A stretch of 39,083 nt of DNA from a virus (Duplodnaviria > Caudoviricetes), in the IMG/VR virus record IMGVR_UViG_3300010376_000073, positions 1-39,083 of that record. The stretch is one strand, 5' to 3'. The notes below the pieces were generated by a model, which was not told the DNA's origin, ran no database searches, and saw only the letters and a program-made list of their open reading frames with translations. Made by a program: the position numbers and the translations under genes. This document shows, piece by piece, positions 1 to 39,083 of the stretch; position 1 is the first letter of the stretch, and each line of letters starts with the position of its first letter.

Positions 1-1
1 C

Positions 2-727
2 CCATAAAGAGCCTAAGATACCAGAATTTGATAATGCAGGAAGCAAGGAACTAAGAAGATTCATTCCAAGGCCACCCTGCGTATTCATGTAAGAAGCTGC
101 ATCACCTTGTACTCCCTGTAATAAACTCTGTAATTGTTGTTGAGAGGTCTGATATAAGTTTGCGGCTGTACCTAATTCATTAAGGTTTACCTGAGATAAG
201 TAGTCTGCTTGTGCTGTACCATAAGGACTACCAAAGGCTGTACCAGTTGCGCCTGCTGTACTTCCAAGAGTCGCAAGACCAGCTTGTACTTGAGGCTGCA
301 TTTGTTGTATCAGCGCATTCAATACCTGTGGATTATATCCTGCTCCTGAACCCATATAATTAGCTAGCATAGTACCTGTTCCGGGGCCATAGATATTCTG
401 CATCTGTGTTAAAAAACTGGAACCTGGAGCTATTGTATTCTGTGCATTTATATTACCTATACCACCTCCAGTTAAGAATGGATTTATATCTGTACCTGCC
501 CCAGGTATCATAGTTGGTGGTAAAACTCCTACACCCGGAACTGAAGTTGTTGCACCATCTTGTTGTGTAGCACTTCCTCCACCAGCAGCTCTCTGGTAAG
601 CTTGTACTCCCGGTAGGAAACTATAATTAGGGGCAACAGTATTAGTAGGCGTATTGCCTGGAAGTCCCTGTTGCCCCGGCATTGCCGCTCCCCTAGTTTG
701 CGGCTGTGCAAATGGTATTGTAGACAT
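2..727 (-). CDS. Putative internal virion / DNA ejection protein, 3'-truncated (absent from ORF track)
   Basis: ATG at 727-725 overlaps the TAA of the upstream gene (TAATG). The frame stays open to the window edge: MSTIPFAQPQTRGAAMPGQQG...GAGYNPQVLNALIQQMQPQVQAGLATLGS. G/A/Q/T-rich composition and position after tail genes suggest an ejection protein (inference). Confidence 0.7.
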   Translation of the reverse strand, partial: MSTIPFAQPQTRGAAMPGQQGLPGNTPTNTVAPNYSFLPGVQAYQRAAGGGSATQQDGATTSVPGVGVLPPTMIPGAGTDINPFLTGGGIGNINAQNTIAPGSSFLTQMQNIYGPGTGTMLANYMGSGAGYNPQVLNALIQQMQPQVQAGLATLGSTAGATGTAFGSPYGTAQADYLSQVNLNELGTAANLYQTSQQQLQSLLQGVQGDAASYMNTQGGLGMNLLSSLLPALSNSGILGSLW

Positions 728-1467
728 TAGCGTACACCACTTATAAACGTAAGCATTCGTTCATTAACGTTACTATAGACACTGCGAGCTTCCACAAGAG
801 ACTTTATAAGCCCCGGTTCACCAGGATCTTTGGGATCACCAAATAAAGTCGCTTTCATAAGCTGCATTACATCTGTCATGGCATTTTCCTGTGCACCTAT
901 AAAAGCAGCAAGGTCGGCTACAACTTCGAGCCATGCTTCTGGTAATAGAATTTCATCATTTAAACCATCGCTGAATGGATGTTTACGCTGATATTTTACC
1001 TGTACTGGATAGTCTTGATTAGGGCAAAATGCTACAAATACCTGTGCAGAACCGGGAGTCTGCATCTGTTCACTGTAGATAGTATAGAAGATAGGCTGAC
1101 CTGAAATAGTGGTAAGTGGCGACACTGTTTTCATATTTCTCCATTTAAGTTCTAGAAAAACTACAGTAGGAACTGTAACTGAAGATGGAACAACACCACT
1201 AACTCGAAGCATAAAGGAATCAAAGCGTGTGACTTTTATATTGCTATTTGTAAAATAAGAGACTGGATACTGAAATTTTCCCCTCTGAAGTGAAACAAGC
1301 GGACCGGGAACACTAAGTTCATCAAAGGTATATTTATCCGTTATATTACGAATAGCCGAAACTATCCAACGTGGAACATCAGACTTTATATTAGTCCGAT
1401 AACGCAGCTTCGGTGTAACACCGGGGACTAAGTTCGTACCAGTTACCATATCTTGAATAGTGGCCAT
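727..1467 (-). CDS. Putative head-tail adaptor / tail tubular protein A-like
   Basis: 246 aa in the tail cluster; C-terminal 'P..Q.Y.V.V.Y...HP....NDEILLPEAW.E.VA..AA' resembles podovirus adaptor proteins. Confidence 0.5.
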   Translation of the reverse strand: MATIQDMVTGTNLVPGVTPKLRYRTNIKSDVPRWIVSAIRNITDKYTFDELSVPGPLVSLQRGKFQYPVSYFTNSNIKVTRFDSFMLRVSGVVPSSVTVPTVVFLELKWRNMKTVSPLTTISGQPIFYTIYSEQMQTPGSAQVFVAFCPNQDYPVQVKYQRKHPFSDGLNDEILLPEAWLEVVADLAAFIGAQENAMTDVMQLMKATLFGDPKDPGEPGLIKSLVEARSVYSNVNERMLTFISGVR

Positions 1468-1887
1468 TTATAACCCAAATATCATTTCTATAGAGCCTGT
1501 TGTACCAGGAGCACCAATATACTGAACAGCAACATTTTGCAAAAATGCACCTTCCGAAGGATCAAAATAGAGCCAAATTGCTCCAGGGGATAGTGTAAGA
1601 CATGGATTAGTCGGTAGAGGATTACCCTGTATAGCAAACCAAACCTGAGCAGGACTTATTCCAATATTACGCATATAAGCTAAAGAAAATATAGTATTAA
1701 AAATTGGAACTTGTGTTCCTGTTATATAATTAAATATTTCAGAAACAACATAGGTTAAATTTACATCTGACAAAGCTCCAATAGATGATCTAACAACTTG
1801 GGTAAGAGTATTATTATTTATTCCCTGAAGTAACATTTGTAGATTCGCGGTAAATGTTGTTGATGTTGCCATTATACCATCCCCCAC
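1468..1887 (-). CDS. Hypothetical virion protein (start may be ATG 1872)
   Basis: Abuts both neighbours in the structural operon; beta-rich composition. Confidence 0.6.
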   Translation of the reverse strand: MGDGIMATSTTFTANLQMLLQGINNNTLTQVVRSSIGALSDVNLTYVVSEIFNYITGTQVPIFNTIFSLAYMRNIGISPAQVWFAIQGNPLPTNPCLTLSPGAIWLYFDPSEGAFLQNVAVQYIGAPGTTGSIEMIFGL

Positions 1888-2502
1888 TTACATATAACCT
1901 AGACCAACAAATTCTCCGGTGATAGCCGTTGTCCGCCATGTATCGCCATCATTGGATTTCATACTACGGCAGAGAGTACAGGTATTACCACCATTAGGAA
2001 TATAAAAGTCAAGAGATAAAATGGCGTCTCCTGGGTTAAGATAGCCCCAAATGGTCCTAACAGCCCCACTCCAGACGAAATTACCAACTGGAAATCCAGG
2101 GGGAACTGTTATTACACTACCTTCTACACAAACACCACAACCAACACAAAAGTTTCCTAATAAAATCCAAGTCACATCCCAATTCACGCCACTATAATCT
2201 TGTCTAGTTACAGTAACTGGTGGGCCTGGTATTCCCTGTGGAATTACAAAATCTAATATAGCTGCACTTGAACTACCTACATTACTCACACTTGCCGGTG
2301 TACCTGGGGCACCAGTACTAGTTGTACCAACACTAACAGTAGCAGATTGTCCGGGTGGTCCCTGTGTCCCAGTAGTAGTAGCTTCTGCCAGACTTACTAT
2401 AGAAGTTCTAATGCTATCAAAGTAGGCATTGTCTTGTATAGACTTATCAGTCCTTGTGTGTAATACTGGAAGCTTTACACCAGTTGGTAAGTTAATAGGC
2501 AT
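1888..2502 (-). CDS. Short tail fibre/collar protein with collagen-like segment
   Basis: GTQGPPGQSATVSVGTTSTGAPGTPASVSNVGSSSAAILDFVIPQGIPGPP is a collagen-associated repeat unit common in phage fibres. Confidence 0.6.
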   Translation of the reverse strand: MPINLPTGVKLPVLHTRTDKSIQDNAYFDSIRTSIVSLAEATTTGTQGPPGQSATVSVGTTSTGAPGTPASVSNVGSSSAAILDFVIPQGIPGPPVTVTRQDYSGVNWDVTWILLGNFCVGCGVCVEGSVITVPPGFPVGNFVWSGAVRTIWGYLNPGDAILSLDFYIPNGGNTCTLCRSMKSNDGDTWRTTAITGEFVGLGYM

Positions 2503-2507
2503 CGTCT

Positions 2508-4133
2508 TTATCTTGGAACTTCCTGACCTTCACCATAAACCGAAACTTGAACTATTTTTACTGGTCCAGAATTTGCTACACGTGTAATAGAAACTTGAAA
2601 GAAAGCATCTGTCAAGGGCTTGAAACTAAAAAAGGCCAAATATTGTAGACCATCTGCAAGTACTGCTGGCGGTGTACCACCATTGTAGTAAATCTTATCT
2701 TTTGTTGGATCACCCAATGTTAGTGTCTGTGATTCATTATACATTGGACCTGTAAGAGATACAGTTATAGATCCAACACCAATATTAATATATGATATCC
2801 CAATCCAACTCACACTAAGATAAGTAAGATCCTGTTGGCCTTCTATCTTGAAAATATAAGTTCCTGGTGATTCACAGTCTAGATTAGAAAGATCATATTG
2901 ATATAAAACTGTATTAACTGGAACTAGTAAATTACCCGGTATTGGAGCTGTATTAGTATCTACAAAAATTGGCTGTGCTGACGGAGTCAGACCTAACGAA
3001 AGCTCTTCACGAACCCAATTTCTATTATGCAAATCATAAGTCCAGACAATAGTTGGTACATTAAAGGCACCTATGAAAAGTTTGTACACCAAGTAACGAT
3101 AGTTTGCGGCATCTCTAGGGGAAATGGAAGCATAGATATTCTGTGTATAAGGATAGAAGTCAGGATTATATTGTGCTATATCATAGATTATTTGATCTAT
3201 AACCTTGTCTCCTACAGTACTAATTGAGTTAATAGTAAGATTATAGACATTATCCTCTGATATAAGAATTGCCAATGCACCATATTGAGCACGAGTATTT
3301 GGGAATACCTGACCTATACCTAGCTGAGAAGCCCACAAGTGATTAAAATCAAAAGGCTGTAATCCATTACCCGTAGGAGTTACTTGCGTAATACCGTTTG
3401 TACGGAGAATGTACCCAACATTTCCTAGCGATAGTGTACCAGTAATAATATCAGAGGCATCTAGAAGATCTACAAAACCCCATGCATTATTAATTGCTGG
3501 AGTACCACTAGAAGAAGTTGGATTACCAGACCACTGATCTATGTGCGGTCCAGCGGACCAACGTACACGCTGCTGGATGTTCTGTCCTCCTTCTATAGTA
3601 TTAGCTATTATTAAGAACTGAGCTAACTCCATTAAAAAGTTTGCGCCATACTGTCCTTGCGTCAGATCTACTATTCCTGCACCAGGGCCAGATATAAAGT
3701 ATACATGCTGAGAACCATCTACAAAAGCCATTCCTGCTGTAGGTACTATTGAACCTCCTATATATCCAGCAGTATTAATCCAATCCCAGATAAAAGTACT
3801 AGCAGCACCTAGAGAACCTTCATTTTGCCAAAGATCACCATGAAGAGATTGAAGTGTTGGATTTTGACCTATCCCAGCAGAACCTACATGAGCATATAAC
3901 CAATAAGATACAGTATAACTTGTCCTAGTATCTAATCCTAGACCAAGACCAGTTATTTCACCATTTGTAGGTGAAATTCCAGGGAATGGTTGAAATCTAA
4001 AGCGACTCTGAATATAATTTTGACGCAAGACAAAATTGTTGATAGAAGGCGCAGCCTGTCGTGACACAAACTGCGCCGGGGTAGAGACATCCATTCCTTC
4101 AAAAGGAGGGTTGTATTGGGCTACAAGGGCCAC
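2508..4133 (-). CDS. Tail nozzle / packaged-DNA stabilisation protein (P22 gp10 / tubular B-like)
   Basis: 541 aa, beta-propeller-like composition, 'QRVRWS...IDQW' and 'VWTYD....W' motifs; position in tail cluster. Confidence 0.6.
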   Translation of the reverse strand: MALVAQYNPPFEGMDVSTPAQFVSRQAAPSINNFVLRQNYIQSRFRFQPFPGISPTNGEITGLGLGLDTRTSYTVSYWLYAHVGSAGIGQNPTLQSLHGDLWQNEGSLGAASTFIWDWINTAGYIGGSIVPTAGMAFVDGSQHVYFISGPGAGIVDLTQGQYGANFLMELAQFLIIANTIEGGQNIQQRVRWSAGPHIDQWSGNPTSSSGTPAINNAWGFVDLLDASDIITGTLSLGNVGYILRTNGITQVTPTGNGLQPFDFNHLWASQLGIGQVFPNTRAQYGALAILISEDNVYNLTINSISTVGDKVIDQIIYDIAQYNPDFYPYTQNIYASISPRDAANYRYLVYKLFIGAFNVPTIVWTYDLHNRNWVREELSLGLTPSAQPIFVDTNTAPIPGNLLVPVNTVLYQYDLSNLDCESPGTYIFKIEGQQDLTYLSVSWIGISYINIGVGSITVSLTGPMYNESQTLTLGDPTKDKIYYNGGTPPAVLADGLQYLAFFSFKPLTDAFFQVSITRVANSGPVKIVQVSVYGEGQEVPR

Positions 4134-4136
4134 GGT

Positions 4137-4418
4137 TTATGCTCTACCAGCACCTACGGAGATATGAATCACCCCCGAACCAAGAGTTAATACTTGTATA
4201 CCTACGGGATACCAACCCAGAAAGCCAAAGTTTTGTACAAAATTGGCAGCATAGGCTTTGGAATCTACTATAGGTACGCCAGTGATAGAGTTGATTACAA
4301 GACTATCTCCAGCGGCAACTTGGTCTGTCCACCACAGATTTGTAATTTTAACTGGCCCATGATATACAAATGGAAGAGTATCTATTCGCCATACGGGGCC
4401 TTGTATATTATTAGCCAT
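4137..4418 (-). CDS. Hypothetical small virion protein
   Basis: 93 aa, overlaps upstream gene, GGAG RBS. Confidence 0.6.
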   Translation of the reverse strand: MANNIQGPVWRIDTLPFVYHGPVKITNLWWTDQVAAGDSLVINSITGVPIVDSKAYAANFVQNFGFLGWYPVGIQVLTLGSGVIHISVGAGRA

Positions 4419-4743
4419 GTACTACTCCATAGAATGGTTTCTGTCTTCCAAGGCCATTCTTTTTCTTAAGTATCAGTTCTTCATGTACCTTTTCTTCCTT
4501 AACACGAAGCTTCTCCGTTTCAAACATCTCTAACATACGCAGAGATTCTACCTTACCAAAACCAATAGAAAGATTCTTTTTTGCTGTCACTACGTCTTTT
4601 GCATTGCTGTCAGAGACAAACTCACGTACAGAAGTACATTCGTGACTAAGTGCTTCGACATTGTTCTTGTACATATCGCACCAATAGCACACATCTCTAT
4701 AGTTATATTCATGTGCCTTTGACTGTTGTCCGGGCTTTGCCAT
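4411..4743 (-). CDS. Hypothetical protein
   Basis: 110 aa with CYWC; tightly packed in operon. Confidence 0.6.
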   Translation of the reverse strand: MAKPGQQSKAHEYNYRDVCYWCDMYKNNVEALSHECTSVREFVSDSNAKDVVTAKKNLSIGFGKVESLRMLEMFETEKLRVKEEKVHEELILKKKNGLGRQKPFYGVVHG

Positions 4744-4755
4744 ATTTGTAGCCCC

Positions 4756-5013
4756 CTAAAGCATGATTTCGTCTATAATAGTTCCAACATTTGGCTGTGT
4801 TAATTTACGATCAGGAGTTAGTTCTAATTGTGGCCCTGAGGTAAGAACGCGCATCATTATTACTTCACGTTCACCTATAAGCATCGTATCCTGATCCCAA
4901 GGACATACAAGTAAACCCTGTATCCATTTTAAATCAGTAAGATGTATTCTCCGCCAACACCTGTTACAGTAGTGGTACGGAGAATACATCCATGTTCGTT
5001 GCAAGTTTGCCAT
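4756..5013 (-). CDS. Small Cys-containing phage protein
   Basis: YCNRC...LLVCPWDQD pattern, of a kind often seen downstream of podovirus capsid genes. Confidence 0.6.
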   Translation of the reverse strand: MANLQRTWMYSPYHYCNRCWRRIHLTDLKWIQGLLVCPWDQDTMLIGEREVIMMRVLTSGPQLELTPDRKLTQPNVGTIIDEIML

Positions 5014-5014
5014 G

Positions 5015-5116
5015 CTACGCTACTTTTTCTGGCGGCTCCGGTTCAGGATGTGGCTTGTTTGGATCATTTGGATCATGTGGTTTTGGTGTTGGTTTTGTTG
5101 GGTCTTGATGCTGCAT
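5015..5116 (-). CDS. 33-aa Pro-rich mini-protein (absent from ORF track)
   Basis: MQHQDPTKPTPKPHDPNDPNKPHPEPEPPEKVA*; AAGGGA upstream; stop lies 1 nt before the next ATG (5013). Confidence 0.5.
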   Translation of the reverse strand: MQHQDPTKPTPKPHDPNDPNKPHPEPEPPEKVA

Positions 5117-5137
5117 TTTTCATCCCTTCTTAAAATC

Positions 5138-5167
5138 GGGAGCCAGAGTAAGGAATCTCTAGCTCCC
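5138..5167 (-). terminator. Probable intrinsic terminator after the capsid genes
   Basis: Minus strand GGGAGCTAGAG-N8-CTCTGGCTCCC followed by GATTTT; overlaps the stop of the upstream ORF. Confidence 0.55.
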
Positions 5168-5635
5168 AGTTGACTGTCCAGAGGAACTCGTTGGCATTTC
5201 TGACATGGGCTTAAACTCACCACTTTCTAAATCTTCAGAAGTAGCTTGTTCCAAACCATGTTCTATACGATACTTATGCACCTTCTTCTTAATTTCTTCC
5301 AAAGCCTTTTCATCCGGTGGCTTTACATCATACTTTTTAGCAGCTATGTGCTTTTCAAGTATTCTCTTCGCCGTTAGATGAAGCTCTGTAGAAGGTACAG
5401 AAGCTGTAGCATGATAATCTGGAAGTATAGACACAGCCCACTGTAACAGCTCATCTTCTGACAAACCCTGATTAGGATCAGGCTTCGGCTGTTCTACTTT
5501 CTTAAATTTCTCCTGTGATTCTGGAGCAGGAGTTTGCTGATGTTCTTCCTTCTGGGCTTCCTGCTGTTGCCATTGTTGCTGCTCATCCATAGCTTTTTCC
5601 TTCTTCTGCTTGAACTGAAATTTGGCTGCTTCCAT
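5159..5635 (-). CDS. Hypothetical Q/E/K-rich protein
   Basis: Track ORF 5159..5698; start moved to ATG 5635 (or 5590) just after the capsid stop. Confidence 0.6.
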   Translation of the reverse strand: MEAAKFQFKQKKEKAMDEQQQWQQQEAQKEEHQQTPAPESQEKFKKVEQPKPDPNQGLSEDELLQWAVSILPDYHATASVPSTELHLTAKRILEKHIAAKKYDVKPPDEKALEEIKKKVHKYRIEHGLEQATSEDLESGEFKPMSEMPTSSSGQSTGS

Positions 5636-5645
5636 ATATTCGCCC

Positions 5646-6599
5646 TCAAGGACCATTACTGCCCCAAGTGCCAATCCAATGTGTAGCACCAGCGGCAATA
5701 CGCATAAAGGTTAGCATCTTGACGGCCTGTGTGTCAAAGTCATCATCATAGTCTGTATCTACTGTCTTTCTCCACTTAAACTTTAACTGATGATGTTCTT
5801 TGTTAGTAACCGCATACCATGCTGTTGCACTTGTTAGATAAGAACAAACCATATAGGTAAGCTCTTCTCCAACCAGTGCATTGATTTCATTAGTATTCAC
5901 ACCGGGTTTACCAGGACTGCCCAGTAATTCACGAGCAGTAAAAATCAACTCCGGGGGAATTATCAGCATTGTCGGACGCATATGTACAGGCAGACCCATA
6001 CTATCCGTCATGCGGTTAAAGTGGTTCGTCATTAACTGGATGGATGTGAAGCTGAGATCGAGATCAACAGCAGGACGATTAGGGTAGGTACCAGCCACAC
6101 TAATAACGTTTCCAAGTCCGGGTCCAGTATTAGTAGCAACAACGCCACCAAGCAAAGGATGCTGATTGTTAAACAGGCTAACGCCGTCCGTTGTGACGAC
6201 TGTAGAAAAGCCATTGTTGAAAATGTTCCAAGGAACCATTTCTTCTGTAAACGCGATACTATGAGCAAGAGCTTTTGGTGCTTGCTTTATTATCCCGTAC
6301 AGATCATCTTGAATTAACTCGTAGGAGCAGCGTGCTCCCATTGCATACTTCAGTGGTACATAACGCTTTGTACCGCCTTGAATCAGATCGAAGTATGCTA
6401 CATTTTCGCCTTCAGTTAACTCTGGCGCCGGTCCTGTTCCAGCAAACTGGACTTCATCTTCAAAGGCTTTTGTTGTGTTATCGATGTTGAAAACCTTGTC
6501 ATACTGTCTATCACGATGCTTCAGGTCAAGGAATTCAACAAAATTATGTTCGATCCCAGGTGCTAGTACCTGGGCGTACATAGCACGAATCATCGCCAT
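5646..6599 (-). CDS. Major capsid protein
   Basis: 317 aa; N-terminus MAMIRAMYAQVLAPGI, 'DGVSLF...HP', 'P.MLIIPPEL', C-terminus 'W.G.WGS.G' match a widespread HK97-fold (Mu gpT-like) capsid family; AGGAG RBS; follows portal and scaffold. Confidence 0.85.
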   Translation of the reverse strand: MAMIRAMYAQVLAPGIEHNFVEFLDLKHRDRQYDKVFNIDNTTKAFEDEVQFAGTGPAPELTEGENVAYFDLIQGGTKRYVPLKYAMGARCSYELIQDDLYGIIKQAPKALAHSIAFTEEMVPWNIFNNGFSTVVTTDGVSLFNNQHPLLGGVVATNTGPGLGNVISVAGTYPNRPAVDLDLSFTSIQLMTNHFNRMTDSMGLPVHMRPTMLIIPPELIFTARELLGSPGKPGVNTNEINALVGEELTYMVCSYLTSATAWYAVTNKEHHQLKFKWRKTVDTDYDDDFDTQAVKMLTFMRIAAGATHWIGTWGSNGP

Positions 6600-6621
6600 T
6601 GTATTCGCTCCTAGATACTAG

Positions 6622-7269
6622 TTAGACAAGCAATTGTGAAACTGTCGGAAGAAATGTAAACCATACTCTTCCAAAAGGTGTACCGAGGGCATCTGCGGGA
6701 TTTAGTTGCTTTATAACCAAAACCGCATTAGCAGCACCAGTCTTGCCAAGATCTACATACCATTGACCACCACTATCTATGGTCATGCCATATTGACCTC
6801 CAACAAGAGTTACTGCTATAACAGCCGTGCCAGTTACATTATTGTCAATCTGTGCCTCAAACCATGTATCAGGTACAGCTAACTCAATAACTAAACGGCC
6901 ATCTGCAAGAGGCGCGCCTCGTGGTATATTCACGGCATTGCCTATAGGTGGACGCTGGTTCTGAACACTTCCAAATGTTAAATTAGAACCAAGCTGTACA
7001 GACCCAAATGGCTGTGTTGGCGCACCTTGTGCATTTGTTGAAAGGTTATTTGCCTGACCGGGACTAACCCCCAATATGCCGCTAGCAGGAGGTGTGATGT
7101 TAGTACCATCCCAAGCGGCAATATAACCTGCGGGGTTTCTCATTACTGGCGTTCCCCCATAGAATGTCTGACCGGCAGCCTCACCAATCTGGCCTGTTGT
7201 AAGTGGAGAATTGCCAGAGGTAGTCTTAACCTGTCGGATAAACTGATGGAGGGCTAATCCTGCTGCCAT
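6622..7269 (-). CDS. Putative capsid decoration/cement protein
   Basis: 215 aa, G/A/T-rich, 'F.G.PV....G.I' and 'P.T.FE.Q' pattern; directly upstream of the capsid gene; AGGAG RBS. Confidence 0.55.
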   Translation of the reverse strand: MAAGLALHQFIRQVKTTSGNSPLTTGQIGEAAGQTFYGGTPVMRNPAGYIAAWDGTNITPPASGILGVSPGQANNLSTNAQGAPTQPFGSVQLGSNLTFGSVQNQRPPIGNAVNIPRGAPLADGRLVIELAVPDTWFEAQIDNNVTGTAVIAVTLVGGQYGMTIDSGGQWYVDLGKTGAANAVLVIKQLNPADALGTPFGRVWFTFLPTVSQLLV

Positions 7270-7287
7270 AAACCATCTCCTTTAAAG

Positions 7288-7953
7288 TCATATTCCTTTT
7301 TTATCTTGCTCACTCTGGCTTGGAATGTAAATACCAATCTTATCAGCTACATCCTTAAAGCTATAACCTTCATTCGTAATACCCTGCCTTAAGACCTTAT
7401 TAGCCTGCTCATTCATATTACGATGAAGTTCACGCTGTGAAACCCTAGCTGCGCTAGTGATTGCATTGTGTTTATACCACCCATATAAAATTTTAGTGGG
7501 AATTACCATTAGAACTACATCGTGATACTTAATTCCCTCGGGTTTTATCATCGTAGAACTTGGATCAAGTCCAATTATCTCCTCTGGACGGGCAAGACGA
7601 AAACCCATTGCTTTCTTTTCTTCTAGAAAACGCCCTTCATCCGACTTCCAATTTACCCAACGAGGCCGCCATTCTGGGTCTTTACAACGAACATCCAGCA
7701 TTGTAGGAATTTGTCGCGGAATCGCTACAATGCTAGATGCCATAAAGTCATCAAGAGCAGGATTTACTTCTTTTTCACGTGTCCTATCGCTTTCATTCTG
7801 GTCTGTGTTGCTTTGGACCCCTTTTTGCTCACTGTTCCCGGTTTTGGCCTCGGCATGGTCAAATATCTCCTTTGATGAAGGTTGACTTACAACAGTAACA
7901 GGTACCTGCATTGCGGACTTAGAACTAACTGGAATGCCCTTAAAATCAGCCAT
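7288..7953 (-). CDS. Head-module hypothetical protein
   Basis: 'RWVN......G.......GF' and 'DVVLMVIP' motifs typical of the gene between scaffold and capsid in such phages. Confidence 0.6.
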   Translation of the reverse strand: MADFKGIPVSSKSAMQVPVTVVSQPSSKEIFDHAEAKTGNSEQKGVQSNTDQNESDRTREKEVNPALDDFMASSIVAIPRQIPTMLDVRCKDPEWRPRWVNWKSDEGRFLEEKKAMGFRLARPEEIIGLDPSSTMIKPEGIKYHDVVLMVIPTKILYGWYKHNAITSAARVSQRELHRNMNEQANKVLRQGITNEGYSFKDVADKIGIYIPSQSEQDKKGI

Positions 7954-7954
7954 A

Positions 7955-8650
7955 CTACCTTCTTATTTCAAATTTATTAACGTTTTCAGCATAAGTCTTC
8001 AATGGAACACCAAGACCCTCAGCTATACGCTTTTGTTCAGCAGTCAAAGACTCCACCGGATCTTTCTTTTCCGGTTCATTACGCATCATAACAGCATTTC
8101 CAGCCGGTTCTATCCAGAATTTCCCACTTTTCTGATTTTGATCCCGAATTATATCATCATGATGCTTTCCTTTTACCGCAAAATAGCAATTTCTCCAGAA
8201 ATCTTCTAAAACTTTGCTCTGCAAAGGTGAAGATTTGGAAATTTCATCTATTTCATCATTAAAAAGGTGCCAATCATGATATTGTGCACTGAGATTATCC
8301 ATTACATTTCGCTTTGCAATCATCGCGCGTGTATCAAGAGTTGTTCCTACAAGTGGCGCTATACGCTCTTGAAAAGCTTTATCTGCGTCAATTCCCCACT
8401 CTGTAAGCTCTGGTTGCCTTGGATTTTCAGGAGTCGAGACAGATTGCACAGGTTCTGAACGAGTCTTCATTGCATTCAAGGATTCTGTCAAATTTTGTAT
8501 CAACTCATTCTGTCTCGTCACTGTTTCCTTGTTCTCTTTCAACATTTTCTCAAGATCATCAAACTTTGACAAGCGCGCTTTAGCAGTAGCAGCATCAGTT
8601 CCAAATAATTCTTGAGACAATTCATCGGGACTTTTCTCTTTCCAAGGCAT
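7955..8650 (-). CDS. Putative scaffolding protein
   Basis: Helical/coiled-coil; C-terminal 'LTAEQKRIAEGLGVPLKTYA' is a typical scaffold tail; located between portal and capsid genes. Confidence 0.65.
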   Translation of the reverse strand: MPWKEKSPDELSQELFGTDAATAKARLSKFDDLEKMLKENKETVTRQNELIQNLTESLNAMKTRSEPVQSVSTPENPRQPELTEWGIDADKAFQERIAPLVGTTLDTRAMIAKRNVMDNLSAQYHDWHLFNDEIDEISKSSPLQSKVLEDFWRNCYFAVKGKHHDDIIRDQNQKSGKFWIEPAGNAVMMRNEPEKKDPVESLTAEQKRIAEGLGVPLKTYAENVNKFEIRR

Positions 8651-9003
8651 TACTGTATCCCTTTCTCAAAAGCTTCTAACTGTATAGCGTACTCTTTTTC
8701 AACACGATCAGAAGCTTTTATTGCATCATGCATACCTAAAATTTCATCTATAACTTGTATCTTTCCCCGAAGTATGTCCATTTCTACACTTTGTGGCTTA
8801 AGTATTAATAGCCTATTGTACTCTTGGCGCACCTCCGAGAGGTACTGGAATATTGGGCTGTTCCGCAATGTTACCAGTTCCCCCAGCACCCGCTCCTTGT
8901 TGCGGACTACCAGTCGGTAAAATGGGCTGTTGCGGTACATTTTGAGCTGTTGCTCCTGTAAGACTTCCTGCGGCCCCTCCTGCTGTTCGTTGCTTATTGG
9001 CAT
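8650..9003 (-). CDS. Small protein downstream of portal
   Basis: 'LRGKIQVIDEIL' resembles the usual post-portal small gene; stop overlaps scaffold ATG; 5' part overlaps portal. Confidence 0.6.
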   Translation of the reverse strand: MPISNEQQEGPQEVLQEQQLKMYRNSPFYRLVVRNKERVLGELVTLRNSPIFQYLSEVRQEYNRLLILKPQSVEMDILRGKIQVIDEILGMHDAIKASDRVEKEYAIQLEAFEKGIQ

Positions 9004-10810
9004 TTGTCATCTGCTCCCTAAATTGCTTGATTAACATGGGTTCTGGAACAAGTTTATTAATATCGTCATATCCAAAATTACGTAATATATGACGCATAAG
9101 AAAATCACTGGCTATAACTGTATTTACTAAATAATCCTGCATCGGTGGTGGCGCTTGCATTAAACCTTGTAAAAGCTGTGCAATTGCCATATAATGCTGT
9201 CGCAGTATATTAACTAACAACATATCAGACTGCTTTTCTATCTCACGGTTAATACTTCCCGTAGCAGCCTTTACCGGGATTCTCATTCTTCCACTTCTGA
9301 TGTTGTCAAAGGCTTTCGTAAGAAATCTTCCCTGATCGCCAAAATAACGGAGCTTAGAACCAATACCAAACTCTGAATACTGTTTAAGAAACGTTTGTCC
9401 CAACAATACATGAGCAAGGCGCATATCATTACTTCTAAGGTTTGATCTTCTATTCCCTGCTTGGAGAGTTGAGAATGTACCCATCGCAGAATAGATTCCA
9501 CGTCTTGGGTTGACGATGCCGCTCCCTGCGGCTGTGATCCCATTATCTACCCCTGTACGTTGCTGTACTAAAGATAAAGCTTGTTGTTCTCGCTCTATAC
9601 CAGTACTAGAAGCACGGCCCATATTATAAACTTCAAATTCATCCTTCCTAAATGGAACTACGGCTGTAGGATAAATTGAAAAATTAGAATCAAGACGAGT
9701 AGCACTATCAGGATCAACCCTATAAACAGAAGTATTTGCAAGAGTTTCATTATCTGCGTAACGGTTATGTTCTGACGTAAGTTCAATTTGGGCGTGTTCC
9801 AGCATCTCTGCAAAACCTTGCTCATAAAGTCCTCTATCAGAATATCCCAACTGCGCGCCTATGAAGATATTCTGATTTTCTGGATACCAATTATACATTG
9901 CCCGTAGAGAAGTTTTAGTACCAAGATGGTAAAATTCAATAATATTAAGCTTCCTAAGCATTCCTCCACTACGTACCCAATATTTATAATGGCATTCATA
10001 GATAAACCATGTCTGATTGTACTCGCTGGCTGAAATATTTACGCCCTGGTCTGTAAGTTTTTCCTGTTTTACCTGATCTATAGATGGTCTATCCGCAGCG
10101 TGAAGTATGGAATCTACCTTGGCCTTATCATAACGACCAGTGAAAGCGCGCTCTTGTAAGTCCCACTTTGACAAAGGCAGAACGTGAAATTTAAACCTTG
10201 CTTCATCAAGCGTAGTAGCTGTAGGGGTACATCCAAAATCTTCAAATGGTATAACTTCTGGCCTTGGACCGTCTTTTGTCTTTTCGTTTCTGTACGTCGG
10301 GGTTCCACGATATTCTCCTACGCAAACAGACTCGAAGTCTGTAATCCAAGGTACTTTTGCCACCGAGAAACCATAACCTATAGCTCCGTCGAATAAAATT
10401 GACTCTACGCGATATAAATCTAGCTCTGCCTTCTCCGTGCCCATGAGCGTAAGGAATTCTTCCACGGCTCGCTTTTGTTCGTCTTGCTCTTCTTCTGTGG
10501 GCCAATCTCCTACTATTTGTATAGGCCATAACGGTGTCGTCTCGTAAATACTTGCCATTATTTGTGCTAAAAGTGTATCTATATTCGTAGCTACCACTTG
10601 TACTACGATGTTCGAAGCCCCACGCCAGGGAAACGTCTTCTGCGGCCTTTCAGGTGTTCCATCTTTTAACTTGCGCCATTTCTTAATCTTATTCTCCCGT
10701 CTCTCACGAAGTGCATCTATAATGCCCATTAAGTTGTCATACACAAAGGAATTTCTACGAGCCTCTTCTTCTGGACTAAACTTAAGTAAAACTGGCTCTT
10801 GGAGAATCAT
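8813..10810 (-). CDS. Portal protein
   Basis: 665 aa right after terL; 'FPW.GASN', 'G..YG.SV.KV.W', 'QRTGV' and a Q/P/G-rich tail are typical of podovirus portals. Confidence 0.85.
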   Translation of the reverse strand: MILQEPVLLKFSPEEEARRNSFVYDNLMGIIDALRERRENKIKKWRKLKDGTPERPQKTFPWRGASNIVVQVVATNIDTLLAQIMASIYETTPLWPIQIVGDWPTEEEQDEQKRAVEEFLTLMGTEKAELDLYRVESILFDGAIGYGFSVAKVPWITDFESVCVGEYRGTPTYRNEKTKDGPRPEVIPFEDFGCTPTATTLDEARFKFHVLPLSKWDLQERAFTGRYDKAKVDSILHAADRPSIDQVKQEKLTDQGVNISASEYNQTWFIYECHYKYWVRSGGMLRKLNIIEFYHLGTKTSLRAMYNWYPENQNIFIGAQLGYSDRGLYEQGFAEMLEHAQIELTSEHNRYADNETLANTSVYRVDPDSATRLDSNFSIYPTAVVPFRKDEFEVYNMGRASSTGIEREQQALSLVQQRTGVDNGITAAGSGIVNPRRGIYSAMGTFSTLQAGNRRSNLRSNDMRLAHVLLGQTFLKQYSEFGIGSKLRYFGDQGRFLTKAFDNIRSGRMRIPVKAATGSINREIEKQSDMLLVNILRQHYMAIAQLLQGLMQAPPPMQDYLVNTVIASDFLMRHILRNFGYDDINKLVPEPMLIKQFREQMTNANKQRTAGGAAGSLTGATAQNVPQQPILPTGSPQQGAGAGGTGNIAEQPNIPVPLGGAPRVQ

Positions 10811-12492
10811 TAATATCCCGCAATATTTGCATTATCAAATGGGTTGTTCTGCCTCTGATGTTGTAGAAAACCTATTAACTCATTCTTCGTAGATACATTG
10901 CCATTCCATACTTCTGGTGCGTAGCCAAGGGTATCAATAATATCCACAGTATGTCCAGAAATAGGCTTCCCACTGGACATACCAATATAATTTCCGAATT
11001 CTTTGTACGCATCTAAATGTGCAGAACGACGCATCCAGAACTGACCTTCAGCGATATAAGGACCAAATGATTCTATTCTCCTGCCCTTTGCATTAGCATT
11101 ATTGTCTGTTTTGAGGGGAACGATATTAAGTCTTCTATTTTCCACTTTATTACGATAATCGAGATAAAACTTGAGAAATTTTTGAGCTGCAACAGTTTCG
11201 AGCCAGACCCGATTAAGTCTCCAGTAATTTGCCAACTCGTAAATTTTATTGACCAACTTTTCATACGTACAAGACTCGGCCCAACAATCAAGGAGATAAA
11301 TACGCAATGGAGTTCTCTGTACACCTGTAACTGTGATTGCATGTCGGCATCGTCCACTATTACCTCCATGATTCGGATCTATAATCATCTGTATCGCCAA
11401 GTCCACAGGCATTATATCTTTTACTATTTCACCTTGTCTAACTTCGTGGACGATTTTTGCGCGTCTGTCTTCTTTACCACAAGCTTCAAGGGTGTAATAT
11501 CTGATTCGCTCAACGTTAAAGAACCTAGTTGATTCTGTAACGGGGTTGTTAAGGTACTGACAGGAGAAATACTGCAATCCGAATCTTGGGATAAGATTAA
11601 GTAACTTCTCTTTTGTCCATTCAAGAGGAAATATAACCTGATCGGTGGGATGCATAGGACAGCATCCCCCGAGCGCGGAATGTGTGACAAATCTAAATCC
11701 AGTGTTATTGTTACGTATCCAGCTATTGAGGTCATTTAATGCCCACCTATTACCTACTACTATTTCATCATTGTCAGTATATTTAAGACGTGGATCACCA
11801 TCAAAGGCACCGGGCAGAAGCCTGTGATAATTTATAGTATTGGACATTACTTTGTCGGAATCTATAGCATCTCGACCTACTAGATCATCTTCCACAGCTC
11901 TCGTGTAGTGACGTGATTGAAGGGCACTGCCAACGCTAAGTACATCGTAAGTTCCTTCTCCGTTAGGGGATTTAACTCTGCGCTTATGTTCTTTGGTAGT
12001 AACAGACCAAATACAGGATGTATCAGGTATGATATCACTGAAAATCCATCTGAAGAGATCGTTATTCTGGTAATGTGAATCAAAACGTAGCCCTATCTTG
12101 TTAACATTTTCTTTGTTCTCACTTATGATAACAGTACGGGTATCTTCATTATGTGCCCATTTCATCCAGCGAATGAATTCATCTCCATATCCCAAAGCCC
12201 GCATATAGGCTTCTTCTTCATCTCTGAATGGCAATGCCCACCACATTGGCGCTGCTTCACTATAAATTGTTGATTTAAAATGATCGCGAGGAATTTCTAT
12301 AACTAGTTTTAAATGTTCAGATTCTACAAGAGAGGCCATGTATTCATGAAGCGGGTCATATAAACGATGACGACGAAGTATTACTTTGCAGAAATAATAA
12401 AGAGAGCCCAAGGCATTTAGCCTGTGGGCTATTCTCTTTTCTTTAGGCGTTTTTAGCAGGGATAGATCTAAAATATCCCAACGCTGTTGCAT
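10810..12492 (-). CDS. terL: Terminase large subunit
   Basis: Walker A variant PRDHFKST, Walker B VEDDLV, GNRW coupling motif, FSCQYLNNP linker, RNase H-like nuclease IIDP...DIIDTL. Confidence 0.9.
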   Translation of the reverse strand: MQQRWDILDLSLLKTPKEKRIAHRLNALGSLYYFCKVILRRHRLYDPLHEYMASLVESEHLKLVIEIPRDHFKSTIYSEAAPMWWALPFRDEEEAYMRALGYGDEFIRWMKWAHNEDTRTVIISENKENVNKIGLRFDSHYQNNDLFRWIFSDIIPDTSCIWSVTTKEHKRRVKSPNGEGTYDVLSVGSALQSRHYTRAVEDDLVGRDAIDSDKVMSNTINYHRLLPGAFDGDPRLKYTDNDEIVVGNRWALNDLNSWIRNNNTGFRFVTHSALGGCCPMHPTDQVIFPLEWTKEKLLNLIPRFGLQYFSCQYLNNPVTESTRFFNVERIRYYTLEACGKEDRRAKIVHEVRQGEIVKDIMPVDLAIQMIIDPNHGGNSGRCRHAITVTGVQRTPLRIYLLDCWAESCTYEKLVNKIYELANYWRLNRVWLETVAAQKFLKFYLDYRNKVENRRLNIVPLKTDNNANAKGRRIESFGPYIAEGQFWMRRSAHLDAYKEFGNYIGMSSGKPISGHTVDIIDTLGYAPEVWNGNVSTKNELIGFLQHQRQNNPFDNANIAGY

Positions 12493-13143
12493 TTAAATGG
12501 CCCTGTTTTGAAGTTGACGAAGGGCGCGACGGCAACCAAGGAGACAAAGACCAGACAAAAGCAGCATGATGGTACTAATTTCCGGTACTGGCGCCGGAGT
12601 TTCAATTGTAACAGTCCCACCACCAATTACTCCTGTTAAATCATCCCCTGCTATATGAGACTGCCCAAATGTAATACTAACACTTCCATCTGGATTCCAC
12701 TCTGGCCCAAGTCCAAATTTTGCTAGAACAGCGGAGCTTACACTGGTAACCTTGAATTCCCCTGCAAATGCTCCCTCATCTTCTCCACGCTGTGAAAGCA
12801 AATGAGAATGGTCAAACATTGGCATCCCAGATACAAAAATCATGTGGCCACTGGCAATACTTACGCTACCTCCAGTGGTATATTCTGCCTCATAGCGAAC
12901 AGCATCCGAAGTAATACTGCTAGCCGGACCAGTACTAGCATTGAAAAAGCCACTTAGCGGAAATTCCAAGTGTTTTTCAGTATCGCTAACAATAATATTC
13001 AAAGCTGGACCAGCAGTCATGCCAGCAAGAGAACTACTGATATTAACTACAGGAGCATTCGACTCGATAAAAGAGAATGTAATCTCATCCGCAAGAGCAA
13101 AAGTAGCTGAAAACAATGCAAAAACAAGAACTCTCCAAAGCAT
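12493..13143 (-). CDS. PEP-CTERM (exosortase-sorted) surface protein
   Basis: Sec signal MLWRVLVFALFSATFALA|DEITF; C-terminus PVPEISTIMLLLSGLCLLGCRRALR has a VPE motif, a TM helix and an Arg cluster. Confidence 0.8.
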   Translation of the reverse strand: MLWRVLVFALFSATFALADEITFSFIESNAPVVNISSSLAGMTAGPALNIIVSDTEKHLEFPLSGFFNASTGPASSITSDAVRYEAEYTTGGSVSIASGHMIFVSGMPMFDHSHLLSQRGEDEGAFAGEFKVTSVSSAVLAKFGLGPEWNPDGSVSITFGQSHIAGDDLTGVIGGGTVTIETPAPVPEISTIMLLLSGLCLLGCRRALRQLQNRAI

Positions 13144-13158
13144 CTTTCACTTCCTTTC

Positions 13159-13686
13159 CTATTGAACAGTGTTTGTTACTGGTGGAATTTCAGCATCTTT
13201 ATCTTTATCTTTAGCACGTTCAGCTTGAATTTTCTTGATTTCAAGTAGATTCTGAGCAATTTCGTCATCTATTACAGTTCCCACACCACCTTGCTCATCT
13301 GTAGCTAGACCAATACGAGAAACTTTTGCTAGAGTTCCCTCTCTGTCGAGAATTTCACTACAGGCTTTTACCTTTACATGCTCATTAGAACTACGCGCCG
13401 CGTCAAAGAGTCCTTGGAGGGCAAGTGGAACCATGTTACGAAGACGCTCATATTTATATTTCTGATCCTGTATTAACTCTTCCTCCGCATCTGTCACGAC
13501 CCCGGTACGTACTGCAATACGTATCCGACCATATTCTGGATCTTGTTTAAGGGTAGCCAATCCAGCAAGAGAAAGATTCAGGAACTCCGCTATTTCTGAG
13601 TCCTTATACAAAGCCGCTTCTAACTGTGCAGCCCGTGCCATGCGTATATAATGCTTAAAATGTTTTGTATTCTGTGTCTGAGCCAT
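13159..13686 (-). CDS. Putative terminase small subunit
   Basis: N-terminal HTH-like 'DSEIAEFLNLS' and 'VKVKACSEILDREG' motif; upstream of terL. Confidence 0.65.
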   Translation of the reverse strand: MAQTQNTKHFKHYIRMARAAQLEAALYKDSEIAEFLNLSLAGLATLKQDPEYGRIRIAVRTGVVTDAEEELIQDQKYKYERLRNMVPLALQGLFDAARSSNEHVKVKACSEILDREGTLAKVSRIGLATDEQGGVGTVIDDEIAQNLLEIKKIQAERAKDKDKDAEIPPVTNTVQ

Positions 13687-13688
13687 GT

Positions 13689-13907
13689 TTAGTATTCAGT
13701 CCCATTTGTTATAAACTGCCCACGTGCACGGCTTTTACGTGCCCTGTCTTCTGGTTCAAGGCGGCCCATTTCTGGAAAGTTGCCATAGCGTGTCTTGCCC
13801 GTTCCAGCATCACTGCCCTTTGGTTGTTTACCTGGTAACATCCCATGTTTTAAACGGTCGCAAGATCCAAAACTATGTATCGATGCATGTCCAATCTTAT
13901 ACGGCAT
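13689..13907 (-). CDS. Small basic hypothetical protein
   Basis: 72 aa, GAGG RBS, packed against terS. Confidence 0.55.
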   Translation of the reverse strand: MPYKIGHASIHSFGSCDRLKHGMLPGKQPKGSDAGTGKTRYGNFPEMGRLEPEDRARKSRARGQFITNGTEY

Positions 13908-14085
13908 CCTCTGTTTCCTTCTCTATTATAACTGTCGCCCCAAGTGCTTCAAGTTCCTGCGGGGTATAAGAGTCAAACACAGCTTCATCCGGTTCAAAGT
14001 CAATTGTGTATTTCTGCTGTAAATATTTATATAGGGCTTTAGTAGCTGGCGAGTCTGTACCCATAAGTGCCATGGATAGTGCCAC
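13897..14085 (-). CDS. Small hypothetical protein, first gene of late operon (start probably ATG 14073 or 14064)
   Basis: Overlaps next gene; lies just downstream of a TTGACA promoter. Confidence 0.5.
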   Translation of the reverse strand: MALSMALMGTDSPATKALYKYLQQKYTIDFEPDEAVFDSYTPQELEALGATVIIEKETEDAV

Positions 14086-14135
14086 AAAGTCAAAGCCCTG
14101 TCAAGCTTGGTAACTCCTTTAACCTCTATAACTTA
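14076..14135 (-). promoter_or_regulatory. Leftward sigma70-type promoter with upstream 25-bp element
   Basis: TAAGTTATAGAGGTTAAAGGAGTTA-N6-TTGACA(14104-14099)-N17-CACTAT. Confidence 0.5.
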
Positions 14136-14245
14136 GACCCGGAGCGGGTCTACCCTCGGTATTTTTGAGGCATCTCGGTAATTTTTGAGAAATTTTAGGG
14201 AACCTTCCCCCTCGCGACTTTGCGAGACAAAGTACTTTGAAGGGT
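14134..14245. repeat. Array of short hairpins and direct repeats
   Basis: TAGACCC-N5-GGGTCTA (14134-14152); CTCGGTA(A)TTTTTGAG twice (14155-14169, 14174-14189); CTCGC-N6-GCGAG (14211-14226); palindrome CAAAGTACTTTG (14228-14239). Confidence 0.7.
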
Positions 14246-14616
14246 GGGGTCTGGCGCTAAGGAATGCTTAACGTATCCTTATATTATCCTATTCATATTG
14301 CTAACGTATCGTATTAGTATTCTCGCACAGACCTGCTCTCATACGCTCTCGTACTATAGTAGTACGTAACAAATCTTTACAATATTTTAAGCATACGGCT
14401 GCCCGGATATTTGTATAATGCCGTTGTACGTTGTACGTTGTACGGGGCAGTCGAAAGCGGACGCGGGCTGAAAATCTTAAACGCACGTTGTTTAGCACGG
14501 CGTTTCGGTGAATACAACCTGCGGATCACAGGTCTTTGACATCCGGTGGTTTACCAGTAATGTGATACTCATGTATCACACAACACCCGCATAAGCGGGA
14601 GAAATGGACGTGTCTC

Positions 14617-14973
14617 GTGGAAGCGAATGAAGTTGTTGAAATTGTAGAGTCGAATGGATTAGCGCAGTTTGGCGATTACATCGTGTCTGCGAAAATTGCG
14701 AGTCTACTCACGGATGTATTTGAGATTCAGAACGATTACGCTAATTGTTCTGAGTATCAAGTGGATGCGCTGCTTGTGGCTGTTGAGAATTTCGTCAAAG
14801 CATCTGCTAGGGCTGTTGTTAATGAGTATGAGCGGACCATCGATGGAATTCAGCGTAAGCGGCAAGAGATGAACCGTGCCGAGGCTATTGCGTTTTTACT
14901 TCGCACCAAGCCCGGTAAAGACCTGCAATCGCGGTCAGTTAAAGCAGAGGCGATTGTTAAGAGGATGAAGTAA
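14617..14973 (+). CDS. Early hypothetical protein
   Basis: 118-aa helical ORF, GTG start uncertain; TTGACA at 14536 upstream. Confidence 0.55.
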   Translation: MEANEVVEIVESNGLAQFGDYIVSAKIASLLTDVFEIQNDYANCSEYQVDALLVAVENFVKASARAVVNEYERTIDGIQRKRQEMNRAEAIAFLLRTKPGKDLQSRSVKAEAIVKRMK

Positions 14974-14974
14974 C

Positions 14975-15166
14975 ATGCAACTTCGGCGAGGTAAGATTTT
15001 CCGCCGGGCACTGCGATCACACCAGCGGGACGTAGTAAAGTCTTGGGGGTGTGATCGCAAGACTATAACACACATACCATATGGTGAGCGCCCGGATTAC
15101 AAGACGCCCACCTACGAAACGGTACATGACTATATTGAGAGATTCTGTGACCGGAAGTTAAAATAG
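14975..15166 (+). CDS. Early hypothetical protein
   Basis: ATG 1 nt after previous stop; followed by a hairpin. Confidence 0.5.
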   Translation: MQLRRGKIFRRALRSHQRDVVKSWGCDRKTITHIPYGERPDYKTPTYETVHDYIERFCDRKLK

Positions 15167-15172
15167 CACGCT

Positions 15173-15199
15173 ATAGCGGGGAGAAATCCTCCCCGCTAT
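15173..15199 (+). terminator. GC-rich hairpin, probable terminator
   Basis: ATAGCGGGGAG-AAATC-CTCCCCGCTAT followed by AT-rich sequence. Confidence 0.55.
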
Positions 15200-15376
15200 T
15201 ATATATTATAACAGCGACGTTGACCGACCCCGTTTAGCATGGGGGGGGGGGTTGGGTTCCTCCCTATAATCCTCCCCTTATATAAAAATATATATATTTA
15301 TTTTTTTTTTTTTTTTTAATATATAAGAACTATATACCTGATGTACGGGGGACAGACACCCACCCATGGGGAAGGG

Positions 15377-15447
15377 TAAGTCCTTCGGAATGAAGGACTT
15401 GAGGGGAAAAAGACCCGTTGACACCGCACTCCAACCACCCATATAAT
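15377..15447 (+). promoter_or_regulatory. Consensus sigma70 promoter with upstream palindrome
   Basis: AAGTCCTTC-N5-GAAGGACTT, then TTGACA(15418)-N18-TATAAT(15442), GGAGG and ATG 15469. Confidence 0.8.
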
Positions 15448-15468
15448 TTTAGTGGGAGGCCGCGAATT

Positions 15469-15954
15469 ATGAATAAGAAGTGCGTTATATGTTATAGGAA
15501 GAATATATTGGAGAAGTATGAGAGAGATGAGATAACGGATGAGGAGTTGTCTCAGATACAGAAGAAGATTAGGTGGGCGATAACAAGTAGTTCACATAGG
15601 ATTAGACTTGTGTGTGGGCCGGATTGTTATGATGAGTTGTTGGAGTTTTATAGGGAGTATAAGGAGGATAATAGGCCTAAGAGATGTGAGAGGAGAAATT
15701 GTCTACATTCGGAGAAGATGCATACTGGAATTGGTGGAAGTTGTATGGCTTCGATGTGTAGGTGTTATGGATTTACAACTGAGGAGGAGCAAAGTAGGAA
15801 AAAGGGTAGGAGTACGGAAAGTGAAGATGAACGAAACTATCGTGTGGAATTGCAAGCTGAAGTAGATAAGACAGTTGCAGAGGGTAATTGGACACCAAAT
15901 ACGGTAGATGAGATTGTTGCAAAGTTAAAGACAAAACAGGGGACACAAAAATGA
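15469..15954 (+). CDS. Cys/His-rich putative Zn-binding early protein
   Basis: Start moved to ATG 15469 (GGAGG RBS); CVIC..C...C and C....C.H....H......C....C.C..F clusters. Confidence 0.65.
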   Translation: MNKKCVICYRKNILEKYERDEITDEELSQIQKKIRWAITSSSHRIRLVCGPDCYDELLEFYREYKEDNRPKRCERRNCLHSEKMHTGIGGSCMASMCRCYGFTTEEEQSRKKGRSTESEDERNYRVELQAEVDKTVAEGNWTPNTVDEIVAKLKTKQGTQK

Positions 15955-16163
15955 CAAGGACAGAGTTAAGGGAGTTAGCAGAATTAATGCGAATTCAAGA
16001 TGATTCTGTACTTGTTTTTCGCTTTAGAATATGGGCAACATCTCATCTTACGGGATTTATTCCAGAGAATGAATCGGGAAAGGGAAATTCGCTGGAATTG
16101 CAAGATCTTGTAAAGTTGTTTTATGCGGAAAAGGAAAAGGAAAAGGAAAAGAAGAAACAATGA
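15951..16163 (+). CDS. Hypothetical protein
   Basis: ATGA coupling at both ends. Confidence 0.6.
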   Translation: MTRTELRELAELMRIQDDSVLVFRFRIWATSHLTGFIPENESGKGNSLELQDLVKLFYAEKEKEKEKKKQ

Positions 16164-16357
16164 CAGTTTTGGACAATGATATAATCAATGGGCTGTTGGA
16201 ACATCTTAAAAAAGAAGGATATACACATGCACAGATAGTACAGTATATGAAGAATCTTGCGGAACAAGATAAGGTAAATCCGATTAAGGTATTTACAATT
16301 GACAATACAGATCAAGAGAGACTGTTACAGGAGTTGGTTAAGTTGAGGAAAATGTAA
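16160..16357 (+). CDS. Hypothetical protein
   Basis: ATGA-coupled; followed by hairpin GGATACACA...TGTGTATCC (16368-16393). Confidence 0.6.
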   Translation: MTVLDNDIINGLLEHLKKEGYTHAQIVQYMKNLAEQDKVNPIKVFTIDNTDQERLLQELVKLRKM

Positions 16358-16535
16358 TTGGAATATCGGATACACAGGATGGCTTGTGTATCCTGTTATT
16401 CTAGTTATATGAGGAAATGAAGAAGTTTGACAACGGACGCTGCTTAGGATTTTGAGTAAATTGAGAGAGCAAGAGGTAGGACAAGTATTTATGAATTGAC
16501 ACTTAGGATGCTTAATGAATTTAAGGAGGAGGTAT

Positions 16536-16637
16536 ATGAGGAGAGAAATTAAGTTCTGGATTTGGTATTGGATGTGTCGGAGGTATATGACACCGGAAAC
16601 GAGAGTACAAATTTTGTCTGTGTGGAGGAATCAATGA
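16536..16637 (+). CDS. 33-aa Trp-rich mini-protein (absent from ORF track)
   Basis: AGGAGGAGG RBS; MRREIKFWIWYWMCRRYMTPETRVQILSVWRNQ*; ATGA overlap with next gene. Confidence 0.55.
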   Translation: MRREIKFWIWYWMCRRYMTPETRVQILSVWRNQ

Positions 16638-16828
16638 GTAAGCAAAAAGAGTATGATGTGTTGGTAATTGTTGTAGAGAAGATTGGTAAGATATACGGAG
16701 AGCCGTCAAAGAAATATTGGCTCGCTACAGTAAGTGACGTGAAAGATGCGGAAGTGCTTGCAGAGTCAACACAGAATGTTGTGTGTGGAATACAGACTTT
16801 TATTGAGTTGACGAGGAATAGGAGCTAA
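16634..16828 (+). CDS. Hypothetical protein
   Basis: Track ORF 16562..16828; start moved to ATG 16634 (GGAGG RBS, ATGA coupling). Confidence 0.6.
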   Translation: MSKQKEYDVLVIVVEKIGKIYGEPSKKYWLATVSDVKDAEVLAESTQNVVCGIQTFIELTRNRS

Positions 16829-16829
16829 C

Positions 16830-16985
16830 ATGTCCCTGCTATATGAAGAGAAGATTCAGTTGGATGAATTAAACAAGCTACTTCAATTCATCTGCACAAA
16901 ACATCCAAACTCAGATTGGCGGAATACGATACTCGATTATATTATCGAGAGAATGCAGGAGATAACAGACAATGAACAGAAGTGA
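16830..16985 (+). CDS. 51-aa hypothetical protein (absent from ORF track)
   Basis: AGGAG RBS; MSLLYEEKIQLDELNKLLQFICTKHPNSDWRNTILDYIIERMQEITDNEQK* fills the gap between neighbours. Confidence 0.6.
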   Translation: MSLLYEEKIQLDELNKLLQFICTKHPNSDWRNTILDYIIERMQEITDNEQK

Positions 16986-17214
16986 GTATGACAATATTAT
17001 GATATCAGAGTGGGATATATACATACAGGAGTATGGTACGAATACCTGCTCTGTGTGTCATTGCAGTGTAGGTGAGAGAAATATCTGTTGTAACGATGGA
17101 CACAGTGATGATTACGCATTGCACATCAATCCGGTTTGTGTAGTGTGTTGTAACAAACACAAAGCGTATTTAGGTATACACAGGGGACAACATCCAGAAG
17201 GAGAGGGACAATGA
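16972..17214 (+). CDS. Cys-rich hypothetical protein
   Basis: AGGAG RBS; CSVCHC, CC and CVVCC clusters. Confidence 0.55.
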   Translation: MNRSEYDNIMISEWDIYIQEYGTNTCSVCHCSVGERNICCNDGHSDDYALHINPVCVVCCNKHKAYLGIHRGQHPEGEGQ

Positions 17215-17450
17215 CAATGACAATGAATTGGTTACAGCGCCTTTTATGTGGACACGCTCATGTAATATTTAGCGACCACGCACATTACATCTGTACAGAA
17301 TGTGGACAGGAGTGGGAAATTCCAGTGGCGCTTCGTGCTGCAAGTGGAGTTTATAAAGTAATTGAGGATCGAATCAGGTTAGAGGAGGAGTACGAGCAGA
17401 TAATTGCATTGGTGGAAAAGTACGTTGGGCAACATGAGTACGATGCGTAG
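17211..17450 (+). CDS. Small Zn-ribbon-like protein
   Basis: LLCGH...ICTECG motif; ATGA coupling. Confidence 0.6.
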   Translation: MTMTMNWLQRLLCGHAHVIFSDHAHYICTECGQEWEIPVALRAASGVYKVIEDRIRLEEEYEQIIALVEKYVGQHEYDA

Positions 17451-17549
17451 GTAGTTGAATTGAAAGGATTTACGTCCCACTATGGGTGCATGGCAAGGTA
17501 TTATACAAAGAGTAACTACTTGACATGCACTCAGGGAGTGACGTAAAAT
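17448..17549 (+). promoter_or_regulatory. Sigma70 promoter with upstream 25-bp element
   Basis: TAGGTAGTTGAATTGAAAGGATTTA (17448-17472); TTGACA(17520)-N18-TAAAAT(17544); AAGGAG RBS follows. Confidence 0.7.
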
Positions 17550-17572
17550 TAACTTAGTTTGAAGGAGACAGA

Positions 17573-17815
17573 ATGGATTATAAAATAACATTTCAGATTC
17601 AAGGATATGGACAGAGCAATGAATCTCCAGGTGTGGAAGTAAAGAATGTAGATAGAGTTGTGTGGCATAATTCAGAATCAGCGAATGAAGATCAGGATGA
17701 TGGTGGGAAGTATAGATATAATACATCCCTCGTTTGGATTTCATTTTATGATAATGATAGTAATATACTTGCAAGTTTTCGTGAGCAAGATGTAAGGTAT
17801 TTTCAGGCAGTTTAA
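17573..17815 (+). CDS. Hypothetical protein
   Basis: AAGGAG RBS, 80 aa. Confidence 0.65.
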   Translation: MDYKITFQIQGYGQSNESPGVEVKNVDRVVWHNSESANEDQDDGGKYRYNTSLVWISFYDNDSNILASFREQDVRYFQAV

Positions 17816-17847
17816 CGTAATTTTAACAATAAGGAGAAAAGAGCAAA

Positions 17848-18444
17848 ATGGCTACGGTAACGACAACACCAAATCAGGTATCAGCATCAAGTGCAATGGC
17901 ATACACCTCGGAAATCGAGACGCGGTGGCGCGTTTCATATGAGAAGGTTAATAAAGATAAGGAGGGTAATGAGACAACGGAAGTTAAGACCGACCTTCTT
18001 ACCAAGGAAGAGGATTATCAGGAAATTGAGAAGACTGGAAAGTATGATGGACATACTGTTTTAGCAGTTGATTCCCAGTCTTTTCTGAAGTATAAGGCTA
18101 ATACAAAAGCTGGGATGGACGAACTCATTCCTGATGAGAAAGAATCTGTGGCAATGTGGAACAGGGGAACATCCACAAAGCAGGATAATAAGATCAGGCA
18201 GATTATGATGCAGACTCAGGAAGATGAAAATGGGAATCAGACATGGGTTTGGACACCTACAGCGGAACCTTATGATTTGCGCGAGTCTTTGAAAGTGGAG
18301 ACAAAGGTTCGTATGTCTGAGTTTGAGAAATTCGCTGCATCTGCAAAAACTATGCAGTTTACACCAGATCAGATTGAATTTTTCAAGAACTTGTTTGCAC
18401 AACGTGAGGCACAGAGTTCTGGGACTGGTGCTCTTACAGAGTAA
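17848..18444 (+). CDS. Hypothetical protein, probably highly expressed
   Basis: TAAGGAG RBS, 198 aa, followed by a strong terminator. Confidence 0.75.
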   Translation: MATVTTTPNQVSASSAMAYTSEIETRWRVSYEKVNKDKEGNETTEVKTDLLTKEEDYQEIEKTGKYDGHTVLAVDSQSFLKYKANTKAGMDELIPDEKESVAMWNRGTSTKQDNKIRQIMMQTQEDENGNQTWVWTPTAEPYDLRESLKVETKVRMSEFEKFAASAKTMQFTPDQIEFFKNLFAQREAQSSGTGALTE

Positions 18445-18471
18445 GTTTACATAGACGCGCCTATGTAATAA

Positions 18472-18510
18472 CCCCGGTATATGGTCTACCATATACCGGG
18501 GAGTTTTATT
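18472..18510 (+). terminator. Intrinsic terminator
   Basis: CCCCGGTATATGG-TCTA-CCATATACCGGGG (13-bp stem) followed by AGTTTTATT. Confidence 0.75.
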
Positions 18511-18524
18511 GTAATATAAAATAG

Positions 18525-18620
18525 TGTTTACTAGTTAGTAAACAGTGGAATGAAGTAGCGTATCTTGTTGATTCTAAACAAGATATTCTACTTGACACCA
18601 CTTTATGAGTAGGAGAATAT
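18525..18620 (+). promoter_or_regulatory. Promoter region with two palindromes
   Basis: TGTTTACTA-GT-TAGTAAACA; TATCTTGTT-N7-AACAAGATA; TTGACA(18592)-N17-GAATAT. Confidence 0.6.
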
Positions 18621-18626
18621 ATCACT

Positions 18627-19175
18627 ATGGCGAGATTCCGCTACGGTAAAAAGCGCAGTAGTTATAACTATACGCCAAAAGAAACTAAACCATTCAACGC
18701 AACATGGATACCACAGGCACAAGCTTATAAAGTCTCGTTTCCCTATAACGAAGGCTTTATAAGTTTAATCAAATCTAAAGTTCCATCTGGATACAGGGAT
18801 TATGACGAAAAGACAAAGGAGTGGTATTTTACTGAGGAATATTTTGACATACTTTTGCAGATTGCAAGGATTATGTTCAAAAGTTCGGTTTTTAACATAA
18901 TTGATAAGAAAACCGTAGAAGAATATAGTCAGGGCACTGCAATGACAGTACAAGTACCAGCAGAACAGCTTGCAAGAAAGTTTTATGCATTACTCGCAAA
19001 TGCTGGATTACAGTTAGATGGTGTTAATACAAATAAGAGTTTTCTTCGGAAATATTATCTACGGGCCGCAAAGTATTACCATCCAGATGTAAATCCAGAT
19101 GGAGCTAGTGATATGAGTAGTCTTAATCAATTGTGGTCAACTTTAACTAGTGAGGAGGTTCAATACTTCAAATGA
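18627..19175 (+). CDS. J-domain co-chaperone with N-terminal HARP-like domain
   Basis: C-terminal LRKYYLRAAKYYHPDVNPDGASDMSSLNQLWSTL is J-domain helix II-HPD-helix III; N-terminal FPYNEGFISLIKSKVP..YRDYDEKTKEWYF is HARP-like. Confidence 0.8.
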   Translation: MARFRYGKKRSSYNYTPKETKPFNATWIPQAQAYKVSFPYNEGFISLIKSKVPSGYRDYDEKTKEWYFTEEYFDILLQIARIMFKSSVFNIIDKKTVEEYSQGTAMTVQVPAEQLARKFYALLANAGLQLDGVNTNKSFLRKYYLRAAKYYHPDVNPDGASDMSSLNQLWSTLTSEEVQYFK

Positions 19176-19837
19176 GTGATAATAATAGCTTAACAAAGAC
19201 AACATCGCGCTTTGCTATTAAGAAAGTTGGTCTAAGTGCAATGGTACAACAGGCAAACGAAATGATTCCAGTAGACATGGCTAAAATGCAGAATCGTATT
19301 GGAATTATCTTCGATGACAGTGGTAGCATGAGTGGGGATGCAATTAATCAGGCGCATCTTGCCATAGAAGCGTTTGTAAAAAATTGCAATCAGTTTGATA
19401 CAGCACTCGCATTATATCCACTGAATGCAGATAAAAAGCCATTAAGTAGCAATTTTGCAGAAATCGCGCTGTATGGTATGAGCATTCCTGCAACTGGAGG
19501 CACACCACTATATGAGAAGCTAGTTGAATTATTTGACAATGAATCAATTACCCGCGCCATTGCATTTTCAGATGGTGCACCAAATCACAGTATGTCGGAG
19601 GCAATGTATGGAAAGTATATTCCTGCGAAAATTCCTATTGATACTGTATATATTGGACCAGCCGGAGATTATGGACAGAGTATTATGCAACAGATTGCAG
19701 AACGTACTGGTGGGATTTTTCTACACTTTGTTGACGTTTCAGTTATGGCAAAGGCGTTCAAATACTTAACTCCAGCATACAGGGCAATGTTGACTAGTGG
19801 GGAGTTTAGGAAAAAGATAGAAAGGGGGGAAGTATAA
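19172..19837 (+). CDS. von Willebrand factor A (vWA) domain protein
   Basis: Complete MIDAS: IIFDDSGSM, GGTPL, AFSDGAP; C-terminal MQQIAERTGGIF. Confidence 0.85.
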   Translation: MSDNNSLTKTTSRFAIKKVGLSAMVQQANEMIPVDMAKMQNRIGIIFDDSGSMSGDAINQAHLAIEAFVKNCNQFDTALALYPLNADKKPLSSNFAEIALYGMSIPATGGTPLYEKLVELFDNESITRAIAFSDGAPNHSMSEAMYGKYIPAKIPIDTVYIGPAGDYGQSIMQQIAERTGGIFLHFVDVSVMAKAFKYLTPAYRAMLTSGEFRKKIERGEV

Positions 19838-20043
19838 TGGAGGAAATACAGAAATTACTAGATACCTGTCAGAATCTGTTAGATAGTGGTATAGTAATTA
19901 TAGACGAGTTACTAGTTCGTCTTAACAAGGCTGAGAAACAGGTAGAGGAGTATGCTCTGCTGCTATTTCAACCACAAGGAGAAGCGCACCATAATGCTAA
20001 CGAATGTCCGTATTGCAAGGAGAATTTGAATGGCAAATCTTGA
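19837..20043 (+). CDS. Small coiled-coil protein with C-terminal H/CxxC site
   Basis: TAATG coupling; HHNANECPYC. Confidence 0.6.
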   Translation: MEEIQKLLDTCQNLLDSGIVIIDELLVRLNKAEKQVEEYALLLFQPQGEAHHNANECPYCKENLNGKS

Positions 20044-20212
20044 ATTACCATCTAATGAATTTGAAATTCTTAAGCAGGATGATGAAGTGATACATCTTTA
20101 TGATAAGAAAACAGACAAAATCTACGTTTATGATAAAGTCAAAAAATCATGGAGATTTCCAGCTGGTTCTCGTATTGAGTTTATTAATTATCTATTCAAT
20201 TTCAACTGGTAG
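20030..20212 (+). CDS. Hypothetical protein
   Basis: AAGGAG RBS; overlaps upstream gene. Confidence 0.55.
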   Translation: MANLELPSNEFEILKQDDEVIHLYDKKTDKIYVYDKVKKSWRFPAGSRIEFINYLFNFNW

Positions 20213-20220
20213 AGGAAAAG

Positions 20221-21363
20221 ATGACAGATGAACAAGCAGTTATCGGACTGAAGATGCAGGAAAAATTAAAGGCTATGAAGATATATGCCAGTATTATTGA
20301 CATTATCGACGGGCCGATTGTAACGGTGTATAAATTACAACTGAACAGCAGTGTACCAATTAGTAAGATTTTGAATAAAGAAGAGGATTTTGCACTAGCG
20401 GCTGGTGTGGAAAAGGTGCTCATACAGCGCAATGGCGCTACGATAGATGTATATGTGGCAAATACACAGAGAAAGGATGTAGATTTTAAGCATACGCTTA
20501 ATTTCATAATGACAGATGAAAAAGCTAAGAAGGCGGTACTACCAATTCCTCTCGGGGTTGATTTTGCAGGTGTCAACTCTTTTATCGAGCTTGTGGACTG
20601 TCCTCATATATTGCTCGCAGGCAGCACTGGTAGCGGCAAATCGGTGTTTGAAGCCGCAATCTTATCTATTCTCCAAGTATCTAGATCTCGTAGCGAAGTC
20701 CTTGTCCATTTAGTGGATACAAAGAGGATGGACTTACCATTATTTGCGAATTTACCTATAGTAGAAAGTTGCAGTACTGACTTACTTTCATTCTTAAAGA
20801 TGATGCAGTCTGTATTAGTAGAACATGAACACAGAGCGAGAAGGATGCAGAATGCATCTGTGAGGAGTATTGCAGATTATAATGCAATGGTAGGACTAGA
20901 CAATTCGTTACCACGAATACTTATATTAATAGATGAATTTGCTGATCTTGTAATGCAGGATCGGGAGATTAGACGTGGACTTGACAAGGAAGATCCTCTT
21001 AATCAATTGCCGAAAGCTGATTTCCTGTTACAGAGAATTGCTCAGATTGGCAGAGCAACTGGAATCCATATCATTGCAGCCACACAGCGTACTTCAGTTA
21101 AAATTGTTAACGGAGATGTCAAGGCAAACTTTCCTTGTAGAATCTCGCTTAGGCTACCTACGCAAGATGATTCAAGAACGATACTTGGACAAGGTGGAGC
21201 GGAAAATCTCCTAGGAAAAGGGGATATGCTAGTACAGTCTCCACATTCAGAAGAGCTAAAACGCTATCATGGGCCATTTGTAAAACATGAGGATATTTTG
21301 TATGTAGTGTCAGAATATCAACAGATAAAAGAAATGTATACCATGATAGGGGTTACTAGTTAG
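20221..21363 (+). CDS. FtsK/SpoIIIE-family ATPase (motor domains only)
   Basis: PHILLAGSTGSGKS, ILIDEFADL, GRATGIHIIAATQR, SRTILGQGGAENLLGKGDML; no N-terminal TM region and no gamma domain. Confidence 0.9.
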   Translation: MTDEQAVIGLKMQEKLKAMKIYASIIDIIDGPIVTVYKLQLNSSVPISKILNKEEDFALAAGVEKVLIQRNGATIDVYVANTQRKDVDFKHTLNFIMTDEKAKKAVLPIPLGVDFAGVNSFIELVDCPHILLAGSTGSGKSVFEAAILSILQVSRSRSEVLVHLVDTKRMDLPLFANLPIVESCSTDLLSFLKMMQSVLVEHEHRARRMQNASVRSIADYNAMVGLDNSLPRILILIDEFADLVMQDREIRRGLDKEDPLNQLPKADFLLQRIAQIGRATGIHIIAATQRTSVKIVNGDVKANFPCRISLRLPTQDDSRTILGQGGAENLLGKGDMLVQSPHSEELKRYHGPFVKHEDILYVVSEYQQIKEMYTMIGVTS

Positions 21364-21434
21364 TAACTAGCCACTAAGTCTTTGATTCCACGGTAAATAT
21401 AGATGTTGACAAAAGTGTTACACCTATAGAGGAT
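21352..21434 (+). promoter_or_regulatory. Promoter region with palindrome and IHF-like site
   Basis: GTTACTA-GT-TAGTAAC; TAAGTCTTTGATT (reverse complement fits WATCAANNNNTTR); TTGACA(21406)-N17-GAGGAT. Confidence 0.6.
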
Positions 21435-21440
21435 GGAACT

Positions 21441-22001
21441 ATGTCAAACTCATGTCAAAAATGTTATTTGTGCGATTCGGAGGAAATAGTAGGAACATGC
21501 GCAAAATGTCATAGAGCGTATTGTATGCAAGACGCGTCTAAGACAGATCCAGCGAATTATTGTGACGACTGTCTTAGAGATGTAGTGATAGAAGAGCGAA
21601 TTATAAGTAGAACAGACAGAGACTACGACTTGTGGTCTGAGGAATTAACACTTACACGAAGTACAAGTAAACTTATCCAGTTTCGAGGTATAGACTGGAT
21701 GTTTGCATGTGAGGAGATTTGTAAGCTTTCAACTGAACAATTAAAACCGAGGTTGGAATATCATAAGGCAATTGTATCTTTACTCCAGAGTGAACTAACT
21801 GCAAGAAGTGTAAAGAAGACACATGAGGTACATAATATAGATGGACATAGGGCTACGGTAAGTAAGTCGGTAAGACATAAGGCAAGTGGCCTTAATCCAG
21901 ATCAGAAGAAAATGAAGACGATGTTTGAACAAGCAATAAAGATGGGTCTGAGTATGGAACAGTTTTTTGATCTCATAAAAGGACAGGAAAAGGTACAATG
22001 A
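21441..22001 (+). CDS. Zn-finger (B-box/AN1-like) protein
   Basis: CYLC...CAKC....C..D...YCDDC at the N-terminus. Confidence 0.6.
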   Translation: MSNSCQKCYLCDSEEIVGTCAKCHRAYCMQDASKTDPANYCDDCLRDVVIEERIISRTDRDYDLWSEELTLTRSTSKLIQFRGIDWMFACEEICKLSTEQLKPRLEYHKAIVSLLQSELTARSVKKTHEVHNIDGHRATVSKSVRHKASGLNPDQKKMKTMFEQAIKMGLSMEQFFDLIKGQEKVQ

Positions 22002-22171
22002 GTGTTAGGACGGAGTGTTATAAAAAAAGAGCATATCCTACGATGGAAAGGGCAAAGAGAGCTGAGAAGAGCATGAATACGAGAAAGCCGAAGGAAAGTT
22101 TTACGGCATATCCATGTTATACTTGTGGGATGTATCATGTAGGACATACTAGGAAGAAAAAGGGACTTTAA
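21998..22171 (+). CDS. 57-aa Zn-finger protein (absent from ORF track)
   Basis: MSVRTECYKKRAY...AYPCYTCGMYHVGHTRKKKGL*; ATGA overlap upstream, stop abuts ATG 22172; C..K..Y / Y.C..C...H pattern common in phages. Confidence 0.7.
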   Translation: MSVRTECYKKRAYPTMERAKRAEKSMNTRKPKESFTAYPCYTCGMYHVGHTRKKKGL

Positions 22172-23254
22172 ATGACAAAAGAAGATGCGGCAGCAATATA
22201 TCCGCACTTCTGTACTCTCGGGGAGGATGGAGTCATGGAGTTGTACTTGGATAACATGACTCTATCCTCTTTTAGAAAGTGTCAGGGGTACTGGGGAGAA
22301 TGGATAACAAGTCATCCTGGTAAAACTCTTGTCCAGAGAGGACGGAAGTGGAGTTTCGAGTTTGGGGCATATTTTCACAAGATGATGGAGTTCTTCTATC
22401 AAGCACAACGTGAAGATTGGGAAGGGATATTCATAACGAATATAAACGGAACAGAGCAGAGGTATAAACAGGACTTAATTACCTTTCTACAGATAGTAAA
22501 TGATTATTGGGATAAGTATGATCTTAATTATTTTATGGAGAAGGAGTTTAAGACGAATATTGGTAAGACTGCACAAGTACTTGGTGGACGTATAGGTGCA
22601 ACTAATCTTTTCATGGAGTATTATAAGAAGTACTGGAGACAAGAGAGATATAGGTTTATTGGATGGGAGCTATCATTTGGACGAGATAAGAGAATTCCTA
22701 TATGTTTACCAAGAGATAATTATAATTTTAGGGGCTATCTTGTTGGTAGAATTGACCTACTTCTTGATGATACTACAAATATTTCACCACTAGATTTCAA
22801 GACAACGCAGTATTTTGATGGATTTGAACAGGAGGATTATAAACCACATGAAGGCATTCAAGGGTACGTATATACAGGTAATTGCCTCTTACCAGAAGAA
22901 TTTAAAGCTAGAGGAAGATCCTGTAATTCAGCACTCATACGTCACGTTTCAATCAGAAAACCTTCTGACGGTTCAGATAGATTTAAAACGAGCACCATCT
23001 TATATACTCATCAAGAAATGGCAACATGGAAAAATAGACAAGAAAAGACTTTTAGAGACATCTACAACGCTTTAATAAACGAGGAAGTATTAACATGGAA
23101 TACGGATTTGTGTAACATGTGGTTTTATAACAATCCTTGTCCATACCTAAAACTTCATAAAGAGCCACTAGTGGAAAGGGAAGGAATTATTAACACGTTT
23201 TATCAGATAAAGGAAGGATGGAGTCCAGAGAGAAATGGAAACGGTAGAGACTAA
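22172..23254 (+). CDS. PD-(D/E)XK exonuclease (RecB/Cas4-like)
   Basis: FG..FH, GRIDL..., LDFKT, Q.Y motif, N-terminal C and C-terminal C..CPY. Confidence 0.8.
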   Translation: MTKEDAAAIYPHFCTLGEDGVMELYLDNMTLSSFRKCQGYWGEWITSHPGKTLVQRGRKWSFEFGAYFHKMMEFFYQAQREDWEGIFITNINGTEQRYKQDLITFLQIVNDYWDKYDLNYFMEKEFKTNIGKTAQVLGGRIGATNLFMEYYKKYWRQERYRFIGWELSFGRDKRIPICLPRDNYNFRGYLVGRIDLLLDDTTNISPLDFKTTQYFDGFEQEDYKPHEGIQGYVYTGNCLLPEEFKARGRSCNSALIRHVSIRKPSDGSDRFKTSTILYTHQEMATWKNRQEKTFRDIYNALINEEVLTWNTDLCNMWFYNNPCPYLKLHKEPLVEREGIINTFYQIKEGWSPERNGNGRD

Positions 23255-24041
23255 GTTAAAGGTATTTATGCCAGATGGAAGTATTGAAACGTATAGACGC
23301 TCTATACATGGGCCACGAAAAATAGCAATACAAGGGCCGCCTAAGAGTGGAAAAAGTCATTTAGCAGCAACAGCACCAAGAGGACCAAAGTTCTTTTATG
23401 ATCCTGCCGGGCGTCTTGATAGTCTGGAAGGAATGCCAGATGTGTTTGGTAAGACTTATTATGATTCAGTAAATCCATCTAAAAGTACGGCATGGGATAT
23501 GATTGAGCAGGATACTAATATGTTCGAATATCATCATGCAAAAGGAGATCCTATACCAGGGACGTTTATTTATGATGATATAGATATTCTCATGGATAGG
23601 GCTATGCGTAAGTGTTTGGTAGATGGACTTACGCAGGTGAAGAAGTTGAAGGCTGGAAGTAATATTTATCTAGCTCCGGCAAACTGGTATCCGAAGGCGG
23701 AATTGGATATGGTGGGTAATTTAATTGCCAGGGGAATAGAAATGGGTTCTGATGTTATAGCAATTTTCCATGAGAGAGATGAAGAAACAGCGGATTCTAC
23801 CAGTGAAGATAAGAAATTTACTGGAAAGAAATCTGTACATCCACCGCGCGCTGCTGTATTTTTACCTTTGTTTAATGAGTACTGGAGATGCGTGCCAACT
23901 GGAGATGGTAAGTATGTAGTCCATACTAAGTCAAGTTACATTTTTGATGGTGCAACTTGTCTTGATGTGGAGGAAACAGAAGAAGCAGATATTACGAAAA
24001 TGGTTAACAAGAGTGAAGAGAGGAAAAGACAAAATGGCTAA
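23235..24041 (+). CDS. AAA_24 / Sak4-like ATPase (recombination)
   Basis: Walker A GPPKSGKS, FIYDD, IFHE; flanked by exonuclease and SSB candidate, the usual Sak4 context. Confidence 0.7.
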   Translation: METVETKLKVFMPDGSIETYRRSIHGPRKIAIQGPPKSGKSHLAATAPRGPKFFYDPAGRLDSLEGMPDVFGKTYYDSVNPSKSTAWDMIEQDTNMFEYHHAKGDPIPGTFIYDDIDILMDRAMRKCLVDGLTQVKKLKAGSNIYLAPANWYPKAELDMVGNLIARGIEMGSDVIAIFHERDEETADSTSEDKKFTGKKSVHPPRAAVFLPLFNEYWRCVPTGDGKYVVHTKSSYIFDGATCLDVEETEEADITKMVNKSEERKRQNG

Positions 24042-24582
24042 GATAATGTTTAAGGAAGAGAAGATTTATCAGACAAGAAAAGTGTTGGATGAGGGATTGT
24101 ATAACTTGAGGGTTGTACGATTTCAGCAGAAGTGGGGAAAACCGAAGGATGGGGAGAAGGAACATTCGAGTATAAACTTCTGGCCTATTTTAGAGGTATT
24201 AAGTAAAGCAGACGGGAGTCCTGTTCCGGTGCAGGAAAATGGAAGACCGATTGAAATCTGGTGGCCGGCATCTACTAAGTTCGAAGCCGCACTGGTAGAT
24301 TTCAGTCATGCTTGTGGTCTTCCAATGGAAACTAAGACGATAAATGGGGAAAATTATGTAAATCTTCCCGGTATTTGGTATCCAGAGGAGCAGGATGATA
24401 TTGAGAAGTGTCAGTATAAAGGTCCGATTATCGGACGGAAGTTGCAAGCGTATATAGTACCTGGAGAGTACAACAATAATCCGAAGAATGATATTCGGAA
24501 TTTTATTTGTGCTATTCCAAATTGTGCAAGCCAGTTTCCTAAGTTGGTGCATAGGACGAATTTAATTAGGAAGACTGAGTAA
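24034..24582 (+). CDS. Putative ssDNA-binding protein (DUF669-like)
   Basis: Start moved to ATG 24034; 'LDEGLYNLRV', 'IGRKL', 'EYN....N.I' pattern; follows Sak4-like gene. Confidence 0.55.
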   Translation: MAKIMFKEEKIYQTRKVLDEGLYNLRVVRFQQKWGKPKDGEKEHSSINFWPILEVLSKADGSPVPVQENGRPIEIWWPASTKFEAALVDFSHACGLPMETKTINGENYVNLPGIWYPEEQDDIEKCQYKGPIIGRKLQAYIVPGEYNNNPKNDIRNFICAIPNCASQFPKLVHRTNLIRKTE

Positions 24583-24583
24583 T

Positions 24584-24892
24584 GTGAGATGGGAAGAACG
24601 TAGTAAGTTTAGAAAAACTGCCACAGATGGTGCTATATGTGCCATCTGTGGCATTACTGCGTCTAATTCACCTACAAAACGATTAGTAATAGATCACGAT
24701 CATGGTTCAAAAGAAATCCGTGGATTTTTATGTGATCGTTGTAATGCATATGTATATCTTTTTGAAAGAGAGTACTACTGTTTTCCTCCAGCAACATATA
24801 CTAAACAATCATATTTAGACTGGGTAGAAACTTACAATAGTAAGCTTAAAACCTATTTCGAAAACACAAAAATTCTGGAAAAATTTTTATGA
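24584..24892 (+). CDS. Endonuclease VII-family (His-Me) nuclease
   Basis: CAIC...LVIDHDH....IRGFLCDRCN. Confidence 0.85.
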   Translation: MRWEERSKFRKTATDGAICAICGITASNSPTKRLVIDHDHGSKEIRGFLCDRCNAYVYLFEREYYCFPPATYTKQSYLDWVETYNSKLKTYFENTKILEKFL

Positions 24893-25995
24893 CGATTTCA
24901 CCAAAGGGAAGTCCAAAATCTCCCGTATGGGTGGTGATAGATGAGCCTTACCCAAAAGATTATGAGAATGGCGGTATTTATAGCTCTGGTCTTGGGTATG
25001 TATTTGAGCGCGCTTGGAGAGATGCCAATATATCTGAAGATCCCTTTATTTGTGCTATATACGATAACTACACTGGGGGTTATAGTACAGATGTAGATTA
25101 CAAAGCACTTGTACAAACGATTAACATGTACAAGCCACCTATTATATGTACAATGGGTGAAAAGGTAACTGCATTGTTTTGTCCAGAGACGAGGAGGAAA
25201 AAGAAACATGCTAATACAGACAAAAGTAGCCTTGAAAAGTGGGCGGGAAGTTTATTACAATCTCCCGATATCTCTTACGAACACTACTGCATTCCCCAAC
25301 TTCAACCGGACAGAGTGGTGGCTAATTGGGAATACAGATTCATATACGTTAACATTGACCTGCGACATATACGGGAGGAACTCAGTTTCTTTCACCAGAA
25401 TCAGAGACTCCAACCTTTACCAGAACGAGAGTTGATTATAGAACCCAGCTTTACTAAATTACGTGAGTATCTATATGATTGTTTCCAGTACCCACTTTTA
25501 TCAGTTGATATAGAAACTATAAGACCGACCCGAGGTAGTAAATTGCATGGAAAACATCCCGGATATCCCTATACACTTTCCATTTCATCTTCCCCAAAGC
25601 AAGGAATTTCATTTTGTTTATGGGATTATACAGAAGAAGAGACGATTGTGCTTTTTAGATTGCTTGATACTTTACTATCCTCTGTCGGTCAAATTGGACA
25701 GAATTATTTTACATTCGATGCACATTTTCTCAAAGCACTTGGGTTCCGTCTTTGTCTTGAAAAGTGCCAAGATACCATGCTTAGGCACAGTATATTATGG
25801 CCTAGTTTGCCACATAAGTTACAGTTCCTCACTAAGCATTATACGAGGCAACCGTATTATAAGGATGAGGGAAAAGGATGGAGTCCGAAGAATAAAAAGG
25901 CATTGATGCATTATAATTGTTTGGATACTACTGTTACATTTGAATGCTATCTTGGACAGGAAGAGGAATTTCAGGATAGACCATATTTAATTTAG
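24889..25995 (+). CDS. DNA polymerase A N-terminal part: degenerate family-4 UDG-like domain plus 3'-5' exonuclease
   Basis: UDG-like PKGSPKSPVWVVIDEP...G..Y....G and KPPIICTMGE; ExoI SVDIET, ExoII GQNYFTFD, ExoIII YNCLD. Confidence 0.8.
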   Translation: MTISPKGSPKSPVWVVIDEPYPKDYENGGIYSSGLGYVFERAWRDANISEDPFICAIYDNYTGGYSTDVDYKALVQTINMYKPPIICTMGEKVTALFCPETRRKKKHANTDKSSLEKWAGSLLQSPDISYEHYCIPQLQPDRVVANWEYRFIYVNIDLRHIREELSFFHQNQRLQPLPERELIIEPSFTKLREYLYDCFQYPLLSVDIETIRPTRGSKLHGKHPGYPYTLSISSSPKQGISFCLWDYTEEETIVLFRLLDTLLSSVGQIGQNYFTFDAHFLKALGFRLCLEKCQDTMLRHSILWPSLPHKLQFLTKHYTRQPYYKDEGKGWSPKNKKALMHYNCLDTTVTFECYLGQEEEFQDRPYLI

Positions 25996-26004
25996 GAGGA
26001 AACC

Positions 26005-26292
26005 ATGAAGTTTCTAGAGAAGGTACACGGGAGCAAGTGGACTAGATTATGGTTTGCTTGCTATCTGATCTATGTTGTTTACATAACCTCTATTCCAGCT
26101 TATGGGGGATGTGGGAATTGGAATGACTTCTCACCACAACAAACAGATTTGTTTATGTCTCTCAGTGCAGTGGGCGTAGGAGTTGCCTTTTTCTTGACTG
26201 GTCCATTAGGCTGGGGAATAATGGCCGGAGCCGTGGGCCTTGGTCTTCTTGGTGGCATTGAAGGAACTGCACGATTATTTATGGGATGCTAA
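26005..26292 (+). CDS. Small secreted/membrane Gly-zipper peptide (bacteriocin-like)
   Basis: AGGAGG RBS; hydrophobic leader ending IPAYG|GC; two Gly-rich hydrophobic helices; terminal GC. Confidence 0.6.
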   Translation: MKFLEKVHGSKWTRLWFACYLIYVVYITSIPAYGGCGNWNDFSPQQTDLFMSLSAVGVGVAFFLTGPLGWGIMAGAVGLGLLGGIEGTARLFMGC

Positions 26293-26317
26293 TTAAAACG
26301 TCACTTCGTCTATAAAC

Positions 26318-27808
26318 ATGGATAAAATAACTAGCACTTATCTTCGTGATCTTGCAGTGGCGTATCATAAAATAGATAACAGAGGAATTCTTTTTGATGA
26401 AAGGATAATGACCGACCTATCATATGCTATCAAAAAGATGGTTGATTCTTTATTGGCTGAACTCAGTAGTACCTGGGGTACTAGCGTATATCTTGGCATT
26501 ACAAATAAACCTAAGGGTAACGATAATCTCAATCTTGGTTCTCCTGTTCAATTGCTTGGTAAACTTAAGTCTCTTGGGTTCGAGGTACCGAAGGTGAGGA
26601 AGAAGAATAAGGAGACGTATGATGTTGAATATAAGGAAAGTGTGGAGGAACTGGTATTACGAAAGATTTTCGCCGAAACTAGTGCGCGGCCTATTCAGAT
26701 TATTCTTGAGATACGTGAACTCAACACATTGCGGACACGTTATGTTGATTCCAAACGGATCGAAGGTGTATTCTACTCTTGTTTTAATACCGCAGGAACT
26801 ATTACAGGAAGACGCTCCTGTAAAAAGCATACTTTCGGAGTTGGCGGTAACGCGCAAACTTTTCCTAAACATTATTCCCCGAATAGTTTATGTTACAAGT
26901 TCGGAGGACGTTTTCTCGAAGGAGTTATCAGTAGGCCAGGGAAAATATTTTTTATAGTAGATCAGGTAAGTGCAGAGGACTGGCCTACATCTGCGCTAGC
27001 GGAGAATCATAATGCATTGGACGAGTTACGTAATCAAGTCGATCGCCATACTAATTTGGCATCTTTCATTTTTGGCATACCTGTTGCTTCTCGTAGTAGG
27101 GATGCGTGGAAGCATAGTCTTGAACGATATCTTGGTAAGAAGTCGAGACATGCTTTTAATTACGGTCTGCGTGGTATTACTATGGCGGATCAGTTAGCTA
27201 AGGAAGGCTTTGCATTGCCACCTGAAAGATGTCAGTGGCTGTTAGATCAGGTAGACAAATATGACCCAAGTGTAGAGAGGATATTCCATGAATACATTCG
27301 TAATGAAATACTTGACAGACAATTACTGCGAACTCCGTTTGGACGTGAGTGCCACTTTACTGGACTTCGCAGTAATAGCCCAAATTACAATATTTTTAAT
27401 GAGGGTTATTCATATATTCCACAATCCACAGTCGGGGATAATACAGGCTTCGCTGTCTTTCAACTTGAACGAGAGTGTAACGATGTTGTTAACGAATGTC
27501 ATGACTCCATCACACAAGAAGTTTACAATGACTTGGGAACAGTTCTTAGCACTTATGAGAGAACCCGCAGAGCATTTGATAGAAACATTATCTTCCATAA
27601 TGGAATTACAATCAACATTCCAATCGAAGGTGAATTAGGATTTAGTCTGGGGGATACGGTGAAGATAGAAGAGTTTACGGAAGAAGGTGTTAGACTTGCA
27701 TTTGAAAAGTTAAATGATACAAGGGGAAGCAATGAGGGTACTGAAGAAACCCTGGATACAGGCATACGAACAGTACGTGGACCAGACGGAATCACCAACG
27801 GAGTATAA
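26318..27808 (+). CDS. polA: DNA polymerase A, polymerase domain
   Basis: RGI, NLGSPVQL, TITGRRS, motif A DQVSAE, motif B RYLGKKSRHAFNYG, TPFGR, PQSTVGD, motif C CHDS. Confidence 0.9.
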   Translation: MDKITSTYLRDLAVAYHKIDNRGILFDERIMTDLSYAIKKMVDSLLAELSSTWGTSVYLGITNKPKGNDNLNLGSPVQLLGKLKSLGFEVPKVRKKNKETYDVEYKESVEELVLRKIFAETSARPIQIILEIRELNTLRTRYVDSKRIEGVFYSCFNTAGTITGRRSCKKHTFGVGGNAQTFPKHYSPNSLCYKFGGRFLEGVISRPGKIFFIVDQVSAEDWPTSALAENHNALDELRNQVDRHTNLASFIFGIPVASRSRDAWKHSLERYLGKKSRHAFNYGLRGITMADQLAKEGFALPPERCQWLLDQVDKYDPSVERIFHEYIRNEILDRQLLRTPFGRECHFTGLRSNSPNYNIFNEGYSYIPQSTVGDNTGFAVFQLERECNDVVNECHDSITQEVYNDLGTVLSTYERTRRAFDRNIIFHNGITINIPIEGELGFSLGDTVKIEEFTEEGVRLAFEKLNDTRGSNEGTEETLDTGIRTVRGPDGITNGV

Positions 27809-28916
27809 TACATGGATGGCTATTGGAATAATAGGAAGTTCCTTGAAGAAGAATGTATGGCTTCCAGAGAAGTATACAAATGGGTTCTTTAAGATATATC
27901 CAAATCAATATGTAATTTTAGTAGGTCCACCTGGAGTTGGGAAGGGTACTGCTATAAATCCAGCTATTGATTTAGCTCGTAGAGCACAGACGGTGAATTA
28001 TATTGCGGATAGAACTACGGCAGAGAAAGTAGTGGAGCAGATTGGGAAAGGATTTAGTACGATATACAAGTCTCCAAGTGGAATAGTTAAACCTATTATG
28101 GATAATTCTGCGACTATAGTTAGTACAGAATTACCAATATTTCTACAGACAAGTGAGTGGATGCTTCCACTTATGTGTGAGATGTGGGATAGAAACGAAT
28201 TCTCTTATGCCACTAAGAACAAGGGTAGTATTAATGCTACAAATATTTGTATTTCTCTTATTGCAGGGTGCGTCCCTGACTATATTCGGAAGCTCAATAA
28301 AGATGCTATGTCTGCAATTACTGGTGGGTTTACTAGTCGTTGTATTTTTGTGTATGCTACAGAACGATCAAAGACTATAGCTTGGCCTGCTACTAATGGG
28401 AATATGGCGAAGTTAGAAACAGACTTGGTAAATGATTTGAAGGAAATATCTTTGCTTAGCGGAGAGGTACACTTTGATGCAAAGGCAAGGACAATGTGGG
28501 AAGCGCAGTATCAGAGCATGAAGCCTGATATGTTTGAGTCTGAAGTTCTATCAGGATTCAAGTCTAGAATGAAGTCACATATATTTAAGACTGCTATGAT
28601 ATTAAGTATATCTGAGAATAACAATAAGATAGTACTTGAAAGACATTTGTACAATGCTATTAAGTTAGTACAGGATATACGTAATAGAGTAGATACAACT
28701 TTTAGATCCCTTGGGGAATCTCCTCTGGCTGCACAACAAGACAGGGTGTTAAAATATATTGCTGCAAAGCAAAGCTGTACTAGTAAGGCTATCTTTGCAC
28801 ATATGTCACAACATATGACATACGACCAATTCTTGCAGATACTTTTTGTACTAGAGATGGCAGAGAAGATAAAGAAAAGGCCCAGTGGAAAGGTGGATAT
28901 GTATGAACTCTTTTGA
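27732..28916 (+). CDS. DUF3987-like P-loop helicase
   Basis: TESP, YVILVGPPGVGKGT, GGFTSRCIFV, wHTH-like C-terminus; start ATG 27732 (or 27714). Confidence 0.7.
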   Translation: MRVLKKPWIQAYEQYVDQTESPTEYNTWMAIGIIGSSLKKNVWLPEKYTNGFFKIYPNQYVILVGPPGVGKGTAINPAIDLARRAQTVNYIADRTTAEKVVEQIGKGFSTIYKSPSGIVKPIMDNSATIVSTELPIFLQTSEWMLPLMCEMWDRNEFSYATKNKGSINATNICISLIAGCVPDYIRKLNKDAMSAITGGFTSRCIFVYATERSKTIAWPATNGNMAKLETDLVNDLKEISLLSGEVHFDAKARTMWEAQYQSMKPDMFESEVLSGFKSRMKSHIFKTAMILSISENNNKIVLERHLYNAIKLVQDIRNRVDTTFRSLGESPLAAQQDRVLKYIAAKQSCTSKAIFAHMSQHMTYDQFLQILFVLEMAEKIKKRPSGKVDMYELF

Positions 28917-29490
28917 GGTAATATGGGAAGATGAGGTATATAAGGTAAAGGCTGGTATAGAAGAGATCGGCCTGTCTTGTATTGGAGATCAAATACTTGT
29001 TCTAGAAGACAAGTTTAAAACTGGATGGGAATGTTCTAAGTGCGAAGGAGAGTGTTACCTTGGGGAAGATTGTGACTTTTGCAACGGTACAGGGAAAGAA
29101 AACAATGCCACAGATCAGGAAGTTCCATGCAGAATGTGTTGCCCAAAAAATCTCCTTGATTCTTTCGGATGTATGCCAGGGAAAAAGATATGTGATAGAT
29201 GTGGAGGAAGAGGAAGTCTTATTATCGCACCTCAAATATCTCAACAAAAGCCGGCTTCAGGTACTATTGTCTCTATTGGCCCCGATGTGTATCCAGATTG
29301 CAGAATTATTAACAACGTCACAGGGCAAAGGTGGGCATACCCGATGAAGATGGGGGATCGGGTATTATATGGACATTTTGCTGGAAGTGATATAAGGCTT
29401 AAACAAAAAGAACTTGTTAGAGTAATGCATGCACATGAAGTATTGCTTAAGCTTCGTGGCAGGGCAAGATATGGAGACTTCGCACAGTGA
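28903..29490 (+). CDS. groES: GroES/Cpn10-like co-chaperonin with inserted DnaJ-type zinc finger
   Basis: GroES motifs IGDQILV...KT / GSLIIAP...QQKPASGTIVSIGP...MKMGDRVLYGHFAGSDI...VMHAHEVL; insert with CSKC, CDFCNGTG, CRMC, CDRCGGRG. Start moved to ATG 28903. Confidence 0.8.
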   Translation: MNSFEVIWEDEVYKVKAGIEEIGLSCIGDQILVLEDKFKTGWECSKCEGECYLGEDCDFCNGTGKENNATDQEVPCRMCCPKNLLDSFGCMPGKKICDRCGGRGSLIIAPQISQQKPASGTIVSIGPDVYPDCRIINNVTGQRWAYPMKMGDRVLYGHFAGSDIRLKQKELVRVMHAHEVLLKLRGRARYGDFAQ

Positions 29491-29837
29491 CATTCCGTCA
29501 AGCTATCGCACGTAAAGAAGGGAACATGCCACATCATAGGAATATGCGAAATAATAACCCAGGGAATATAGTATGGGGAAAGTTCGCAGAAGCACATGGT
29601 GGTACGTTAGAAGAACATAAGACTCCACGCTTTGCACGCTTTGAGACTATGGAGGCAGGGTGGGAAGCTATGAGGCAGTTACTGCTTAAACATTATAAAG
29701 GCTTGACAATAAAACAAGCCATTTACAAATGGGCGCCGCCAACAGAGAATGATAGTTTAAGCTATGTTCACTTTGTGTGTCACCATGCAAGGTTAAAGGC
29801 AGATGATGTGTTAACGGAGGAGATAATAAACCAATGA
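29487..29837 (+). CDS. Lysozyme-like muramidase (probable endolysin)
   Basis: EG...RNNNPGNI...FARF.T...G..A...LL..Y...TI...I.KWAP..END...Y...V. Confidence 0.7.
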   Translation: MTFRQAIARKEGNMPHHRNMRNNNPGNIVWGKFAEAHGGTLEEHKTPRFARFETMEAGWEAMRQLLLKHYKGLTIKQAIYKWAPPTENDSLSYVHFVCHHARLKADDVLTEEIINQ

Positions 29838-30187
29838 CAGCTAACGAGTACCAATCTCTGGCATGGTCTACAGCAAGGCCATTCTATAAGGCTTCTACAG
29901 ATAATCTAACATTTAATAACTTACAGCTAGCTGTAATTGTATTATCGCTTGTTAATAAGAGTGGAGAACTAGCGGATTTAATAAAAGGGCACACAGAATC
30001 AGGAGAAATCTTAGATTATAAGTTCAGGGAGAAGTATCTTGAACGGTTAGGAGATATTCAATGGTTTGTATCGGTTGCTGGGCAGATGATGAATCTGAAT
30101 CTGGAACATATAATGCAAATGAATATCTCGAAGTTAAGAGAAAAATATCCTACTGGCGTCCTTCAGGACAAGAATACAAAATTCTAG
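29834..30187 (+). CDS. MazG-like NTP pyrophosphohydrolase fold, degenerate active site
   Basis: NEYQ..A..TA, GELADLIK, LGDIQWFVS, NISKLREKYP. Confidence 0.75.
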   Translation: MTANEYQSLAWSTARPFYKASTDNLTFNNLQLAVIVLSLVNKSGELADLIKGHTESGEILDYKFREKYLERLGDIQWFVSVAGQMMNLNLEHIMQMNISKLREKYPTGVLQDKNTKF

Positions 30188-30195
30188 GAGGCAGT

Positions 30196-30312
30196 ATGTC
30201 TAAGAAGGTGAAAGCATTTGAGAAAACAGAAGAGAAGAGTGGTAAGGGTACAGCCATTCGACAGGCAAAGGCCATAGCTAAGGAAAGACTGCGTGAGAGA
30301 AAGAGGAAGTAG
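30196..30312 (+). CDS. 38-aa basic protein
   Basis: GGAGG RBS before ATG 30196; K/R-rich. Confidence 0.55.
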   Translation: MSKKVKAFEKTEEKSGKGTAIRQAKAIAKERLRERKRK

Positions 30313-30313
30313 T

Positions 30314-30454
30314 ATGCCGCTAAAAAAGGGAAGTTCGAAGAAGGTAATCTCTGAGAATATTAGAGAGCTAGAACATGCTGGAAAAGGAAGGAGTCACAAG
30401 CAGAATATTGCGATAGCTCTCTCCGAAGCCAGGAAATCTAAAAAGAAGAAATGA
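30314..30454 (+). CDS. 46-aa basic phage protein (absent from ORF track)
   Basis: MPLKKGSSKKVISENIRELEHAGKGRSHKQNIAIALSEARKSKKKK*, matching a widespread small phage protein pattern (MPLKKG.S.K.IS.NI...Q.VAIAL). Confidence 0.75.
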   Translation: MPLKKGSSKKVISENIRELEHAGKGRSHKQNIAIALSEARKSKKKK

Positions 30455-30487
30455 AATAAAGGCTCCCTACTTCTTGGGAGCCTTTTC
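30455..30487. terminator. Bidirectional terminator between convergent operons
   Basis: AAAGGCTCCC-N8-GGGAGCCTTT with A-run on the left and T-run on the right. Confidence 0.75.
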
Positions 30488-30976
30488 CCACTCTTCTACT
30501 TTATGTTTATCTGCCATAGCTTGACTCTCAATACTTGATAGGTATCTATGTACATCAGGAGTATACTTTATTTCTGGTGGTGTAGTACCTTTCCAGAAAG
30601 AAAGAAACTTATCTACTGTTGCGGCTATTTGCATTAGTAGAGATTGAATAGCTTGGTTACTAACATGTGGAACATTAAGTCCAGATGCCCATTCTAGTAT
30701 TTGTTTTGTCTTATCTGCGATAGATAAGGCTTCATCTTCTAGCAGTTTTGCCACGTTATCTACGAATTGAGCCACGCTACTGAGATAAGCTGCAACTTCT
30801 GCTATTAAATCTGCTGCTAGGCCAGTCATAAGACCAAGACTAGTCAGAGTTGCTTCTACTCTCTTCAGAATATCTTGCAACGATCCTAGAAGATCTGTAG
30901 TTTTACTACAACTCCAGCCTATAAATAACATAGAAGTTAGCGCCCCAAAGGTAAATTGCCGTCTATTTAGTTTCAT
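30467..30976 (-). CDS. Putative Tat-exported lipoprotein
   Basis: MKLNRRQFTFGALTSMLFIGWS|C: twin-Arg motif, h-region and Cys; amphipathic helical body. Confidence 0.6.
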   Translation of the reverse strand: MKLNRRQFTFGALTSMLFIGWSCSKTTDLLGSLQDILKRVEATLTSLGLMTGLAADLIAEVAAYLSSVAQFVDNVAKLLEDEALSIADKTKQILEWASGLNVPHVSNQAIQSLLMQIAATVDKFLSFWKGTTPPEIKYTPDVHRYLSSIESQAMADKHKVEEWEKAPKK

Positions 30977-31160
30977 TATTTTTCCCCCTTAAATATACCA
31001 TACACCATGCAGTGGTAAGTATTGTTAGTATTTCTAGAACAGCTAGGAAACCAAAGCTATTGTGTTCAGTTACATCGCCTTTCATTATTCCATATCCAAA
31101 CATAACCACAGCAGCTAAGATACCCCAGCCAAGAGAGGACTTGATTATTTCTGGAATCAT
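30963..31160 (-). CDS. Two-TM small membrane protein (holin candidate)
   Basis: 65 aa, two hydrophobic helices, charged C-terminus, AGGAG RBS. Confidence 0.5.
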   Translation of the reverse strand: MIPEIIKSSLGWGILAAVVMFGYGIMKGDVTEHNSFGFLAVLEILTILTTAWCMVYLRGKNNETK

Positions 31161-31171
31161 TATTTTTCTCC

Positions 31172-31792
31172 TTATACTGTTGTAATCTGCATCTGAAATG
31201 GACCAGAATCAACACTGACAGTACCGTTCCAGCCGTTCAAATAGGCGCCTGGATCTGTAGGACTATTATAGCTGGAGAGATCAGAAAAGTATTCTCCTGT
31301 GGTTCCTAAATCTGTGGGAACATAAAGAGAATACGCCCATCCAACATTGGATACAATACCAGTCCCCGGCTGACTACCATCTGTCAAACTAATCCAATAA
31401 CGAGTACTAGCGACAAGTCGCTGTGCCGCGATAAGATAGAATGGGGAATTGGTAGTTAGAATAGACATATCATAGATAATACCTAATTGTACAATCAATG
31501 CTCCAGGTACTGGACCAGGAGTACCAGGATCGGTAGGGTTGTTATAAGTCGTTCCTGTTGTAGTACCAAGTAAAGAAACAATTACTACACCACCTGTAGT
31601 TTTAGAAACGCCTGTTAAAAGAAGACCGACACTTGTTAGTACTAGTCCTGCGGGACCAGCTCCAGTTATAAAACTATTTGATATACCTGTTACCGATCCG
31701 CCAAAACACAAACCGCCAGGATTAGCAATTCCATTGCATATCAGATTATTTCCTACTACAGCTGTAGCGATGTTATTGTAAATATCAGGCAT
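31172..31792 (-). CDS. Beta-sandwich protein resembling the choice-of-anchor R domain
   Basis: IYNN...SNSFITG...LTSVGLLL...PG..PG.LI...L..STRYWISL...WAYS...GEY...PFQMQIT. Confidence 0.5.
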   Translation of the reverse strand: MPDIYNNIATAVVGNNLICNGIANPGGLCFGGSVTGISNSFITGAGPAGLVLTSVGLLLTGVSKTTGGVVIVSLLGTTTGTTYNNPTDPGTPGPVPGALIVQLGIIYDMSILTTNSPFYLIAAQRLVASTRYWISLTDGSQPGTGIVSNVGWAYSLYVPTDLGTTGEYFSDLSSYNSPTDPGAYLNGWNGTVSVDSGPFQMQITTV

Positions 31793-34700
31793 TATGGTTT
31801 CTTCTCCTTTTTCTTTTTAGTGCCTGCACCCAGAGGTGCGATAGCTCCAGAAGCTGCGGGACCAATACTGCCAATGTTCCACTGGGCTACACCGGCAAGT
31901 ATCTCCGTAAAGTTCTGGCCAACTACATCTGTTCCAGATACTAATAGGGTACTACTGTCTGGCAAAAATGTATAGCCACTTAGTAGCGGAATAATAATAT
32001 AACCACCATCAGCTACATTTGAAAATAAGTAATTACCATTAATATCCGTGATTGCTGTCTGCACGGTAATATCACCTGATACTTGTAGTTGCATCTGGAC
32101 ACCAGCAGGAGCAATACCTTGTATTGTACCGGATACATTATGACCGAATGCGGCTGTGAATTGTTGCCATGGCGGAGTGCTTGTAGTGACAGTGATATTT
32201 CGTGAAGCTGGAGTAAATGTATATCCTGCTAGACTCGGAGTAATTATATAATTACCAGCATTTACATTGAAACGACATTGGATATTAGTACCAACTTGTG
32301 TTGCTATACAAGTTGAGTTGTAATCACCTGAGATAGTAAATAAGACTCCTGGCGGAGCAACACCATTACTGACGTTACAAGTAATAGGAAACGCCCCTGT
32401 TCCGCCACCACCAGATGAACCAGCAAAATTCTGTAATATATTGGTATTAATGACGGTAATACTGGCGTTTGCAGGAGAGAATGTATAGTTTGCTAGTGTT
32501 GGCGTTAGTGTATAGCTTCCAGCTATTACAGTAAAGCTATAAGTACCACCTGTTCCTGTATTCTGTGTCTGCGTTGCTATCGCTGGTCCTGTTAAAGTCA
32601 TGATCGCAGCACTAGTACCTATACCGCTAACAGTTCCCGAAATAGTATAAGTGGGCACAACAGTACCTGTAAAGTTTTGTGCTGGAGGATTGGCATTGTT
32701 AACTGTAATGCTAGCACTAGCTGGACTAAAACTGTATCCTATTAGAGATGGTGTAACAGTATAAGAACCATTCATTAGCTGCAAACTATATGTTCCACCT
32801 GCCCCTGTAACTGTTGACCTTGTAATTGGACCAACAGCAGTTATAGTTACATTGCTAGCATTACTTACTGTACCTAATAATGTATATAGCGTAGCTCCAA
32901 CAGAAGTAAAAGCTGGGACTGTAACATCAGCAGTACTGATTGTAGCTGGAACACTGGCGGGACTAAATGTATATAGTGGAAAAGATGGCGTTACTGTATA
33001 TGAACCTGGAGCAAGCCCGTAAAATGTAAACGTTCCATTTGTAAGCGATGTTGTCGTTGCTGTAGTAGGACCAGATAAAGTTAGCGTTACATTAGCAGTA
33101 ATAGGTCCGGTAATAGTACCGGATAACATGTAAACACCAGCACGTGTCCATTGTCCAGTGAAAGTATTACCAACATCGTTAAGAAGTTCATGCATGTTAA
33201 CGCCAGCAGTTTGACGATCTAAAGTATTAATAGCATTTGGCCCAATCCATGCTGCTAGAGAAGATGGCCCAGTTAATGTAAGATCGGGAAATGTCGATGA
33301 ACCTACCTGATAAGTCATGGGAATAGTTCCCCCTGCCAGAGTAGGAATGATACCTACACTGTTATTCGGTCCCGACCCATTCATAGTGGTACTGGTAGCT
33401 CCACCAAAGATATTACCATTAATACGCTTAGCCGTAGAGTTAACACCAGTTCCACCAGGACTCCATATAGCTATAGCGCAACCACCTCCACCAATAGCCT
33501 GAAGTGTCCCACCAAATACATTATCAATAATCCAGAAATTAGTCGCAGGATTCGCTCCTTGCTGACTGGCAATACAGGTTCCAGCCCCACCCCAGTAAAT
33601 ACCATTCGGTGGACTCCCAACAAGACCGGAAGCTAGTTGCGCCGTGTTGTGTTGCCAGAGCCAGTCTCCTATTCGCGGATAGAAAATTAACGGCCATGGC
33701 TGTACTTGGACAGGAGGATATGGTGGACTACGATTGTCCATATTAGGAAGAAACAAATTATTAAAGAAGATAACTCGTTTAGTAGTACCAACCCCCATAG
33801 CTCCACCAACACACCCAGAGTAACCGGCGCCGGTTCCTGTTATCTGACAGTTATTATCATCGCTAGCGGCACGGATACCACTTGACTGGTTAATCGTTAG
33901 ATTGTTGGTAATTACAATATCATCTTCGGAGTATGCTGCGCCTGTAGCACCAAGACCACGTGGCGTAAGTATAAATGTAGCATACTGTTGTAAGGCTCCG
34001 TTAAAAGCGCCATCCATGATATTGCCATGCACATACATCGTATGGCCCATCTTAAGTTCCCAGTTATCTTTACCTTCCATCCGCACACAGGAGATGTTAT
34101 TGTCTGGTAGAATCAGGTTCGCCGCAGCATTAGTAGGATTAGAGATCCTTCCTGCGTTAAGTACGGACAAAGGAATATTGGCATGTGTAATCGGAAAACT
34201 GAAGCTTTGTGATGTAAGGGTAGATCCTGTTATATTATATGCGACATCGTTAAGAAACGTCCAGTTAGGATCGGTAACGCCAGTAAACATAATGCTCAGG
34301 TTGCCAGCTTTAATAGAGTTGTTAAGGGTATTCGTGACATAAGCTGTATTCGCTACTCCAGCACCATTATTGCAGGTTGGATCGTTACCAATACATATTG
34401 TAATAGGAGGGGTGATAATTGTAGGACGGACTACACCAATTCCATATGCCTTGGATATAGGAGGCTTGTAGAAGTAATTGTGTACAAATTCTATGTTGCT
34501 AGTCGGAGCGGGTCCAAGACCGATGTTATTTCCTGTACCTCCGGTAATAAAATTTTCTGTACCAGCAAGGATGGCATTGTTCTTTATAAGTTGACGACTA
34601 CCACCACTAAAGGCGGTTAAAGAATAAGTATCAAAGGTAACATAATTGAATACATCGTTAAAGTAGGACGATTCGATTACGGTGTCCGAGGCTCCCATGT

Positions 34701-37287
34701 GTACAGCAGATTGAAGCGCACGACCATTGCGCTCGAAACAGGTATCAATTACATCACCCTGCGCCGGAGCACACGGAGTAGAGTTTAGACCATCGGTTGC
34801 CTTTATCATTTCGCCGTAGTCACCATGAAACCAATTGTGGATAATCATTACGTGATCGGCACCAGCATCCATCTTCACACCTGGGACACAACCTAAATGT
34901 ACTGTACCATCGCACACAAAGAATGTCAGGTCTATTTGGGTATCGGAGACGATATTAATACTCTGCATGTCAATTTGACCACCGAGAGAGATATTAGGAT
35001 CGGTGCAAGGCTCAGTTGTACAGTTGTGTAAAAGGCCAGAACTAAGCCAATGAGTGCCCACTCCATAACAGGACATGTTATAAGATTTGCCCCGTGATAC
35101 CATCAAAGTTTCTTGCGGGGACCAACAGTACTCTATTCCATAGGTTAAAGCTGTAGACATTCCCACGCCTTTGTAAAGGACAGACACCTGAAACGGTGGA
35201 ACTGCGTTTTGTGTTAAACCCTGGAAATCATCAGCAACAGATGGACTAAGACGAGTTTCTCGTGTTGCAAACGTACTTGATTGACCATTCATGCCAGTTA
35301 TAACTTGAGTAGCCCCACTAGCTCCTGTTAGAATCGGTGCTCCAGACATCATGCTCTGATTACTAAATTGGATTAGAAATTGCAAGATCCTGCCGATAGT
35401 AACAGCAGAGTTTATTCCATGGGTTGCTATTGTTGTACCTCTGGAACCACGAACAACGATCAAATTCTGTGGATCACTTGCATCCGTCACAACCATTAAT
35501 TCCGTACCAATTACAAGAGTATCCCCATTTTCTGCGGTAGAAATAGCAGTCAAAGATACCGTTGTATTCGTAACAGCAGCAGTCATAGCGACAGCCAATG
35601 TTCCAGTTCCTTTTACATTGCGCCAATCCGTAGCACCTGGTGTGCCAGTGATTGTTATAGGGAAAGGTTTTAAAGTCATAGGAATAAGAATTCCCTTGGA
35701 GCCTGTAAGACACAAGGTTGCACCAGAGCCGGTGCATGTTATAGAAAATTGTTCTGTCATAGAATGGTCATAGGCTACTCGGACTGCTTCATTATAATGG
35801 GCATGATATGTACAAGCACTCCAGCTACCACCAGCAAGAAAGTTTTCAGGTGGATAAGCTAGATTACAGATTTGTCCTACTGCTGGTGAGGATTCGACAT
35901 AGAGAGAATAAATACCTCCGTTATAACAACCATTACCTGCTGCACAGGTAGCTTGTGAATACGGTTGAAAAGGACGTATATCTACATATGCGTGTGAAGA
36001 ATCGGAGATGCACATTGCTGGGGGAACTGTCGTAGCGGGCTGTGATCCAATACCGCAAGATGTGGGCAAAATAATAATAGGAAAGTGTGTAGAGTCGAAC
36101 TGAGGTAGAACATTCTTTCCATTCCATGTAAAAGTTAGATTAGCAACTCGAGTACCATCAGTAGCTAACTTGGCACCAGAATTAAGAGTTAAATACATTC
36201 TCCTAATAGGGGAACTATTGTATACCGTAGGTGTAGTACCGGGGTCTAGTAACGTCTCTGGACATTTAGCACCAGTGTCTGGAGTATCAAAACGACAAGC
36301 TAGAACAAAGGGTTCTGCATCAGGAACCAGCGTTATAGCTGGACCAAACATAGCAACTTCCGTACCGTTGGTAATTTTAAAGGGTCTAGCTCCAGTCGCT
36401 CCTTCACCGACCATCTTTAGTAGTTGTGCCTGTTGAACACCCAACCAAGCTTTAGAACCATCTCCATTAACGGGAGCACCAGCAGCACCAGAAGTGGTCG
36501 CAGAGAACCATTCAATGCCCCAAAATACAATATAGCTATTACCAGAACTCAGACCTATTAATGACTGACTAAGATTACGCGTATAGGTTAACAGAGCAAA
36601 ATCATTAGGGTTTGTGTTGGGAACATATCCAGCGGGAGTATAACCTTGACCGGGACGTACATAGTGTGTATCATTAGGAATGGTAAGGTTTTGTTGTCCG
36701 AGGGCAAGAAAGGCATATAGGTGTGAGGTAACAATAAAGATACGTTTTGGATTTGCGGGGTTAAATTGTACCACCTGGGGTATCATCCACGTACAAGAAC
36801 CCACACCCGGACCATAACCCCAGTCTCCAGCACAGCTATTGTGGTCATTAAAGGGCAGAACAAAGCTTCCTTGACCCTCATATCCTGCTGGAGCCTGTGC
36901 TTTTGAGTCAAGAACCACAACTTCGCCATCTGGAGAAGTACCATTTGTTATATTCGCTGCTGCATCATTCCACGCGCTTACTGTTATACTACCTGTCGTT
37001 GGAGTACAAGCGGCCATAGTAAACGGCTGTACACAGGCGGTATTGTTGTATAAGAAACGTGCTCCATTATCAACAGCAGTTGCTCCAGCACCAGCATTGC
37101 CTACACAATGTACGTGTGTACTGGGTATACAGCCCTGCGTACTATTAGTTGCACTTTGTAAAAGAGCCATCTCTCCTGCCGTGAGCATGTCCGAGGGAAC
37201 TCCTGCTGGTAACGTTCCTGTGGGAAGAGTCGGTTGCTGCGCTAAAGCACATATAGAAATCAACAATATTAAAACTAAGCATCTCAA
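31792..37287 (-). CDS. 1831-aa signal-peptide protein: beta-helix region plus five C-terminal Cna-B/CarboxypepD_reg-like repeats
   Basis: MRCLVLILLISICALA|QQ leader; 'IKNNAILAGTEN', 'IEFVHNYFYKP', 'WELKMG...VHGNIMDG' beta-helix coils; repeats 'Y..SGT......L.G......T...G.Y.F....GSYTVTP....Y.FSPAS..IT'. Confidence 0.7.
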   Translation of the reverse strand: MRCLVLILLISICALAQQPTLPTGTLPAGVPSDMLTAGEMALLQSATNSTQGCIPSTHVHCVGNAGAGATAVDNGARFLYNNTACVQPFTMAACTPTTGSITVSAWNDAAANITNGTSPDGEVVVLDSKAQAPAGYEGQGSFVLPFNDHNSCAGDWGYGPGVGSCTWMIPQVVQFNPANPKRIFIVTSHLYAFLALGQQNLTIPNDTHYVRPGQGYTPAGYVPNTNPNDFALLTYTRNLSQSLIGLSSGNSYIVFWGIEWFSATTSGAAGAPVNGDGSKAWLGVQQAQLLKMVGEGATGARPFKITNGTEVAMFGPAITLVPDAEPFVLACRFDTPDTGAKCPETLLDPGTTPTVYNSSPIRRMYLTLNSGAKLATDGTRVANLTFTWNGKNVLPQFDSTHFPIIILPTSCGIGSQPATTVPPAMCISDSSHAYVDIRPFQPYSQATCAAGNGCYNGGIYSLYVESSPAVGQICNLAYPPENFLAGGSWSACTYHAHYNEAVRVAYDHSMTEQFSITCTGSGATLCLTGSKGILIPMTLKPFPITITGTPGATDWRNVKGTGTLAVAMTAAVTNTTVSLTAISTAENGDTLVIGTELMVVTDASDPQNLIVVRGSRGTTIATHGINSAVTIGRILQFLIQFSNQSMMSGAPILTGASGATQVITGMNGQSSTFATRETRLSPSVADDFQGLTQNAVPPFQVSVLYKGVGMSTALTYGIEYCWSPQETLMVSRGKSYNMSCYGVGTHWLSSGLLHNCTTEPCTDPNISLGGQIDMQSINIVSDTQIDLTFFVCDGTVHLGCVPGVKMDAGADHVMIIHNWFHGDYGEMIKATDGLNSTPCAPAQGDVIDTCFERNGRALQSAVHMGASDTVIESSYFNDVFNYVTFDTYSLTAFSGGSRQLIKNNAILAGTENFITGGTGNNIGLGPAPTSNIEFVHNYFYKPPISKAYGIGVVRPTIITPPITICIGNDPTCNNGAGVANTAYVTNTLNNSIKAGNLSIMFTGVTDPNWTFLNDVAYNITGSTLTSQSFSFPITHANIPLSVLNAGRISNPTNAAANLILPDNNISCVRMEGKDNWELKMGHTMYVHGNIMDGAFNGALQQYATFILTPRGLGATGAAYSEDDIVITNNLTINQSSGIRAASDDNNCQITGTGAGYSGCVGGAMGVGTTKRVIFFNNLFLPNMDNRSPPYPPVQVQPWPLIFYPRIGDWLWQHNTAQLASGLVGSPPNGIYWGGAGTCIASQQGANPATNFWIIDNVFGGTLQAIGGGGCAIAIWSPGGTGVNSTAKRINGNIFGGATSTTMNGSGPNNSVGIIPTLAGGTIPMTYQVGSSTFPDLTLTGPSSLAAWIGPNAINTLDRQTAGVNMHELLNDVGNTFTGQWTRAGVYMLSGTITGPITANVTLTLSGPTTATTTSLTNGTFTFYGLAPGSYTVTPSFPLYTFSPASVPATISTADVTVPAFTSVGATLYTLLGTVSNASNVTITAVGPITRSTVTGAGGTYSLQLMNGSYTVTPSLIGYSFSPASASITVNNANPPAQNFTGTVVPTYTISGTVSGIGTSAAIMTLTGPAIATQTQNTGTGGTYSFTVIAGSYTLTPTLANYTFSPANASITVINTNILQNFAGSSGGGGTGAFPITCNVSNGVAPPGVLFTISGDYNSTCIATQVGTNIQCRFNVNAGNYIITPSLAGYTFTPASRNITVTTSTPPWQQFTAAFGHNVSGTIQGIAPAGVQMQLQVSGDITVQTAITDINGNYLFSNVADGGYIIIPLLSGYTFLPDSSTLLVSGTDVVGQNFTEILAGVAQWNIGSIGPAASGAIAPLGAGTKKKKEKKP

Positions 37288-37288
37288 T

Positions 37289-39083
37289 CTAGTATCCTAG
37301 TGGCCCAAGTAAAGTTACTCGTACACTTATAGTTGGTGTAGGAGATATACAACCAGTTACAGGAAGAGTTTGATTAATATAAAAACGAATAGGCTGACCT
37401 CCCAGTTGCCTTACTGTAAATGGAAGACCATAGTATACTGAGGGATTAGTACCTGCAGCACCAGTTACTAGTATAGCTTGAGTAAGAGTACCATTAGCTG
37501 TACGAGCCATTTGTGGCATGTTACCTGAACTAAAGTTTGTATCCGCATCCCAGAAATTTATACCGAAGTTTACGGTTCCAGCAGTACAAGCAGGACTTCC
37601 ACTATCTGTAACCCACATTTTGAACTGTAGTGCATAAGTACCTGTTTGAGTTGGAGTATAGATAGTACATATTTGACCAGTATATGCTGTACATGCGCTA
37701 CTAGATGGAATTGCTAAATTACCTGCACTAGTTGCTGCAGGTATACCAGCAAACACATGGTCAAAAGCTACAGATGTTCCGCCAGGAACAATGTTGCCAT
37801 TGGCATCAGTTCCTAATGAACCTACGTTAGCAATTGGAGCCGTATTATCGTTGTTCATTAGTTGCACTGGACCAACCAGTTTGCTGCCAGATTGCTGTGC
37901 CATGACTATATTGCCGGTATTACCTTCGACGTGGAAGCCTCCTTCTGTAGGAGAACCTAGTGCTTCGACCTTTAATGGCGAAACGTTCTCGCTGCTTGAC
38001 ACTATATTCAATAGGTCAACTGGGGAAGCAACAAAGGTAGGAGCAAAATCCACTATCCGCATAGCATAACCGCTAGCACTAATATCGCCATTTGAAGTAT
38101 CAAACCCATACTCAGTCACAGTCTGTCCCATATTCAAATACAAACTGGCGGTCGGATTGCCGAGTTGGGACCACAAAACACTGCCACCTAAACCCGAACG
38201 ACAGGTAAAGCCAGTTCCAGCAATCCAGTTCAGTGCTTGACCCGTACCACTACAGGATGGCACACTCATAAAGGTTGGAAGACTAGTTCCTGCTCCAGCA
38301 TGAGCAAAAACTAAGTCACCTGTTTTACTAACACGAGTTATACCTAACGCTGGAGTCGTAGTAGGATTTGTTACGCTATTAGCAATAAAAAGATCAGAAT
38401 TCGCATCTGTGACACTAAAACTAACGTTGGTAACAGTTCCATTACCACCACCGGCAGTACCGGCAATGATATAGCCTTGAGCATTAGTTGCCAGAGAAGG
38501 TGCATTTATAATTGGCGACGGATTTCCACTGGGATTATTTGTGCCCAATCGCATGGGTCCGTAGAAAGCTCCACCATAACTAGCAGTAAGTAATCCATCG
38601 TGTCCGAATATATAATCGCTATTACCTGCACCAATCGATAATGTATCCGTAAGACCATCAGGATAATTAGCCATGCTTACTAATACCCGACCAGAAACCG
38701 ACGGGTTAGGGGCGCTTTCTGCAATAGCAAGTCCTGCTGGACCGTAACTGCCGGAAAAACCTGCTGGTGCCCACATCCACTTTATTTGATTTGCTCCGTG
38801 ACTTGCTGTCGCTGAGGCTGTGGCAGCAAGCACAGAGTTTAGCGTCACATTGCCACTACCGCCAGTAACAGTACCCGGTTCATATCTATGAGTCGTTGCA
38901 TTCCATACCGGGACTTGACCATTTGCTGCTACCGTAGGACTAAAGTCTCCAAGATGTATTGATGCTAATGGTACAGAACCAGTTACTCTACCTACAGAAC
39001 CAAGTGCTGTAGGTGCGGGAGGAGGAGTACAACCGGGAGGAGTACAGATATTAAAAGCCGGGGCTGTCATTCCCACATCTGCA
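37289..39083 (-). CDS. Tail fibre-like protein, probably 5'-truncated
   Basis: Frame is open to the window edge; fibre motifs NGQVPVWNATTHRYEPG, GGGNGTVTNVS, NPTTTPAL, and LATNAQG.I / LGTDANGNI repeats. Confidence 0.7.
   Translation of the reverse strand, partial: ADVGMTAPAFNICTPPGCTPPPAPTALGSVGRVTGSVPLASIHLGDFSPTVAANGQVPVWNATTHRYEPGTVTGGSGNVTLNSVLAATASATASHGANQIKWMWAPAGFSGSYGPAGLAIAESAPNPSVSGRVLVSMANYPDGLTDTLSIGAGNSDYIFGHDGLLTASYGGAFYGPMRLGTNNPSGNPSPIINAPSLATNAQGYIIAGTAGGGNGTVTNVSFSVTDANSDLFIANSVTNPTTTPALGITRVSKTGDLVFAHAGAGTSLPTFMSVPSCSGTGQALNWIAGTGFTCRSGLGGSVLWSQLGNPTASLYLNMGQTVTEYGFDTSNGDISASGYAMRIVDFAPTFVASPVDLLNIVSSSENVSPLKVEALGSPTEGGFHVEGNTGNIVMAQQSGSKLVGPVQLMNNDNTAPIANVGSLGTDANGNIVPGGTSVAFDHVFAGIPAATSAGNLAIPSSSACTAYTGQICTIYTPTQTGTYALQFKMWVTDSGSPACTAGTVNFGINFWDADTNFSSGNMPQMARTANGTLTQAILVTGAAGTNPSVYYGLPFTVRQLGGQPIRFYINQTLPVTGCISPTPTISVRVTLLGPLGY

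What the first reader, a model, noticed from the sequence alone, without database searches (positions are those of the whole stretch)
18627..21363. Self-contained J-domain + vWA + FtsK ATPase operon
Seen: its own promoter, then tightly coupled genes for a HARP-like/J-domain fusion (intact HPD), a vWA protein (intact MIDAS), two small proteins and a soluble FtsK motor. Established: J-domains recruit DnaK via HPD; vWA proteins act as substrate adaptors for ring ATPases (usually MoxR); FtsK/HerA ATPases translocate DNA or protein. Inference: an undescribed phage remodelling machine in which vWA and DnaK deliver or dismantle a nucleoprotein target for the FtsK ring (host takeover, anti-defence or phage DNA handling).
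Basis: partly seen in the sequence, partly recalled or inferred. Interest (0 to 1): 0.78.

Follow-up and report, generated by a model that had tools for sequence, protein, structure and literature searches.

The report
Phage anchorless FtsK pump with adaptors
A family of uncultured ~50-kb phages keeps, in the same order in almost every relative that could be checked, genes for a chaperone-hook (J-domain) protein, a metal-site adaptor (vWA) protein and a DNA-pump motor lacking its usual anchor and steering parts; the adaptor likely loads the pump on DNA, but no interaction has been shown.

Summary
The genes are real and intact: a HARP-like/J-domain protein (HPD in 85 of 85 distinct relatives), a stand-alone vWA (all five MIDAS residues in 52 of 52 aligned) and an FtsK alpha-beta motor without membrane anchor or gamma domain that keeps most DNA-pore residues. 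J-vWA-FtsK occur in this order in 57 of 58 distinct FtsK loci with enough flank. They were not seen beside unrelated phage FtsKs (J 0 of 75, vWA 1 of 75) or viral J-proteins (0 of 80). But the whole early/replication block, GroES included, is equally conserved, so co-occurrence does not show a complex. The two small genes and the tight coupling are lineage-specific. Support is best for vWA-FtsK: highest mirror-tree signal, and an unrelated 71-kb phage carries a nested FtsK behind a different vWA and no J. Best reading: a vWA-loaded dsDNA pump serving phage recombination/replication, with DnaK help less certain (0.4). No description found in eight paper searches. The complex prediction could not be run. 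The scan noted a matching vWA+FtsK pair before in another genome (e1-372203).

The parts
18472..18501 (+). Terminator-like hairpin (13 pairs) after the upstream 198-aa gene
   Evidence: (I12)
18525..18544 (.). 20-bp dyad (9-bp arms), candidate operator; also present upstream of J in the closest relative L142
   Evidence: function inferred
18592..18618 (+). Promoter-like site: perfect TTGACA, weak -10 at 15-nt spacing; TTGACA at the same distance from the ATG in L142
   Evidence: not called by the consensus scan
18627..19175 (+). HARP-like (about aa 22-95) + C-terminal J-domain (about aa 109-179, HPD 152-154) protein, 182 aa
   Evidence: HPD in 85 of 85 distinct homologues
19172..19837 (+). Stand-alone vWA protein, 221 aa, MIDAS D48 S50 S52 T111 D134, family-specific C-terminal KYLxPxxRxML motif
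19837..20043 (+). 68-aa protein, helical with C-terminal HxxxxCxxC; only in the two closest relatives
20030..20212 (+). 60-aa ORF with no homologue in any other genome's locus examined
20221..21363 (+). FtsK alpha-beta motor, 380 aa, no membrane anchor, no gamma domain; Walker A K140, Walker B D238 E239, Arg finger R278, pore residues R290 K301 R319
21353..21411 (+). Second copy of the 14-bp dyad core (21353-21366) and a second TTGACA (21406-21411): likely start of the next transcription unit
21441..22001 (+). Conserved Cys-rich protein (B-box-like zinc finger, weak lead) that follows FtsK in the family
22172..24582 (+). Context: PD-(D/E)XK nuclease, Sak4-like annealing protein and a conserved 212-aa protein (SSB by position only), the recombination module downstream

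Best explanation
The three conserved genes encode a J-domain protein with an intact HPD, a vWA protein with an intact metal site and an FtsK motor without anchor or gamma domain; the motor likely forms a soluble ring that pumps double-stranded DNA, the vWA protein likely serves as its loader or tether in place of the missing parts, and the J-protein would bring host DnaK to protein-DNA targets, possibly the same complex. Shown: intact motifs, domain layout, fixed order, family-wide retention. Inferred: the ring acts on phage DNA during the early-to-replication switch (clearing bound proteins or feeding DNA to the adjacent PD-(D/E)XK nuclease and Sak4 annealer); vWA binds an acidic residue of the motor or of a substrate through Mg2+ (the motor has family-conserved acids D247 and E55, untested); HARP-like domain binds DNA junctions (recalled role of HARP domains). 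The vWA-FtsK link is the better supported; the role of J is the weakest step.
For: Order J<vWA<FtsK in 57 of 58 distinct FtsK loci with >=3.5 kb upstream. Independent anchor (3'-5' exonuclease): 44 loci with >=9.2 kb upstream have FtsK 44, vWA 43, J 40; the four J misses are at the flank limit and their contigs do carry J (L033, L057). Catalytic residues in 52 of 52; DNA-pore residues named in PMC7321959: R632 51 of 52, K643 52, G640 52, R661 40 (+2 K). No gamma domain in 0 of 4 genomes, three of them complete; 16-44 residues after the last motor motif. No MoxR (AAA_3, AAA_5) in 0 of 4 genomes, so the vWA lacks its usual partner. vWA-FtsK has the highest partial mirror-tree correlation of 36 pairs (0.43), FtsK-nuclease second (0.40). 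An unrelated complete 71-kb phage (G003) holds an FtsK nested in the family (100/99; AU p 0.014) 0.7 kb behind a DUF2786-DUF7168-vWA gene whose vWA falls outside the family's vWA clade, and a relative L288 shows the same order. Phage J-domains with HPD do engage DnaK (Rki, PMC3486835).
Against: All other genes of the block are kept as strictly and in the same order (Cys-rich 44 of 44, nuclease 44 of 44, GroES fusion 37 of 37), so retention of the trio is explained by descent alone. Median gaps J-vWA 271 nt and vWA-FtsK 248 nt, <=30 nt in only 9 of 78 and 9 of 90. J-vWA and J-FtsK partial r 0.08 and 0.07; the mirror-tree values use non-independent pairs and favour long conserved proteins. Loop I K657 is not kept (R in 8 of 52). 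74 of 75 unrelated viral FtsK loci show no vWA nearby, so anchorless phage FtsKs in general work without one. G003 is one lineage, its vWA has a long branch, and L288 looks mis-joined. No fusion of family vWA to a longer protein was found (539-2000 aa searched).
Confidence: 0.4

Rival explanations
1. Three separate early functions (a DnaK hook like Rki, a vWA protein with a host or virion target, a DNA motor) that sit together only because this phage family keeps its whole early/replication gene order.
For: Twelve genes from the 198-aa gene to the GroES fusion are collinear in all loci that reach them; variable small genes lie between the three; J is uncoupled in mirror-tree and not found in G003; the family also keeps a GroES, pointing to general chaperone borrowing.
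Against: A different vWA sits before the same FtsK clade in an unrelated phage; vWA-FtsK is the top pair; no MoxR for the vWA; the unit is bracketed by two matching dyad + TTGACA sites in the window and L142.
Confidence: 0.3
2. Host takeover: the anchorless motor acts on the host chromosome or mixes into host FtsK rings to block segregation and division, with vWA and DnaK aiming it.
For: Position right after the early genes with several TTGACA sites; alpha-beta domains alone can form rings (PMC7321959 passage); Rki is an early, toxic DnaK hook.
Against: A pure poison would not need Walker A/B, Arg finger and pore residues in 51-52 of 52; only about 35% identity to cellular-type FtsKs makes mixed rings less likely; host unknown.
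Confidence: 0.15
3. Protein remodeller in the manner of MoxR-vWA or type VII EccC: vWA presents a protein substrate that the FtsK-fold ring threads, with DnaK assisting (the first reader's protein-target version, including anti-defence use).
For: vWA domains are peptide-binding co-chaperones of MoxR ATPases (PMC7159879, PMC7824862 passages); weak hits of the ATPase to EssC/EccC, SspH and Mad8 models.
Against: It has the FtsK alpha domain and DNA-pore loop II; similarity to DNA-pumping FtsK (E 7.8e-49) far exceeds that to EccC/YukB (E 3e-13 or weaker); PADLOC gave no hit for J or vWA.
Confidence: 0.12

Closest known systems
Cellular FtsK/SpoIIIE DNA translocases (P. aeruginosa FtsK, PDB 2IUU/6T8B; PMC7321959)
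   Same: Alpha and beta domains, Walker A/B, Arg finger, loop II pore residues and mostly R661.
   Different: No N-terminal membrane domain or linker, no gamma domain in the gene or elsewhere in the four genomes searched; K657 not kept; acidic insert after Walker B; phage-encoded.
MoxR AAA+ / vWA chaperone pairs, including those of group 2.2 jumbo phages and Acidianus two-tailed virus (PMC7824862, PMC7159879 passages)
   Same: vWA protein with intact MIDAS encoded just before a ring ATPase in a virus.
   Different: The ATPase is FtsK/HerA class, not MoxR; no MoxR found in 0 of 4 genomes; the vWA is small and stand-alone, with no peptidase.
Rki (057w) of coliphage RB43 (PMC3486835)
   Same: Phage class C J-protein with HPD, first gene of a cluster of unknown genes, early position.
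   Different: Rki has an N-terminal J-domain and unrelated C-terminus; here J is C-terminal behind a HARP-like domain, and no tblastn match to cultured phages better than E 0.3.
Other phage FtsK/SpoIIIE-like proteins (PHROG 1358/3551; mycobacteriophage LittleE gp198, Bacillus phages)
   Same: Phage-borne FtsK motor, often without anchor.
   Different: They fall outside this clade; LittleE has no annotated vWA or J gene within 6 kb; J 0 of 75 and vWA 1 of 75 near sampled ones.
HerA-NurA end-resection pair (recalled; seen only as a search listing, PMC9960219)
   Same: FtsK/HerA-class ring near a nuclease and an annealing/recombination protein.
   Different: Nuclease is PD-(D/E)XK, not NurA; ATPase is FtsK-type with alpha domain; two genes apart; no interaction shown.

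Membership tests
FtsK/SpoIIIE translocase | Alpha + RecA-like beta motor with Walker A/B and Arg finger | tested here: met
FtsK/SpoIIIE translocase | DNA-pore residues (R632, K643, S634, V635, G640; K657, R661) | tested here: inconclusive
   loop II kept in 47-52 of 52, R661 in 40, K657 not kept
FtsK/SpoIIIE translocase | N-terminal membrane anchor | tested here: not met
   353-419 aa, begin at alpha domain; hydrophobicity >1.8 in 2 of 52
FtsK/SpoIIIE translocase | C-terminal gamma (KOPS-reading) domain | tested here: not met
   16-44 aa tail; PF09397 in 0 of 4 genomes, control 8 of 14
FtsK/SpoIIIE translocase | Hexamer that translocates dsDNA | not testable with these tools
   needs biochemistry
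MoxR-vWA chaperone system | vWA with MIDAS (DxSxS, T, D) | tested here: met
   52 of 52; fold
MoxR-vWA chaperone system | Linked MoxR AAA+ ATPase | tested here: not met
   PF07726 and PF07728 in 0 of 4 genomes, 3 complete
J-domain co-chaperones (class C) | HPD in loop between helices II and III of a J fold | tested here: met
   85 of 85; model helices 112-125, 137-151, 157-175; T-antigen J match Z 7.1; Pfam score under cut-off
J-domain co-chaperones (class C) | Stimulates DnaK ATPase | not testable with these tools
   chimera test as in PMC3486835 needed
HARP domain (PF07443) | Profile match over cut-off and HARP fold | tested here: inconclusive
   23.3 bits against cut-off 25; HARP/SNF2-N neighbours; eIF1-like folds tie in VIA
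TerY-P triad (recalled) | vWA with PP2C phosphatase and kinase genes | tested here: not met
   neighbours are J and FtsK; no phosphatase or kinase among the window ORFs scanned
Known anti-phage systems with FtsK/HerA | System's partner genes present | tested here: not met
   only the ATPase domain hits SspH/Mad8/HerA models; J and vWA none

The most novel reading that the evidence does not exclude
The first FtsK-class DNA motor that is loaded and aimed by a MIDAS vWA adaptor and switched by host DnaK through a DNA-junction-binding HARP-J protein, replacing the gamma/KOPS and membrane modules; a core, apparently essential machine of a large uncultured phage family, with vWA recruited next to this motor twice.
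Probability: 0.22. Interest if true: 0.8.

Novelty: new variant of a known kind. Interest (0 to 1): 0.52.

Why it matters
vWA adaptors are known for AAA+ (MoxR-type) rings, not for FtsK/HerA pumps, and the job of phage-encoded FtsKs is unknown. If the vWA loads this motor, it is a new way of steering the fastest DNA translocase without KOPS, and three small soluble proteins with clear point mutants (HPD, MIDAS, Walker A) make the question directly testable. Even under the weaker reading, the genes mark a widespread phage family with no match of its vWA among 50,697 GenBank phage records that keeps hooks for both DnaK and GroEL.

Tried and rejected
Complex prediction of FtsK x2 + vWA + Mg: never ran, queue full; no verdict. 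RNA runs: none was listed. Word-based protein search for J found only itself; the profile search found 471 clusters at E<=1e-10. Search for HARP-J proteins outside the family: alignment had no searchable stretch; the HPD pattern sample of 80 flanked loci held none, though the ESM Atlas lists viral clusters of 145-175 aa that look alike, so whether HARP-J occurs without vWA/FtsK stays open. Relatives of the G003 FtsK: only itself. IHF-like site at 21375: not above chance (2 found, 3.2 expected) nor enriched in relatives; rejected. Family-wide shared motif before J and after FtsK: not found (6 of 46 against 3 of 46 controls); TTGAC[AT] before J in 10 of 42. Temperate lifestyle: no tyrosine integrase in 0 of 4 genomes, none among 67 ORFs scanned. 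Fused vWA forms: none of family type at 539-2000 aa; 388-538 aa not searched. Eight of ten genome contigs vWA hits were generic vWAs with none of the family's neighbours and served only as outgroup. Packaging-ATPase role rejected: the phage has terminase, portal and head genes. Barriot et al. 2020 on phage J-proteins is not held and may list this architecture.

Full report
Setting. The window is a 39-kb, about 79% complete virus record. Terminase, portal and major head genes lie on the - strand below 13.7 kb; small early genes and then a nuclease, Sak4-like protein, split Pol A, primase/helicase and a GroES fusion follow on the + strand. The finding sits at the border between early and replication genes.

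Observation. The five ORFs exist as described and abut or overlap. Protein 1 has sub-threshold Pfam hits to HARP and DnaJ; its model (pLDDT 85.6) has an alpha/beta domain and a three-helix domain; the latter matches the polyomavirus T-antigen J domain best (Z 7.1), the former eIF1-, XPB-N- and UvsW-N-like folds at middling Z and HARP/SNF2-N proteins. Protein 2 has a vWA fold with a full MIDAS. Protein 5 is FtsK alpha + beta only. The promoter is a perfect TTGACA at 18592 with a weak -10, not called by the scan. A hairpin precedes it, and a 20-bp dyad at 18525 has its 14-bp core repeated at 21353 before a second TTGACA; both dyads recur at matching places in the closest relative L142. So in this sub-lineage the unit is probably bracketed by two co-regulated promoters (inference); this is not seen family-wide.

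Co-occurrence. The vWA has 111 relatives in the protein collection and no match in 50,697 GenBank phage records. vWA-anchored scans gave 71 viral loci, 31 metagenome loci including the window's own contig and 2 true members among 10 genome loci. Of the 71, 70 show FtsK (the miss ends inside vWA) and 63 show J (the 8 misses have vWA within 830 bases of the contig start). To avoid ascertainment I anchored on FtsK (best 80 of 558) and on the exonuclease (best 80 of 150). Among 83 distinct family-type FtsKs, 58 have at least 3.5 kb upstream and 57 of these carry J and the family vWA in the order J, vWA, FtsK; the exception is L090. Among 44 exonuclease loci (near-copies not removed) with at least 9.2 kb upstream, FtsK is in 44, vWA in 43, J in 40; the four misses end at the flank limit and their contigs do carry J. 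Three further fragments that begin at or after FtsK show neither. Motifs: HPD 85 of 85, DxSxS 104 of 107 (three cut fragments), Walker A 85, Walker B 86 and Arg finger 86 of 86. The 68-aa gene is found only in L142 and L143, the 60-aa gene in no other genome.

Controls. Of 120 viral FtsK-pattern loci, 80 had flanks: 5 belong to the family and all 5 have the trio; of the other 75, one has a vWA (L288) and none a HARP-J. Of 123 viral HPD-pattern loci, 80 had flanks and none had FtsK, vWA or a HARP-like domain. Both controls use home-made profiles and flanks of at most 5 kb, some cut short. The trio is thus specific to one FtsK clade (SH-aLRT 99, quick tree; 100/99, careful tree of 30 rows).

Against a dedicated operon. 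The whole block (198-aa gene, J, vWA, FtsK, Cys-rich gene, nuclease, Sak4, SSB-like, exonuclease, polymerase, primase, GroES fusion) is collinear everywhere, also in the distant complete genome G004. Gaps J-vWA and vWA-FtsK have medians 271 and 248 nt and hold variable small genes. So descent alone can explain co-occurrence.

For a vWA-FtsK link. In 32 genomes with nine genes, the partial correlation of distances is highest for vWA-FtsK (0.43), then FtsK-nuclease (0.40); J-vWA and J-FtsK give 0.08 and 0.07 (weak test, pairs not independent). G003, a complete 71-kb phage sharing only four detectable proteins with the window, holds an FtsK nested inside the family (AU p 0.014 against excluding it) 0.7 kb behind a DUF2786-DUF7168-vWA gene whose vWA lies outside the family vWA clade on a long branch; no HARP-J or HPD protein was found there. 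A relative, L288, has the same order but looks mis-joined. No MoxR and no FtsK gamma domain was found in four genomes, three complete.

What the motor moves. PMC7321959 (passages) names K657/R661 and R632/K643/S634/V635/G640 as DNA contacts; mapped through the alignment, loop II is kept in 47-52 of 52 sequences, R661 in 40 (plus 2 K), K657 not. With the alpha domain and the far stronger match to FtsK than to EccC/YukB, a dsDNA pump is more likely than a protein translocase.

Mechanism. Most likely (0.4) a soluble FtsK ring works on phage DNA at the switch to recombination-linked replication, loaded or tethered by the vWA, with HARP-J bringing DnaK to DNA-bound targets. Rivals: independent functions in a frozen gene order (0.3), host-chromosome or host-FtsK interference (0.15), MoxR-like protein remodelling (0.12). 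The complex prediction could not be run, so no binding evidence exists either way.

Literature. Eight searches gave no paper on this combination. Seen: PMC7824862 passages (jumbo-phage DnaJ and MoxR-vWA); PMC7159879 passages (MoxR-vWA ternary systems; FtsK only as inactive effector); PMC3486835 abstract and section 6 (Rki); PMC10410713 passages (no HARP or vWA mention); PMC7321959 passages; PMC3409536 passages, where the HARP domain appears only in a reference title, so its DNA-junction role is recalled. No supplements were read; Barriot 2020 is not held; both could list these proteins.

Verdict. Real, intact, family-wide and apparently undescribed; known parts in a new arrangement, coupling plausible for vWA-FtsK and unproven for J. 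New variant of a known kind, interest 0.52.

Noticed in passing
G001:C2 about 175,800-224,400 (L172, L392-L394): A whole ~48.5-kb member of the family (GC about 0.45) lies inside a TonB-dependent receptor gene of a 638-kb Gammaproteobacteria bin contig (GC about 0.6), opened between FtsK and the Cys-rich gene, with no clear target duplication and no integrase found; its FtsK is in three pieces. Either a rare insertion that hints at the host or an assembly artefact.
   Followed up: partly
window 28885-29490: GroES-like domain fused to an N-terminal (zinc-ribbon-like in one relative) part, right after the primase in 37 of 37 loci that reach it: a second host-chaperone hook in the family.
   Followed up: partly
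window 18525-18544 and 21353-21366; L142 6331 and 10890: Dyad operator candidate upstream of two TTGACA sites; the binding protein is unknown.
   Followed up: partly
L090:5850-7193 (G003), L288:193-1158: DUF2786-DUF7168-vWA fusion directly upstream of FtsK in a second phage lineage.
   Followed up: partly
window 21441-22001: Conserved Cys-rich, B-box-like protein; some relatives (L007, L084, L149, L190) carry a second, weaker-matching copy between J and vWA.
   Followed up: no
L393:3653-4951; L388:6634-7914: GARS-like ATP-grasp protein within the structural region of two family members.
   Followed up: no
window 24889-27808: DNA polymerase A is split into separate exonuclease and polymerase genes throughout the family.
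   Followed up: no
L262-L341 (e.g. L277, L278, L296): About 39 of the sampled viral loci encode a ~250-aa beta-domain-only FtsK forming one clade.
   Followed up: no
L421:4931-5497, L456:482-1063: Another phage protein family with a C-terminal J-domain behind an unrelated N-terminal domain.
   Followed up: no
L008, L010, L021 J genes: Some HARP-J homologues carry long Cys-rich N-terminal extensions (280-390 aa).
   Followed up: no
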